A stretch of DNA of 62,757 nt, from contig CAVTCR010000015.1 in assembly GCA_963733195.1 (NCBI GenBank), forward strand, positions 1-62,757, in the 5' to 3' direction. Below the pieces are notes generated by a model, which was given only the letters and a program-made list of their open reading frames with translations, searched no databases and was not told where the DNA came from. A program made the translations under genes and the position numbers. This document shows, piece by piece, positions 1 to 62,757 of the stretch. Within the stretch, counting starts at the first letter, position 1. The number at the start of each line of letters is the position of its first letter. This stretch comes from an uncultured delta proteobacterium. Its GTDB lineage: Bacteria > Desulfobacterota > Binatia > Bin18.

Positions 1-943
1 GAACGGGTAGTAGGAAGAGCAGACAGCGATCCGCTACAAGCTAGCACCTCGTGATAACGTGAGTGAGGTGCCTAAAAAGGCTTGGTCCTTATTTTTCAGC
101 TCCGCTAGGTAGCGTTAGGACGTTAGGCCGCAGGATTTTGCAGCCCAACAGAAGTGAAGTCACGCTTGCAATGACAACAGCAAAAGTGGTGCAGGTTGAG
201 CAGTTTTTATGATCAACTTGTGAGGCGGCGTAGTTGTGATGGGCTGCACGGCCGTGCGGCAATTGCGAAGAGCAATCGGCAGCCCATATAGCGTTGAACG
301 AAACCGCTGCGCGGTGGCTCGTCGTATCGTAACAATCGGTGATTTCCCTTCCCAGTCTTATCTCCTAGCTCTGTGCCCAGGCTTGGCAACCACCATCCCA
401 GTGAGTCATGACCTCCGTAAATTACCGCGACGTGGTCGAACTGGCCACGTACGTCAAGGAGGTCAGTATGGGCGAGTTACGGGATCGGATGCAGCAGGAC
501 CTGATCCTGCACGGGATGGCGCCGCGCACCCGCGAGTCGTATCTGGCAGCGGTGCGGGGATTGGCCACGTACTATCACCAACGGCCCGACACCCTTAGTG
601 AGGTGCAAGTTCAGACCTATGTCCGCTACCTGATTGAGGAGCGCCGGCTGGCGCCCAGTAGCGTGCGGGTAGCGGTGATGGGCTTACGCTTTTTCTACAC
701 CCAGACCTTGCAGCGTCCGTGGACCAATTTGCCGTTACCCAAACGGACGAAGACCCTGCCTGAGGTGCTTAGAGGCTATCCGGGAACTGCCTATCGTTTT
801 AGGCGGCCTCTTTTCGGTAATGGAATTCCGGGTGGGGTACCGGACTTAGCCGATGGAGCATTAACTGGATGTTACGCAGATGGATCTGCGCGGCACTGGA
901 TTCGGGCTTGCGCTCATAATCTTTGCTGTGGCGGCGGGCGCGC

Positions 944-2404
944 CATTGGTCACAACTTACGGACTGTCCCACACTACTTGTTCGGTGTCGTGAATCTCGC
1001 GATGGCGCTTTGCGTTGACGTTTAACGAGGCCTAAGAGCTTGGCGTGGTGGACCAGATAGGCACCAAATCGACGGTTTCACCGCGCGTGAGGGCCCGACT
1101 ATAATGGTAGAAGGCGCGAAACACCATCTCTACCGAGATCCGTTCGAGGGGTTCATTGAGGCTCTGAGCCACCTGCTGACAGACATTGAGGAGCACGAGG
1201 TAGAAGAGGAAGGTGGCATAGAGTTGGAGTTGGACGCCATTGGCCGAGGCTTTCCAGAGATAGGCGAGATCGAGCACCCGTTTGGTCACCAAGAAGGCAT
1301 CTTCTATGCGCCAGCGCCGCCGATACAACTCACAGATGTGGCGCGCGGAGAGCTGAGTGGGATCAAGCACGTTGGTGAGATAGCGATACCACTGCCCGCG
1401 CCACAAGACTGAGACCAAGCGTAAGGGATGACGGCAAGGATGGGAGGGATGGAGGCCGACCTCAATGAGTTCATCGCGATAGTACGGGCCGTGCGCGAGC
1501 ACGCTGGGTGAGGCGATAGGCCGTCTTTTGGCGCAAACGGGTCACGAAGAATTTCTGCTGGTCGGTAAAGTCATCAAACCACAAGAAACTAAAGAAGCCC
1601 AAGTCAAAGATCAGCAAGCCCCGTTCCGGCACGGCGGCGAGAATCTCCGCCGCAAAGCGTTTATCATTGGCCGCCGCATCTTCGGTATAGAGTTGCCACA
1701 GGGGACGATGGGTAAAGGCTTCGACCATCGCCATCACGCGGCCTGCGAGGACGAGGCCGGGCTGAGCCTGCAGCGTCTGGGTTTTTTTGCGCAGCGCTTC
1801 GAGCGTCGAGCCATCGACCATGGCAATGCGGGAAAAGCGCGCCCGGACCTCGGCCCAGCTTCTCCAGGCCGGGCAGCTGCGGTGGGGACTGCCCCTGCAA
1901 GCGGGCGCTCACCTCGGTAAAAACAGCTGCCAGAGCACGGGCGGGTAAAGTATCCAGCCGTTTGGCGATGGCTTGTTCACTAACCTGGAGCGGGGAGACC
2001 CACAGCAAGCCGTCTTGGACGACGACCCGCTGCACTTCGGCAATCGCGCCTAAGCGGCGCCACACCAGGCTCACGATCAGGGCCACCATCACCGGTAACG
2101 TCAAAATCCGCGCCCGCAAGCGGATCAGCCGCTCGGGATTACGCGGGTCGCGTCGTTCCAGGTGGCGCGGCGCAAACAACGCCGGCGTCAGTAACGCCGT
2201 CAGCTCCGCTTCGATCTCCGCCACTGAAGGCATCGGGCCCGGGACCCGATGGCGAAAATCAGGATTCCCACGCCCTCGTTTGTTGCGCTTGACCATCTCT
2301 CACCTCTTGATTGTAGATCGTGAGAGAATAACGGATTAGCCGTCTCGGGAAAGCCGCTGTTTGTCAGGTCCCTGTGCCCCGTTCCCGTTAAGTTGGGACC
2401 GGTG
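944..2404 (-). mobile_element. IS4-family insertion sequence nested in the IS5 element
   Basis: Imperfect TIRs CATTGGTCACAACTTACGG / CCGTTAAGTTGGGACCGGTG; 10-bp TSD GCGGGCGCGC (934-943, 2405-2414). Confidence 0.9.
957..2296 (-). CDS. IS4-family DDE transposase (frameshifted over three ORFs)
   Basis: Motifs VDGST, IFDLGF, YLTN and YRRRWRIEDAF (YREK signature). Confidence 0.88.
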
Positions 2405-3756
2405 GCGGGCGCGCCCATGGAAGCCATTGGTCCGTTCCACCACCCAGCGCTTGGGAAGCGGAACAAAGCCCGTGCTCCCCACTGGCCGTTTCTTCACTTC
2501 GATCCGCCATCCGGGCCGATGCTCTTTGAGCCACGCGGCCAAGTCATGATTGTGATACTTGCTATCGCCAAAAATGACCGTGAGCCGCGGGAAATCCGTC
2601 CGCACTGATTTGGGCAAGGAGCTTGACGGCGGGGGCCCCATCATCGAGCGCCGCGCTCGTGATCAAGACGACGAGCAGCAACCCAATCGTGTCAACCAGC
2701 ACATGGCGTTTGCGCCCGTTGATTTTCTTGCCTCGTCATACCCGCGCTCTGCGCCCCCCACTTCTGTCGTCTTAACCGATTGACTGTCGATGCAGGCGGC
2801 ACTGGGAGGGCTCGCGCCCTTCTTGCACGCGCACGCGGGTGCGCAACAGGCTGACGATCTTGGCCCACGTGCCGTCATCCCGCCACTGCGCAAAGTAATC
2901 GTACACGGTACTTTTGGGGAGCAAGTCGTGCGGTAACATCTCCCACTGACACCCGGTCCGATTCTGATACAGCAACGTGTCGAGTACGGCACGCATATCA
3001 ACACGGCGAGGCGCCCCGCCGTGTTGGGTGCGGGGTGAAGGCAGCAGCGACTTCAGAATCACCCATTGTTCGTCGGTCAGATCTGACGGATACCGCTTCC
3101 GTGCGTGTTCCGGCTTCGCCATGCTCGCGTACTCCTCTCGTTCAGGTTGTACGCCAACTATCCAATAATTCTCGACTTTTGCCAACTAGAGTTCCCGGAT
3201 AGCCTCTTAGTCGCGAGGAGGTCGCGCGGCTGCTGGCCAGTACCACCACGGTGCGCGAGCGGGCGCTATTGATGGCGACGTATGGCGGTGGACTGCGGGT
3301 CAGTGAAGTCGTGCGGCTTACGCGTCGGGGATATTGACGCCGGGCGGGGGATGCTGCGGGTCGAGCAAGGCAAAGGGCGCAAGGATCGCTACACGCTGTT
3401 AGGGCCGCGCCTGTTAGCTGAGTTACGCCACTACTGGCAGGTGTATCGCCCAACGCCGCCGTGGCTGTTCCCGCAGCGGACCAAGCCCGTGCCGATGGAT
3501 ACCTCGACCGCGCAGAAGATTTACTATGCGGCCAAGGCGCGGGCCGGCATTACCAAGGCGGGCGGCATTCACGCCTTGCGCCATGCCTTTACCACCCACT
3601 TGCTGGAAGGGGGCGCGGATCTGGCGACCTTGCAACGCTTGCTCGGGCACGAAAGTGTCACGACCACCATGCACTACGTGCACGTGGCGCGTAGTCACGT
3701 GGCCGCCCAGGGTCTCCGCTGGAGAGCTTACCGGAGGTCGTGCAGCGGGGTAACCC

Positions 3757-4986
3757 ATGCCGCGGCTGTCGTCGCCACCGACAGCGACCGGCGCCGCCGC
3801 CCATCCGTCCCCACCGCCCTTTGAGGTGGCCGACATCGTGCGGGCGTATGGCGCGGCATTTCGCGCGACGCACCCCGTCTCGCACGAGCAAGCACGGGTG
3901 CTGCGGGCGATTGCGCAGTGCCGCACGGCTGCTTTCGGCGGCCATGTCGAAGTGTGTGAGCGGTGCGGCACGGAACGGCTCTGTTACGACTCCTGTCGCA
4001 ATCGCCACTGCCCCAAGTGCCAAGGCAGCGCCCGGGCCAAATGGCTCGCAGCCGAGCAGGCCTTGCTGCTGCCCATTCCCTACTTCCACGTCGTCTTCAC
4101 CCTCCCGCATCGGCTCAATCCGCTGATTCGGGTCAACCAACGCCTCCTCTACGACCTCTTGTTCCAGACGGCCGCCCAGACCCTGCAGGAGTTCGCGCGG
4201 GACCCCAAACATTTAGGGGCAGAACTGGGCATCACGGCCGTCCTCCACACGTGGGGCCAGACACTCACCGAGCATGTCCATGTCCACTGCGTCGTCACGG
4301 GCGGCGGCTTGAGTCCCGATGGGACGCAGTGGCGCAACTGTCGGCGGCGCTTTCTCTTTGCCGTCAAGGCGCTGAGCCAAGTCTTCCGGGGCAAGTATCT
4401 GGCCGGGCTGGAGCGATTGCGCAGCCAGCAGCGGCTGACCTTTGCCGGGCGAGAGCGCCGCCGTTGGCCGAGGACGCTGCCTGGACGGCCTTCCGTCAGC
4501 ACCTCTACGCCACGCCGTGGGTGGTCTACGCTAAACCGCCCTGGGGCAGCCCCGAGCAAGTCCTGAAGTATCTCAGCCGCTACACTCACCGCGTGGCCAT
4601 TGCCAATTCCCGGCTCGTCTTTGTCGGCGACGGGATCGTACGCTTTCGCTATAAAGATTACGCGGCTGAGGGGACGCCCAAAGTCATGGAGCTGCGGGCG
4701 GAGGAGTTCCTACGCCGCTTCCTGCTCCACGTCGTGCCCCCCGGCTTCGTGCGTATCCGCCACTACGGCCTGCTGGCCAATCGCACGCGGCAAGAGAAGC
4801 TCACCCGCTGCCCGCCAGCTCTTGGCGGTCGTGGCCGCCACGGCCACAGCCCTCCTGGCGCGCACGCAGCCCCGCCCACGGACACGAGCGCTCCTCCCGC
4901 CGCTTCCACACGGTGCCCCCACTGTGCCGGGAGTTCACTGGCGGATCATCGCCCTCCTGGCGCCCCAGCGAGGACTCCCGCCATGA
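3757..4986 (+). CDS. IS91-family rolling-circle (Y2) transposase (frameshifts near 4455 and 4813)
   Basis: Zn finger CERC...[32 protein letters not shown] (HUH), [11 protein letters not shown] (Y2), [12 protein letters not shown]. Confidence 0.92.
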
Positions 4987-5264
4987 CCCGTCTCCACGCC
5001 GTTCCTACTCTGCCCCTGTGGCACTCCTCACTACTCGTGACTTCCCTCACCGAGCGGTCTGGTCCCGTGCGTTCACATCCTGGCTCTTCCTTCTTCTCGC
5101 GAGCAATCAGAGCCGACACTCCTGCTCCTGCCCCGTCTCTTGCGCCAGTCCGTCTGCTCCTCCGCTTGGTCGCTGCCCGTTTCACCGCTCGTGCAACCAT
5201 TGGCAGGTCTCCTCAGACTCGATAGAATCCCCATAGCGCCGACGGCCTGTGGGGCCGCGGTTCC

Positions 5265-5355
5265 GTTCAACAGGATTTATCCGCCCTGCGACGAGAAGAC
5301 CGGGGAAGGCTCTCACTGTAGTACTGCAGGACGGATTAAATCCTTGGCGTTAGGT
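5265..5355 (+). other. attC-type recombination site 1
   Basis: R'' GTTCAAC (RYYYAAC), arms AGGATTTATCCG / CGGATTAAATCCT with one unpaired base, R' GTTAGGT. Confidence 0.75.
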
Positions 5356-5509
5356 CCAGATACTTCTAACAATGTATTAAGGAGGATACTCGATGCGAAA
5401 ACCAATTGCATCTTCGTTTGCAATGATAATCGCGCGCATCATGACTTCGCACGTCGCCCCGACTGTCTCGATGCCGGTGGCCCTGGCATTTCTCAAGGTG
5501 ATCCCTCCC

Positions 5510-6403
5510 ATGTTTCGTCCCACTCTGATACTTGCCTGTGTGTTGTTGATCTCGGTCCAGTCTCACGCCGACATCATCACGCCGCCTGGTCTCAGCCCGG
5601 GTGACCAGTTCCGTATCGTGTTCACCACGGACATCGACTACCGCATGCCAGCTACGTCGCCTAACATTGGCGACTATGACAATCTGATCCAAAATAACGC
5701 GGTCTTCGCCGGGCTGGACACATACAACGGACAAGCCGTGAACTGGATGGTACTGGGCAGTACGCCGGCCGTCTCCGCGGTATCCCGCGTTCCCCTGTCT
5801 TCGGACGTGCCAATTTACCGCGTCGATGGGGTCGAGGTCGCGGACAACGCGACGGACCTCTGGGACGGGTCGATCGATGCGCCGATCAACCTGACCGCGA
5901 GCGGGGGGGACACCGTTCAACAATCCGTCGAACACGTACTCGGGTTCCAACCCGAATGGTACAGCGGCCTCACCCTTCGGCGGCGGCAGTTTTGTTACGT
6001 TTGGCTCGTGGACGCGGGCAGACAGTGGGTGGTTTACCCTTGGTGCGGTTTTTGCTCCGAATGCTTCCTATACCTACTACGGGATTTCGGAGGTATTAAC
6101 TGTCCCAGATGCTGATACCGACGAGGATGGTGTGCCTAACGATGAGGATGATTGCCCCGATTCCGATCTGAGTGACACCGTTGTGATTGATGGCTGCGAT
6201 TCTGGGGTCACCAACACCTTGTCAGAAGACGGTTGCACGATTACTGACCTCGTTGCAGAATGCGCCGAGGACGCTAGCACCCATGACCAGTTCGTGAGTC
6301 TGTGTCGCTAATTTAACAATGCCCTGAAGCAAGCCGGCACCATCACGGGTCGGCAGGAAGGGCGCGATCGCAACGCTGTGCCGCGCAGGCTGACATACCC
6401 TAA
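5510..6403 (+). CDS. Secreted protein cassette gene (PGLxPGDQFR-type N-domain; C-terminal DxDxDG/Cys-rich region), frameshifted
   Basis: Signal peptide MFRPTLILACVLLISVQSHA followed by DIITPPGLSPGDQFRIVF. A shifted frame gives DTDEDGVPNDEDDCPDSD...CAAQADIP*. Lies between attC1 and attC2. Confidence 0.65.
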
Positions 6404-6514
6404 CCTCTCAAGCTCCGAGCAAACGGGGGCGAAGTAGATTTTTCCAGTGTTGTCAGAGAATCCGGGGCGGGGGGCCAGCGGGCGGAGCTCCCGGCATCCC
6501 TTCCCCTGGACCAA

Positions 6515-6596
6515 GCCTAACTTGGGCGTGCAGGCGACGGCGTACAGCGTCCGCTACGCTCCCGCTTCCCGCCGCGCCTGACGCCTGGCGTTAGGT
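6515..6596 (+). other. attC recombination site 2
   Basis: GCCTAAC...GGCGTGCAGGCG / CGCCTGACGCC (extrahelical base)...GTTAGGT; canonical layout. Confidence 0.9.
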
Positions 6597-6632
6597 GTTG
6601 CTAAAAGGCGGGCACTTTGTTAGGGTCAGGTT

Positions 6633-6830
6633 ATGACTCTCGAAGAGCTTGAATCAGCGGTTGTCACCCTGCCGCCCGGAGACTTGGCGCGTTTCCGCGA
6701 GTGGTTTGAGGAATTCATGGCTGAGCAATGGGATCAGCGCATTGAAGCGGACATCAAAGCCGGCAAGTTTGCTGCTGCGGGCAAACGGGCTGACAGCGAC
6801 TTTGAGGCGGGTCGCTGTACAGAGTTGTGA
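6633..6830 (+). CDS. Putative antitoxin of a cassette-borne TA pair
   Basis: 65 aa acidic protein (WDQRIEADIKAGK) with GTGA overlap into the toxin gene. Confidence 0.75.
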   Translation: MTLEELESAVVTLPPGDLARFREWFEEFMAEQWDQRIEADIKAGKFAAAGKRADSDFEAGRCTEL

Positions 6831-7079
6831 AGCACTTTGCGTCCCCGGAGTTCTGGTTTCACTATCGGCAGCTGCCGGAAGACATTCGCAGTCTCGCTGA
6901 CAAGAACTACGCCCTGCTCAAGACCGACCCTCGGCATTCCTCCGTGCGTCTCAAAAAAGTCGGAGAGTTTTGGGTGGCACGGGTTGGCTTGCATTACCGG
7001 GCGCTGGCGAAGGAACGGGCAGAGGGATTGGTCTGGTTCTGGGTTTGGCTTCCATGCCACCTACGATCAAATGATATAG
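6827..7079 (+). CDS. Putative RelE/ParE-superfamily toxin (frameshift near 7040)
   Basis: MKHFASPEFW...DPRHSSVRLKKVG..WVARVGLHYRAL...WFW, then HATYDQMI* in a shifted frame. Confidence 0.75.
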
Positions 7080-7088
7080 CGTTGCTCC

Positions 7089-7182
7089 ACCTAACCTGCC
7101 AGTGCAGTGCATCGGCAGGGACGTAGCTCCGTGTGTTCGTGAAAGGTTGCGGTTCCCCGCCGGGCGCTGACCGGCAAGGCGT
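7089..7182 (+). other. attC site 3, interrupted in its R' box
   Basis: ACCTAAC, arms TGCCAGTGCAGTGC / GCGCTGACCGGCA, ending GGC-GT where GTTAG is expected. Confidence 0.8.
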
Positions 7183-7290
7183 GTGTGCCGGGCATGTCTC
7201 AATGCTTGGAGGTGAAAGTCCTCTGTCCAGTGAGGTGGAGGCGAAGGACAAGGGAAGCGCAAGGGCGTCACCGTGAGGGTGCGTACTGAT
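7183..7290 (+). mobile_element. Group IIC intron 5' fragment (start of domain I only)
   Basis: GTGTG 5' consensus followed by CCGGGCATG...GGAGGTGAAAGTCCTC...GGAAGCGCAAGGGCGTCACCGTGAGG, typical of IIC 5' ends. No RT ORF or D5/D6 seen. Confidence 0.75.
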
Positions 7291-7313
7291 TGTACTGGAT
7301 ACACATATCTGGG

Positions 7314-7592
7314 GATACTGTTGGCCTACGCATTAAGACCTTGAAAAATCTAGAATTTTTGCTGAGGCCGGGACATTCTATGCTGTCTTGGGAAGAGTAC
7401 CTGTCCCTCACAGCCAGTCCGATGCCGCTGGTTCTGCTAAAGATGGTCCCTATGACATGTCCCAAATCTAGCGGTAGGGGGGGAATGGGATAGGTTTGAG
7501 TGACAGCAGCACCCCAAAACGTGGGCACCGGTGACCGATAGAGCACAAAAATTTCTGTATTTTTGCTATCTTACGAGTAGGCCAACAGTATC
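7314..7592. mobile_element. MITE-like non-autonomous element (279 bp)
   Basis: 16-bp perfect TIR GATACTGTTGGCCTAC / GTAGGCCAACAGTATC with imperfect extension to about 45 bp; direct repeat TCTGGG at 7308-7313 and 7593-7598; no transposase. Confidence 0.85.
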
Positions 7593-7601
7593 TCTGGGTT
7601 T

Positions 7602-7730
7602 GACGGACAATCTGCCGCCGGGCGTTATTTAATAGTCTTTTACATTCTTAAGCTGACTGGGGCACTCTTGCCTATTTCCGCCCGTGACATGGATGATGCC
7701 GAGAGGAGATATTATGAGAAACAAAGATAA
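7602..7730 (+). pseudogene. 3' remnant of a BrnT-like toxin
   Basis: GQSAAGRYLIVFYILK...PISARDMDDAERRYYEKQR* (ISAR motif), overlapping the antitoxin start; 5' half absent. Confidence 0.75.
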
Positions 7731-7989
7731 AATTCGTGATCCATTACCAGAGACGTTTGCAACGGAAGAAGAAGCTGGAGAATTCTGGGATACGCACAGC
7801 ACGACGGATTATGAAGAATATCTGGAGCCTAGCGAGGACGAGATTGAGATCCAGCAGCGCATTTTTGAGGTGCCGGTAGAGGCAGATGTCTTTCGCCGGC
7901 TCCAGCAAGAGGCGCGGAGTTTACACGAAAGCGTACCCAAAGTCGTTGATCACATTTTACGTGAACGGCTTACCATGACCGATTCCTAA
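7714..7989 (+). CDS. CopG/BrnA-like antitoxin
   Basis: F.TEEEAGEFWDTHSTTDY N-terminal motif plus RHH-like C-terminus. Confidence 0.8.
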   Translation: MRNKDKIRDPLPETFATEEEAGEFWDTHSTTDYEEYLEPSEDEIEIQQRIFEVPVEADVFRRLQQEARSLHESVPKVVDHILRERLTMTDS

Positions 7990-8063
7990 GAACTGAACGA
8001 ATCTGCCAAGCTTAGTGATATCCGAATGTTCTGCAATTCGACTGGTCACAAAGGAGAGAGTAC

Positions 8064-9230
8064 ATGAAATTCATCCTCCATCTTGGCCCTGTTGTCCCGG
8101 CGTCCCCGACGGAGCGCGAACAACTCCGTCCGATTGCCCACCGCACCGACAAGATCCAGCTCATGTTGAATGAGATGGTCGAGCTGGCCCAACTCGCAGA
8201 GGAAGTTGGGTTCGACATCTTGACTTATTCGGAACATCAATTCTTTTCTGATGGGTTGATTGCCGGGTCCAATCCAACCCCACATTTGATTAATCTGGCG
8301 GCCAAGACCAAGCGGATCAAGTTGGGGCCGCTTGGCTATGTGCTCCCTACCTGGGACCCGATCCGCCTGGCCTTAGACGTGGCTTGGGCGGATCAAATCA
8401 CCCAGGGACGAGCGGTAGCAGGCTTTGCCCGGGGAGTATTTCCACATTGGGTGAATACCTTGGGACAACACTATAACGTCCAACCCTCGGTGCTGGGGAA
8501 GGATGCGGAGCTCCATAACCGCGAAGTGTCCCAAGAATTATTTGAAATCATCAAGCTCTGCTGGAAAGACGAACCATTTGCGTTCAATGGCAAGTATTAC
8601 CGCGTGCCCAATCCCCCAGAGGGGATCAAATGGCCGGCAGCGGACGCAGCCCGCCGCTATGGGGCACCAGGAGAGATTGATGAGCAAGGGTGGTTGCGCA
8701 AGGTGTCGCCTGTGCCAAAGCCGTTTCAGAAACCGCATCCCTTACTCTTGCAAGCTATGACGTTGACCCGAGAAACGATCGGCTGGACTGCACAGGAGGG
8801 CATTGTCCCGATGATCTTTTTGCCCTTTCCTGACGTTGCGATTCAAGGGGCAGACTTCTACCGGCAAGAAGCACTGAAAGCGGGACGGGTATTGAAGCTG
8901 GGCCAAAGTGTCGGACTGGCACGCATTGTTGCTATAGGGAAGACAAAAGACGCGGCCCTCGATATCGCACGCCGAGGGATTATGTATTTACTCGGGCTCT
9001 ACCACTCGCATTTTTATCCGAATATTCCCACGACGATTGAGCCCGTCGTTGAGGCGGGAATTGCCTTTGTTGGGACTCGGGACGACGTGCGACGCCAACT
9101 CGCTGTCGTGCAGGAAAAGCTGAACCCTGAGTACTTTCTGGTGTTCTGCGATCAAGGCTTACTACCGTTGGACGAAGTGAAGAAGCAGGTGGAACTCTTT
9201 GCCACGCTCATGCCGGAGTTTATGGACTAA
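8064..9230 (+). CDS. LLM-class flavin-dependent oxidoreductase
   Basis: AEEVGFD..SEHQF, DPIRLA, PKPFQKPHP; AAGGAG RBS. Confidence 0.9.
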   Translation: MKFILHLGPVVPASPTEREQLRPIAHRTDKIQLMLNEMVELAQLAEEVGFDILTYSEHQFFSDGLIAGSNPTPHLINLAAKTKRIKLGPLGYVLPTWDPIRLALDVAWADQITQGRAVAGFARGVFPHWVNTLGQHYNVQPSVLGKDAELHNREVSQELFEIIKLCWKDEPFAFNGKYYRVPNPPEGIKWPAADAARRYGAPGEIDEQGWLRKVSPVPKPFQKPHPLLLQAMTLTRETIGWTAQEGIVPMIFLPFPDVAIQGADFYRQEALKAGRVLKLGQSVGLARIVAIGKTKDAALDIARRGIMYLLGLYHSHFYPNIPTTIEPVVEAGIAFVGTRDDVRRQLAVVQEKLNPEYFLVFCDQGLLPLDEVKKQVELFATLMPEFMD

Positions 9231-9252
9231 AGCGAAACACCTGACCTGGGGA

Positions 9253-9298
9253 GACTGCCTCTTCGTAGGCAAAGATGTTGGGAAGCGAAGAGGCAGTC
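9253..9298. terminator. Hairpin between convergent genes
   Basis: 13-bp stem GACTGCCTCTTCG / CGAAGAGGCAGTC. Confidence 0.55.
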
Positions 9299-9333
9299 CC
9301 ATTCTGGCCGTAGCCGGTGATCGTGCGTTAGTT

Positions 9334-10796
9334 TTATAAGGAGAGACTGAACGCTGTATTTTTTGTCGTCACGCGGGAGATAACGTGTCCTCTACGCTGT
9401 TCCCGTCTGCTCTGATCGAGAGACATCCTTCCAGTCTTGGCTTTTTCAGCTTTCTCTCGTTTCACTCGTTGTTCATGCCGCCACACCGGAATCAGCATCA
9501 ACGAAATGGCTGTTGCTCCGAGGCCAATGCTCGAAAACCCCCAGAAAAACGAGTGTGTCAGATCATACACATAACCGAGGATGAGCGGGCCAGTGACCCC
9601 GCCCAGTCCGCCAAACAAGCCGATGCAGAGTCCCAGCTGCGACACCCACAACTTCTGCAGGAAACAAATCGAATAGAAGGACCGCAAGCGTATTGAACGC
9701 GGCAGCATTCAGGAAAAGGACCGCACTCATCAAAGCGATGGTCATTGTAACATCTTGGGTCAACATCAACGCAATCATGAGCGGGCCAGTCAGAAAACTC
9801 GCGAGGAACCCAACCACACTACGATGTCCCATGCGATCGCCGAGGTAGCCGCCCAATAGCGATCCAATAAAAGCGGCCAGATAGGGGATGGTCAAAGTCA
9901 GACCGCTTTTCATGATCGTATAGCCTCGTTCTTTGACGAGGTACCCAGGGAGCCAACTCAGGTTGGTAAAGCCAACACAGAGTGTAAAAAAATTGACTAC
10001 GCAAATGGCCCAGAAGACCCAACTGCCAGCAAGAGTGCGCACTCCTTCGGCAAACGACAAGGTTCGCGCCGTTCCCTTTTGCGGATCAAACGTCACCCGA
10101 TCTTTTGTTAAGCGCTTCAGCCAGGAGCGCCTTCTCAGCTTGTGATATCCACGGATGTTGTTCAGGGTAGTCGTAGATCAGCAACCAGAAAACGAACACG
10201 CCGAGCACGGTAAGTGCGCCAGTACCATAAAACATGGCGCGCCATCCCCACTGACCGATCAGCCAACCAATGAGCGGAAGACCAACGATAAGACCAACGT
10301 AACCAAACCCGACGGTTGCGCCGTACACCCAGCCTCGTTCGTTCGGCAGTAACCAGTTGTTTTCAAGTTTGTTGATAGGATTTGCTACCCAACCCTCGGA
10401 GATGCCGAACAGTCCACGCACCAGGGCAAACTGGCCGACCGTCCGGCACATGCCAGTAAGCGCCGTTAGCACGCACCACCCGGCGAACATCAATGTCGAC
10501 CATTTGCGAATACTGAGACGATCGGAAGCGACACCGCCGCTTAACTGTCCGAGGATGTATCCCCAGTAGTATGAGCTGAGAATGAGACCAGTTTCAATCC
10601 CGCTCAATCCCAGGTCGTCCATAATGTATGGTGCTGCGAGTGAGATGTTGACGCGATCAAGAAAGAGAAAGAAGGCGGTCATCCACAGCGCGCCCATGAC
10701 GACAAAGCGGAATTTCGGGGATCGAGAGTCAGGGGCCAGGGGTCGGGAAGAGACATTCCTAACGTCTTCCGTCGTCCTCAATTCTTCATTTTTCAT
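9334..10796 (-). CDS. MFS transporter (ACS-like), frameshifted
   Basis: FLDRVNISLAAP, W.LPNERG, multiple TM helices over three ORFs. Confidence 0.88.
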
Positions 10797-10821
10797 TCTT
10801 CACTCTTAATTCTTAATTCTT
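10778..10821. repeat. Degenerate heptamer tandem repeat (TTCTTCA/TTCTTAA)
   Basis: tcaattcttcatttttcattcttcactcttaattcttaattct between the cyclase-family and MFS genes. Confidence 0.6.
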
Positions 10822-11783
10822 CACTTGATCGCGTACGCATTCGGCGGTGAGCCCACTCCCCCAGGCAGATTCAGTGGAGACGAAACCAGCATAAACTCAT
10901 ACACACCGTCACGTGCGCATTCCTGCGCCAATTCGTCGAGATCCCACACTTCACCAATTGGCATCCCTTGCAGTGCAATCAATCTGCGATGTTGAAAGCC
11001 AATCGCGGGGTCAACTGGTAACACTTCAAGCGCAACGTTGTCTGACGCCATCGCGGCAATTTGATGGTCCCAAACCCATGCTGCAGTCGTTTGCTGAGGA
11101 TCGAGTCCAGGACAGGCCATCCCATCGTCACCTGGGCGCAATGTTCCTCGCAGTTTTTCGCGTCCAGCTTGGTCCAACGTCTTGTACCAAGTGAGCCAAC
11201 CCGTGCGGAGGAGAAGGATGTCGCCCGACTCAATCTTCACTTTCTCTGCGTCAGCTATCTTTTCTAAGAATGCTCCGTCCATAGCAAACTTTTTGGTCGC
11301 GTCGAGCTTTGTACCCTGGCGTTCCATATAGCCTGCCGCATCGAGCAGCACGCCACGACCAATGATGCCGTGTCGTGCCCAGTTTTCGATACCGAGCTGC
11401 CCTTTCTCATCGAGGTCGTCATCCTGCCGTCCACCATAGTAGCCAAACTCACGAAAGCGGATGTGACGAAGGCTGTCCCATTGACTGGAACCTTGCAGCG
11501 CGAGGTTATCGACATAATCATCGCGACTACCACGCCCAGTCTCGATGTGATGTTTATACCCCGCTGCACGAAACCCGCCATACAACGGGAAGGGAAAATT
11601 GAGCGGCAGATCAAGATTGATAACTTTTCCCGATCGCACCAGGGACGTTGCCCGCTTCACATGTTCAGGTGTTATGAGATTGATCGTGCCGAGTTGATCG
11701 TCACGCCCGAATACGTCCCAGGCATGACGTTCGCCGGTCTGACCAACAACCGGCAATTGCGCAAATTTTGGCAGCGTAGCCAT
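10821..11783 (-). CDS. Cyclase-family (kynurenine formamidase-like) metal hydrolase
   Basis: WDVFGRDDQLGTINL, SSQWDSLRH, GRGVLLD, GDILLLRTGW, GGVGSPPN. Confidence 0.9.
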   Translation of the reverse strand: MATLPKFAQLPVVGQTGERHAWDVFGRDDQLGTINLITPEHVKRATSLVRSGKVINLDLPLNFPFPLYGGFRAAGYKHHIETGRGSRDDYVDNLALQGSSQWDSLRHIRFREFGYYGGRQDDDLDEKGQLGIENWARHGIIGRGVLLDAAGYMERQGTKLDATKKFAMDGAFLEKIADAEKVKIESGDILLLRTGWLTWYKTLDQAGREKLRGTLRPGDDGMACPGLDPQQTTAAWVWDHQIAAMASDNVALEVLPVDPAIGFQHRRLIALQGMPIGEVWDLDELAQECARDGVYEFMLVSSPLNLPGGVGSPPNAYAIK

Positions 11784-11836
11784 TGCACTTCCCTCCTTTT
11801 TCTTCGTGGGATGTTAGAGCAGGCGTTCCAGGTTCA

Positions 11837-12965
11837 TCATTGCCTGCCTCGAGTTGCCTTGGGTTTGTTGGCCAATTCGCTCTGTAGTTCTGTTTCGATC
11901 TCCTCGATGGAAGGCAGGCTAGACTTCAGGCTGTCCGGCAGGGCGCGAGTGAATTCGTAGTCGGCGACTCCGATAGGCTTATGAATATCGCGCAAAGCAT
12001 ATTCAGCGATGAAGCGGTCTTTTGTCTGGCAGAGGATCAGGCCGATGGTGGACTGGTCGGCTTCGTGTCTCAGTTTGTCGTCCACTACCGAACAGTAGAA
12101 GTTCATCTTCCCGGCGTATTCTGGTTTGAATTTGCCGCGTTTGAGTTCAATAACGACGAAGCAACGCAGCTTCAGATGATAGAAAAGCAAGTCAATGTAA
12201 AAGTCATCTTCACCTACACTCAAAGGGTATTGCCGTCCAACAAAAGCAAAGCCCTGACCAAGTTCAAGCAGGAATTTTTCCAGATGTCGTATGAGTCCGG
12301 TCTCCAGTTCACGCTCGTGGAAAGGTTCTTCAAGGGTAAGGAAGTCGAAGAGGTACGGGTCTTTGAGCAACTGCTCGGCTAACTCAGATTGTGAAGCTGG
12401 TAAACGCCTGGCAAAGTTTGTGACTGCTGTGCCCTGTCGTGCATGAGCTTGGCTCTTGATCATGGAAGCGAGCATGTCTCGGCTCCAGCCTTGCTCGATA
12501 ACTTGGTGAGCGTACCAGAGGCGGGTGGGTAACTCTTTGATTTTTTCCATCAATAGGACGTTATGGCCCCAGGGAATTCGTGCAAGAATCTCTTGCACTA
12601 TTGCTGGCATCCCTATTTGCCCACGAGTTTCAGTATCGTTCATAGGCATGGGCAATTTTGCAACGGGCTGTTGCAAAATTACAGAAGCGTCATACTCACG
12701 AGCAAATCGGATCATATAGCCGATGTTCCGCTCGGAAAACCCTTTTACTTCTGGTAGTCTCATTGCGAATGTCCCGTGCCAGCCGAGGAATGACTCTGGC
12801 TCCCCAGCCTTCTTGCTGCTGGCGTTCATGAATCATCCGGCCTATATCCCAGTACATCTCAATCATTTCTGCGTTGACAGAAAGTGCAGCCTTGATTTGT
12901 GCCTGCCGGATACGGTTCTTAATCTCGCCCAGCAGTTCCCCATAGAAAGCTAGCTCGTTACTCAT
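11837..12965 (-). CDS. DUF1016/YhcG PD-(D/E)XK nuclease-domain protein (frameshift near 12760)
   Basis: YWDIG, GFSERN, KDPYLFDFL, FLLELGQGFAFVGRQ, IDLLFYH..LRCFVVIELK. Confidence 0.92.
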
Positions 12966-13199
12966 CGTAACAATGCCTCCTCTAGCCTGGCCTTGAGTTG
13001 GTCTCGCAGGTAGCTTGCTGTTCAGCTTCCAGTCGCCTACCAGGGATCACGTTTCCGTTTCTCCTCTGAGAAAACCAAACCAAGTTAACGCCGTGTTACC
13101 AGGAATGATGAGGAAAATGAACTCACTCGTTCTCTTGACAGTATTCGACGACACCCTAGAATCCTGGCAACTCTCTTTAGATAAAAAAGGATATGTCTG

Positions 13200-14114
13200 A
13201 TGAAAGAAATTCGTTTCGATGGTCGTGTCGCCGTGATTACCGGAGCAGGCAATGGTCTCGGACGCAGTCACGCGAAGTTCTTTGCGTCACGTGGAGCAAA
13301 GATCGTGGTTAATGATCTCGGCGGTACAGTCGCCGGTACCGGTGGCTCGCACGTCGCAGCCGACACGGTGGTGGAAGAAATTAAGGCTGCTGGTGGTCAA
13401 GCGATCGCAAACTACGACTCCGTTGCGACAGAAGAAGGCGGACGTAACATCATTAAAACTGCGCTCGACGCCTTTGGCACGGTCGACATTCTCGTGAACA
13501 ATGCCGGGAACGTTCGTGACAAAACGCTGGCGAAGATGGACTTGGCGGATTTCCGTGCGTTGGTTGATGTACACTTGATGGGCGCGGTGTATTGCACCCA
13601 TGCCGCATGGCCAACTATGCGTGCAAAGAATTTTGGCCGCATTGTCATGACCAGTTCCGCTGCTGGGTTGTACGGCAATCACGGCCACACAAATTATGGT
13701 GCGGCCAAGCTGGCTGTAGTCGGCTTCATGAATGCACTCAAAGAAGAAGGGCGCAAACACAACATCACCGTGCATGCCATAGCGCCGATCGCCCAGACAC
13801 GGATGACAGAAAACGTGACCGCACCAAAGCTCGCCCCACTCATTAAGCCGGAGTTCGTGACGGCAGCAGTTGCCTGGTTTTGCGCACCAGAGAATGAAGA
13901 GACCGGGCATATTATCGAGGCAGGTGCCGGGTACTATGCCAAGGTCGAAGTGCGTGAAGCGCGCGGAGCGGTGTTTGGCTCCGACACGATTCCTACTCCA
14001 GAGCAGATTCGTGACCGCTATGCCGAGATCTGTGATATGAGCCAAGCCGCACCTTACATCAATGCTTCGGAAGCTCTACGTAAAGTGTTCCGACTGGTTG
14101 TGCCGAAAAAGTAG
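13200..14114 (+). CDS. SDR oxidoreductase (MFE-2/hydroxyacyl-CoA dehydrogenase-like)
   Basis: TGAGNGLG, VVNDLG, NNAG, YGAAK; TTGACA..TAGAAT upstream. Confidence 0.92.
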   Translation: MKEIRFDGRVAVITGAGNGLGRSHAKFFASRGAKIVVNDLGGTVAGTGGSHVAADTVVEEIKAAGGQAIANYDSVATEEGGRNIIKTALDAFGTVDILVNNAGNVRDKTLAKMDLADFRALVDVHLMGAVYCTHAAWPTMRAKNFGRIVMTSSAAGLYGNHGHTNYGAAKLAVVGFMNALKEEGRKHNITVHAIAPIAQTRMTENVTAPKLAPLIKPEFVTAAVAWFCAPENEETGHIIEAGAGYYAKVEVREARGAVFGSDTIPTPEQIRDRYAEICDMSQAAPYINASEALRKVFRLVVPKK

Positions 14115-14117
14115 GAG

Positions 14118-14189
14118 GAGAGGATGTCACGGCTCCAGCCCTGTTCGAGCACTCGGCGGGTGTACCACAGGCGGGTGGGCAACTCTTTG
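14118..14189 (-). pseudogene. 72-bp fragment of a DUF1016-type gene
   Basis: Encodes KELPTRLWYTRRVLEQGWSRDIL; 59/72 nt identical (hand count) to 12468-12539. Confidence 0.8.
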
Positions 14190-14225
14190 GACGGATGGCT
14201 TTCATCAACCGCCCATGATCTCTCG

Positions 14226-15335
14226 TCAATGGAGCAACGGAGTGTCTGCGTCACGCGGGATGATATGCAGCACCTGCCGGCGTAGCTCGACCATGACGCG
14301 CTTTTCCGTATCAAGCATGAGGCGATGGTAGACATAGCCAGGAAGGGTAATCTCTAAGTCATACGGAGCTTGGCGAGTATCTAACTGCCAGTGTAGTGTA
14401 TAGGTTTCCCGCTCTATACGTTCGTTTACGATCCGTCCGTGCAGGACGTTCTCACGTTCACGCTGTGAAAGGCGATCAGGACGAACCAGCAAGATTTGCG
14501 TGGGACGGATACACAAGTACACGGGAGTTCCCGGTGCCAGGACCTTCGGTGCAACTGCAATCAGGTTCTCTTGCCACCGGACCCAGAGCGTTTCTTCATC
14601 AGCACTTTCAACCACAGCCGGAAGCATATTCCCGGTACCAACAAACTCGGCTACGCGGCGTGTCGCCGGATGAAAGAACACTTCTTCGCGAGTTCCCTGC
14701 TGTATCACTCGCCCAGCATCGTAGATAATCACACGTTGTCCGAGAGCAAATGCATCGGTCAGATCGTGCGTCACTACTAAGACTGTGATCTTCATCCGCG
14801 CTTGAATCTGCACCAGTTCTTGCCGGAGGGACTCGCGCAGCGCGACATCCAATGCCGCAAATGGTTCATCCAGGAGAAGCAGGCGAGGTTCCACAGCCAG
14901 GGCACGGGCAAGCGCGACTCTTTGCTGTTGTCCACCGGACAGTTCTCGCGGTCGGCGATGTTCTAGTCCTTGCAGACCGAAGAGCGCAAGTAGTTCTTGC
15001 ACTTTTTGTTTTTGCTCGTGTCGAGAGCGATGCAGCAAGCCAAAGCTGATGTTGCCTCCGGCTGTCAGATGTGGGAATAGTGCATAGTGCTGCGGCACAT
15101 ATCCGACCCGTCGAACCTGTGGCGAAAGGTTAAGCTGCTGTGCGCTGTCGTACACAGCCTGACCGTCGATCGTGATACGGCCGGCGTCAGGCTGCATCGT
15201 CCCGGCAATCGCTTGCAACGTTAAACTCTTCCCGGCACCAGACGGGCCAAAAAGGACGACCAGTTCGTTCTGTGCGGCAAGAGCGACATCAAGACGAAAC
15301 CCGTCAAGGCGCTTACGGAGCACAACCTCAAGCAT
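14226..15335 (-). CDS. modC: Molybdate ABC transporter ATP-binding protein
   Basis: GPSGAGKS, LSGGQQQR, LLLDEPF, TOBE-like C-terminus; follows modB. Confidence 0.85.
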   Translation of the reverse strand: MLEVVLRKRLDGFRLDVALAAQNELVVLFGPSGAGKSLTLQAIAGTMQPDAGRITIDGQAVYDSAQQLNLSPQVRRVGYVPQHYALFPHLTAGGNISFGLLHRSRHEQKQKVQELLALFGLQGLEHRRPRELSGGQQQRVALARALAVEPRLLLLDEPFAALDVALRESLRQELVQIQARMKITVLVVTHDLTDAFALGQRVIIYDAGRVIQQGTREEVFFHPATRRVAEFVGTGNMLPAVVESADEETLWVRWQENLIAVAPKVLAPGTPVYLCIRPTQILLVRPDRLSQRERENVLHGRIVNERIERETYTLHWQLDTRQAPYDLEITLPGYVYHRLMLDTEKRVMVELRRQVLHIIPRDADTPLLH

Positions 15336-16119
15336 AGATACCATACGGACTGCGATGCAGTAGCAGTCGGACACCGAACAGCACACTAAACGAAACGACA
15401 ATGAGAATCGCGGACAAGACTAATGCTGCCGTCAAGTCCGATTCCATTGCCGAATAGATGGCGAGCGGCATCGTTTGCGTACGTCCGAGAAAATTCCCAG
15501 CGAACATGATCGTCGCGCCGAATTCTCCCAAGGCGCGCGCCCATGCCATCACTGCACCGCCGAGCAGTGCCGGAAAGGCGAGCGGTATGGTCACTCGCAG
15601 AAAGACGCTGAACGGTGCGTGGCCGAGCGTATAAGCGACACGTTCGAGTTCTTGATCCACGCTCTGAAACCCCGCCCGCGCCGCCCGGATGTAGAAGGGA
15701 ATGCTGACAAAGCTTTGCGCCAGGATGACTGCGAATGTGGTAAAGCTGATTTGTATTCCAATCGCGTCAAGCCAGGCACCAAGCACGCCACGCCGCCCAA
15801 AGGCCATAAGTAACGCGACTCCGGCAACGGTTGGTGGCAATACCATCGGCAGATCAATGAGCGTGTCCACCAGGGCGGCGCCACGAAAACGGTGGCGCGC
15901 CAGCAAATAGGCAAGCGGGGTGCCCAGCACAACCGCCAGGCATAAACTGCTCAATGATGTCACGACACTGAGACGTAGCGCTTCGGTCACGATGGGTTGC
16001 CGGAGTGTGTCCCATAGACCTTCCTGTACCCGCACTTTCAGAAAAATCGCTGCCAGCGGTGAGATAAGGAAGATGAGCAGAAGGAGGAGGGGAAAGAAAA
16101 ATAGCCAGTTACGCTTCAT
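15328..16119 (-). CDS. modB: Molybdate ABC transporter permease
   Basis: DLPMVLPPTVAG, WARALGEFGATIMFAGN, TQTMPLAIY. Confidence 0.9.
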   Translation of the reverse strand: MKRNWLFFFPLLLLLIFLISPLAAIFLKVRVQEGLWDTLRQPIVTEALRLSVVTSLSSLCLAVVLGTPLAYLLARHRFRGAALVDTLIDLPMVLPPTVAGVALLMAFGRRGVLGAWLDAIGIQISFTTFAVILAQSFVSIPFYIRAARAGFQSVDQELERVAYTLGHAPFSVFLRVTIPLAFPALLGGAVMAWARALGEFGATIMFAGNFLGRTQTMPLAIYSAMESDLTAALVLSAILIVVSFSVLFGVRLLLHRSPYGIYA

Positions 16120-16217
16120 GGTGTCAGCTACGGTCGGTCGTTATGATATCTCAGGGCTTCTTGCTTTGCCGATTGGCGACGATACAATTTTCCTATCTCT
16201 TCTTATGGAGGACGCTG

Positions 16218-16427
16218 ATGAAACTTAGTGCGCGTAATCAATTCCAAGGGCAAGTCAAAACGATCAAACTCGGCAATGTCATGGCTGAGGTCGTCATTGA
16301 CATCGGCGGCGGTCACGAAGTCGTATCTGCAATCACCCGCGGCTCAGCGGAACATTTAGGGCTCACGCAAGGTGCAACCGTGACGGTGGTGATCAAAGCG
16401 ACGGAGGTCATCCTCGCCAAGGACTGA
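16218..16427 (+). CDS. mop: Molbindin/TOBE (Mop) protein, copy 1
   Basis: MKLSARNQ...SAIT..S...LGL...VIKATEV; GGAGG RBS. Confidence 0.92.
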   Translation: MKLSARNQFQGQVKTIKLGNVMAEVVIDIGGGHEVVSAITRGSAEHLGLTQGATVTVVIKATEVILAKD

Positions 16428-16506
16428 TGCTGCCTGCACACCTATTCACACTAGAAGTGAGTCGCCCTTCATCTCCACCGTTATAGTCTAGCTGTTGTGT
16501 CTGCCC

Positions 16507-17375
16507 TTATTCTTTTAGTGGAATAAAGCTGTGCGCCTTGAGAATTGCCTGACCTTCTGCTGACAGCACAAAGCCGATGAACGCCTGCGCGGCGGCACGG
16601 TTTCTGACCTCTTTTGTCAAAGCAATCGGATATGTGGCGAGTTGGTTGTGAGCGTCGGCAATAGCGATGGCTTGTACGTCTCTGCTCACTCTTGGTGTCA
16701 CGTCAGAAACATAGACGATACCGGCATCTGCCTCACCAAGCTGGATTTTGGTGACAACCTGTTTCACGTTCTCTTCCTCGGACACAAGATTCTTCAACGT
16801 ACGCTGCTCAAAATCGGCTCCACATTCAGTGTTTGCTTTAGCAATGGCTTGACGGCTGTAGTTCCCCACTGGCACTTTCGCATTGGCGAGGTCAAGTTTG
16901 ACTCCTGGTTTTCCCAGGTCACAAAACGTCGTGATTTTTGCTTTGTTGTCTTTCGGAACGATCGTCGACTAGTCGATTCTTGACAAAGACAGGAGGATTC
17001 CCCCTGCACGACATTACTCTTTTTCGCTTGTTCCATCTGTGCAGCATCGGCTGAAGCGAACACGTCCGCGTGTGCTCCTTGTTCGAGTTGCGTGCGTAAA
17101 GTTGGCGAACCGCCGAAATTATACACAACTTTCAATCCTGGATGAGACAGTTCGAGTCGCTTGCCGATTTCGGTGAACGGCTCAGTCAACGAGGCAGCAG
17201 CGAACACCGTCAACTCTCCGGTCACGGTTGATTGTTGCTGGGCATGGGCTGCGCTGAGCCCATGCGATTGCTCAAGGAAGGAAGGAGAATTTACACAGAA
17301 AGCTCCAAAGAAAGCCGTTGCAAAAACTACTCGCATCACAAAGCTTGGGTGTCTGCTACTGCGTGATATTATCAT
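16507..17375 (-). CDS. modA: Molybdate-binding periplasmic protein (frameshifts near 16960-17000)
   Basis: LTVFAAASLT, NFGGS..LRTQLEQGA.ADVFASA, PVGNYS, GEADAGIVYVSD. Confidence 0.9.
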
Positions 17376-18008
17376 CGTTTCTTGTCTCCTCTTTTCGGTT
17401 TGCTTTTCTTCTGCGTGGTTGGTTGCTCTCCCTTTTGCTGACTTAAAGTCAGCACCTTCCGACGATGAGAAACGACCCGGGCAGCGATCCTGATTAAGCC
17501 ACTCCAACATGCTTTCTGCGGCAGTGAGTTTTGATTCCAACACGAGCGACTCGAAGCTCGTGGGGTTTATATCGCGCGTGTGGTTCTGTTGTCGCTCTAA
17601 GTAGTCCCGACATGCGGCGACTTGCGCTTTGACAAGCGCCCTCGCTTCAGCGGCGCCAAGTTGCTGGGCAAAATAAAGCTTGAGGAGAAAATCGAGCCGC
17701 ACTTCTCGCATGCGTGCGACCGGGCGACGCAGCCATTCGAGAAAGAAGGATTCCGCGTCATCCGCCAACGAGAAGACCTTGCGCGGCGGACGCGCGCCGA
17801 CCGTGACCTGTTCTCCGCGGATGAGCCCATGTTCCTGCAAGTCCTTGAGAAATGTGTAGATGGTGCTCATATCCGCCGGAATGACCTGCCCCAAATCTTC
17901 TTCTGGCTTGAAATGTCGAGCAATCTCATAGCCGTGCATTGGTCGTTCACGTAGCAACCCCAAAATGGCGTACGCCGTGGGCGTTACATTGACATCTAAT
18001 CGAGCCAT
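17372..18008 (-). CDS. PadR-family transcriptional regulator
   Basis: AILGLL..RPMHGYEI...IYTFLKDLQEHGLI...RKVFSL. Removing one base near 17490 ends the ORF at an ATGA overlap with modA. Confidence 0.88.
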
Positions 18009-18044
18009 ATATATACAATCCAAAAATATTTTACTACCGAGTAT
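17989..18044 (+). promoter_or_regulatory. sigma70-type promoter plus palindromic operator (site A)
   Basis: TTGACA (17989), AT-rich -10 region, ATATTTTA-CTA-CCGAGTAT (18026-18044) between divergent padR and mop. Confidence 0.7.
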
Positions 18045-18079
18045 CAAACATTGCGACAAATGACAGAAGGAGGTCTGCA

Positions 18080-18289
18080 ATGCAACTCAGCGCACGCAAT
18101 CAATTTTCAGGTCACGTCAAAGAGGTCAAGCTCGGCAACATCATGGCGGAGGTTGTTGTCGACATCGGCGGTGGACATGAAGTGGTCGCCGCTATAACAC
18201 GTGGCTCGGCCGAACGGTTGGGACTCGCGCAAGGCAGTGTAGTAACAGTGGTCATCAAAGCGACCGAGGTGCTGATTGCGAGAGACTAG
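18080..18289 (+). CDS. mop: Molbindin/TOBE (Mop) protein, copy 2
   Basis: MQLSARNQ...AAIT..S..RLGL...VIKATEV; AAGGAGG RBS. Confidence 0.92.
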   Translation: MQLSARNQFSGHVKEVKLGNIMAEVVVDIGGGHEVVAAITRGSAERLGLAQGSVVTVVIKATEVLIARD

Positions 18290-18339
18290 TCCTATTGAAT
18301 ATGTATAGTGACATTTTCGTGAACGGGAGGAGGATCAGG

Positions 18340-19890
18340 ATGGTTGCTGTTTTTCTCATGCTTGCGTTGCTCGTGAGCAGCCCAGCTATCGCTCAAGAGG
18401 CATCACTCATCGATATTTTGGCGGCGAAAGGTGTAATCAGTGAGCAAGAAGCGCAGCGGTTAAAGAAAGGAACAAAGGCGCAACCCGGAAAGCCTGATCA
18501 GCAAGCGTTAATCGATTTACTACGCAGGAAAGGTATCCTCGGAGAGGAGGACGTAGCCCAGCTTCAGTCATCGGCTACTACGACGATAGTTGAGAAACCA
18601 GCCGCAACTCCGTCGTCTAGAGAAGTGACGGAATGGCTATCTCATTTGGAAAGCCGCCAAGCGGCCTTAGAGGCGCAGAACCAAGCGCAGACGGAAGAGC
18701 TGAAGAAGACGGCAGTGGCGGACGTGAAGAAGAGTATCGACTGGCTCAATCGCTTCAGCTTCTTTGGCGATATCCGCGTGCGGCAAGAGGGCTTTTACCA
18801 AGATGGCGTCGATGCCCGGAACCGCCAGCGCTTTCGCCTGCGCTTCGGCGCCCGCCTGACCGTGAGCGACGAACTTGAGGGGGGCCTTCGCTTGGTCAGC
18901 GGCAATCCCAACGAAGTCAGTGCCAACAACCAGACCATGACCGATGTCTTCACCCGTAAACCCATTAACATCGATCAGGCCTACATCACTATCCGCCCCG
19001 GCAAGACCCTGGGCCTGGAAAAACCCTTCTTCTCGCTCACCGGCGGCAAGTTCACCGTCCCCTTCTTTCGCCCCCGCGCCATCATGGGCTCGGAATTGTC
19101 TTTGATGAAGACCTAGCACCCGAAGGCTTCTATCAAGACGATCACCCTGCTCGAAGGCAAAGTCGGTGACGTCGTGCGTAGCATTAAGCTGGTGAGCGGC
19201 CAGTGGGCGGCCCAAGAGTATACCAACGCACCCGATTCCTACATGTTCGGGGAGCAACTGCAGGTGCTCTTTGCCCCGACCGAAAAGAGCCAACTCACCT
19301 TCGCCGCCGCCGACTACCACTTCTCCCACGCCGGCGCGATTGCCCAGGCCCGTAATACCAACTCCAGCCTTGTCCTCACCAACTCTGTCGTTCTCCGTAA
19401 TGGCCAGATTGTCCCGGGTGGCAGTCCCATTACGCCCAGTAACCAAAATCCCATTCAGCGGTTTTGCGGGAGGCTTTAATATCCTCAATGTCGGTGCCCA
19501 ATGGGTCATTGATACCGGCTATCCGAAGCTGGCCATTCTCCATGATGGTGGATTATGCCCACAACTTCCAAGCCAAGATTTGGCGAAGACAATGCGTATC
19601 TGGTGGGAGTCGGGGTCGGGCAGACCCGCAATCCCGGGGACTGGGCCTTATCGGCGGCGTGGAATGCGGGTGGAGACGGACTCGGTGATTTCGATGTTTA
19701 CGTTGAGTGACTTTGGCCGCAATGGGGGGACCAATGTGCAGGGGCCGATTGCTAAGATCGACTACATGTTGCTACCCCGCTTGACCTTGACTGCCAAGGG
19801 GTATTTTGTCAGCTTAATTGATCGTCCCAAGGGCATGCTCGAATCAGTACCGTCAATCGCATCCAATTCGATGCCCAGTTCGCGTTCTAA
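18340..19890 (+). CDS. Putative outer-membrane porin (frameshifted)
   Basis: Signal peptide, LIDIL..KGVISE N-domain, GDIRVRQE, RQRFRLR, IDQAY; reconstructed C-terminal QFAF*. Confidence 0.8.
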
Positions 19891-19934
19891 CGTCTAACTT
19901 TGAAGTCATTATTTCGTTATAAGGAGGGACGTAT

Positions 19935-21428
19935 ATGGGCCAAGTATCACAAGTTCTACCGGAAGCCGTCCGCGGTTTCATCACGCCGACCAGCAAAAAA
20001 ATGCTCATCGGTGGCAAGTGGGTTGATGCAGCATCAGGAAAGACGTTTACCACGGTTAATCCAGCAACGGCGGAGACCCTCGCCATGATCGCCGAAGGCG
20101 ATGCAGAGGATGTAAATCGTGCGGTTGCGGCTGCTCGCAAAGCCTTTGATGACGGGCCGTGGCCGCACATGAAGCCTGCAGAGCGAACGAAGATCTTGTT
20201 AAAAGTCGCTGATCTTATCGATAAACATGGTGACGAGCTGGCTCAACTAGAAACGCTTGATAATGGCAAGACTCTCTTCGAGTCACGTAACGTTGATATT
20301 CCCGGCGCGGCGGAAACCTTCCGCTACTATGCTGGTTGGCCGACGAAGATTTATGGTGAGACTAATCCCTCTGATCCCTCGTTCTTCAATTACACCTTAC
20401 GTGAACCAGTAGGCGTGTGTGGTCAAGTTATTCCGTGGAACTTTCCGCTTTTAATGGCGGCATGGAAACTGGGACCAGCATTAGCGTGCGGCAACACCGT
20501 TATACTGAAACCGGCAGAGCAGACACCGCTCACTGCCCTCCGTCTCGGTGAGTTGCTGTTGGAAGCTGGCATACCTGAAGGTGTCATTAATATCGTGCCG
20601 GGATTTGGTCCTACAGCAGGGGCAGCTATCGCCAACCATCCGCAGGTCGATAAGGTTGCGTTTACTGGCTCGACGGAAGTCGGCAAAGAGATTCTCAAAG
20701 CCTCGGCTGGCAATCTCAAGCGAGTCTCATTAGAGCTCGGTGGAAAGTCTCCAAACATTGTGTTTGTCGATGCCGATCAAAACGCGGCGGCGGCAGGTGC
20801 CTTTATGGGTATCTTCTTCAACCAAGGGCAAGTCTGTTGCGCTGGGTCGCGGTTGTTTGTCGAGCAAAAGATGTACGATCAGTTTGTTGATACCTTATCG
20901 TCTTCGGCTGCTTCGATTAACCAGGGGCCAGGGCTGGATAAAGATGCTCGTCTTGGACCGTTAGTGTCGCAAGAACAATACGAACGCGTGCTCGGATATA
21001 TCGACATCGGCAAGAAAGAAGGTGCGCAAGTCAAAGTTGGCGGAGAAGCAAATAGTGCACTTGGTAAAGGCTATTTCGTCAAGCCGACTGTTTTTGCCAA
21101 CGTCAACAATTCTATGCGAGTGGCGCAAGAAGAAATCTTCGGCCCTGTGGTTACCGCTATACCATTCAAAGATGAAGAGGATGTAGTCCGTCAGGCGAAT
21201 AACACGATTTATGGTCTAGCTGCTGGCGTTTGGACAAAAGACGTCTCCAAAGCCCATCGGATTTCCCGTGCCTTACGAGCGGGGACAGTATGGGTGAACT
21301 GTTACAATCAGCTCGATCCTATTTCTCCGTTCGGTGGTTACAAGCAGAGTGGCTTTGGTCGTGAACTTGGACACTACGCATTAGAGCTGTACACACAAAT
21401 TAAAAGTGTGTGGCTCAAACTAGACTAG
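19935..21428 (+). CDS. NAD(P)+-dependent aldehyde dehydrogenase (ALDH1/2-like)
   Basis: [46 protein letters not shown]. Confidence 0.96.
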   Translation: MGQVSQVLPEAVRGFITPTSKKMLIGGKWVDAASGKTFTTVNPATAETLAMIAEGDAEDVNRAVAAARKAFDDGPWPHMKPAERTKILLKVADLIDKHGDELAQLETLDNGKTLFESRNVDIPGAAETFRYYAGWPTKIYGETNPSDPSFFNYTLREPVGVCGQVIPWNFPLLMAAWKLGPALACGNTVILKPAEQTPLTALRLGELLLEAGIPEGVINIVPGFGPTAGAAIANHPQVDKVAFTGSTEVGKEILKASAGNLKRVSLELGGKSPNIVFVDADQNAAAAGAFMGIFFNQGQVCCAGSRLFVEQKMYDQFVDTLSSSAASINQGPGLDKDARLGPLVSQEQYERVLGYIDIGKKEGAQVKVGGEANSALGKGYFVKPTVFANVNNSMRVAQEEIFGPVVTAIPFKDEEDVVRQANNTIYGLAAGVWTKDVSKAHRISRALRAGTVWVNCYNQLDPISPFGGYKQSGFGRELGHYALELYTQIKSVWLKLD

Positions 21429-21475
21429 AGTAGTTCCGCAGATCACAATCTGTTCTGGCACAATCGGGACAACCC

Positions 21476-21506
21476 AGGGATAGACGGAGCGTCTCCGTCT
21501 ATCCCT
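21476..21506 (+). terminator. Perfect 14-bp hairpin after ALDH
   Basis: AGGGATAGACGGAG-CGT-CTCCGTCTATCCCT. Confidence 0.65.
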
Positions 21507-21641
21507 ATCAGGTTAGTGCTTCACGAAGTCACGCTTCATGTTATTGTCCCTCTTCAGTGAAGAAAGTTGAACTTGAGCACCGCACCACCTCCTACGGTGA
21601 CGTGCTATCATCTAGCCCATTCCTGCACAGGAGACACATCG

Positions 21642-22112
21642 ATGTCAATTGAAGTCTTTGGAGTTGAGCACCTTGACCTTACCGTCAACGATCTTCAATT
21701 GTCTCTGCCTTTTTATGCGAAAGTTCTTGAGTATCTAGGATTCAGACGAGTTGCACACGAAAGCTATATTGCCTGGTCTAACGGCCACATGGGCATTGGC
21801 TTCCGCGCCGCACCGCCAGAAGAAAAGGGTGTTGCATTTAGTCGCTATCGGGTCGGGTTACATCACCTAGCGCTCAGAGCAAAAAGCCGCGAGGACGTTG
21901 ATCAGTTTTTTCAATTTCTCATGCAGGAAGGGATCACAATCTTAGATCCTCCTGCTGAATATCCTCAGTATGGCCCTAATTATTACGCCGTTTTCTTTGC
22001 CGATCCTGACGGCATGAAGCTAGAGTTTGTGCATTTCCCTTGGGGATATTGGAAGCGGGTGCAAACAACAGGTCGGGATGAACGCCCACGGTATATGCCG
22101 GACAAAGTGTGA
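21642..22112 (+). CDS. VOC/glyoxalase-family protein
   Basis: HLDLTV.D, GLHHLAL, YYAVFFADPDGMKLE. Confidence 0.9.
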   Translation: MSIEVFGVEHLDLTVNDLQLSLPFYAKVLEYLGFRRVAHESYIAWSNGHMGIGFRAAPPEEKGVAFSRYRVGLHHLALRAKSREDVDQFFQFLMQEGITILDPPAEYPQYGPNYYAVFFADPDGMKLEFVHFPWGYWKRVQTTGRDERPRYMPDKV

Positions 22113-22425
22113 GTAGAGTTTGGAAGCGACTCCATCTCTCTCTTTCCAGCCGTATATAGCGTGACCATTCCACAGGGGGCACGAAATCAAGAGAGGGGCG
22201 GAAGCTTTCCTTCGCTATCTTCTCTCCGAACCTGGTCGCACGGCGTTCCTGCGACGCGGGTTCCCGCCAACAGATGTACTTGTTGGTGGAGATGAAACGG
22301 CAGGTGCCACAATCGTTGCGCCGTCTCATTCAGGGTCCTTACTCTCCGTAAGTGACTTTGCCCCTGCGTGGATTCCGCATACGGGACCTCTCCGTTCGAA
22401 TGTGTCGTAGCCACCCGACATCGCA

Positions 22426-22480
22426 TTGACATACGCGTAAGTCATATATATAAGCTCAAAAATATTTGGTCACCGAGTAT
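22426..22480 (+). promoter_or_regulatory. Copy of the mop promoter/operator (site B)
   Basis: TTGACAT-N10-CATATATATA...CAAAAATATTT...ACCGAGTAT, colinear with 17989-18044; operator ATATTTGG-TCA-CCGAGTAT. Confidence 0.75.
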
Positions 22481-22507
22481 ATATTATTTATATCCATCCC
22501 CAGTAAC

Positions 22508-22717
22508 AGAAAAGTGCCCCGGCCTGGTAATCAATTTTCAAGTCCTGTTACGGCGGTCAAGCTCGGCACCGCCGTGACGGCGGCTGTTGTCGACGGCGAG
22601 GGTGGGCATGCAAGTATCGTCGCAATTTTCCGCAACCCCGTCGAGTGATTATCACGAAGCGCTGGCGATGCCGTGGCGGAAATGAGGAACGCAAGAACAG
22701 TATTTGTGAGGAAAGAC
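22508..22717 (+). pseudogene. Decayed third mop/TOBE copy
   Basis: GNQFSSPVTAVKLGTAVTAAVVDGEGGHASIVAIFRNPVE*LSRSAGDAV...VFVRKD aligns end-to-end with Mop; no start codon, internal stop. Confidence 0.75.
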
Positions 22718-22809
22718 TGGCCCTCACAGACGTAGCAAGAGAAGGAGGGAAAAGATGAAGTTTCTACGGGCGATGATGGTAACCACGTGTGTGCTGTTCT
22801 TTGTCGTTT

Positions 22810-22912
22810 CGGGTGCGACCGCCGCGAATCTCTGTAAATGGCGCGCTTGGTGGCGGGAATACTCCGTTCGGGGGCTACAAGCAATCCGGCAACGGCGAGT
22901 TCGGCGTCTGGG
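22810..22912 (+). pseudogene. C-terminal aldehyde dehydrogenase fragment
   Basis: ISVNGA....[14 protein letters not shown]. Confidence 0.7.
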
Positions 22913-23119
22913 CTGAGGCTTCGAAACCAAGGCAATCGTGGGATACAACGCCGCGGAATCAAAATAACGCGAACTCGGCGCCAGCGACCCCAACATTTCG
23001 TATCTTGTTGGGGTCGTAGCCGACCGAGGGCGTCGGTGTGAAATGCCGCCAAGCAGAGGCAAGGGCGAATCGTGGCAAGTTGGTATGGACGAGCCCAACA
23101 TCAATAAGGAGTGGAGGCG

Positions 23120-24063
23120 ATGAGCAGAATGATTGACCGGCTCTGCCTGGCCGGGGTTCCGCTTGGAGGGATGCAATCGGTGGTGATTGATAACGCCGCT
23201 GAATACTTCCTCACAACACGATTGCCAATCGGGTGGGACCGAGACACGTTTACGCTTGCGGACTTTCCCCAATGCCTTTCTCCATGGCGGTCTGCCTTCG
23301 TTGAATTTCGCCTGCCTGCCTCAGAACGAGAACAACATAGAGAAGCCCCGTATAGCGTCGGCATGGCGGTGTATTCCAGTCGAAAAACAGATCTTGCGAC
23401 CAGAGGGAAAGACCCTGAGGGGTCTCTACCGAGCATCCAACAGGCAATCGTGCGAACTTATCCTCACCTTGTCGCTCAATCCGAGTGGCTGACTTCGTTT
23501 GCGCTGTGGCTGGAAAGTCCCCACCGGGTCTTGGCTGGCCCGTCTCGCCAACTACACGTTCTTTCATACGGCAAATGGCGACTTGCTCTGGAATGACGGC
23601 AATGTGCCTGAAGCCATCATGGCGGACATGCAGTGCTCTGCGTTCAATTCGCCGGAAGAGCAGCGTGCTTTCGCTAAGCGCGTGATGACTCCCTATCTCT
23701 TTCCATTCCTCTTCGCCTTTAGCTTAGCGAATTGTAAAAACGTGACTACCTCCCTTGTTCACCCTCCTGAAAAACTCTCTCGTGCCCACAAGAGGCGACA
23801 TGGCATCCCGCTCTCGCGCTACTACACGCTCAACATTGAACCGATGAAGAAGGTGCTCCGGGAAGAGGGCCAGGTAGAATCGCACGGCCTTGAAGCATGC
23901 GCTTTCGGTTTGCCGGGGGCACTTTGCGAACTACACCGAGGGAAGAGGATTGTTTGGCAAATATCACGGCCAGTTCTGGATTCCCCAACACGTGCGCGGA
24001 TCAGCAAGCCAGGGAGTCGTCACGAAAGATTATGCCGTAAACGCGCCACGGGAGACGCCGTAA
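23120..24063 (+). CDS. Hypothetical protein with phage-like C-terminal motif (two frameshifts)
   Basis: Joined ORFs end ...KLSRAHKRRHGIPLSRYYTLNI...LSVCRGHFANYTEGRGLFGKYHGQFWIPQHVRGSASQGVVTKDY..*. Confidence 0.6.
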
Positions 24064-24232
24064 GGCTAGCCTCTTTCTCTTCCTTTCTTCTTTTCCTCTG
24101 TATCCCGTCGAACCTGGAGAGGTCACCGAATGTTCCTAGTAGAGCCTTACCAGGATAGCACCCGCCCCGATTTTGCCTGGGCTTAGGGGAGTAGAGGTTT
24201 GCCTCCGCATTTCATCCTTGACGAAAGGCTCT

Positions 24233-26239
24233 TCATATTCCTGCTTCTGGGCTTGGGCCCGTCTCGTTGAGAATTCCTTCCATCCGCAAGCGGACAAGCC
24301 GTTTGGTACGCTCTGGATCCGTCAAGATATAAAACCGTCCGTCTTTGATGGCTTGGACTACGATGGTGCCAACCTCCTCCGGTTTCATACCCGCTACGGC
24401 AAGATGTGGAGTGTGAGAGGAGGCTGTATACTTCCTGAGAGAGTCACAGGAAGGATAGAGATCACAAGCATGTTAAGTGACGAGGATTATCAGGAAGCGG
24501 TCCGGCGCTATAAGAACATGCGGGGGAATGGGCATGAGCGCCAACGGTATCATGCGCTGATTTTAGTGCATCGAGGGTATAGCTATCGGGAGGTGGCCGA
24601 GATTCTCTTGGTGGACGAAGAGACCATCAGTCGCTGGGTGGAGCAATATACCGAGCACGGGTTAGACGGGCTGCGCAATCATCCGCACTGGGGCGGGGAG
24701 CACGGGCAACGCGAGCTCAGTTGCGAACAAATCGTAGAGTTGCAGCGCATACTCCGTGAAGAAGCAATGGTGGGGACGAAAGTGGGCAGTGGCTGGACGA
24801 ACAAGGCGGTGCGGCAACTCATCGCGGAGCGCTTTGGAGCGAGCTACAGCAAGAGTGGGATGCGCAAGCTGTTTGGGCATATGGGGTGGAGTTATCAATG
24901 TGGGCGCAAGCTCTATATTCGGCGGGATCCAGTGGATCACGCGCGCTATGAGTTGGAGACGCGCGAGGTGTTGGCGAAGTACGCGCGGACGGGGCAGCCG
25001 GTGGTGCCGTTAGCGGGGGATCAGAGCAAAGTGTATTTGGAAGGGACGTTGAGCCGGCGCTGGAATCCGATTGGGCAGCAACCGGTGGTGGCCGATGGAG
25101 CCCGGTCGAAGCGCGCGGAGAATCTATATGGGGCGGTGCATTTGGGGACGGGAGCGGAGGTCGCACCGTTTGTGATTGATTGGCAAGATAGCGACGCGAC
25201 GATTCGGTGGTACGAACTGCTCTTGGACGCGTGTCCCCAGGGGCAGATCTTGTTGTGGCAAGACCAAGCGCCACATCACACCAGTGACGAAGTCGAGGAG
25301 TGGTTGGAACAGCAGCCCCGGATCGAAGTAATTGCGTTTCCGAAATACACCCCAGAGGAGAACCCCAAGGAAGGCACTTGGAAGGATCTCAAGGAGGAAG
25401 TGAGTCATCATCACTGGCATGAGACGATCGGGGAACTCGGCTCGGCGATTGATCGGTACTACCAAGCAGGAAAGACGCACGTAGTGAACTTCTTACAAAA
25501 GTTTGGCTATCGCTGGGTGGATGGGATCATTGAACCATAGTTGCTGGATGCGCGCGTGGAGATTCCGTCGTCGCTCTGTTAGAGCTTCCTGTGCTTGTTC
25601 ATCGCGGGATACTGTAAGCCTCTCGGGTCGATTGCGATCAGCATACAAAATATTGGTAGCCGTTGCGCCCGGCACTAACAGCGCGGCTGTGAGCTTTGAG
25701 TCGGCTGCTTGCAGATCATAGTGTAACCCTTCCGTCAGCCGGGTGATCGCATGCTTGGTGATCCCATACGCAGAGGTGGTACCGGTAGTCAGTCCGACTG
25801 TCGAGGTTGTATTGATAATGACGCCTTCCTCGTTGTTGGCGATCATGCGAGGGACAAAGGCTTGGATGCCGTACAGAACGCCAGAGAAATTCACCGCCAT
25901 GATCCATTCCCAGTCCTGCGGCGGGATTTCCCACACGTGACCGAGGCCGCCAGAGACCCCCGCATTGTTGCAGAGAATATGGACATTACCGAACGTTGCA
26001 AACGTCCGGTCTGCAAGTGCAGACACCGACTCTCTTTTAGACACATCCGTCACGACCGAGAGGGTGTGAGCGCCTGCCGTTTGCAACTCTTTCTCCATCT
26101 CTACTAATGGACGTTCCTCGATATCTGCTAAAACGAGTTTCACACCCTCTTTGGCCAACTGTTGAGCAATGCCCTTGCCAATGCCACTGGCCGCGCCAGT
26201 GATCACCGCCACACGATTTGTTAAGTCTTGCATACTCAC
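24233..26239 (-). pseudogene. SDR oxidoreductase interrupted by an IS630-type insertion
   Basis: TGAASGIG, CNNAGV, YGITK in 25539-26239; in-frame C-terminus LAVAGMKPEEVG...FYILTDPE...GI* at 24403-24233. Confidence 0.88.
24404..25540 (+). mobile_element. IS630-family element; transposase 24469-25540
   Basis: HTH (YSYREVAEIL..ETISRW), GWT, DQS, DQAPHH, FPKYTPEENPKEGTW; boundaries taken from reconstructing the SDR. Confidence 0.85.
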
Positions 26240-26745
26240 CGCCTTTGTGTAGAAAACCTGTGCCGGGGAACTCTGTACTGTATCCCTAACCCGCTCGATA
26301 GCGAGAGCACCGGATGCGTCGCTTCAAATCTCCTCGGCGAGCCCAGTGATTCCTTAATGGAAATTTTTTCCGGATTCCTTCGCGGCAGCAGTACCGGAGC
26401 CTTCCCTCTACTGCCTGGCATCCAGGAGTTCTGCAAAACTGATCACGTTACCTTCCGGATCGCTAATTTCGACATAGCGCTCTATGTCGCAAATACTGCT
26501 GCCATAAAATGAGCGGGTACGCTATCTCGGGCTTATTTCCCGGTCAAGAACAAAAAAATACCTCCACGAAGCCTCTCCTCAGTGCAGCATACACCCTTCA
26601 TAACCCTTGGCCGCCACCTCCTGTCACACCCGTCGTACATCAACCTCCGACTGCCCAGCATCACGAGGTGTGCAGGTGTTCTGCCCATTTCTTCCGCGCC
26701 TCACCAGATACCGGGTAAATAACTCTCTGTGACGATGACGTGGAC

Positions 26746-28555
26746 TCAATGGGCGCTCCGGTGGCTGAGGGTCCATACATAAGCCGCCACCGCTGAGATC
26801 TCAGCAGGAGAAAGCTGTTCACTGCTTACCGGAGGCATTGCGGCCCTGTACTCCTTCGGGTTCGGTACTCCATCGGTAATTATCTGGGTAAGGGATTGCA
26901 GGCTGCCATCTCCCCACAAGTGCTTACCACTCGTGAGGTCGGGCCCCAGCGGCGTTCCCTTTGCGTCTGATCCGTGGCACCCTACGCACGTTGCACCTCC
27001 CTGTTGGCCGTGAAAGATCTGGTCGCCGAGCGAAATCTGTGCCGCCGTGACACCAGAGGGAAGCGGCATGGAGCCTTTCGCCTGCGAGCCAGCCTCCGGA
27101 TGGATGCCTTCTGGCGGAACAGTAGCTCCAGACACTGGATTATCAGCTCGAAAGGATGGCGAGGGGGCGGCCTCAATTCCTGCCGTCGTGGGGCCACGGT
27201 ATGTGACTCGCCAGATCCGACCGTGCTTGTCGTCCGTGATGTAGAGTGCACCATCAGGTCCGACCGCAAGCCCCGACGGCCGGTGTGCAGCCCGACCTGG
27301 TTCTTTGACTGCTCCAGCGAAACCATCGGCGAAGACCAAGTACTTCCCTGTGGGTTTTCCGTCAATGAAAGGCTGGAACACAACGTTGTAGCCGCCCTGA
27401 GGGGAAGGGGCTCGGTTCCATGACCCGTGGAATACGATAAACGCTCCCCCTCGGTAGGCTGTCGGGAACTGCTGTCCGTAGTAGAAGAGGAGGTCATTCG
27501 GTGCCCAGTGGGCCGGGAAGACCGCAACTGGGGCTCGCTTCTGCGCGCATGGCCCAACCGCCTTGCCACCATCACCTCCGTACTCCGGAGCTAGGACTAG
27601 CTTCTGCTGGGTCAGGTCATAGTAGCACTCGGGCCAACCATAGGCGGCTCCACGCTCCAGCTCCATCAGTTCCTCCGCCGGCTCGTTGGCTCCCTGCTCT
27701 GGCGTGTAGAGGCTCGGCCAGTTCTCTCGCAGTTGGTCGCGGCCATGCTGGGTGGCAAAGAGTTGACCCGCGGAGTCGACTGCGATGCCTACCGCGTTGC
27801 GAATCCCAGTAACAAAGCGCTCGGCAGGAGAGAATTTCTGCCCCGTCCGGTTGGCATCGTAGCGCCAGATGCCGGCCCGTGTCTCGAGCTCCGTGCATGG
27901 CTGAATACCTGGGGAGTTAGGTTTTCGATTCTGGACCTGGCAGGAGTTGGTTGCTGAGCCGAGGTCGACGTATAAGCCCCCCAGCGCATCGATCTCCAAT
28001 GGATGCATAGGGTGGTCATCAGTGAGGGGTAAGCCGGATAATATAACCTCAGGTGGTCCGCGCGGTGCATTCATCTCAGCAGGCAAAGCGTAGCGCACAA
28101 TGCGATCGTTCATTTCCACAAAAAGCCCGCCCTTGTAGAGCGCAATGCCTGTGCCGCCGGCGCTGCCCTGCTCGCGGGTCTCGCCGAAGCGAATGGTGAC
28201 GTCGGCCCGGCCGTCACCAGTAGTATCTTGGAGGGCGACCAAGAACCCGCCTGGAGGAGGGGGGTCGTTGGCGTAATAGCGGCCACTCCAGGTATTGACA
28301 TACACCACACCATTTGGAGCGACGACGAGGTGTCGCGCATGGCCAATGTTATCCGCGATACACAGTCGCGCAGAATTTGGGGGGCAGTGTGAGTCCGCCG
28401 TTGTCATCCGCGCAAGGTTCCGTCGGCTTCGACGTCGTATCGTGTTCCTCGCGCGCAGTTGCTGACGAACCGCTCGCTAGCAGTATCCCGATGATGAGAA
28501 AACTCATCGCAGCAACTTGTCTAGTCAAATCACAGATAGATAGATCATTTCTCAT
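26746..28555 (-). CDS. PQQ-dependent glucose/sorbosone dehydrogenase-family protein fused to cytochrome c (frameshift near 28365)
   Basis: GIRN, QHGRDQL, YGWP.CYYD, FHGSWNR, GPDGALY; C-terminal CVGCH heme motif. Confidence 0.9.
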
Positions 28556-28908
28556 TATGCGTGCCTCATTGATGACCAAAGTGAAAAGCGTTCGGAGTCG
28601 CCTGTCCATACCTTTAACACAGCAGTTGTGTGTATCGCTTCCGCACCAGCAAGACCAAGCATCCATATATCTTGATCTGTTGCAGGAAAGGACTGGACCG
28701 CTGGGAACATCTCTGTTATCCAGCGCGGTAATAAAGCCGCTATGGTAACTCTTATTGTTGTTTTGTCAGGTCACAGTCCGTCAACTGGACAATTCATATG
28801 TGGCTTTTGTCATGAAACGAGGTCTTTCAGTTGAAGGACAAAAGCGAAGACCCGCTGTCCATCGCAGCAGTGTAATATATTCACGCTTCTGCCTCGGTTG
28901 CTCCGGAA

Positions 28909-29409
28909 CTAGAACTCTCGGGGATATAGTTGGCTACTTCCGTCCATATCGCTAGTCTGCTCGTACCTGAGTGGGACCGCCGCAGGTACTACGAGCTGGC
29001 CGTCAAGGACTCGACCCAGTACCATCTCGTGGTCTCCAGCAGGCAGACTCCCTGTCACCTGGCACTCAAAGTAGGCGAGAGCCTGGGCCAAAATTGGCGC
29101 TCCACTACGCCCCGGATACCATACAATCTCGGTCAACTTATCCATCATACGCCCCGATTGCGTACCAAAATGCCGCGCTATGTCGAGATCGCTTTCCTGG
29201 AGTACGTTCACTGTAAAACCACCCCCGGCCTTGAGGAGTTCATAGGAGGTATGGGTGGGATTGATACTCAGAGCTAAAAGCAGCGGGTCGAACGAGGCCT
29301 GGATGAGCCACGCTGCCGTGAAGGCGTTACGCTGGTCTGCATGCGCCACTCCCACCACATAGACTCCCGCAGTAATCCGGCGAAAGAGTGCAGCAAGGGA
29401 TTCACTCAT
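28909..29409 (-). CDS. Flavin reductase-family protein
   Basis: GVYVV, SFDPLL, GAPIL, AGDHEMVLG. Confidence 0.9.
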   Translation of the reverse strand: MSESLAALFRRITAGVYVVGVAHADQRNAFTAAWLIQASFDPLLLALSINPTHTSYELLKAGGGFTVNVLQESDLDIARHFGTQSGRMMDKLTEIVWYPGRSGAPILAQALAYFECQVTGSLPAGDHEMVLGRVLDGQLVVPAAVPLRYEQTSDMDGSSQLYPREF

Positions 29410-29722
29410 ACTCAGCTTTCTCCTCCGCGAAAAGCTCTTTATGTGGGCCAGCGTCATTGCACCAGTGCAAGGTCAAGCAGGTTTTCGCTCCCGAACAACA
29501 ATAGCCAAGGTGCCTCCCTTCCCCTCGGCAATGGCGTCGACCATCTCTTTGATTTCTGTCGTACTAATATCTCGATTACAGACCTGACAGTATGCGGATC
29601 GCAGAATGCGAGGAGGCTTATTGTTCTGTAGTTCCACCTCTCTCACAAGGGGAGAATCGAAACAGGAATGATTGGAGAGAGGACTGACTGCTACATCTGA
29701 GGCCATCGTGAATCCTTTACCA

Positions 29723-30412
29723 TCACCGAGTAACGACTGTGAGTTCATTCCCTCGACCTGCATCGAATGGCAGTGCGAGCGACAGATACCCGTTCTGCGG
29801 GTTGCGCACATAGTCGAGATAGCCCGACGATTGCTCCAACGCGTTATCGCCAATCACGAACGCGCCATCTCGTAAGTGCGGCTCCAACAGCTTGAGGACA
29901 GGCAGGTAGAGGATGAACGCGCCGTCGAGAAGGACCAGGTCCACGTCTCCGTTGATCCCCTCTTTCAGCGTTTCGAGTGCGTCGCCGACGCGGATGTCCA
30001 CAAGGTCGGCCAAGCCCGCGGCCTCGAGGTTTTCCCGTGCGCGCTGTGCTTTCGTAGGTTCTAGTTCCGTGCTGATCAACTGACCGCCACCGTTATCGCG
30101 CAACGCACTGGCCAAATGAATCGTCGAAATACCAAAGGAGGTGCCGAATTCAACGATCCGCTTAGCTTTCCGGGCGCGGGCGCACATGTAGAGGAGGCGT
30201 CCAAAGTCAGCGGAGACGTTCAGGAAGTTGTCCACATACGTCCGATACACTGCGCGATAGTCTTTTGTCTCTGCTTCCAAAAACTTGTTCAACTCATCGT
30301 GAGTGAAGTCCCCGTTCCGATACTTTTCCATGAGCGCACGATCTGCGGTTTCAGCCTCCTGATACAGCCGTTTGAGAATGTCTGCGACCCTACCTGTCGT
30401 GAGTGAATCCAT
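29723..30412 (-). CDS. Class I SAM-dependent O-methyltransferase
   Basis: VEFGTSFGISTIHLA, GDALETL, DLVLLDG, GDN. Confidence 0.92.
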   Translation of the reverse strand: MDSLTTGRVADILKRLYQEAETADRALMEKYRNGDFTHDELNKFLEAETKDYRAVYRTYVDNFLNVSADFGRLLYMCARARKAKRIVEFGTSFGISTIHLASALRDNGGGQLISTELEPTKAQRARENLEAAGLADLVDIRVGDALETLKEGINGDVDLVLLDGAFILYLPVLKLLEPHLRDGAFVIGDNALEQSSGYLDYVRNPQNGYLSLALPFDAGRGNELTVVTR

Positions 30413-30577
30413 GTTATATGCTCCTTCCGAAATAAGTTACGCTCTTCCTGACATACGGGGAGAGCCTCGTATTGGAGAGGATACAGGGTTTTCTCATTGA
30501 ATCCACAGACACTCTACAGGAGGTACAATGAAATTCGGCATTCATCATTCCTCAGGGCCTTACCTGCACACGATCTC

Positions 30578-31630
30578 TCAAGAGGAACGCAGGCGGCGAC
30601 GGCGTGCTGGTTCGTCAAGCCAGGGATTCGGAATAAACGAATCCTTTGGATCGATACGAACCCCCGGTGGCACGATTGCGTCAATGCGATCCAGCACCTC
30701 CGGAGTGAGCTTTATCTCAGTCGCGCCCAGCGTATCTTGGAGCTGCGCTAACGTCTTCGGCCCCATAATCACGGAACTCACCGCGGGATGCTCAGCCGCG
30801 AACGCCATTGCCAGGTGTGTGAGCGAGAGCCCCGCATCGTGCGCCACGGTGCTTAACTCTTCCACCAGCGTATATTTTCGTTGTACCTCTGGCCGATCTT
30901 CATCCCACACCCCCAACCGTCCTAATCGACTCGTCGCCCGACTTCCTGCCGGTGGGGGTTCATTGCGTCGATATTTCCCTGTCAGCCAGCCCCCAGCTAA
31001 CGGCGCATAAACCATCACTCCGACTCCGTGGCGTTGGCACGTCGGCAACACACCTTCCTCTACTTTCCGACTCAGTATCGAGTAGATACACTGTTCGCTT
31101 CGCACCCGCGCCAGCTGGCGTTGCTCCGCGATACGTTGCGCCTCAACAATCCACTCGGCTGAGGTCGCCGAGGTGCCAATCACCCGAATTTTCCCCGCCC
31201 GTTGCAAGTCCGTCATCGCTGCCAATGACTCTTCCAACTCTGTGTCCCAGTCTCGACGATGCAGTTGGTAGACATCAATGTAATCGGTCTCTAATCGCCG
31301 TAAGCTGTCCTCAACGGCGCGCACAATCCACCGGCGAGATCCTCCGCCGTCGCCCACGTTTTTTCCCGTCCGAGTCAATAACTCGACCCGTCCTGGGGGG
31401 AAAAAGCATTTGGTGGCGAGTATCACCTGGTCGCGGCGTCCCTGCAACGCCTTGGCCAGAATCCGTTCCGACTCGCCGTCGGAATAGGCGTCGGAAGTGT
31501 CAATGAAGTTCACACCAGCGTCCAGGGCCGCATGCGTGATCTTGATGCACTCGTCATGATCTGGGTTGCCCATTGGCCCAAACATCATCGCACCCAAACA
31601 GAAGTGACTCACCTTTGCGCATATTGTCAC
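30578..31630 (-). CDS. Aldo/keto reductase (appears 5'-truncated)
   Basis: [42 protein letters not shown]; lacks the usual M.YR.LG start. Confidence 0.85.
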
Positions 31631-31674
31631 TTGCCGTTGATCTGCTAGTTACATTCCAACCCAAAGGAGCCTTC

Positions 31675-32235
31675 ATGGACGCCTCAATAGCTTTACCCGT
31701 TGTATTAACAGCCCTCCACTTTGCGGCAGACAAACACCGTGATCAGCGGCGCAAAGGGGCAGAGGCTTCCCCCTATGTGAATCACCTCATTGAGGTGGCA
31801 GAGCTGCTTGCGCGGGAAGGAGGGGTGACGGATGTCATTACCCTCCAGGCAGCCATTCTTCATGATACGCTGGAGGACACTGAGACAACCGTGGCAGAAC
31901 TCGATGCCCACTTTGGCATGGAGGTACGGCGGATCGTAGAAGAAGTCACAGACGATCAAACACTCTCGAAAGCAGAACGGAAGCGGCTGCAAATTGTTCA
32001 TGCTCGGCATCTCTCCGCGCGCGCCAAGTTGGTGAAGCTCGCCGATAAGATTGCCAATCTCCGCAGTCTCCTGCACGCGCCCCCGGTGCAATGGTCGCAG
32101 AAACAGAAGCGGGAATATGTGGCGTGGAGTGAACGGGTGGGAGAAGAACTCCGAGGATGCAATAAGAAGTTAGAGGACTCATTTGATACGGAGGTCGCGA
32201 AGGGGAGGCGGAACCTTGGCATCTCCCTGCATTAG
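31675..32235 (+). CDS. HD-domain protein, Mesh1/small alarmone hydrolase-like
   Basis: [36 protein letters not shown]. Confidence 0.88.
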
Positions 32236-32470
32236 GCCATAACTGTATAATTGGCATTATCGCAAGTTTTTCTTTTGAGGATGGTCCATTATTTTCCTCC
32301 ACCAATAGTGAGGTGGAGGAGTGGGCAGAATGCTCAACTTTAGGGGATAAGATCGAACCTTCCCCTTGTCTCTAGTATTTCGCATCTATAGAAGGCTTAT
32401 GACACGTTCTCGGTTAGGTAGACTATCGGGAAGGCTCTCTACTGTTTGTCCTTCCCGATCAACAACCAAT

Positions 32471-33502
32471 TTATGCTTTCACCATCCTTCTTGGATGGGG
32501 CTGTTCATGACCAATGATCGGTTGAGGCCGATAGGGCTCCTCAAGCGTCGCGATTTCTTCATCACTCAATATGATATCAACCGTCGCAAAAAGCTCTTTG
32601 AGATGAGGGATTTTGGTCGCTCCAATGATCGGTGCCGTGACACCCGGCGCTTGCAGAATCCAGGCGCACGCCACCTGCGTCGGCGTCACCCCTCGCTGTT
32701 TGGCGACCTTCTCTGCCGCCGCAGCAATCGCGAAATTTTGTTCGTGAAAATACCATTGCTGGGCAAACTTGTCGGTTTCTGCACGCTTAGTGACTGAGGT
32801 TCCGCCTTTGGGGTCACGGTGGCCAGCAAAAAAACCGCGTGCCAATGGACTCCACGGAATGAGCGCTACGCCTTGGTCAATACAGAGCGGGATCATTTCC
32901 CGTTCTTCCTCACGATAGACGAGGTTGTAATGATTCTGCATTGCTACAAAGCGATGCCAGCCATGTTCCTTGGCTGTATAGAGAGCTTTGGAAAACTGCC
33001 ACGACGCCATGCTACTCGCGCCGAGGTAACGCACTTTGCCGCTACGCACTAGAGAATCAAGTGCTTCCAGTGTCTCTTCAATCGGCGTGGTGTAATCCCA
33101 ACGGTGAATTTGGTAGAGGTCAATATAGTCCATCTTCAGCCGACGCAGCGAATTTTCACACGCCTCAACAATGTGTTTCCGACTCAGGCCACGACGGTTG
33201 GGCCCGGGACCCATCGCGCCGTGGGCTTTGGTGGCGACCACGATGTCATCACGCGAGGCCATCTCGTTGAGCCAGCGCCCGGTGATTTCCTCACTCGCGC
33301 CCACGGAGTAGACGTCGGCGGTGTCAAAAAACGTGACGCCGGCTTCTAAGGCCACGGCGAAATGTTCGCGGGCTTCTTCCTCCCCGAGTGCCCAGTCTCG
33401 CTGTAATGACCAGGACGGCTGTGGGCCGCCGCCATAGGTCATGCAACCCAAACAAATACGCGAAACAGTGAGGCCAGTGTTGCCAAGCTTCGTATATTGC
33501 AT
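32471..33502 (-). CDS. Aldo/keto reductase
   Basis: MQYTKLGNTG, FDTADVYS, DLYQIHRWD, MQNHYNL, PWSPLARG. Confidence 0.95.
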   Translation of the reverse strand: MQYTKLGNTGLTVSRICLGCMTYGGGPQPSWSLQRDWALGEEEAREHFAVALEAGVTFFDTADVYSVGASEEITGRWLNEMASRDDIVVATKAHGAMGPGPNRRGLSRKHIVEACENSLRRLKMDYIDLYQIHRWDYTTPIEETLEALDSLVRSGKVRYLGASSMASWQFSKALYTAKEHGWHRFVAMQNHYNLVYREEEREMIPLCIDQGVALIPWSPLARGFFAGHRDPKGGTSVTKRAETDKFAQQWYFHEQNFAIAAAAEKVAKQRGVTPTQVACAWILQAPGVTAPIIGATKIPHLKELFATVDIILSDEEIATLEEPYRPQPIIGHEQPHPRRMVKA

Positions 33503-33649
33503 GCTGTCTTTCTCCTTCTGTTTTTGTCGTAAGCCTCACAAAGATACGCACTTTCAGAGATCCACTCTCACGCGAGCAAGAATGTTTTCCTTCACTACGA
33601 GTGCGGTCTTCTTACTCTCTCTTGCTCTTGCCCTCTGAGCAATTCCCGG

Positions 33650-34424
33650 TCAGAAATCCAGCGGCAGCGTAAGATGCTGCGCAAAAATATAATCGCGGTG
33701 GGCAATGAGCAGAGGGATCAACCGCCGATGCGACCGCAGTACGCACCGGCGCCCAGATCTGGCGGAAGAAATCCGGCATCGGGTTCTTGTCAGGGGGGTA
33801 GGGATCAACAACCTGTGACATGTTCGCCCAATACAGATCCAACGCTGTCAGTTGATGACCAATAAAATAGCGACTGCCTGCTGTTTGTTGCTTGTGTAGC
33901 CGGGTGGATAAGGCTTGGAAGATCGGGATTATTTTGGCCGGCGCCGCAGCGGCATTCTGGGCTGAGTAGCCATAGGCTTGCACCATCGGATTTTGCTTGA
34001 ATGCCTCCCCTTGTGCTTTGACAAGCGTGTCAAACATGATGTGACGCGCCTGCCACGTGAAGCCTTCTTCGCCGCACAGCTCGTTGGAGAAACCGATCAT
34101 GAGCGCGCGGTCTTCTACGTTCCGTGGTAGGAGTGACGGCGTAGGTGCCAGACGTTCCGCTAGCATCAGTATTTCATACCATCCCGTCCGTGCCGGCTCC
34201 TTGTCGTACATTACCACCGGAGCATTGCGGTGGCCCGTCCAGGCCACGAGGTCCTCGTTGGCTTGTCCCCCATGCTGAGCAACGGGAACGTACGGAATCT
34301 TTTTGACGTGAAAAATGCTTTTGGCTGCCTGACTCCACGGCGCAGGGCCACCAACTGTGAGTGCCAGACGTAAGCCAGGCAAGTCTTTCGCTTCGGCAAC
34401 GGTTTTATATTCCATAAGGGACAT
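33650..34424 (-). CDS. Glutathione S-transferase-like protein
   Basis: PAPWSQAAK, NAPV, LAERL, LTALDLYWA; frameshift near the end, reconstructed HLTLPLDF*. Confidence 0.7.
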
Positions 34425-34441
34425 CTCCTTTCGTTGTATGC

Positions 34442-35417
34442 TTATTGTCCTAAGGGCACCGCTTTAATGTAAAAGGGCAATCGTGGAGGGCCGTTTTTGG
34501 CCGGGTCGAAGAGATGAGAGAGCTGTCCTTCTGCGACCCACGCGGTTGTTCCCACCACAGTGACAGCGGTAGGAACCGAAAAGCCTTCAGCGAGTGTCTC
34601 AATCGATGCCTTGTCTTGGGTGACGATCACGCGATCGAGCGTTCCCATTCCCTTCTACCATCACAAAGGTCAGTCCGCTCACAAGACGAAGCCCGTCGGG
34701 AGACTTCAACGGTCGTGACGTCTGCAGCTTCGTCACCTTTCCTGGCGCTCCGTTACGCACTTCGACACGAAAGAGTTCACCTTTAGTGAAGGTGTTGACG
34801 TAGAGATGACCGTCGCCACCGAAGGCAATGCCGTCGAGACCGGCACCCGGACTCGGAACAGCAAATTGTTGATCCTCAAGCCACACCTCCAATTGGTTAC
34901 TGCCGGGTTTGAGTCGCAAGATCTGGGGGGCAAAAGTGTTTGTGACAAAGACAGAGCCGTCCGGACCGATGGCAATGTCATTGCAAAAAGTGCGCGTGCC
35001 AGGCAGTGCCGCGCTGACCTTTCCCTCTCCTGTGCGCAGATCAAAGCCCTTGAGGTGGCTTCCGCTGACCGTACCCGGCCCTGGTACACCAAACGTTGAC
35101 ATATCGTTCGAGCAGACCCACAGCATGTGCGAGGCGTTGTCGACGAACACACCGAGCGTTGACCGGGTGCCAAAAGCGCCGGGCTTGATCCAGGGTTCGT
35201 CTCTCGTTGCGCCGCGTGGTATCCGCGTTATTCCGCCTGACGCAAGGCTGCTCACGTACAGCGTACCGTCAGATGATGCGGTAATGCTTTCTGGGTAGGC
35301 CTGATTGTCAGCCAACTCAATGCGATTTGCGTCCTCCGCCCTCGCAACTGGAAGGGCATAGAACAGACCTATAACGACCAACATAACCGCTGCGCGAGCT
35401 CGATTGCTTTCCGTCAT
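34442..35417 (-). CDS. Secreted SMP-30/gluconolactonase-like beta-propeller protein
   Basis: Signal peptide, YPESIT, CNDIAIGPDG, LDGIAF, PDGLR; frameshift near 34648. Confidence 0.8.
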
Positions 35418-35447
35418 GACCTCTCCCTATCAACACGGTTAGGAACA

Positions 35448-36353
35448 CTAGCGAAACGCCGGTACCACCTCGGTGGCAAATCGCCGCAACGCTGCATAGT
35501 CGTACGGCGCGGACAGAGAAAGGATAATGTGGGTTACTCCCACCGCAATATACCGCTCGATTTGCTGCCGGATCTCCGCCAGATTTCCTACCAGCATGTC
35601 TGGATTGTCCTTGCGTACACGCCGTGCAGTCTCAGGATCATCCGTCAACGTCATTTGCAACAACGCAGATTTCTCAATCGCCTCCGGGTCGCGTCCAGCC
35701 TTGCGGCAGTGCTCGGTCAGCACGGCGATTTTCCGCGCAAAGACCTCCGGCGAGCCAAACCCGTTCCAGATATTCGCGTGTCGCGCGACGATATCCAAGG
35801 CAACCCGTTCTCCAGTTGCGCCCACTAAGATCGGCGGGTGGGGTTGCTGTACTGGGCGTGGATTCAGCAACGCATCGGTCAGTTGATAGTAGCGACCAGC
35901 AAATGTCACCCGCTGTTCCGTCCACAGACGGGTAATCACGGTCAGCGCTTCGTCTAGCCGTTGCAACCGCTCGCGCATCCTGGGAAATGGAATCCCAAAC
36001 GTTTTATGCTCTAATTCAAACCAGCCCGCTCCCACGCCGAGGATCAACCGCCCCTGACTGATAATATCGAGCGTCGTTGCCATCTTGGCCAACACTGCCG
36101 GATGCCGGTAGGTATTGCCTGTCACCATGACACCAAGACGGACGCGCTGCGTGACCATGGCCAGTGCGGACAAGCTGGTCCAGCCCTCTAAACACGGACC
36201 CGTGGGATCAGAAAAAATCGGCAGAAAATGGTCGAAGACCCACGCACTGTCAAATCCTAGCGTATCGACTTCACGCCACAGCGCGACTATTTCCTGCCAC
36301 GACCCATGCTGCTGCGGCGTTTGGATGCCAAACCGAACAGGATATTGTGCCAT
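35448..36353 (-). CDS. LLM-class (putatively F420-dependent) oxidoreductase
   Basis: FDSAWVFDH, GNTYRHPAVLAK, GAGWFELEH, P.P.QQPHPPI. Confidence 0.9.
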   Translation of the reverse strand: MAQYPVRFGIQTPQQHGSWQEIVALWREVDTLGFDSAWVFDHFLPIFSDPTGPCLEGWTSLSALAMVTQRVRLGVMVTGNTYRHPAVLAKMATTLDIISQGRLILGVGAGWFELEHKTFGIPFPRMRERLQRLDEALTVITRLWTEQRVTFAGRYYQLTDALLNPRPVQQPHPPILVGATGERVALDIVARHANIWNGFGSPEVFARKIAVLTEHCRKAGRDPEAIEKSALLQMTLTDDPETARRVRKDNPDMLVGNLAEIRQQIERYIAVGVTHIILSLSAPYDYAALRRFATEVVPAFR

Positions 36354-36685
36354 TGCTTATCATCTCCTCTTGTACGCTGGCGTTGTCCGAGCAGTGTTGT
36401 AGTTACGCTCGTTTCGCTACAAGAGCTGCGCACGACATTGTCAACAAGTTGATAAACCACGACCTGACAAAACTACAATGGAGAGCCAGTGCAACCCCTT
36501 CAGAATCTTCTGTAATATACTCTAGCGTATTCAGTTGTAGCCGCATCAGCATGCTAGAATCTCGTACCCCCAACCGCATAACGTGCTTGCGCGGAAAAAC
36601 TCGGGACCGGACAGATGAGGTGTCATCTTGTGAGTGGCATCGTTTACCAGGGTGATTTTGCGATGCCACAATCACTGCGCCTTCT

Positions 36686-37249
36686 CTACTGAGGGCCATT
36701 ACGTTCCGTCACTGACTTTGTTCCTGCGTGCAGTACCGTCAGCGTTTTGACTTGTCTCACCCAGCGGGCATGGCGCTTCTCACCAGGGACAATAATGCGT
36801 AATGGTCCCTCTGTGGATGAGAGTGGCTTGCCGTCACGTTGGTCGGCAAGAAAAATGACACGATCCGTGAATCCAGGGTCGAGTTCTGCCACAGCAAAGA
36901 CAGCTTGATAATTGTCGGCGGCTGTCACGAGCACATACGTCGTCATCTCATGCCCGCGTAATTTTTCGCCTAATTTCACCCCCGCTAACCGGAGAATTTC
37001 CACCAGTGGTGTGCCTTCGAAGGTTGCCTCAGCACCACCGTGATCTATCGCGCGTCCTGTGTGACGTGGAAGTTTCGCTATTTCAGCGCCGCTAAGTTGC
37101 AGCGGATGTTCCACCTCACCGTTAACATGCAATGTCGCATTCGTCGCGGGTGAATCGGCCTGTTTTTCCTGTCCGCGAGTGAGAGCTGGATTAAACACAC
37201 CAACGAAGTAGAAAAAGAACAAAGGGATACATAAAAACGCACGTCGCAT
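36686..37249 (-). CDS. Exported sulfite-oxidase-fold/molybdopterin-binding domain protein
   Basis: Signal peptide, FEGTPL, AADNY.AVF..AE, DGKPL...GPLRIIVPG..RWVR. Confidence 0.8.
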   Translation of the reverse strand: MRRAFLCIPLFFFYFVGVFNPALTRGQEKQADSPATNATLHVNGEVEHPLQLSGAEIAKLPRHTGRAIDHGGAEATFEGTPLVEILRLAGVKLGEKLRGHEMTTYVLVTAADNYQAVFAVAELDPGFTDRVIFLADQRDGKPLSSTEGPLRIIVPGEKRHARWVRQVKTLTVLHAGTKSVTERNGPQ

Positions 37250-37331
37250 AGTCTTTTCTTAGCCGCGAGTCCGAGGATAGGCAACCAGCCTTCGGGCGAT
37301 ATCGGTCGTTGATATTACTTTCAAAACGCTT

Positions 37332-37582
37332 TCAGACATCCCCCTCTTCTTTGGCTCGGTCGGAGTGGCGTTTGCAAAAGTTGCATCAGCTCAGCGTCAA
37401 CCTCGAAAAGAAGGCGAGCAAGCTGGGCAAGGCTGGGCAATGATCTCTTCTCGATCACTTTCAGTGATTGTCTCAGTCAGCTGATTTTGTTTGGCCTGAC
37501 ATCCCTCGACGAGCTGGCGGCGATACGCGAGTACTGCGCTGACACTGAGTTTCTGCATTGACATGTCAGGAGCGTCTGTCAT
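37332..37582 (-). CDS. Small hypothetical protein (frame broken by a 10-bp tandem duplication at 37421-37440)
   Basis: GGGGG RBS; MTDAPDM...EEIIAQ, continuing LARLLFEVDAELMQLL...* once one repeat unit is removed. Confidence 0.45.
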
Positions 37583-37610
37583 CGTACCCCCCTTTGTGTA
37601 ATTTATACTA

Positions 37611-37639
37611 TTGCCAAATATTCGACTACCGAATATAAT
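37611..37639 (+). promoter_or_regulatory. sigma70 promoter with overlapping palindromic operator (site C)
   Basis: TTGCCA-17 bp-TATAAT; ATATTCGA-CTA-CCGAATAT (37618-37636) fills the spacer. Confidence 0.75.
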
Positions 37640-37970
37640 CCGCCGTGTTTCACAGCGCAACCCTTGCCTTGACTACCCTCCGTCTTGGCGAGTTGCGCTG
37701 AGAGACAGAGAAATTCTTATTATCTTATGAATACGCATCCACTCGCGCCGCATTGGACGTTTCTCAGCAAGGCGCCCTTTGATCCTGATTTTGAGGCAGC
37801 GAAACGGGAATTTCAGACGCTCTACACTGTTGAGGAACTGCTGCATGTTCCCTAGTGCGCGAGAAATAACTTGGAGTGATAGAAGTTAAAGAAAGTTACG
37901 TAAGAGCGTAACATGGAAGAAACGATCGAACAATACACCAACGAGCAACAAAGAGAGAAAGGAGTTTACT

Positions 37971-39487
37971 ATGGCTGCAGTATCAACAGAAACAACCCCA
38001 CGTGTTAGTAACCCGGTTACCGTCAACAAAGCGACGCTCGACTTTCTTGCCGGTGCCCCTAAGCAATTACTCATCAATGGCAAGTGGGTTCCGGCAAAGT
38101 CAGGAAAAACGTTTGACGCAGTCAACCCAGCCACCGAAGATGTCATCGCTCGGGTTGCTGAAGGTGACAAAGCCGACGTAGACGAGGCGGTCAAAGCAGC
38201 GCGCAACGCCTTTGAATCAGGCAAATGGTCCAATATGAGTCCGCACCAGCGCGCCCGCTATGTGTTCAAGATGGCCGATATTATCGAAGCGCATGGTGAA
38301 GAACTGGCCGAACTCATCACCTTAGAAAACGGCAAGCCGATTACCGAGTCCGAAGCCGAAGTCGTCAGAGCGGTGGATGCTTTTCGCTATTACGCGGGGT
38401 GGGCCACTAAGATTTATGGCGAAACCAATCCGTCGGACCCGAGCTTTTTCAATTACACGTTGCGTGAACCAGTCGGTGTGTGTGGCCAGATCATTCCGTG
38501 GAATGGTCCACTCTCAACCGTGAGCTGGAAAGTCGCACCAGCGCTTGGCGTGCGGCAACACGTTGATCTTGAAACCTGCCGAGCAAACGCCGCTGGTGGC
38601 GCTGCGGCAGGCGAACTGATGCTTGAAGTCTGGCCTTCCGGAAGGTGTCATAAATATCATTACGGGCTTCGGTGAAACCGCTGGAGCGGCAATTGCCAGT
38701 CATCCAGACATCGACAAGGTGGCGTTCACTGGTTCGACTGAAGTCGGCAAGTTGATTCTGCAGGCGTCTGCCGGCAATCTCAAACGTGTCTCGCTGGAGC
38801 TGGGTGGTAAATCACCAAACGTGATCTTTCCTGATGCTGATCTCGAACAAGCGGCACGCGGCTCTGCACTCGGGATCTTCCGCAATCAGGGACAAGTCTG
38901 CTGTGCCGGCCTCGCGCATGTTTGTCCAAGAGCGAGTGTATGACGAGTTCGCTGAGCGGCTCTCTTCGAGAGCCGGCGAGATCAAACTTGGGCAGCCGTT
39001 GGACCGCCAGACCACCATGGGGCCATTGGTCTCGAAAGAGCAGCACGAACGCGTGCTCGGATATCTCCGTCTCGCTCAGCAGGAAGGGGCAAATGCCAAG
39101 ATCGGTGGCGAACGTGGACCGCAGGATAAAGGCTATTTCGTGAAGCCGACGGTGTATACCAAGGTCAAGAACGACATGCGCATTGCGCAAGAAGAGATCT
39201 TCGGTCCTGTCGCGGTTGTCATTCCGTTCAAGGATGAGAACGACGCCGTGTTGCAGGGCAACGACACCACTTATGGATTGGCGGCTGGCGTGTGGACCAA
39301 GGATGTGAGTCGTGCGCACGCAGTGGCGCGCAAGCTCCGGGCCGGTTCGGTCTGGGTCAACTGTTACAACATGATTGATCCCATCTCCCCGTTCGGCGGC
39401 TACAAACAGTCCGGGTTCGGGCGAGAGCTGGGGAAACATTCGATCGAACTCTACACACAGATCAAGTCGGTATACGTGAAATTGTAA
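37971..39487 (+). CDS. Aldehyde dehydrogenase, paralog of 19935-21428 (frameshifted)
   Basis: Shares [27 protein letters not shown]; [30 protein letters not shown]. Confidence 0.93.
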
Positions 39488-39542
39488 AGATCGTGTTTTG
39501 ACTCCAAGGCAGAAATCTCTGGGAGACAGCGAGGAGAGGAAG

Positions 39543-41823
39543 ATGGAACTGCAAGAGCACAAATTCAAAGTGATTGGCACGCGCCCAATTCGGCACGACG
39601 GGGTAGACAAGGTCACTGGCCGCGCCAAGTATGGCGCGGACATCTACCTACCGGGTATGCTCCACGCCAAGGTGTTGCGCAGCCCCCACGCGCATGCGCG
39701 TATCAAGTCCCTCGACGCCACGGCGGCGCTGGCGTTGCCAGGAGTGAAAGCGGTCATTACTGGGCACGACCTGCCAGATCTCGCGCCTGGCGCTCAGCCC
39801 ATGGGTGAACAAACCATTAACCCCCGTTATCTCGTCCATGAATGTCCTGGCCCATGAGACAAAGTGCTGTATCATGGGCATGCCATCGCCGCCGTGGCCG
39901 CGACGACTCCGCACATTGCCGAGGAGGCGCTTGCGCTTATCAAAGTTGACTATGAACTCTTGCCTCCCGTACTCGATGTTCGTAAGGCCATGCAGGATGA
40001 CTCGCAGATCCTCCATGGGGATCTGCGCACCAGCGGGACGCCGGAGAAGAACGATACGCCGACCAACGTTGCCAACCAGATTCGTTTTGCCCGTGGAGAT
40101 CTTGAGGTTGGCTTCAAAATAGCCGAGGTCATTATCGAGCGCGAATTCAATACGTCGATGGTGCACCAAGGCTATATCGAGCCGCACAACGCAGTGGCGC
40201 AATATAACGCGGACGGAAACGCTACCCTTTGGGTGAGCACCCAAGGCCAATTTGCCGTACGCGACCTCTGCGGACATCTCTTACAAATGGACCCCAGTCA
40301 ACATTAAGGTGATCCCCGCTGAGATCGGCGGCGGGTTCGGTGGCAAGACCACCGTATACCTGGAGCCTCTTGCTTTGTTATTGTCAAAAAAGACTGGGAA
40401 ACCAGTCAAGATGACCATGAGCCGTAGTGAGGTGCTCCGCGCCACCGGGCCGACGTCCGGCTCCTATATTCGCTGCAAGATCGGCGCAACCAAAGAGGGG
40501 AAAATTACGGCGGCGCAGGTCTGGATGGCCTACGAAGCGGGCGCGTTTCCCGGCTCGCCGGTTGGTGCGGGCTGCATGACGATTCTTGACGCCTTATAAT
40601 TTAGAAAATTTTCAGATCGACGGCTTTGATGTGGTGCTGAACAAACCAAAAACGGCGGCGTACCGTGCGCCAGGCGCCACCAATGCGGCGTTTGCGTCGG
40701 AGACAGTGATTGACGAGGTGGCGGAAAAACTAGGGATTGATCCCTTGGAGTTTCGCCGCCTGAATGGCGCCAAAGAGGGTACGGCGCAACCAGCCGGACC
40801 GAAGTTTCCTCGCATCGGCTTTCTGGAAACACTCGAAGCGGCGAGAACAAGCGAACATTACCAGTCACCCTTACCACAATCGAATGGGAAATTGGTTGGG
40901 CGGGGAGTGGCCTCTGGGTTCTGGTTTAATGCGGGCCTGCAATCGAGTGCGACCGTGAGCATTAACAGTGACGGCACGGCGAATGTCGTGACGGGCTCAC
41001 CGGATATCGGCGGCAGCCGCGCGTCGATGGCGATGATCACTGCTGAGGTCTTAGGGCTCAAGGCTGAACAAGTTCATCCAAGCGTGGCAGACACCGCGAC
41101 CATTGGCCATACCGATGTAACAGGAGGCAGTCGGGTGACGTTCGCTACCGGCTATGCCGTCTACGAAGCCGCCCAAGACGCTGTACGCTTGCTGAAGGAG
41201 CGCGCGGCGAAATTGTGGAAAGTCACGCCTGAAGATGTGGTGTATCAAGATGGTGATTGCCTCGTGTCTCACGAATGGGCAGGAATCGATGACGTTAAAG
41301 GAGCTGGCCGCGAAACTGGCGCGTGCCGGCGGTCCAGTGACCGGGCGAGCCTCGGTGAATCCGCGCGGCGTTGGCGCTGGTTTTGCCACGCATATCGTCG
41401 ATGTCGAAGTTGATCCGGAAACGGGGAAGACCCAGATCCTGCGCTACACGGCGGTGCAAGATGTTGGGCAAGGCGATCCATCCGAGCTATGTCGAAGGGC
41501 AAATTCAAGGCGGCGCTGTGCAAGGGATTGGGTGGGCAATGAACGAAGAATATTTTTACGATGACAAAGGTATTATGCGTAACACTGGGTTCCTCGATTA
41601 TCGCATGCCGACGTGTTACGACCTGCCGATGATCGACACGATTATGGTCGAAGTGCCAAACCCCGGTCACCCACTAGGTATTCGTGGCGTAGGAGAAGTG
41701 CCGATCGTGCCGCCGCCGGCGGCCATCGCCAACGCTATCTACCGTGCCGTCGGAGTACGCATATTAGAACTCCCCATGTCGCCACCGAAGGTAGCAAAGG
41801 CGATGTGGGAGAAAGCAGGATAG
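39543..41823 (+). CDS. Xanthine dehydrogenase/CoxL-family molybdopterin-binding subunit (frameshifted)
   Basis: DKVTGRAKY, LRSPHAHA, HQGYIEPH, IGGGFGGK, AYRAPG, VEGQIQGGAVQG, RGVGEVP. Confidence 0.92.
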
Positions 41824-42166
41824 TAAACCGATGGGGATATTGGAAGCAGGCGCAAATCGCCGGACGAGACGAACGGCCACGATATGCACCTGCTTAGCCA
41901 GCACAGGAGGTAGACACTCCATACTGAGGGTGTCGTTACCCGCAACCCTGGGTATTGTCTTTCCAGCTGCTGACCCTTAATAAACGCTTCAGTCGACAAA
42001 GACTACGAAAAGTCTCCACGCTAACTGCCTCTGGCGTCTATAATCGCTGCCGTATCGTCATAGTCTTTAGTTTCTGTTCCTTCATTACTTCTTCCGCTCA
42101 AGACGTTGATATTCTGGGTAGTGGTTCAGTTTCCCTTTCCAGATTAAAAAGAGACTTCGCACTCTT

Positions 42167-42259
42167 TGTCATTCTGAGGAGCAGCGCGACGAAGAATCTC
42201 TCAGGTTGGCGTGTAGGGGGAGAGATTCTTCACTTCGTTGCACTCCGTTCAGAATGACA
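42167..42259. repeat. REP-like intergenic palindromic element
   Basis: TGTCATTCTGA...GAAGAATCTCTC / GAGAGATTCTTC...TCAGAATGACA. Confidence 0.75.
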
Positions 42260-42398
42260 TGTTTGTGGTGTTGTTCGTTAACCTGAACCGTTACCGTGTT
42301 CTGCCGTTCATTTTCGGAAGAGACTAGTCCATGCTATGAAACATTGTGCATCCAACTGGCATCACATTCCGTAGAAAGGAGAAGCAGAAGGAGCAACT

Positions 42399-42932
42399 AT
42401 GCAAAGACGCTTATTTCTTCAACAATTGGTCGCTCTCGCTTTGGGTGGACTTGGATTTTCGTCTTGTACGCGAAGTGAAACAGCAAACGCTACTGCTGAG
42501 CAAGGCAGTGCGCAGATCACGAAACTGGACAAGCCTCTCACGGAATGGAAGAAACTCCTTCCTCCCAAAGCATACGCGGTGTTGTTTGAGGAGGAGACTG
42601 AACGGGCAGGGTCGAGTCCACTGAACGATGAAAAGCGAGACGGAACGTTTATCTGTGCAGCGTGCTATCTGCCGCTGTTTGAATCGAAAGCGAAATATGA
42701 GAGTGGCACTGGCTGGCCGAGTTTCTATCAACCTATTCCAGGACGTATGGATAAGAAAACTGACTACAAGCTGATTTATCCGCGCACGGAGTATCACTGT
42801 ATCCGCTGTGGCGGGCACCAAGGCCATGTGTTCGACGACGGTCCACCACCGACCGGACAACGCTGGTGCAATAATGGCGTGGCGCTCAACTTTGTTCCAA
42901 CCGGCGAGTCACTGCCAGCACTGAGGACATGA
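42399..42932 (+). CDS. msrB: Methionine-R-sulfoxide reductase with Tat/lipoprotein-like leader
   Basis: TER, CAAC, SGTGWPSF, RTEYHC..CGGHQGHVF.DGP, RWCNN; MQRRLFL leader. Confidence 0.95.
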   Translation: MQRRLFLQQLVALALGGLGFSSCTRSETANATAEQGSAQITKLDKPLTEWKKLLPPKAYAVLFEEETERAGSSPLNDEKRDGTFICAACYLPLFESKAKYESGTGWPSFYQPIPGRMDKKTDYKLIYPRTEYHCIRCGGHQGHVFDDGPPPTGQRWCNNGVALNFVPTGESLPALRT

Positions 42933-43585
42933 ATATGAAGATGTGGCTGAAGATCGTTTTAGTTGTTGCCGTTGTAAGCTTCCTTTTTACTGCTTATGCT
43001 CAAAAAGGTGAAGAGAAGAAAACCAGCAGTGATCAATCGTTGGCAACGGCAACCTTCGCCGGAGGGTGCTTCTGGTGCATGGAGCCACCGTACGACAAAT
43101 TGGACGGTGTAGTCTCTACGACTTCTGGTTATATTGGTGGACAGAAGAAAAATCCGACGTACGAGGAAGTATCTGAGGGGACGACTGGTCACGCAGAAGC
43201 TGTGCAAGTGGCTTACGATCCGACCAAGGTGAGTTACGAAAAACTACTTGAGGTCTTCTGGCAGAATATTGATCCATTCACGCCGAACGCGCAGTTCTGT
43301 GACCACGGCTCGCAATATCGCTCGGCGATCTTCTATCACGACGAGGAGCAGAAACGCGCAGCGGAAGCCTCGAAACAGAAGCTCGAGAAGTCCGGGCGAT
43401 TCACTCAACCAATCGTGACTGAAATCGTTGCCGCGAGCGAGTTCTATCCAGCCGAAGACTACCATCAGGATTATTACCAAAATAATCCCACCCGGTACAA
43501 ATACTATCGCTACCGATGTGGTCGGGATGCGGTGCTGGAGAAGATTTGGGGGAAAACGGAGGGAAGTGCGGCATTGGACCATTAA
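42929..43585 (+). CDS. msrA: Methionine-S-sulfoxide reductase with signal peptide
   Basis: FAGGCFWCME, GHAEAV, QYRSAIF, AEDYHQDYY. Confidence 0.95.
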   Translation: MNMKMWLKIVLVVAVVSFLFTAYAQKGEEKKTSSDQSLATATFAGGCFWCMEPPYDKLDGVVSTTSGYIGGQKKNPTYEEVSEGTTGHAEAVQVAYDPTKVSYEKLLEVFWQNIDPFTPNAQFCDHGSQYRSAIFYHDEEQKRAAEASKQKLEKSGRFTQPIVTEIVAASEFYPAEDYHQDYYQNNPTRYKYYRYRCGRDAVLEKIWGKTEGSAALDH

Positions 43586-43740
43586 GCTATTCTGAGAGGA
43601 GGCTTTTGCCCAAAGCTGTAATGGTCATCTTTTCTCCCGGTAAACAACCTACCCTGCAAGAGACGAACATTCCCGAGAGCTTGTTGCTGTTCATCCTTGC
43701 TATTCTCTTGTACACTCCGTTCACCGAGGGGTGATGCAAG

Positions 43741-46700
43741 ATGGATTTCGCCGAGGTCCTAGAAAAAGTCCTGGAACTGCTGCAGCGCCAAGGGCGTGTG
43801 TCCTACGAGCGCGCTGAAGCGGCGTTCAATCTTGATGATGTCTACCTGCAAGACCTCAAGGATGAACTGCTCTTCGCCTATGCCGAACATGTGAGAGGAA
43901 GAAGGTCCGGGATTGGTGTGGGCGGGCAAAGGCAGTGCCAGAGTCTAGTGTCCAGGGTCCAGAGTCAGAAAAAGTCCAAAGTCCAAGGTCCAAAGTCCAA
44001 AATCAGGAAACCCAGCCCCCAATCCCTAGTCCCCAGTCCCTGACGGCGGAACGTCGCCAACTGACCGTGATGTTCTGTGATCTCGTGGGCTCGACGGCAT
44101 TGTCGGCACAACTTGATCCCGAAGACTACCGGGCAGTCGTCCAGCAGTATCAACAAACCTGTGCCGAAGTGATTCAGCGTCATGAGGGCTATCTTGCTCA
44201 GTACCTTGGTGATGGACTACTCGTCTATTTTGGCTATCCCACTGCCCATGAGGATGACGCACGGCGAGCCGTGCGGGTGGGATTAGAGATTATTACGGCC
44301 CTACAAACCAGGTTCCTTCTCTCCTGTGGGAACGCTTCCTTTGTCTCCCTCTCCCTCGGAGAGCGCACGGCGCGCGAGGGCTGAGGGTAAGGACGTCTAC
44401 AGAGACCCCGACCAACTCTCCTAAGGGGGAAAGACTTCAAGTCCGCATCGGTATTCACACCGGGTTAGTCGTCATTGGCGATATCGGTGCCAGCGGACGC
44501 ACGGAGCAGCTAGCCTTGGGTGAGACGCCGAACATTGCCGCACGCATTCAAGGCTTAGCCGAACCCAACACCGTCATTGTCAGTGCCGCGACCCAACGCT
44601 TGATCGAGGGACAGTTTGAGAGCCAACCGTTTGGCTCACATCTGCTCAAAGGCATCGATACGCCGATTGCTGTCTATCATGTGCAGAGTGAACGACAAGG
44701 CACTTCTTCGCTCGCCGGGCGCGGTACGTTGACGCCGTTAGTGGGACGAGAACAAGAAGTTGGCTTACTCATTGATCGGTGGGAACAAGCTAAAGAAGGA
44801 CGCGGGCAAGTCGTATTGCTCTGCGGTGAGCCAGGCATCGGCAAATCGCGACTGGCGTACACGCTGAGAGAACATATAACTCGCGAAGGGTCGTTGCTGT
44901 TTGAAGCGCGTTGTTCTTCGTATCATCAGCACAGCGCATTCTATCCATTGATCGATGTCTTGCAGCGGACGTTACTCTTGAGCAGACAAGACACTGATAG
45001 TGAGAGAATTGAAAAGCTGGAACGTGTCCTGACATTGTACGGCCTGCAGAACAGCTTGCCACTTTTTACGGCGCTCCTGTCGTTACCGACCCCGCCTCAC
45101 TATCCGCCGTTAAATGTCACCCCACAGAAGCAGAAAGAACGGACACTACAAGTGCTAGTACAGTTGTTGGTCGCCCAAGCCGAGCGGCAAGCAACGGTCT
45201 CGGTGTGGGAGGACCTGCACTGGGCGGACCCGTCGTCGTTAGAGTTTCTTTCGCTTCTGGTTGAACAGCTTCCCACGACAAAACTCCTACTAGTCCTTAC
45301 GTTTCGTCCGGAGTTCACACCCCCGTGGAAGCCGCGCTCGCATATCTCTCAGCTTGTGCTCAATCGCCTTGGCAAGAAGCAAGTTGAAGCAATGATCGAG
45401 AAAGTTGCAGAGAGTAAAAATCTATCTGCGGATGTTATCGAGCAGATTCGTGTGAAGACGGACGGAGTGCCGTTGTTTGTCGAGGAATTGACCAAGAATG
45501 TCATCGAGTCTGTAGAGTCTGTTGGGTCTATAGAGTCGCCTAGCCGCACACCCCGCCAACTTGCCATTCCTACAACCTTACAAGAAGCACTGCTGGCGCG
45601 GTTGGATCGTCTGTCTGATGCACGGCAAGTTGCGCAACTGGGTGCAACGTTAGGCCGCGAGTTCTCGTATGAGCTGTTACACGCAGTGACCCCACTGAGC
45701 GAAGCTGACTTACAGGCTGCCCTGAGCAAACTGGTCGAAGCCGAGATTCTCTATCAACGCGGCGTCGGCGAGCAGGCGCGCTACTTCTTCAAGCACGCGC
45801 TGATTCAAGACACGGCCTATCAATCCCTCCTCAAGAGCACCCGGCAGCAGTATCACCAACAGATTGCTCAGATATTGGAAGAACGATTTCCCGACACCAA
45901 AGAGACCCAGCCTGAACTCCTGGCGCATCACTACACCGAGGCGGGGTTGATTGAGCAGGCAATTCCGTATTGGCAACAGGCAGGGCAGAAAGCTGTAGCG
46001 CGTTCGGCCAATGTAGAAGCGATTAGCCACCTCACCAAAGGATTGGAGTTGCTCAAGACCCTGCCAGACACGTCGAGAGCGTGCTCAGCAAGAACTGTCA
46101 CTGCAACTCACGCCTGGGCAATGCCGCTGATGGCTACTAAAGGCTTTGCGGCTCCAGAGGTGGGAACGATCTACACTGCGGGCGCGAGAGCTGTGCCAGC
46201 AGGTCGGGGAAACTCCGCAGCTCTTCCCGGCGCTGTGGGGACTGTGGCTGTTTCATGCTGTAGCGAGGCGGAGTTGCAGACGGCACGGGAGCTCGGTGAG
46301 CAACTCTTCGCCCTGGCCCAGAGCACACAAGATCCTGCTCTTCTCTTGGAGCCCACATGCATGCTAGGGGCCACTTCATTCTCTTGGAGAGTTTGTCTCA
46401 GCCCGAGCGCACTCGGAGCAGGGGATTGCCTCTATGACCCCCGGCAGCACGTTCCCTTGCCTTTCTCTATGGGGACTTGACCCCGGGGCTGCTGTCTGAA
46501 TTTTAGGGCTTTAGCTCTGTGGTTGCTCGGCTATCCGGACCAGGCTCTGCAGAGCAGCCACGAGGCGCTCGACATTAGCTCGGGAACTGTCTCATCCTTG
46601 TAGCTTGGCTGAGGCCTTGATTCTATGCTGCCTGGCTTCATCATTTCGCCGGGAGAGGGCAAGCAGTCCAAGAACGGGCAGAGGCGGTCATTGCTCTATC

Positions 46701-47314
46701 GACTGAGCAGGGGTTTCCGTATTGGTTAGGCGGGGGCCTATTCTGCAAGGATGGGCGCTGGCCGAGCAGGGGCAGGAAGAAGAGGGAGTTAGCGCAGATA
46801 CGCCAGGGCTTGGCCGCCGACCAAGCCACAGGGGCAGCGGTGGTACGACCATATTATCTTGTCTGCTGGCCGAAGCGTATGGAAAAGCTGGGCAAATCAG
46901 AAGAAGGGCTTAAAGCGTGTGAGCCGAGGCGTTAGCTCTGGTGGACAAAACTGGAGGGCGCCTTTAGGAAGCGAGCTGTATCGGCTCAAAGGGCGAACTC
47001 ACGCTACAACAAGATAGTCAAGAGTCAGTCAAGTCTCAGTAGTCATGACCGATCCCCGACCCCTGACTCCCGACCCCCAAGGCGAAGCCGAAGCGTGTTT
47101 CCTCAAAGCCATCGAAATCGCCCGCAAGCAACAAGCAAAGTCCTGGGAACTCCGCGCGTCAACGAGCCTCGCTCGCTTGTGGCAGCAACAAGGCAAAAAA
47201 GCCGAAGCTCACAAGTTGTTGTCAGATGTGTATAACTGGTTCACCGAAGGGTTTGACACCAAAGACTTGCAAGAGGCGAAGGCACTTTTGGAAAGTCTAG
47301 AGTCTGATGTCTAG
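43741..47314 (+). CDS. Class-3 adenylate/guanylate cyclase - AAA ATPase - TPR protein (many frameshifts)
   Basis: AERRQLTVMFCDLVGST, GDG, RIGIHTG, GETPNIAAR, GEPGIGKS, EDLHWAD, FKHAL, SWELRA..SLARLW, FTEGFDT.DL. Confidence 0.9.
43936..44042 (+). repeat. Heptamer tandem repeats (AGTCCAA/AGTCCAG; CCCCAGT-like) inside the cyclase gene
   Basis: gtccagggtccagagtc...agtccaaagtccaaggtccaaagtccaaaa...cccagcccccaatccctagtccccagtccc. Confidence 0.75.
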
Positions 47315-47445
47315 AGTCCAAACAAGGCAAACGGCAAAAAACGAAAGCGCCTAACCCCCTCCCGGCCCCTGATGAGATTGCGCCATCGGGTATATTTGTT
47401 TTGGGCTCCCTGTGTCACAATACTGAAGACACAAAGAAACAGGAG

Positions 47446-47784
47446 ATGGCTATGGCGATCGTGGAAACTCTGACTGCTGAACCGCCGCCGCTTTACGTAA
47501 CTGACGAGGGCGTAGTGCGGGTTACTGGCACTCGTGTCAGCCTCGACACGGTGATCGGCGCCTTTCAGAACGGTTCTACAGCTGAACAAATTGCTTATAA
47601 ATATCCGTCTCTCAACTTGACCAACATCTATGCGGTGATCACCTATTACCTCCGTCATCGCCAAGAGGTCGAAGCCTATCTGGCTCAACAGCGCCAAGAG
47701 ACCGAAGATATACGGCGGGAAGTGGAGGAACGTTTCTCTCCGGCTGGCGTTCGTGAACGTTTACTAGCACGGCACAGACACTAA
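47446..47784 (+). CDS. DUF433-family antitoxin
   Basis: VRVTGTRVSLD.V..AFQNG.TAEQI..YPSL.L..IYAVI.YYL. Confidence 0.88.
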   Translation: MAMAIVETLTAEPPPLYVTDEGVVRVTGTRVSLDTVIGAFQNGSTAEQIAYKYPSLNLTNIYAVITYYLRHRQEVEAYLAQQRQETEDIRREVEERFSPAGVRERLLARHRH

Positions 47785-47795
47785 GTCTTAATCCA

Positions 47796-48146
47796 ATGAT
47801 TCGTTTCATAACGGACGAAGATTTCGACAACGATATCCTCCGTGGAGTTGTTCTCAGACTTCCAGGACTCGATACCGTGCGTGTTCAAGATGTTGGCTTG
47901 CTGGGGAAAGACGACTCTATAGTGCTGGAATGGGCGGCTCGCGAAACGCGAGTCTTGTTGACTCATGATGTCCGTACGATGAAACACCATGCATATGCAC
48001 GTTTGACGGCCGGGCTGTCGATGCCAGGCGTATTTGTCGTGCCACAGTCTCTTCCCATTGCTCAAGCAATAGAAGAAGTGCTGCTATTAGCAGAGTGCAG
48101 TGTGGACGGTGAATGGGAAGGACAAGTTCGATTTCTGCCACTGTAA
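47796..48146 (+). CDS. DUF5615 PIN-like toxin
   Basis: RFITDEDF, DVGL.G.DD..VLEWA, RVLLTHD. Confidence 0.88.
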   Translation: MIRFITDEDFDNDILRGVVLRLPGLDTVRVQDVGLLGKDDSIVLEWAARETRVLLTHDVRTMKHHAYARLTAGLSMPGVFVVPQSLPIAQAIEEVLLLAECSVDGEWEGQVRFLPL

Positions 48147-48256
48147 ACTCATGAGGGGTTTTCTCATTGCTCTCCATGTCCTGATCGCCCGATGATTCAA
48201 TCGCCCAATGTCCTCCTCCCCTTGTCATTTCCCGACCCATGCGTCAAAGAGAGGGC

Positions 48257-49016
48257 ATGGATACAAACCTTGCTTCTCGACCACTCTCGCGCGTCGCACT
48301 AGGCGGCTTCGTCCTGGCGCTGGTTGCTGGACTTTCATTGTTATTGGCTGGTGCAGGATACCGACTCGGGTGGTGGGACTTCCGCCCTGGCCTGACAATC
48401 TTTCGCTGGGCTGCATATGGGGGTGCCGACAGCAGTGGTCCTCTCTCTTCTTGGTATGTTCTTTACTCGTTCGGGGAGTACGCACCGCGGATTTTCACTT
48501 GCTGTGATTGGCCTCATCGTCGGACTGGTTGTGACCTGGATTCCCTGGCAATGGTGGCAAGTCGTCCAGCGCGTGCCAATGATTCACGACATTACGACAG
48601 ATACCGAAACACCGCCGGCTTTTGTCGCTATCTTACCGTTGCGAGCAGGCGCACCGAACTCGGCAGACTATGGTGGTCCAGAGATTGCCGCCCAACAGCG
48701 CACTGGCTATCCTGATCTGAAACCGCTCACGCTTCAGATTCCACCGGCGCAAGCCTTTACTCACGCCCTGGAGGCAGCACGTAATATGGGTTGGGAGATC
48801 GCTGCCAATGAACCCACCGAAGGACGCATCGAGGCAACCGACACGACCTTCTGGTTCGGCTTTAAGGACGATGTGGTGGTGCGGATCACTCCTGCTGGCA
48901 GCGGTAGTCGGATTGATGTGCGCTCGGTGTCCCGCGTAGGACGGAGCGATGTCGGAACAAACGCCAAACGGATCACTGCTTACCTTGAGCGTATTACGCG
49001 TGTAGCCTCCTCGTGA
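48257..49016 (+). CDS. DUF1499 membrane protein (frameshift near 48425)
   Basis: TM N-terminus; IHDITTD, GRIEATDTTFWFGFKDDVVVR, DVRSVSRVGRSD.G.N..RI. Confidence 0.88.
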
Positions 49017-49035
49017 AACAGGTAGCGAATTCGTT

Positions 49036-50598
49036 TCACGAACGAAAGCTTGCCCAATTCACTCCGAGTTTTCTCATCCGCGCTCGCAAAGTGTGTGGAT
49101 TGATGTTGAGGAGGGCAGCCACTCCTTGTGGTCCTTCGACGCGCCCCTGGGTAGCCGCCAATGCCTGCTCGATATGCCGCTTAGTTGCCTCATCCAACGA
49201 AAGAATAGCGGAAGTGTCAGTCGCTGCGGTCGAGTGTGGAGGTTTCGTTGTTGGAGGGAACGCAGTGATATTGGTGCCCACACCCAAGGCTCTGGCTACT
49301 TCAAGCCGCTTGCCGTCTCCAAGCAAGGCAGCCCGGTCGATTACTGCACCCAGCTCGCGAACGTTGCCCGGCCAGGGGTAGGTGGCGAGCAGCGCTAGAT
49401 CCTCAGCAGCCGGAAGCTGCAATTTCAACCCAAAGTGCACCGCAGCCCGACGGGCGAAATGCTCCGCAAGCAGCGGAATATCCTCCTGACGCTCGCGCAA
49501 AGGAGGCAGGACAATCGGAAACACCGCAATCCGGTACCAGAGATCTTCGCGGAACGTGCCGCCTTGGACCATCACGGCCAAATCACGGTGCGTGGCGGCA
49601 ATAATCCGTACATTGACTTTGATGGAGTGCTCTCCACCGACCCGCTCAAAGGAACCATCTTGCAAGACTCGCAATAGACGAACCTGTGCTGCGAGTGGAA
49701 GTTCGCCAATCTCATCGAGGAAGAGGGTTCCTTCATCAGCCCGCTCGAACCAGCCTCGTCGCGTTGCCGTGGCACCGGTGAAGCTGCCTTTTTCATGACC
49801 AAAGAGTTCGGCATCGATCAGCTCTGGAGGAATAGCGCCGCAGTTGACGCGAAGGAATGGTCCGCGCGCCCGTGGGGAGCGATCGTGAATCGCACGGGCA
49901 ATCACTTCTTTACCTGAGCCGGTTTCCCCAAGTAAGAGGACAGGCACATCCGAACGAGTCACTAGGCCTACTCGCTCCATAACGAAGCGTAAGCCCCGGT
50001 CAGCGCCAATGATAGGGGCAGACAACTCTTCTCGCCCCAGGCGGGTGAGGAGAAAGCGCTTATCGGCTTCGGCAGCTTCTCGTAACGCCTGGAGTTCATG
50101 AAGTCGGTGGTCGTTATCCAGAGCGACGGAACACGGTTCGAGCAATTCCTCACACAGTTTCTCCTGTTCAGGAGTCAAACGATGCGCAGGTGATATTTGT
50201 AGGAGCAGCACGCCATAGGTGCCATGTTCACTGACCAGAGGACCGACGATAACCTCTCCTTCCGTGAAGGGGAGGAGAGCAGCAAAGCCAATATGTTTGC
50301 TCTGACTATTCGCTCTATAACGCTGGAGCTCGCCACGGCGACACCACCGTAACAGCCGCTCTATCTCCCTTGCGGGCCAGTTGGTTGGATCAGGAGGGAC
50401 TTCGTCGCTAACTGAAGCGGGGACGAGGGTGACGGTCTCCAGACGCGAACGCTCTTGGTCAATCCGGCGGATCGCCAGCCGAGTAAGTGGTAGGCGGTGT
50501 GTCACCATTGTGTTTAAGGTCGCGGCAAATTCCGCAATCTCACTATGGCGACTGACCTCGCGCCAAACCTCTAACAGGAAGGCAAGAAACGGCTTCAT
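49036..50598 (-). CDS. sigma54-dependent enhancer-binding protein (GAF-like + AAA+ + HTH)
   Basis: GETGSGKE, GSFTGA, LFLDEIGE, FREDLWYR, WPGNVREL, C-terminal Fis-type HTH. Confidence 0.93.
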   Translation of the reverse strand: MKPFLAFLLEVWREVSRHSEIAEFAATLNTMVTHRLPLTRLAIRRIDQERSRLETVTLVPASVSDEVPPDPTNWPAREIERLLRWCRRGELQRYRANSQSKHIGFAALLPFTEGEVIVGPLVSEHGTYGVLLLQISPAHRLTPEQEKLCEELLEPCSVALDNDHRLHELQALREAAEADKRFLLTRLGREELSAPIIGADRGLRFVMERVGLVTRSDVPVLLLGETGSGKEVIARAIHDRSPRARGPFLRVNCGAIPPELIDAELFGHEKGSFTGATATRRGWFERADEGTLFLDEIGELPLAAQVRLLRVLQDGSFERVGGEHSIKVNVRIIAATHRDLAVMVQGGTFREDLWYRIAVFPIVLPPLRERQEDIPLLAEHFARRAAVHFGLKLQLPAAEDLALLATYPWPGNVRELGAVIDRAALLGDGKRLEVARALGVGTNITAFPPTTKPPHSTAATDTSAILSLDEATKRHIEQALAATQGRVEGPQGVAALLNINPHTLRARMRKLGVNWASFRS

Positions 50599-50792
50599 AC
50601 GATTGAACTGTTATATGTACTAGATAAAGCCGTTAAATATCAAGGCTTCTATCGTATTTAATAGCTCTGTGAGATTTCACTACTTTTTCTATAGATGAAA
50701 TAGCTTTAAGAAAAAAGGCCGCAGCCATCTTCTGCTGTGAATTCCTTTCACATTCTCCATGACTACGCTTCAAAGGAAAGAAAATACTCTGA

Positions 50793-50808
50793 TTGGCATT
50801 GTTCTTGC
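50793..50808 (+). promoter_or_regulatory. sigma54 -24/-12 promoter
   Basis: TTGGCATTGTTCTTGC with GG at 50795-96 and GC at 50807-08; divergent bEBP gene adjacent. Confidence 0.85.
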
Positions 50809-50847
50809 CTAGAATGAACGGACTCAATGAGAACCCTCGAGTTTTTT

Positions 50848-51030
50848 ATGCCACATACACGGACGACAGACAACGAATGGGATCCGAACCTCGAACAGCA
50901 AATTCTGCGGGCAATCAAGCACGTCCGTTATGGCTCGGTGGAGATCATCATTCATGACTCGAAGGTCGTGCAGATTGAGCGCAAAGAGAAGATCCGCTTC
51001 AACCACGACAGCACGGAAAACAACAAGTGA
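50848..51030 (+). CDS. YezD/OscA (DUF2292) family small protein
   Basis: VRYGSVEIIIHDSKVVQIERKEKIR; first gene of the sulfate operon. Confidence 0.88.
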   Translation: MPHTRTTDNEWDPNLEQQILRAIKHVRYGSVEIIIHDSKVVQIERKEKIRFNHDSTENNK

Positions 51031-51063
51031 GGACTAGCGGTAGCATAGTTGACGGGATCGCCC

Positions 51064-51135
51064 GCCGACCAGATGACTGGAGGCAGGCGAAACTCCTATT
51101 TTTCAACGTCGCAGGACCGACCGGACAACCGGAGG
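51064..51135 (+). promoter_or_regulatory. Two copies of a candidate RNA hairpin motif CCGA-stem4-loop4-stem4-AGG
   Basis: GCCGA-CCAG-ATGA-CTGG-AGGC (51064-51084) and CCGA-CCGG-ACAA-CCGG-AGG (51117-51135). Confidence 0.65.
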
Positions 51136-51162
51136 CGCTCAGGCAAGGAAGGAGTCCGTGTG

Positions 51163-52671
51163 ATGAGATCGCGCCGGTTGTTCATGCTTGTCGCGGTGAT
51201 GATAAGTATGGGGGTAGGAACACCACAAGTTGTGATGGCAGAAGGAAAAGCGCTCAAAAAAGCGCTGTCTGAGAAGAGAGCGTTAGAGGACAGAGTGGAA
51301 GCATTGGATCGTAAAGTGCGCGTGTTGGAGCAACGGTTGGAGCAATCTCTGGGCACTGCCGGAGGAGCGAGAAGCGTGGTTGTACCTGCAGCGAAAGCAG
51401 AACAAGTCGAAGCGCTTGATCAGAAGGTACGTATTCTTGAACGGCGCTGGGAACTCGACCAGGAACAAGCGACCGCCAAAGCGAAGGAAGCACCGGTGGT
51501 TACTGCCGGGAAAGAGGGTTTCTCACTCAGAGCCGCGGATAATAGCTTTCAATTACGCATTCGTGGGTACACCCAAGCCGATGGACGCTTCTTCGCTGAT
51601 GACAAGGAGCGTGCGCTCACCGATACGTTTTTGCTGCGCCGGGTGCGCCCTATCCTTGAAGGAACGGTGGGCAAGTATTTCGATTTCCGCATCATGACGG
51701 ACTTTGGCGGAGGCACGGCGACGGTCCAAGACGCCTACTTGGATATCCGCCCGTGGTCATGGGGGAAGCTCCGCGTCGGAAAATACAAGCCTCCAGTTGG
51801 TCTTGAACGCTTACAATCAGGATCGGAATTGTTCTTTGTCGAGCGTGGACTGCCGACTAACCTGGTGCCGAACCGCGATGTCGGCGCGCAGATTCATGGA
51901 GATTTGTTCGACGGGGCGTTCACCTATGCGTTTGGCGCGTTTAACGGGGTGGTAGATGGAGGCAGCGGTGATCTAGATAATAACGACAGTAAAGAGTTCG
52001 CTGGTCGCCTGTTTGGTTTCCCGTTCAAAGCAACTTCAATTGAACTGTTGCAGGGACTTGGTCTTGGTATAGCCGGAACTTATGGGGACCAGAAAGGCAG
52101 TACCGGCTCGCCTTTCTTGCCGACGATGAGAACGCCAGGGCAACAGGCTTTCTTTAACTACCGCTCCGACAATACTGCCGCTGGCACTACCATCGCCAAT
52201 GGGATTCATTCGCGTGTTTCACCGCAGGGCTATTACTACTATGGGCCATTTGGCTTGCTGGGGGAGTACGTGCGGTCGTACCAACCTGTGCAACGCGGAA
52301 GTGCCGCCGCAAACTTGGATAATGAATCCTGGCAGGTTGCGGTCTCCTACGTGCTCACTGGCGAGAATGCTTCGTATCGGAGTGTCTCGCCCGTCAAACC
52401 CTTCGATCTGACAAAAGGGACCTGGGGTGCGTTCGAGGTTGCTGCACGATATGGGGAGTTAAACATCGATAAGGACGCCTTCCCCATCTTTGCTGATCCC
52501 ACCAGAGCTGCCCGTGTGGCTGAATCCTGGGGCCTGGGACTCAACTGGTATCTCAGTCGCAATGTGAAATTCCAACTGAACTACGAACAAACGGACTTTA
52601 CCGGCGGCAGCACCAAAGGTGAGCGGCCGAAAGAGCGTGCGATTCTCAGCCGCTTCCAGGTCGCGTTCTAA
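51163..52671 (+). CDS. OprO/OprP-family anion-selective porin
   Basis: Signal peptide, coiled coil, FLLRRVRP, GKYKPPVGLERLQS, RDVG, GLNWYL, C-terminal QVAF. Confidence 0.88.
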   Translation: MRSRRLFMLVAVMISMGVGTPQVVMAEGKALKKALSEKRALEDRVEALDRKVRVLEQRLEQSLGTAGGARSVVVPAAKAEQVEALDQKVRILERRWELDQEQATAKAKEAPVVTAGKEGFSLRAADNSFQLRIRGYTQADGRFFADDKERALTDTFLLRRVRPILEGTVGKYFDFRIMTDFGGGTATVQDAYLDIRPWSWGKLRVGKYKPPVGLERLQSGSELFFVERGLPTNLVPNRDVGAQIHGDLFDGAFTYAFGAFNGVVDGGSGDLDNNDSKEFAGRLFGFPFKATSIELLQGLGLGIAGTYGDQKGSTGSPFLPTMRTPGQQAFFNYRSDNTAAGTTIANGIHSRVSPQGYYYYGPFGLLGEYVRSYQPVQRGSAAANLDNESWQVAVSYVLTGENASYRSVSPVKPFDLTKGTWGAFEVAARYGELNIDKDAFPIFADPTRAARVAESWGLGLNWYLSRNVKFQLNYEQTDFTGGSTKGERPKERAILSRFQVAF

Positions 52672-52726
52672 TGCGTAGTCACATGATCGATGTGAAGCAC
52701 AGATAGGAGCAAGAAAGGTCACTGCT

Positions 52727-53804
52727 ATGATTGTGCAGGTTCTGCATTCGGCTGTGCTCCATGTACTGGCACTCCACGCTTTGTGCCGGAGTAACGCAAG
52801 GTCTTCGTTGTACAGTTCATTGCGCAGTCTGGCCATGCCTGAGCTGGCACCAGCCAGGCGCAGAAAGCCGTCATCATACTCAACGTTTCCTACGATCCCA
52901 CGCGTGAATTGTACCAGGACTTTAACACTGCCTTTGCCAAGTACTGGCAAGGAAAAACCAACGAGGTGGTCACCATTAACCAATCCCACGGTGGCGCTGC
53001 AAAGCAGGCCCGCGCGGTGATCGATGGGTTGGAAGCTGATGTTGTCACTCTGGCGCTCGCCTACGATATTGATGAGATTCATCAGAAGGCGAAACTCATC
53101 CCTGCTGATTGGCAAAAGCGTTTGGGCAATAACAGCGCCCCCTATACGTCGACCATTGTGTTGTTGGTGCGCAAAGGCAACCCCAAAGGCATTAAGGATT
53201 GGGATGACCTCGTTAAGCCAGGAATTTCAGTTATTACTCCAAATCCGAAAACATCTGGCGGTGCTCGCTGGAATTACTTGCCGCGTGGGGGTATGCGCTG
53301 AGACAACCCGGCGGTGATGAAGCCAAAGCGAAAGATTTTGTGACCCGTCTGTACAAAAATGTACCTGTCCTCGACTCGGGTGCGCGTGGGTCAACGACTA
53401 CGTTCGTCGAGCGCGGCATTGGTGATGTGTTTATCTCGTGGGAAAACGAAGCGCTTCTTGCTATCAAAGAACTGGGCCCAGACAAATTTGAGATCATTAT
53501 TCCTTCAGTCAGTATTCTCGCTGAGCCACCAGTCACCATCATCGACAAAGTGGTTGACAAACACGGAACCCGCGCCGTTGCTCAAGCGTATCTGGAGTTC
53601 CTCTACACAGCGGAAGGCCAGAAGATTGTAGGAAAGCACTACTACCGTCCACGGCTGGCGTCGGTTGCTGCCGAGTATGCCAGTCAATTTCCCCAAGTGA
53701 ATTTATTCACCATTGATGAAGTATTCGGGGGGTGGCAAAAAGCGCAGAAAACCCACTTTGCCGATGGCGGGACGTTCGACCAGATCTATCAGCCGGGCAA
53801 ATAA
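52727..53804 (+). CDS. sbp: Sulfate-binding periplasmic protein (frameshifted; start uncertain)
   Basis: [41 protein letters not shown]. Confidence 0.92.
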
Positions 53805-53821
53805 ACGGCGAGCAGACCCCT

Positions 53822-54655
53822 ATGATTCTCAAGCAACGCAGCATCCTCCCAGGTTTCGGTTTGGCAATGGGCTTTACGCTCTTGTATCTCAGCCTGATTG
53901 TATTGATCCCGATTGCCGCTCTTTTTCTCAGGACGACGTCGTTAAGTTGGGGCGAGTTTTGGTCCGCTGTCACTGCTCCACGCGTGCTGGCTTCATACCA
54001 ACTCAGCTTCGGCGCCTCCTTCGTTGCTGCACTTGTGAACGCCGTGTTCGGCTTGCTCGTCGCATGGGTCCTGGTGCGGTACTCCTTTCCGGGCAAGCGG
54101 ATCGTTGACGCGCTCGTCGATCTCCCTTTTGCCCTACCCACTGCTGTGGCGGGCATCAGCCTCACCTCGATCTTTGTGAAAAATGGTTGGATCGGCCAAT
54201 ATCTTGAACCCTGGGGTATTCAGGTTGCCTTCACCCCACTGGGAGTGACAGTCGCACTAGTCTTCATCGGCTTGCCCTTTGTCGTCCGCACGATACAGCC
54301 AGTTTTAGAAGATTTGGATGAGGAACTTGAGGAGGTCGCAGCCAGTCTGGGTGCGAACCGTTGGCAAACCTTCACCCGGGTGCTGTTGCCTCCGTTGTTA
54401 CCCGCTCTCCTCACCGGGTTTGCCCTCGCCTTTGCCCGAGCGTTGGGTGAGTACGGCTCGGTCGTCTTTATCTCCGGGAACATGCCGATGCGCACCGAAA
54501 TCGTGCCGCTGCTGATTATCACCAAATTGGAGCAGTACGATTACGCCGGCGCGACGGCAATTGCGGTCGTGATGCTCGTGGCGTCGTTTGTCCTGATGCT
54601 GGTGATTAACCTGTTGCAACGCTGGAGTAGCTCACGTCACTTGGCGGCGGTCTGA
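53822..54655 (+). CDS. cysT: Sulfate ABC permease CysT
   Basis: [34 protein letters not shown]. Confidence 0.95.
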
Positions 54656-54682
54656 AACTGGAAGAAGGAGACGCGACACTAC

Positions 54683-55585
54683 ATGGCTAGCAGCATCGCT
54701 TTACGACACACCGCTGAGTTGACTGCTCAACCGCGCGCAACCACCGAACCGGTGGTCGTCCGTTGGCTCCTGATTAGTGTTGCGCTTGCATTCTTGGTGA
54801 TATTCCTCTTCGTGCCTCTTGTTGCAGTCTTTGCCCAGGCCTTACAAAAAGGCATCACTGCCTACTTCGCTGCACTCCACCAACCTGATGCACTGGCTGC
54901 CATCCGTCTCACATTGCTGACCGCAGCTATCGCTGTGCCGCTGAATCTTATCTTTGGTGTCGCGGCCGCCTGGGCTATCACCAAGTTCGAGTTTTTCGGC
55001 AAAAGTCTTTTGATCACTCTGATTGACGTACCTTTTGCCGTCTCTCCGGTGATCTCGGGATTGATCTTTGTCCTGCTGTTTGGCCTGCAAGGTTGGCTTG
55101 GCCCGTGGTTGTCCGACCATGACATCAAAATTATCTTCGCCGTGCCGGGGATTGTTTTGGCAACCATCTTCGTCACTTTCCCCTTTGTCGCACGTGAATT
55201 GATCCCGCTGATGCAAGAGCAGGGCACCGAGGAAGAACAGGCTGCGCTTGTGCTCGGTGCCAGTGGGTGGCAAACCTTTTTTCGTGTCACCCTGCCGAAC
55301 ATCAAGTGGGGGTTGTTATACGGAGTGATCCTGTGTAACGCGCGGGCCATGGGTGAGTTTGGCGCCGTGTCGGTGGTCTCCGGCCACATCCGCGGCCAGA
55401 CCAATACCATGCCCCTCTACGTCGAGATTCTCTACAACGAGTACAGTTTTGCCGCTGCTTTTGCCGTCGCTTCTCTGCTCGCGCTGCTAGCCTTAGTAAC
55501 CCTGGCCGCGAAAAGCGTTGTCGAGTGGAAAACCCAACAACAACTACTGGCCGACGAAAGAGCCGCCGTGAAGGAATCCATATGA
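54683..55585 (+). CDS. cysW: Sulfate ABC permease CysW
   Basis: [33 protein letters not shown]. Confidence 0.95.
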
Positions 55586-56649
55586 GTATCGAAGTTCAGA
55601 ACATCAAGAAAACCTTTGGCCATTTTACCGCACTACAGGACGTGAGTTTTCAGGTGCCGACAGGTGAACTGGTCGCGCTACTCGGCCCGTCCGGTTCAGG
55701 AAAGACTACGCTCCTGCGGATCATTGCCGGACTAGAGGGGGCAGATCAGGGGTCTATTCTTTTTCAGGGTGAGAATGCAACGGATCGGAGCGTACGCGAT
55801 CGGCAGGTGGGCTTCGTGTTCCAGCATTATGCCTTGTTCCGGCATATGACCGTCTTCGAGAACATTGCCTTTGGTCTACGCGTGCGACCTCGTCACTCCC
55901 GTCCGTCTGAAAGTGAGATTAGCGCGAAAGTGCATAATCTCCTTCAGTTGGTACAATTGGACCGGTTAGCGGAGCGTTATCCTTCACAGCTCTCTGGCGG
56001 GCAGCGGCAGCGCGTCGCCCTGGCCCGCGCCTTGGCTGTCGAGCCCAAGGTGCTATTGCTCGACGAGCCGTTCGGCGCCCTGGACGCGAAGGTCCGCAAA
56101 GAGCTGCGTGCCTGGCTGCGCCGGTTGCACGATGAAATTCATGTCACCAGCGTCTTCGTCACCCACGACCAGGACGAGGCACTGGAAGTCGCCGACCGCG
56201 TCGTGATCATGCACCAGGGCCAGATCGAACAGGTCGGCACGCCCGACGACGTGTTCCACCATCCCGCGACGGAGTTCGTCATGCACTTCCTCGGCGATGT
56301 AAACGCCTTCCACGGCCGCGTCGATGCCGGCATTGTCCAGTTCGGCTCGCTCGAACTGCCGTTCCCCGAGGATCGCCAGCAGATTACCGGCGACGCCCGC
56401 GTGTTCATCCGCCCCTACGATGTCACGATCGACACCAAAACCAACGGCCTGCCCGCAATGGAGGCCAAGGTGGTCCGCGTCCACTCTGCCGGTCCCCTAG
56501 TCCGCGTAGACCTGCTCACCTCAGCTAATCAGCGCTTAACCTCCGAGATCTCGCAAGAGCGCTTCGCTACCATGAACCTGCAGCTGGAAAGCCGGGTCTA
56601 CGTGCGCCCGCGCCACATCCGCGTCTTCGCTGGCAACGGTCAACGATGA
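55582..56649 (+). CDS. cysA: Sulfate ABC ATPase CysA
   Basis: [42 protein letters not shown]. Confidence 0.95.
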
Positions 56650-56769
56650 TGAGCCACACATGCTGTGAACGGGAATAGTGATTGTATCACTCTCGAGAAT
56701 ATGGGAGTGTCCTAGGAAACGATCAATCGAGGATGACCTGGCAAAGGATTAATAAAGGAGGTATGCCAC

Positions 56770-57681
56770 ATGCCGAGTACAGAACAAATTGTTGGCACGG
56801 TCGAAGGGGTTCCTACAGTCGAAGCGACATTGAATTACCTGCTGAAGACAGGAGAGAAGCCGGTATCCTATGCGTACACGCCGCCGCCGGGCGTTCCGCA
56901 AACCACCCGGCAGAACGATCCCAAAACCGTCACCATCCATAATGGGCGGCCTATTGTCAATCAATTCTCCCTGGACACGCAGGGCTTCGTGTTGACGCAC
57001 CACGATAGTAAAGTCGTGAATTTCTATGACGAGACAGAAGTACGGGAGGTCTACTACCCAGAGGTTGAACGGCTGCTCAAGGAAGTCACTGGTGCGGTGA
57101 AAGTAGTGATCTTTGATCACATCGTGCGCAATGCCGCGCAATCACGACCAGGCGAGAACAACGTGCGGGAACCCGCCAAGCTGGTCCACAATGATTACTC
57201 GTTCAAGTCTGCCCCTGGGCGTGTGCGTGATCACCTCCCAGAGGAGGCGGACGAGTTATTACGGCATCGTTTTGCAGAGATCAACGTCTGGCGTGCGATC
57301 CGTGGCCCAATCCAGAAGTCACCGCTGGCCTTGTGTGATGCGCGAAGTCTCACGACCCAAGACACTGTGCCGACTGATCTTGTCTACCCTCACAGAGTCG
57401 GTGAAACCTACTCGTTTACCTACAATCCGAATCACCAATGGTTCTATTTTCCGCAGATGCAACGGAACGAGGCAATATTACTCAAGTGTTACGATTCCAA
57501 AGAAGATGGTCGTGCGCGCTTCACCGCGCATACTTCGTTCGAAGATCCAACGAGTCCACCTGATGCTGCGTCGCGGGAAAGCATTGAAGTGCGCGCGTTG
57601 GTCTTCTTCGCCCCTGAGAAAACCGAATCTGAACCGGTCATTGCCAACGGTCAGAGCGCCGCAGCTGTTGCTACGCATTGA
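56770..57681 (+). CDS. CmcJ/NvfI (AsaB-like) family oxidoreductase
   Basis: FSLDTQGF, YYPEV, FDH, VHNDY, INVWR, PLALCDA, AHTSF.DP, RESIEVR. Confidence 0.85.
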   Translation: MPSTEQIVGTVEGVPTVEATLNYLLKTGEKPVSYAYTPPPGVPQTTRQNDPKTVTIHNGRPIVNQFSLDTQGFVLTHHDSKVVNFYDETEVREVYYPEVERLLKEVTGAVKVVIFDHIVRNAAQSRPGENNVREPAKLVHNDYSFKSAPGRVRDHLPEEADELLRHRFAEINVWRAIRGPIQKSPLALCDARSLTTQDTVPTDLVYPHRVGETYSFTYNPNHQWFYFPQMQRNEAILLKCYDSKEDGRARFTAHTSFEDPTSPPDAASRESIEVRALVFFAPEKTESEPVIANGQSAAAVATH

Positions 57682-57741
57682 AGAAATCCTGGCAGTAACC
57701 TTACCTGCAGTTTGCATCTGCATGAAGAGGCTATTCGTGGG

Positions 57742-57769
57742 TTCCCTCTCCCCTTGAGGGAGAGGGGAA
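57742..57769. repeat. CCCTCTCCC/GGGAGAGGG palindromic repeat
   Basis: TTCCCTCTCCCCTTGAGGGAGAGGGGAA; a related degenerate copy lies near 44345-44390. Confidence 0.6.
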
Positions 57770-57846
57770 AAGTAGAGCATGCAAGTCTACTCACCCGAAT
57801 GAAAAGAGCCGTCTTTCGAGGCTACATGGTAATAGAGGAGGAGACT

Positions 57847-58365
57847 ATGGGACGAATCTCGTTTATCGAACCGGAACAGGCGTCTGCAAAGATGCGAGCT
57901 GTCTACGCTGCGTCGGAAAAGGAGTTCGGTCATGTCCTCAATTTCTACAAAGTGCTAGCTCATGCGCCAGAGTTCGTGGACGGCTTTAATTTCATCTATG
58001 GGAAGCTGCACCACATAGACCTCGACCCGAAACTGCGGGAGTTGGCCTATCTGAAGACGTCGAAGGTCAACGGCTGCCGGTATTGCGTGTTGGTCCACAC
58101 CGCCCTTGGTCGAAAGGAAGGATTGACGGAAGAGCAGCTCACTGAATTAGACACCTATAAGGACAGCACCGCGTACGACACAGTGCAAAAACTCGTGCTG
58201 CGCTACGCTGAGGATCTCACCCGTAAGGTGCATACGGAATCGGCAGTGCTCGACGGGCTCAAGCAATTTCTCTCGGAGAAAGAACTCGTGGAATTGGCTA
58301 TGACCGTTGGTATTGCCAATATGGCCAACCGGTTCACGGAATCGTTCGACATCAGCCCTCCATAA
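57847..58365 (+). CDS. AhpD/carboxymuconolactone decarboxylase-family protein
   Basis: LDPKLRELAYL..S..NGCRYC...H. Confidence 0.88.
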   Translation: MGRISFIEPEQASAKMRAVYAASEKEFGHVLNFYKVLAHAPEFVDGFNFIYGKLHHIDLDPKLRELAYLKTSKVNGCRYCVLVHTALGRKEGLTEEQLTELDTYKDSTAYDTVQKLVLRYAEDLTRKVHTESAVLDGLKQFLSEKELVELAMTVGIANMANRFTESFDISPP

Positions 58366-58604
58366 CGCCCTGTGAATAGACGGGCCAAAGTTATTTCAAG
58401 ACACGCACATGGCGCGCGCGGGCGCCACGGGCAGCTCGCTACCTGTGCAACGCATCACTGGCGGACAAGGCCGCTAGTGGCATTCTTCCCTTATAGCTGT
58501 GAGCCTGGTTTACCGGGCGTCACGCCTTGCGCGTGATGATTTATCGTCGCGAAAGAAGAGCAAGCCAGGATTTTGTTATGCACCCCTGCTGCAGTGGCTC
58601 GTCA

Positions 58605-58988
58605 TCACGAGCGGTGTAGGTCCCATGCCAGGCGTGGTCCATCAAGCAGTACGACGACTTGGTTCAAAATGTTTCGCCCGATAATGCCCCAGTCCTGCTC
58701 AATGAGGAGAAATTGTCCGCGAAACCTCCGTCCGAGCAGACGCAGTTCCAGTCGAACCATCGGAGCCGTGCTCACCGTATCGTCAAACCCGACCAGTTCG
58801 TAGCGTCGGGTTGGGTCGCTCTGAAGTCCCAACTGCGTGGCCTGCGCGTGAGGCACTAATGACACATCAGCCCCGGTATCAAGCAACATTGGCACCTCGG
58901 TCACTTCCGCGCCTGTCTCGGGGTTGCGGAGACGTACCCGAGCGAGGGGAGCAGGCGGCGCGAACCAGACAGTGTCATACGTCGTCAT
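58605..58988 (-). CDS. Retropepsin-like aspartyl protease
   Basis: PPAP, LLDTGADVS, IIGRNILN. Confidence 0.8.
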   Translation of the reverse strand: MTTYDTVWFAPPAPLARVRLRNPETGAEVTEVPMLLDTGADVSLVPHAQATQLGLQSDPTRRYELVGFDDTVSTAPMVRLELRLLGRRFRGQFLLIEQDWGIIGRNILNQVVVLLDGPRLAWDLHRS

Positions 58989-59190
58989 CGCCCGAATCCT
59001 TGCTGACTTCCATCCGGAACTCCGCAGCCTGTTCTGGATGCGCCAGCCGTGGGCTGACAAGGCGTGCGCGCGGCTTAGGCTGAAGATCGGAAATGACCAC
59101 CGAGACCTTGGTGTGGTCAGGCAACGGGACGGGCGTGGTGAGTTTGAGTTGGCCGTGTTCAACGACGCCTTCCAAGGTGAGAACCGGCAT
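58975..59190 (-). CDS. Small antitoxin-like protein (DUF104/AF2212-like)
   Basis: TLEGVVEHGQLKL..PV.LPD.TKV.V; GGAGG RBS; overlaps the protease start. Confidence 0.65.
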   Translation of the reverse strand: MPVLTLEGVVEHGQLKLTTPVPLPDHTKVSVVISDLQPKPRARLVSPRLAHPEQAAEFRMEVSKDSGDDDV

Positions 59191-59530
59191 GACGTTGCCT
59201 CCAGAGTGTTTTTTCTACTTTATACTGTTGAGGCGAGTGGGGAAAGAGAAGGCAGAACCGTATCGAGGGTAACGACTTTCGCCGAGCGAACAGGCATTGG
59301 TCTTGGCAGACCGGCTGTAGTCAAGTCAAAAAGAGAAAATATCTTCTTATGCCCAGACAGAGCCTAGGCATGAGAGTGAGAAGCTCTCCGGAAACCGCCA
59401 AACGACCCCTGCAACTGACAAAACCGTGCTTAGATAGGCTCACCTGTGCCTGCGGCACTGGCGCAGGCAGGACAGGCTTGTCGAAGCATGAGCAGCATGT
59501 GAACCTGGGTAAACTCATCTGAAATTTGCT

Positions 59531-60055
59531 CTAGAAATGCGCGAGGTAGCCTCCATCAACAGCCAGAACCTGTCCAGTGATGTAGGAGGCGGCTGGCGAG
59601 GCGAAGAAAACAGCGGCGCCGGCAATCTCTTGAGGATCTCCCCAGCGGCCAAGGGACGTGCGCTTCTCTAGCCATGCGGCAATATTTTTGTCTGCGACTA
59701 AAGTGGCATTGGTTTCGGTTGCAAAAAATCCTGGAGCAATACCATTGACCGTAATGCCGAACTTTCCCAGTTCGGCGGCCAGAGTTCGAGTCAATGCTTC
59801 GAGTCCCCCTTTGGCGGCTGTATAAGCCGCGTCGCCCGTTCCAGCGATCGGACCAGCGATCGACGTGATGTTGACGATTCTGCCTGAGTGATTCTCGATC
59901 ATGAGTCGCGCTGCTTCCCGACTGAGATTGAAAGGTGCAATGAGATTAGCTTCGACGAGTTGACGTACTGCATTCAGCTCAAATTCGAATAATCCACGAC
60001 GATCGCGTACTCCAACATTGTTGATCAGGATATCAAGACGCCCGTATGTTGCTTG
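59531..60055 (-). pseudogene. SDR (gluconate 5-dehydrogenase-like), 5'-truncated
   Basis: GRLDILINNVG, YTAAK, NGIAPGFF, GRWG.P, VDGG; the TGxxxGxG N-terminus is absent. Confidence 0.8.
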
Positions 60056-60527
60056 GGTGGTGTGCCAGATGTGGATATGCGCCTTCTAAAGTTCTGGAGA
60101 ATCAATGGCTTGTGAACCATTGACTCCATATCTAGAACACCACCCTCGGTCCCTCGGATGGGACGAGCCTCGCTTCGCCTTTCTGACGCGTTTGCTGGGT
60201 GCCAGTGCATATTGAGCGCTGCTTTAAGACCTCACCGTTTTCACTCTTTACCGTCGTTGTCGCCTTTAAGTAGATTGTCACCCGCGCTGAGTATATTACG
60301 GCAATCTTATCACGTCCTAAGTCTGTAGAAATTATCAAGGTGATTGAGTCTCAAGATGTACGACTTCTCATGGAATCTCCACGTTATCTGCATGTCTTTG
60401 CCGACCGCGTTGTCGACGATGTAATCCCTGTGGAAGAAAAGCGACTATTGGTAACTGCTGTTGCACGCACGGCTACTGCTGGAGGGCGAGGTTGAGGCGA
60501 CGTCAGTATTACTATCTGTGCGCCCTG

Positions 60528-61886
60528 TTATTGGGCAGACAGGAACACGTAGAGCCGCCCCACAGCGACTTTGTCAAGAATGATTTGGCCGGTGGCACCG
60601 ATGACAAAGTCGGGAATATGGTCGCCATTGATGTCACCTAGAGTGACGAGACTGTAACCAAGCGATGATCCTTGATGCGGAAAGGGATTATCAAACGTGG
60701 TGAGCAGTTTTCCGTCTTTGCCATCGAACAGGAACGCTTCACCCTGGAGATGGAACTGGTCGACCGTTTGATACGGTGCACCGATGAGAATATCAGGAAT
60801 GCCATCGTGATTGATGTCGAAGTTACTCGCGAACGAGAAACCGAAACCGGAGTACGCACGCGCATGAGCCGGATTGCGAAGGCACGGAGGAGACTGCCAT
60901 CCGCACCATTGAAGACAAAGGCAGCACCTTCGGCGCGACTAGTATCGCTGTCTTTATACGGTGCACCAACAAGTATGTCCGGTATCCCATCGCCGTTGTA
61001 ATCGCCCCCTGACGCGACTTGCCAGCCGAATCCTTCTCCCCTGCGTGGTGAGGGGTCGTCCATTGCGAAAAGAAGCTTTTGGGTGTGGCCACTAAATGCA
61101 TAGACTCGCCCTTGTACGGGGACCTGGCCTACGGTTGTGTACGGCGCACCAATAAGAATATCTGGAGCTCCGTCGTGATCAAGGTCGCCGCCTCCAGCAA
61201 CCGACCAGCCAAAGGCGCCCTCTTTCGCCCCAAGCGGAGGAACAAAGGTGTGTACTACATGGCCATCTTTGCCATCGAACACAAAGACACGACCATTGCC
61301 TTCTTGCGCAAAAGCGCCAACGAGGAGCTCGGGAATATGATCACCCGTGAGATCGCCGACCACGCCAACCGACCACCCGAACCCCGCGCCGGCTTGCGGC
61401 TGCGGGGCGCGAAGGGTACGCAACAGCATGTGAGTTTTTCCGCTGACAACGTACGCCGCGCCGCTCTTCTCCTGGCCAAATGCCCCGACGAGTAAGTCAG
61501 GGACGGTATCTTGATCGATGTCACCGATCGCAGCCAACGCGCAGCCGAACGCCGCCCCTTCGGTCGGGTCCATGGCTGCAGCGACCTCGGGTGATAACGC
61601 CGGTGGGTCGAGAGTAAACAACACTGTCCGGCGCCGTCCGCTAAAGACGAAGACGCGTACCTTGCTTTGCCGCTTGGGTGCCATGGTATGTGTAAGCGCC
61701 CACGGCGTAATCGGGAAAGTGGTCTCCGTCGAGGTCCCCGACCACGGCGAGCGTTGAAGCAAACCCGGTAAAAGGAATGCGCTCGGGACTCTCAATAATC
61801 TGGGTAGCGGCGTGGGCTGCACTGCCTCCCCATCCCAGGAGGACCTCAAGGACAACCACGCGAGTCACCACACCGAGCCACCACAT
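60528..61886 (-). CDS. Secreted FG-GAP (integrin-alpha beta-propeller) repeat protein (frameshifted)
   Basis: Signal peptide; repeated FG.S....GD..GD..PD.LVGAP units; reconstructed end GRLYVFLSAQ*. Confidence 0.88.
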
Positions 61887-62142
61887 ACGTTCTCCTTCCT
61901 CATCTTACCCTGGAACTAGCGATCTAGCTCGCTCAGTCCGAGAATGGCATTGTATGTCCACTCACCGCCTGTGTAACTCCCTGTCCTGCTCTCTCCCTCT
62001 AATTTTTAAGACAGCGCAGAAATGAGTCTTAAACGGCGCAAATCAAGTGCCGTGGGCACACTCTCAGTGCCGAACATGCTCTCACACCACACTTCCCCTA
62101 GTAGCTTCAAGGACATGCCCGCGCTTCCTCCGCCTCTTCCCG

Positions 62143-62330
62143 TCCACGATCAGCTCAAAAATATCTCTCAGTATCGAGCACTCCCGCCACCGCAGTGTCG
62201 CCAACTTCCTCGTCAATCTGGTGGCTGGGTTGATTGCGTACACGTATCAGCCGAACAAACCTTCGCTCCACACTCGTATGCCACACAACGATTCCCTGTC
62301 GGTCGTCACCCTGATAATTATGTCGAACTC
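62143..62330 (+). pseudogene. IS982-family transposase 3' remnant
   Basis: [40 protein letters not shown] followed by the end-like sequence TTATGTCGAACTC. Confidence 0.75.
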
Positions 62331-62425
62331 TGATGAAAACCCCGGTCGTGCTTATACGATGGCGGGTTGCGACCGACCTTATAAAAAGGGTCAGATACCA
62401 AAGTGGAACACTACCTCATCAGTGA

Positions 62426-62757
62426 CTACCCGTTGATCGTTACAGCAAAGATGTCGAGCGCCCGAGTGGTACTCAGTGCCCCCTCAATCTCGACATCTTT
62501 GAGCAGGTTCTCCTCGGCTGTGAGTTGCTGGAAGATCTCATCCCGGGCGCGCACGGCGATTTCAGACGGCCACCCGAAGTAGCGCCAACTCGGCGCGTCA
62601 TTCACCGTACGCACGCGCATCACCAGCGAGCCGTGCGCATGGGTGAACTGATACAGTTGCTCGGCGGAGGCCTGGGTTGAGCGAATCTCGTGCAGCTCAC
62701 ATTTGGCGCAAATGACACTGCCGGTAATCTGCAGCCCTCCGCGTGCGTCTCGCCCCT
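62426..62757 (-). CDS. Hypothetical protein (runs off the window end)
   Basis: Open frame ...[10 protein letters not shown]...LTAEENL.K.VEI.G.L...LDI; no family recognised. Confidence 0.55.

Follow-up and report, generated by a model that had tools for sequence, protein, structure and literature searches.

Our analysis of the window, i.e. the whole stretch of 62,757 nucleotides of contig CAVTCR010000015.1 (C15), revealed that positions 294-5351 are, with near certainty, a degenerate rolling-circle element of the IS91 family, from the subgroup with a tyrosine recombinase gene upstream of the transposase; this recombinase is, with near certainty too, of the simple IntI/Xer-like type without the IntI insertion. 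The insertion is integron-like, since the ends of the element meet at a shared GTT, and it almost certainly took place at the GTT of an R'-type core that closes a 179-bp repeat, in cassette orientation and in a small cassette array (Table 1). What is new here is the precise position of the ends, the [G/A]TT core that they share, and the finding that insertion occurs, oriented as a cassette, at attC R' boxes; the element family may move much like integron cassettes. The original prediction, which regarded the recombinase and the transposase as a self-mobile integron cassette with its own attC, is partly supported as a whole.

Table 1. Features in and around the IS91-family element; contigs are abbreviated as C15, C66 and so on
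Feature	Position	Strand	Remarks
Two adjacent R'-type cores	114-120 and 122-128	+	GTTAGGA and GTTAGGC; at the start of the upstream repeat
179-bp repeated unit without ORF, insertion target	115-293	+	Copies on 6 contigs (C15, C43, C77, C74, C56, C19)
Left shared core GTT, crossover region	293-295	+	Likeness of C15 and C66 begins at GTTGAAC
Left end, terIS-like	296-317	+	GAAC (reverse complement of GTTC), GAA, palindrome ACCGC-TGC-GCGGT (303-315)
Tyrosine recombinase, N-terminal SAM-like part	408-772	+	PF13495, 69.5 bits; ended by IS insertion
Outer IS5-like insertion sequence	773-3205	-	DUF4096 and DDE_Tnp_1 pieces; inverted ends AGGCTATCCGGGAACT; CTTAG on both sides (768-772, 3206-3210); related copy on C62
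Inner IS4-like insertion sequence, nested in the outer one	945-2424	-	DDE_Tnp_1 pieces; copies on C10, C57
Tyrosine recombinase, catalytic part (RHRH...Y region)	3211-3755	+	PF00589, 101.6 bits (match 3282-3821)
IS91-family Y2 (HUH) transposase	3757-~4986	+	Zn-binding PF14319, 109.8 bits; Y2_Tnp PF04986, 82.5 and 113.2 bits
Right subterminal inverted repeat, complementary to left end	5256-5271	+	Holds GTTCAAC (5265-5271), the predicted R'' box
Right-end hairpin	5272-5344	+	Arms AGGATTTATCCG... / ...CGGATTAAATCCT; one extra T in 3' arm
4-nt tail TGGC and right shared core GTT	5345-5351	+	With flank, GTTAGGT (5349-5355)
Next ordinary cassette	5350-6596	+	ORF 5393-6115; canonical attC 6515-6596
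Degenerate attC closing the small array	7089-7188	+	12.4 bits, E 0.8; after two small overlapping ORFs (6633-7126)

The predicted recombinase and IS91-type HUH transposase are both present (PF13495, PF00589, PF14319 and PF04986), and they belong to one mobile unit with cassette-like bounds, as had been proposed, with G|TT at both ends and the upstream GTTAGGY split. For this copy the idea of a self-mobile cassette fails, as it is dead, a pseudogene remnant, owing to nested IS elements and frameshifts in the recombinase gene and to frameshifts in the transposase gene. In fact the transposase gene is spread over three frames, which requires at least two frameshifts, while the recombinase gene is split by the 2.4-kb nested insertion, and its catalytic part, compared with an intact relative (L025), carries more frame disruptions near 3320 and near 3710 as well as an in-frame stop. 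The native size of the element is about 2.6 kb, and its longer span here is accounted for by the two nested IS elements in the recombinase gene; in metagenome contigs, position 944 is joined to 2425. The original prediction was silent on the split recombinase gene and on the frameshifts in both genes. No circle, joint or same-strain empty site was seen in the public runs, none of which contains more than 9% of the sampled words of the window; the matching contigs come from other organisms.

The element type, a rolling-circle transposase together with a close relative of the integron integrase, is widespread. Among the stretches matched in a collection of genome contigs, 592 of 597 encode relatives of the Y2 piece, and the catalytic part of the recombinase lies just upstream of Y2 in 78 of the 80 loci kept. 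The transposase of the intact relative scores 433 bits with NF033538 (IS91 family). Aligned with the host IntI, the recombinases show 32-33% identity and retain R, K, H-x-x-R, H and Y in the catalytic columns; they are about 25-35 residues short at the IntI insertion, so that its predicted absence is borne out. With NCBIfam they remained below every cut-off, the IntI model giving 155-197 bits against a cut-off of 265. ISfinder contains an IS91-family subgroup with an upstream 'phage integrase' gene, for example ISAzo26, ISSod25 and ISWz1. In the accessible part of the preprint of Smyshlyaev et al. (bioRxiv 10.1101/542381) this corresponds to the 'Integron-like' subgroup of tyrosine recombinases, and IS91-borne recombinases are described there as the closest homologues of IntI and as lacking its insertion. 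Our element resembles this subgroup in its Y2/HUH enzyme above the NF033538 cut-off and its upstream recombinase devoid of the IntI insertion, and moreover in its terIS-like left end, its right-end palindromes and the lack of target duplication.

The exact ends were defined by identical copy pairs and a natural tandem. On the left, the homology of the C15 copy to the other full copy (C66) and to a soil-metagenome contig begins at 293, and contig record 1 of run X1 matches the window starting at 293, the 138 letters that precede this point being different. The unit had been predicted to span 122-5355 from a GTTRRRY core at 122; this core does exist, with a second one beside it, but the unit is 294-5351, and about 115-293 is a separate repeat. 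The copies of this repeat are 80-96% identical with likeness stopping at 295, and its tail consists of a hairpin (about 246-290), ATAGC and G(TT). The other copies finish in ...ATAGCGTTAGGY, which represents the empty site, so the terminal GTTAGGY core is here split by the element. The left end (296-317) is an inverted repeat of 5256-5271, and its pattern GAACNAAACCGCTRCGCGRYGG was found in at least 119 metagenome stretches of our metagenome scan. At 120 junctions among the matches listed, the trinucleotide before GAAC is GTT in 83, ATT in 13 and another in 24, and in the loci that show both ends the right one bears the same trinucleotide, ATT in L115, L182 and L126 and GTT in L118, L136 and L162. 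On the right, all seven copies in the genome lose likeness directly after ...GCGTT, and a cassette contig of run X1 begins to match at 5353 and has another neighbour to its left.

The right-end hairpin with its tail is the conserved right end of the element family itself, neither borrowed nor a canonical attC. Its fold is supported by covariation in 16 relatives, where 76% of the cells are paired and 14 of 19 pairs have changed on both sides, and model R2 of this end matches 50 of the 66 loci that were long enough (5 of the 50 being R2 training sequences), on the gene strand and 361-524 nt after the Y2 match; the expectation that homologs conserve a terminal fold is thus confirmed. The circle-junction form folds as one hairpin in 5/5 cases tried. 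The end shares with attC its imperfectly palindromic structure, in which outer boxes similar to R boxes (GTTCAAC/GTTGAAC) enclose an inner stem that has an extra base. The palindrome 5265-5355 had been claimed to be attC-like, and the boxes GTTCAAC/GTTAGGT and the one extra base are indeed there, but its spacer is one-sided, and the extra base and the 4-nt tail are on the other arm than in canonical attC top strands, so that the asymmetry is mirrored. As an attC proper it fails the proxy model R1 in the required orientation: its sole match is on the minus strand, with 15.2 bits (E 0.18), about what a true attC gives when read on the wrong strand (14.4 bits); true attCs reach 33-63 bits, and the other right-end copies 9-19 bits, usually best on the opposite strand. 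It should be mentioned that R1 is a home-made model trained on 12 sequences, and 10 of those were taken from the element loci themselves, so the junction counts based on it are partly circular.

Ordinary cassettes follow downstream, as predicted. The canonical attC of the first one scores 62.8 bits on R1, but is itself a training member; a Pfam search gave no family for its ORF or for the two small overlapping ORFs after it. In the host genome, same-strand attCs of 33-63 bits accompany the copies, being near 5 of 7 (C15, C48, C47, C65 and C77); none was found near the C66 and C18 copies, where 150 of 3163 candidates were scored. Of 11 right junctions, 7 have RRRY after the GTT (P ~1e-6, with 1/16 expected by chance). 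Hairpins anchored by an R'' box lie upstream of 7/46 junction GTTs vs 16/617 control GTTs (Fisher P 5e-4), or 4/46 vs 1/617 at a stricter cut, and all 7 clear cases have top-strand polarity. Among the 119 metagenome loci listed, R1 at 25 bits or more gives 36 matches in 23 loci, 34 being on the same strand as the element, and in 13 loci the end of an attC match coincides exactly with the left junction, 8 of these being training sequences; the left end of L026 adjoins an attC outside the training set (35.4 bits). The remaining 96 of these 119 loci have no match at that threshold, many of these contigs being short, and R1 found none for L035, L050 and L082. Acidobacterial copies have other flanks, and in the wider family the right flanks are not RRRY. 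The predicted insertion at attC sites is therefore to be qualified: most relatives insert at non-attC sites, yet their presence at attC R' boxes, oriented as a cassette, far exceeds chance.

For the mechanism, we tentatively favor, as quite possible, the scheme already proposed in the original prediction, in which the HUH enzyme makes a single-stranded circle and an attC-like folded strand is then integrated by the element's own recombinase. As modelled for IS91, the Y2 transposase would peel off the minus strand as a circle, where the left end may pair with the right subterminal repeat to form one long imperfect hairpin, with an R-box-like outer stem (GTTCAAC/GTTGAAC), a one-sided spacer of 4-12 nt and an inner stem with a conserved TTTATC. 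Such a predicted hairpin would have the geometry of an attC bottom strand after folding, and the crossover would fall at the AAC beside the spacer. The IntI-like recombinase would then recombine the minus strand with a GTT/AAC core at the base of a different hairpin; this partner could be the R' box of a true attC, the end of a relative already present (giving tandems) or another palindromic repeat, and replication would complete the insertion. Judged from the sequence, such a scheme fits the junction geometry.

IS91 relatives without a recombinase transpose by the HUH enzyme alone. The IS91-family terIS is a palindrome beside GTTC, as in IS801 and IS1294, and the left end here matches this layout; moreover, the target tetranucleotide of relatives resembles the terIS cleavage site and no target is duplicated, according to the accessible part of PMC13181058. 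With such relatives and such a canonical left end, the shared core is equally explained by a HUH nick at RYYY|AAC. It is possible, though somewhat less probable, that plain IS91-type transposition is the whole story, with the Y2 enzyme acting alone to nick RYYY|AAC in the target as well as at the two ends. The terIS GTTC|AAC would then resemble an integron R box by chance, the link to attC would be a by-product of this likeness, and the recombinase would be accessory, for instance in tandem or dimer resolution or in regulation like Orf121 of IS91. The non-attC sites of most relatives agree with this, as do the GYYC-like right-flank tetranucleotides on the minus strand (ACCT, GCCC, GCCC, GGCT, CTTG, GCCT, GCCG and ATCT), and the natural head-to-tail tandem (L050) fits read-through rolling-circle replication. 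However, each strand of every attC contains an R box of the form RYYYAAC, while insertions are found only at R' and in cassette orientation; the bias is 7/7 in the hairpin test, which is blind to polarity, and 34/36 for the attC matches among the loci listed. The minus-strand right end, moreover, resembles an attC top strand, and mimicry of oriIS would probably predict the opposite orientation. The retention of the recombinase in 78/80 loci, directly abutting the transposase gene, also suggests a core role for it.

That the unit is instead a true integron cassette, moved between attC and attI by a host IntI (contig C33) reading the right-end palindrome as attC, seems unlikely. An intact IntI does exist in the genome (477 bits against the cut-off of 265), G|TT fits both boundaries, a circular junction would restore GTTGAAC as the perfect complement of GTTCAAC, and attC arrays surround 5/7 copies. 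Against this, the low palindrome scores are best on the wrong strand, the extra bases and the spacer are on the crossover-carrying arm, the reverse of the attCs examined, and the same end structure and shared core are seen in relatives without an attC match nearby; the canonical IntI rule would place the cut at the other box (5265-5271) and not at the observed boundary. It is very improbable that an ordinary IS landed by chance beside an attC-type core, the palindrome being a terminator or an unrelated repeat. GCGTTAGG by itself is indeed not significantly enriched, with 3 occurrences in the window vs 1.7 expected, but coincidence is contradicted by the common end base of the seven copies, the hairpin polarity, the strand of the attC matches, the covariation and the fold matches in 50/66 relatives, with junction statistics of P 1e-4 to 1e-6.

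Compared with known systems, the element shares with integron cassettes the G|TT boundaries of the GTTRRRY core, the same strand as other cassettes in arrays and tandem insertion beside like sites, and differs in encoding its own recombinase and transposase and in that most relatives are outside arrays. The literature that we searched is silent on insertion sites, a junction hairpin or attC for IS91 elements with an upstream recombinase. Class C-attC group II introns, whose enzyme is a reverse transcriptase, insert the other way round, and IS1111-attC elements use a DEDD transposase. Both are named as attC-targeting mobile elements in the accessible part of PMC9229058; they too use attC as a landing pad, but their enzymes are unrelated and there is no pair of HUH enzyme and IntI-like recombinase. 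The same source, as far as accessible, mentions ISShvi3, an IS91-like element in a Shewanella integron, a comparable observation from a different genus, in one sentence without ends, recombinase, orientation or mechanism. ISCR1, an IS91-like rolling-circle element linked to complex class 1 integrons, differs in lying beside the 3' conserved segment and not at an attC crossover, and the accessible part of its description (PMC8876359) includes no recombinase; the model of ISCR clade Ia (NF052416) gives 32.9 bits on the intact relative, against a cut-off of 925.

The copy of the element in the window is a degraded one, whose features are collected in the table below. In the ORF and Pfam reading its recombinase has frame disruptions near 3320 and near 3710, and taken together with the nested IS5-like and IS4-like insertions these mark the copy as a pseudogene remnant; as this copy is dead, the interest lies in the family. 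In metagenome contigs 944 is joined to 2425, which is the breakpoint of the inner IS4-like element. Other copies of the nested insertion sequences are found in the host genome (IS5-like on contig C62, IS4-like on C10 and C57) as well as in soil metagenome contigs. A programmed frameshift was also considered as the cause of the split Y2 gene and was ruled out, since the gene breaks at different places on the contig of the window (C15) and on C66.

Features of the element and its neighbourhood (window positions, unless a host contig is named)
Feature	Position	Strand	Evidence or remark
Tyrosine recombinase, SAM-like domain	408-772	+	ORF listing and Pfam, PF13495
Tyrosine recombinase, catalytic domain	about 3211-3755	+	ORF listing and Pfam, PF00589
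IS91-type Y2 transposase, Zn_Tnp_IS91 and Y2_Tnp	3757-4986	+	three reading frames; ORF listing and Pfam
IS5-like element between recombinase pieces	773-3205	-	inverted ends; CTTAG on both sides
IS4-like element splitting the IS5-like element	about 945-2424	-	Pfam scan, genome BLAST
Imperfect palindrome	5265-5355		downstream of transposase
Canonical attC of the next cassette	6515-6596		same strand as element
Degenerate attC	7089-7188		after cassette with canonical attC
179-bp repeat, copies	115-293; C43:20394-20577; C77:23216-23398; C74:15530-15714; C56:70335-70516; C19:97396-97549		

The transposase pieces of the window match PF14319 with 109.8 bits and PF04986 with 82.5 and 113.2 bits, and the intact transposase of a relative (locus L025) reaches 433.1 bits on NF033538 against a cut-off of 125, which places it in the IS91 family; the motifs HVHVH and YLSRY, which we take to be catalytic in these transposases, are visible in the sequences. 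At least 592 relatives of the Y2 piece are present in species-representative genomes, in Acidobacteriota, Alphaproteobacteria, Planctomycetota, a Kuenenia MAG and others, and in 78 of the best 80 loci among them a recombinase lies directly upstream of the Y2 gene, with both genes intact in L025 and L035. As defined in excerpts of PMC13181058, IS91-family elements have a terIS palindrome by a GTTC-type tetranucleotide, one or more oriIS palindromes 3' of tnpA, and no target duplication. Both kinds of end are found here, namely GAAC (the reverse complement of GTTC) with a palindrome at 303-315 on the left, and an inverted repeat with a hairpin on the right as the oriIS side, and the element likewise has no target duplication. 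The element differs from IS801 and IS1294, as far as partial descriptions of these go, in that its conserved block extends 2-6 nt past GTTC. Moreover, its target is a shared [G/A]TT core instead of the IS91 tetranucleotide GTTC/CTTG: the flanks 3' of the right end read AGGT, GGGC, GGGC, AGCC, CAAG, AGGC, CGGC and AGAT, so that one in eight is GAAC/CAAG on the plus strand.

The boundaries were derived from a BLAST search in two halves; the 87 contigs (6.9 Mb) of the host genome yielded a second full-length copy on C66 (77% identical, frameshifted at places other than those of C15), five right-end remnants (on C48, C65, C47, C77 and C18), and, on five other contigs, matches to window 101-295 that belong to a separate repeat. 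The likeness of all seven right ends runs to ...CCTT(G/T)(G/A)CGTT and then stops, while that of C15 and C66 begins at GTTGAAC, window position 293; the junctions read ATAGCG|TTGAAC on the left and TTGGCG|TTAGGT on the right. The separate repeat, a unit of 179 bp having no ORF and present in six genome copies of 80-96% identity, follows a GTT(A/C)GGA core and has a hairpin, ATAGC and GTTAGGY at its end; its appearance is that of an empty cassette or of a long non-canonical attC. Window 115-293 was ruled out as the left end of the element, since the repeat occurs without the element on the five other contigs. Its empty-site copies end ...ATAGCGTTAGGY, where the window reads ...ATAGCGTT|GAAC...[element]...GGCGTT|AGGT, and the comparison gives an element of 294-5349 (cut at G|TT) or 296-5351 (cut after GTT), whose insertion split an R'-type core. 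The original prediction of a single unit at 122-5355 thus stands for the recombinase, the Y2 gene and the palindrome but not for the bounds, 115-293 being a repeat of its own. The same breakpoints are seen independently in two rhizosphere-metagenome contigs, one running from 293 onward and the other carrying the next cassette from 5353 onward with a different left neighbour. The evidence from contig pieces covers the breakpoints 293, 5353 and 944/2425; a joint of 603 to 3209 is weak, coming from a single contig with 29 letters on the shorter side, and no public run contained more than 0.09 of the sampled window words.

For the family as a whole, exact ends were defined from near-identical copy pairs within single genomes and from a natural tandem. 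The left end is (C)CGTTTGAAC or TTGAAC, followed by N, AA(A/G)CCGC and a short palindrome; the right end consists of a repeat that complements the left one, followed by a long imperfect hairpin, a tail of 4-12 nt and the core. Among the matches listed, the left-end pattern is found in 120 copies in 119 metagenome stretches, with the trinucleotide 5' of GAAC being GTT in 83, ATT in 13, GAA in 10 and another in 14. Wherever both ends are visible the right-end trinucleotide equals the left-end one, which implies that the element specifies the core and shares it with the target. Joined together, the ends fold into a single long hairpin in all five cases tried. The right-end hairpin itself covaries, as 76% of its cells are paired (60% when shuffled, 34-51% with partners slid) and changes on both sides are seen in 14 of 19 pairs, and in 50 of the 66 loci with enough sequence a covariance model built for it (R2) has a match on the gene strand, located 361-524 nt 3' of the Y2 match, 5 of the 50 being training sequences. 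The conserved terminal fold that the original prediction needed in homologues is therefore there, and the covariation together with the R2 matches at the right ends of relatives indicates that the palindrome is part of the element and not a captured attC. As for the arrangement of copies, two identical ones lie head to tail with a common core at the joint in a Kuenenia MAG contig (L050, 148-5417), and two others lie 3.9 kb apart in an acidobacterial MAG (L034, 3502-5763 and 7375-9636).

The same palindrome had been proposed as the element's own attC. Like a cassette, the element is bounded at the G|TT of GTTRRRY cores within an attC array, with a canonical attC downstream on the same strand, and its palindrome has complementary R-like boxes (GTTCAAC/GTTGAAC). 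The spacer, TGGC, is one-sided and lies on the 3' arm only, as does an extra T, whereas in the true attCs examined the extra bases of the top strand sit on its 5' arm and each arm has a spacer; the box, spacer and extrahelical layout of an attC is not what the 3' end of the element has. A home-made proxy attC covariance model (R1) was built from 12 canonical attCs; its 18 pairs covary strongly, with 89.9% of cells paired. In a first alignment of 20 attC sequences MAFFT misplaced 6-8 of them and RNAalifold gave no consensus; R1 dropped 8 of the 20 (L153, L175, L208, L026, C32, C65, L167 and C1) and its structure was set by hand. On the plus strand R1 gives the window palindrome no match at E up to 10, and on the minus strand 15.2 bits (E 0.18), compared with 14.4 bits for the true attC at 6515 read on its wrong strand, 9-19 bits for the palindrome in the element's other copies and 33-50 bits for attCs outside the training set. 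Judged by eye, the low score comes from a mirrored asymmetry, that is, the extra base and the sole spacer on the 3' arm. The right end is thus attC-like in outline, with a putative crossover at GTT, but mirrored. An Rfam scan of the window gave no family at gathering score. A first heuristic of strict boxes and RNA energies over the whole genome gave 209 matches, many of them false (for example a 73-bp tandem on C51), missed the element's own window hairpin, and served for candidate picking only.

With 150 of 3163 candidates scored, same-strand attCs lie within a few kb of five of the seven host-genome copies. In the subfamily of the window GTT is followed by RRRY at 5 of 9 right junctions, or at 7 of 11 when the related L118 and L136 are added (P about 1e-6). 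R''-anchored hairpins occur 5' of 7 of 46 junction GTTs versus 16 of 617 control GTTs (polarity-blind test, P 5e-4), and all seven have top-strand polarity; this test with control GTTs replaced the choice of the lowest-energy AAC...GTT hairpin, which favoured long spurious folds. Among the loci listed, R1 at 25 bits or more gives 36 matches in 23 of 119 metagenome loci, 34 of them on the element's strand; 13 end exactly at the left junction (8 training members, 5 independent), and the left end of locus L026 abuts an attC outside the R1 training set. The expected insertion at attC sites is thus seen in one subfamily, at R' boxes and in cassette orientation, but most relatives in metagenome and genome loci insert elsewhere. 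Outside integrons the recurrent flanks given below suggest that a different palindromic repeat may be the preferred target. Acidobacterial copies adjoin another recurrent motif, some targets are hairpin-tail-GTT units resembling the 179-bp repeat, and L118, another IS91-plus-recombinase element from a metagenome, has a relative of the 3' end of this repeat as its left flank. Non-integron left flanks read ...(A/T)ACTCA(N3-4)GTT or ...CTCACTTAATAGTT (L110, L127, L143, L147-L151, L156, L162), and right flanks (A/T)TC(A/G)GG...ACTAAT or ACCTAT (L035, L036, L041, L055, L058, L063, L072, L080-L082, L086, L096).

With its PF13495 and PF00589 domains the recombinase is a simple Xer/IntI-like tyrosine recombinase, and it is not IntI proper. 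The recombinases of relatives are 32-33% identical to the intact IntI of the host, sharing with it the invariant columns R178, K203, H309, R312, H335 and Y344, and the alignment leaves a gap of about 25-35 residues at the IntI-specific insertion, just as had been stated for the recombinase of the window. TIGR02249, the IntI model with a cut-off of 265 bits, gives relatives 155-197 bits from two stretches that leave out the middle, and the window pieces 63 and 29 bits; relatives fall below every curated cut-off. The alignment agrees with a statement in the accessible part of bioRxiv 10.1101/542381, that IS91-borne recombinases are the closest homologues of IntI and lack its insertion. Integron-related features of the host genome were noted on C33, C32, C1 and no fewer than 15 contigs having attC-model matches. 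They comprise a single intact integron integrase (C33:20009-20953, minus strand), several IntI fragments interrupted by stop codons, and attC-like sites scattered over many contigs, a spread which points to many arrays without an integrase; no attC match is listed beside the intact IntI on C33 with 150 of 3163 candidates scored.

How the element integrates has to be considered from the junctions, where the short core has one copy in the target and another in the joined ends. Such a pattern would fit a tyrosine recombinase crossover and an IS91-type HUH nick at RYYY|AAC alike, and sequence cannot separate them. We lean, with slightly less than even confidence, towards the element's own recombinase for the integration step, because the recombinase and transposase are almost always kept together as a pair, and because, with respect to the polarity of attC, the orientation is one-sided though R boxes lie on both strands. 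Moreover, the minus strand, which in the IS91 model is the strand displaced by rolling-circle replication, has its crossover beside the spacer exactly as the attC bottom strand does. The IntI-specific insertion reads the extrahelical bases of attC, and a recombinase lacking it might tolerate the mirrored asymmetry. That the HUH transposase integrates the element alone is a somewhat doubtful alternative, with which the canonical terIS layout of the left end and the many non-attC insertion sites agree. Movement by the host IntI, with the element as a cassette, is quite improbable, considering that the palindrome failed the proxy attC model and that the same end structure is found in relatives with no attC match nearby.

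If the element's recombinase is indeed at work, the IS91-plus-IntI-like pair could be a self-mobilising 'proto-cassette', in which the HUH enzyme would make a single-stranded circle with attC-like folded ends and the nearest relative of IntI would recombine it, bottom strand to bottom strand, with the R' boxes of attCs and with hairpins that resemble them; we consider this full scheme rather unlikely. Circles with a terIS-oriIS junction are described for the IS91 family in the portion of PMC13181058 at hand. Were the scheme true, folded-DNA recombination at a GTT/AAC core would be older and wider than integrons, which may descend from, or be the source of, the recombination module of these transposons.

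IS91-family members with a recombinase are already in print, and so are the kinship of those recombinases with IntI (bioRxiv 10.1101/542381, in part) and a one-line remark on an IS91-like element beside an attC in Shewanella (PMC9229058, in part). In the published full text searched, no account was found of these ends and their shared core, of a hairpin at the junction or of an attC R'-specific insertion in cassette orientation, nor of the role of the recombinase and the insertion sites of such elements. What is new is that a short shared core at the base of a conserved hairpin is the joining point of the family's ends, that one subfamily occupies exactly the crossover point of integrons, oriented as cassettes are and in several unrelated samples, and that, once joined, the ends mimic a folded attC in layout, with mirrored asymmetry. 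The naturally intact copies make testable both element-made single-stranded substrates for folded-site recombination and the relation of the IntI/attC system to transposon-borne recombinases. Annotations should avoid the name attC for the palindrome and should list such units as IS91-family elements inside arrays rather than cassettes.

Several other features of the window merit a mention. The cassette at 5350-6596, nearly letter-identical in the rhizosphere metagenome run X1 with another left neighbour, has an ORF of 240 aa (5393-6115) with a hydrophobic N-terminus and no Pfam family. At 6633-7126 two short ORFs of 65 and 99 aa overlap in a toxin-antitoxin-like layout, again with no Pfam family, and at 7684-7989 lies a small ORF with a weak CopG-antitoxin match (25 bits, below cut-off). 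Finally, a diverged duplication of about 1 kb (20307-21244 and 38370-39306, 72-80% identical, 18 kb apart) and a seven-fold repeat near the window end (60595-61736, period about 170-185 bp) are both probably in coding sequence.

Follow-up and report, generated by a model that had tools for sequence, protein, structure and literature searches.

A tandem RNA hairpin element that accompanies DUF2292 genes in sulfate-uptake operons and may control translation of the following gene

The window, a stretch of 62,757 nt from an uncultured delta proteobacterium (its genome is called G000 below), carries a sulfate-uptake operon headed by a small gene, yezD (50848-51030, + strand). The gene encodes 60 amino acids from an ATG at 50848; another in-frame ATG lies ahead of it at 50827, and relatives start at the MPH/MPQ position. 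The product matches the Pfam family PF10055 (DUF2292) with 61.6 bits (cut-off 22, E 5.1e-17), which makes it a member of that family. Against the NCBIfam model NF033785 (sulfur_OscA) it reaches 50.7 bits (E 1.3e-13), below the equivalog cut-off of 85, and we therefore treat window YezD as a relative of OscA and not as an equivalog. Next on the same strand comes a gene for an outer-membrane porin of the Porin_O_P family (51163-52671, ATG at 51163; Pfam E 8.2e-37), followed in order by sbp, cysT, cysW and cysA. The sbp gene (region 52909-53804) is split across two frames, with open reading frames at 52909-53301 and 53340-53804 that both match SBP_bac_11; its protein continues in another frame near 53283, as though one base were missing, and the stretch 5' of 52909 holds no clean signal-peptide frame. 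The split gene could be a genuine pseudogene or an assembly error.

Divergent from yezD lies a gene that Pfam identifies as a sigma-54 activator, weakly GAF-like in its N-terminal part (49036-50598, - strand), and about 40 nt 5' of the yezD start codon we find a sigma-54-type promoter-like site, TGGCAT-N5-TTGC (50794-50808, + strand). The same pattern has 292 matches across the whole of G000, and it stands ahead of yezD in 3 of 68 loci: the window, L004 and, as a looser match, L040. Because the site recurs just in the close relative L004 and more loosely in L040, sigma-54 control of the sulfate operon looks lineage-specific and no general feature of yezD loci. Elsewhere in the window, two adjacent small open reading frames (127 and 116 amino acids; 47401-48146) resemble a toxin-antitoxin-type pair, as a candidate only.

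Between the DUF2292 and porin reading frames lie two hairpins of 19 nt each. Hairpin 1, supported by folding and by conservation in relatives, has its core at 51065-51083 (CCGACCAGATGACTGGAGG, + strand) and an extended 12-bp stem at 51058-51090; hairpin 2, supported by a covariance model and by covariation, occupies 51117-51135 (CCGACCGGACAACCGGAGG, or CC-GA-CCGG-ACAA-CCGG-A-GG, + strand). A sequence-only reading of this DNA had described a tandem motif between yezD and the porin gene with starts 52 nt apart, and inner stems that differ by a compensatory pair (CCAG/CTGG versus CCGG/CCGG); motif, spacing and stems are all as it had them. That reading had also called the GA/A internal loop fixed, which holds for hairpin 2 and fails for hairpin 1, whose 5' internal-loop bases vary in other genomes (G in 25/40, A in 30/40). 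The part common to the two hairpins is the 3' strand, CNGG-A-GG. The terminal loops, AUGA and ACAA in the window, are 4 nt long across loci and rarely 5, with variable positions 2-4 and no conserved G.

Contigs from metatranscriptomes (four runs from three studies) map to 50712-51465, and single RNA-library contigs, at 50962-51112 and 51017-51203, cover the 3' end of yezD through both hairpins into the porin start. Since such contigs do not prove a transcript, they give a weak hint that yezD, the hairpins and the porin start are co-transcribed, and the lack of cover before 50712 and after 51465 carries no meaning.

The strict motif pattern with a pairing stem occurs five times on the two strands of the 6.95-Mb genome, this pair accounting for two of the five, and the sequence-specific form GACCRG-N4-CYGGARG is found at these two places only. 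A covariance model of the hairpin, R1, scores the pair in G000 at 37.1 bits (hairpin 2) and 31.9 bits, with the next-best match at 17.8 bits (E 0.82). From the pattern counts and this gap in score, the motif is not a dispersed repeat. Its restriction to one locus is also unlike the regulon of a global regulator, and this bears on CsrA, a GGA-binding protein whose dimer might bridge the two hairpins. Each hairpin does hold a GGA, within GGAGG, and the spacing of 21-47 nt falls within the range that we take CsrA dimers to bridge, but the GGA lies in stem and bulge and not in the loop as at CsrA/Rsm sites, and PF02599 was not found in G000 (93% complete). We regard CsrA-type control as scarcely credible.

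A DNA-similarity search of 41 genomes matched seven, G000 included, and the six relatives share the order yezD, hairpins, porin gene. Both hairpins are present in five of these six; the remaining locus (L007) has a pattern match for hairpin 2 only. In the 13 hairpins from the seven genomes 97.8% of cells pair, three of the seven pairs show both-sided changes, and a control in which the pairing partner was slid by 1-3 columns brought pairing down to 18-47%. Over a broader set of 71 R1 matches (64 distinct), 98% of cells pair and both-sided changes appear in four of the seven pairs, counts that come from an alignment fitted to R1, and hence leaning towards structure, and that overstate independence because the genomes are related. 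The third inner pair among the 64 distinct matches is GC in 34, CG in 21, AU in 6 and GU in 2; the model and the search patterns were derived from the hairpin motif itself, and the C-G form of this pair was not in the training set of R1. The hairpins are a conserved structured RNA element, and the covariation that the sequence-only reading had seen in a single pair of stems extends to compensatory changes in both sets. Also in line with that reading, which had named a known Rfam element as the alternative, no Rfam 15 family matches the hairpin region or the related loci: a scan of 50600-51300 at E<=10 yielded three rows with E from 1 to 9, all put down to chance and all lying off the hairpins, and a scan of 20 related loci gave no match at E<=1, even for loci in which both loops read ACGA.

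U-G and G-U wobbles are frequent at the outer pairs; U-G stands at one outer pair in 23 of the 64 distinct matches, and at another pair in 8 of 64. Such pairing suits an RNA made from the gene strand and is at odds with a DNA palindrome. The palindromic inner stem and the helical-scale spacing of the two sites (38-62 bp) would suit inverted repeats bound by a dimeric transcription factor at an internal porin promoter. In DNA, however, those wobbles would be mismatched half-sites; moreover, the conserved flanks are asymmetric, every real match lies on the gene strand, and our scan of 50500-51400 found no promoter-like site at which such an operator would act. A DNA operator is therefore a most improbable account of the repeats.

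The two hairpins differ sharply in stability. Hairpin 1 folds with an MFE of -19.8 kcal/mol (z -4.85; 0 of 200 shuffles fold as well), whereas hairpin 2 on its own has little stability (-9.2 kcal/mol, z -1.14). Folding, RNAalifold and a permutation test point to an alternative long-range structure at 51123-51183 (+ strand) that excludes hairpin 2. In its first part, GGACAACCGG (51123-51132), which runs from the last bases of the 5' stem of hairpin 2 across its loop and 3' stem, base-pairs with CCGGUUGUUC (51174-51183) in porin codons 4-7; in its second part, GCGCUCA (51135-51141) pairs with UGAG..CGC (51164-51172) across the AUG. Enclosed between these strands is the Shine-Dalgarno region of the porin gene, AAGGAAGGAG (51145-51154, + strand), as read from the sequence, and a CCGGUUGU box lies within the porin coding sequence. 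A fold of 51110-51185 has an MFE of -30.7 kcal/mol (z -2.41), against -9.2 for hairpin 2 by itself.

Comparison across loci shows how widely this pairing holds. The RNAalifold consensus of nine genomes is the long helix, and L004 keeps the helix by exchanging a C-G pair for U-A, with a C-to-U change in hairpin 2 and a G-to-A change in the coding partner. When we compared the duplex formed by hairpin 2 plus 10 nt with dinucleotide shuffles in 44 non-redundant loci, the mean z was -1.67, with 14 of 44 below -2, and pairing with the locus's own downstream region was stronger than with those taken from other loci, at a level that 0 of 2000 permutations reached. Leaving out the loop gave a mean z of -1.36 (10/44 below -2), and the post-hairpin segment alone a mean of -0.45. 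The duplex z is above -2 in 30 of the 44 loci, the window included (z -1.26); the signal is strong in Nitrospira-type and gammaproteobacterial loci and absent in GC-rich Binatia-type loci. The box C[CT]GGT begins 30-40 nt past the hairpin in 15 of 49 rows, and its reading frame in the window is not the one it has in L069, a sign that the RNA is constrained here and not the protein. A helix that covers the beginning of the downstream gene and competes with hairpin 2 is present in a good part of the loci and is not general. It is a new finding at this locus, where hairpin 2 competes with a longer helix that takes in the start codon and the opening codons of the porin gene.

This competition bears on what the element does. 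The sequence-only reading had proposed that YezD antiterminates, stabilises or translationally controls the operon; translational control gains from the contest between hairpin 2 and the start-codon helix, and nut-style antitermination gains nothing. A scan of 50500-51400 listed three sites, none of them at 51058-51141, where a GC-rich stem running directly into a U-run, as in an intrinsic terminator, is lacking, and it called nothing terminator-like at the hairpins or downstream of them. A lambda-type nut site combines a boxB hairpin, whose conserved GNRA-like pentaloop is read by protein, with a linear boxA; here, by contrast, the loops are not conserved, and spacer alignments inspected by eye hold no conserved linear box. 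Hairpin 1 does run directly into a U-rich tract in two loci from gammaproteobacterial MAGs (L060, L068), and the window has a T5 run 15 nt past the stem, as would be expected if hairpin 1 and a U-run halted transcription after yezD unless a factor acted. A U-run after hairpin 1 is nevertheless found in some genomes only and is missing from most loci, all GC-rich ones included, and the RNA-library contigs, for what weak weight they carry, pass through both hairpins. We consider transcription attenuation very unlikely.

The element is tied to DUF2292 operons across phyla. In 151 genomes of the class, R1 has matches in 84 at E<=0.1 and PF10055 is found in 44; 34 of the 44 DUF2292 genes have a same-strand hairpin match within about 150 nt downstream, while for four others the match is 0.7-1.1 kb away, for another it is 3 kb away, and five lack any (two of these at contig ends). 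All 22 matches at E<=0.001 outside G000 lie on contigs with yezD. Of the weaker single R1 matches in genomes lacking yezD, eleven were inspected (L160-L170); these fall in apparent coding stretches, none of them tandem, and were treated as false. Scanning named genomes with the tandem pattern gave at least 121 matches in at least 119 stretches, and among the matches listed at least 40 have a DUF2292 reading frame upstream on the same strand. The record labels of these span about ten phyla: Nitrospiraceae, Nitrospira lenta, other Nitrospira, Methylomirabilota, Binatia and Binataceae; Pyrinomonas methylaliphatogenes K22, Vicinamibacteria and Thermoanaerobaculia; Verrucomicrobiota, Planctomycetales, Latescibacterota, Hydrogenedentota, and MAGs of Gamma- and Betaproteobacteria. 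Both surveys bear out the enrichment beside DUF2292 genes on which the sequence-only reading had staked its proposal. Most of the other tandem-pattern matches listed are chance occurrences in high-GC actinobacterial or Pseudomonas coding stretches; five in Pseudomonas share one conserved coding stretch and were set aside as chance.

The gene 3' of the hairpins is variable, and encodes Porin_O_P, Porin_4, DUF3034, a NosD-like beta-helix, an ACP-like protein or a product of no family. The constant partner of the hairpins is the yezD operon and not one porin family. Some operons have a second hairpin set further downstream. Verrucomicrobial operons (L198/L199, from G169 and G170; L047, L096, L104, L144) carry two sets each, a weak one between yezD and the porin gene and a strong tandem 3.7 kb further on, ahead of a DUF3034 gene. 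In one family of the class (L174 994-1566, - strand; L175 1029-1322, - strand), a PP-binding, acyl-carrier-like gene sits between hairpin sets, an odd passenger inside a sulfate operon. A planctomycete (L193, L194, on G173:C1) has three yezD copies, and the hairpins after two of them precede genes whose products have a prepilin-like N-terminal motif (FTLIELLVVIAII), judged by eye.

Breadth of this kind also bears on another reading, in which the hairpins are passive intercistronic stem-loops that set mRNA half-life or processing, by protection from RNases or as an RNase III substrate, with no regulated switch. Their location between cistrons and the very stable hairpin 1 (-19.8 kcal/mol) would suit such a role, and a double-strand RNase could cleave the long helix (10 + 7 bp). 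Stabilising hairpins are seldom conserved in sequence across phyla, however, whereas CNGG-A-GG and YGACC are kept from Nitrospira to Verrucomicrobiota; nor would passive stem-loops explain why there are always two alike, one of them co-varying with a coding start. A passive role is accordingly rather unlikely.

The link between hairpins and DUF2292 is strong but not universal. Pseudomonas OscA belongs to the same family, PF10055, and its gene has the same position at a sulfate-uptake operon, but all five Pseudomonas oscA loci lack the hairpins, with a 70-nt spacer to sbp and a best match of 10.6 bits (E 0.28), and the window protein scores below the OscA equivalog cut-off. Among 14 further yezD copies, seven are followed within 150 nt by a match, which is strong in three cases (31-35 bits) and weak in four (13-22 bits); the other seven have no hairpin match within that distance. 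Conversely, ten genomes have hairpins with no yezD in the fetched locus; PF10055 is encoded elsewhere in the genome in eight of them. A clear tandem pair is present in G049 (99% complete, 630 contigs), a genome in which no DUF2292 was detected, and G168 likewise has hairpins and no detected DUF2292. In G176 yezD comes last in an operon that begins with the hairpins. The G049 pair lies at a contig edge (L035, G049:C468, 1-480), about 400 nt from a divergent gene for a pstS-like phosphate-binding protein. In G011, a genome of the same family as the window, an orthologous porin (78% identical; L180, G011:C18, 2990-3160) lies directly next to the coding sequence for the C-terminus of the sigma-54 activator; the activator's N-terminal part, yezD, both hairpins and the opening codons of the porin gene are gone, as if deleted. 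Other porin matches in close kin, where we sought orthologous porin loci without yezD, are 27-33% identical.

Hairpins without a detected DUF2292 gene (G049, G168), or with yezD at the far end of the operon (G176), would be expected of a riboswitch, in which the two hairpins jointly bind a sulfur-related small molecule or ion that stabilises hairpin 2 against the helix over the start codon, with no protein needed. Two like hairpins with an alternative-pairing expression platform also recall the architecture of guanidine-II. The defining feature of that class is kissing loops of conserved ACGR sequence; here, in contrast, the loops are variable, do not read ACGR in the window, and it is the stem and internal loop that are conserved. 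Guanidine-II (mini-ykkC, RF01068; see PMC5486947) and the window element are alike in having tandem short similar hairpins in a 5' leader, joined by a variable linker and acting, in the window element by our reading, on the translation start, and they differ in that sulfate-uptake genes stand here in place of guanidine exporters and that no Rfam model matches. With free loops, the conservation of the element is confined to a 2x1 internal loop and its flanking pairs, which leaves little for a ligand pocket; a riboswitch would also leave unexplained the tight link to one small gene amid unrelated downstream genes, and no Rfam riboswitch model matches. On balance, a riboswitch is unlikely.

Other RNA candidates have been tied to sulfate. 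The sul1 motif, described in PMC5737381 as a candidate cis-regulator of sulfate transporter genes for which no sulfate binding was seen, is like the window element a candidate leader RNA of sulfate uptake with no known ligand, but it differs in structure and belongs to another gene (the sul1 transporter), and our Rfam scans, which we take to include sul1, gave no match. The dauA motif of Streptomyces (PMC11109978), also a sulfate-tied candidate, likewise has another structure and other neighbouring genes. The window element is not described in the literature searched; the supplementary tables of PMC5737381 and PMC11109978 lay outside that search and could list it under another name.

We next considered the protein. 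DUF2292/OscA is, to our knowledge, a widespread sulfur-starvation protein whose mechanism is not known. The predicted model of window YezD has one helix and a beta-hairpin (mean pLDDT 76). Prediction of a homodimer scored 0.42 against 0.16 for the best control, a mark reached by 20 of 30 one-chain-pair structures and by 1 of 23 single-chain structures, counts that are approximate (custom alignment); at least 96% of contacts are shared between runs, the partner pLDDT is at least 62, and strand 36-43 of both copies is paired. Proteins of the family are weakly basic (median pI 8.15, median net charge +1) and have almost no Cys or Met. A Foldseek search of the PDB with the YezD model gave no match to RNA-binding folds or others at E<=0.001, its weak rows including MazE and AbrB at E about 3, and a wide VIA search gave a best Z of 2.5. 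By sequence, the PDB returned two meaningless rows (E 0.67 and 1.8), and the protein atlas DUF2292 clusters only. In the text accessible to our literature search, no account of DUF2292 function was found, a P. fragi paper lists a DUF2292 gene as differentially expressed, and the name YezD appears only in B. subtilis papers and unrelated old texts.

Weighing these observations, we lean, by a little, towards reading the hairpins as a conserved cis-acting RNA element in the sulfate-uptake mRNA that works as a translational switch held by a trans-acting factor; the paired hairpins probably switch the amount of the next protein made. Hairpin 1 would be a stable, pre-formed stem-loop. Hairpin 2, being weak, may give up its loop and 3' half, along with the bases that follow, to pairing with the start and opening codons of the porin gene, and because the long helix greatly exceeds hairpin 2 in stability, the initiation region should be hidden by default. 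Some factor might then read the feature common to both hairpins, a stem with a sequestered GGAGG whose A is unpaired; by keeping hairpin 2 closed, it would free the initiation region and allow translation. We infer both the direction of control and the need for any factor.

Gene neighbourhood makes a YezD dimer, encoded directly upstream on the same transcript, the leading candidate for the factor, an identification we put forward tentatively and at less than even chance. A comparable case is that of ANTAR regulators, dimeric proteins thought to need two adjacent small hairpins, the second of which competes with a structure that turns the gene off; the hairpins they target carry hexaloops in which A1 and G4 are conserved, and there it is a terminator that competes. 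The likeness lies in the two hairpins, in an off-state competitor of the second and in the proposed dimeric protein. The window element differs from ANTAR targets in its tetraloops of free sequence and in its competitor, a start-codon helix with no terminator-like site at the hairpins. By extension, and with equal reserve, DUF2292/YezD/OscA may conceivably form a novel family of tiny RNA-binding regulators that work as dimers, with one hairpin per subunit. Each hairpin would offer a Shine-Dalgarno-like GGAGG, sequestered and with its A bulged, and closure of the second hairpin on binding would unmask the next start codon.

If this scheme is correct, sulfur-starved cells would build their outer-membrane entry for sulfate only once the first product of the operon accumulates or senses a sulfur metabolite, and a protein family previously without a function would gain one. 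In any case the element adds to sulfate-uptake control a candidate leader RNA not found in Rfam 15, carried by the environmentally important Nitrospira, Acidobacteriota, Verrucomicrobiota, Binatia and Planctomycetota, and it offers the DUF2292 family a concrete and cheap question, whether YezD binds the hairpins. Mutational and structural studies can address a 19-nt hairpin and a 10-bp competitor directly, given their small size, and the records name a cultured carrier, the Pyrinomonas strain listed above (L154).
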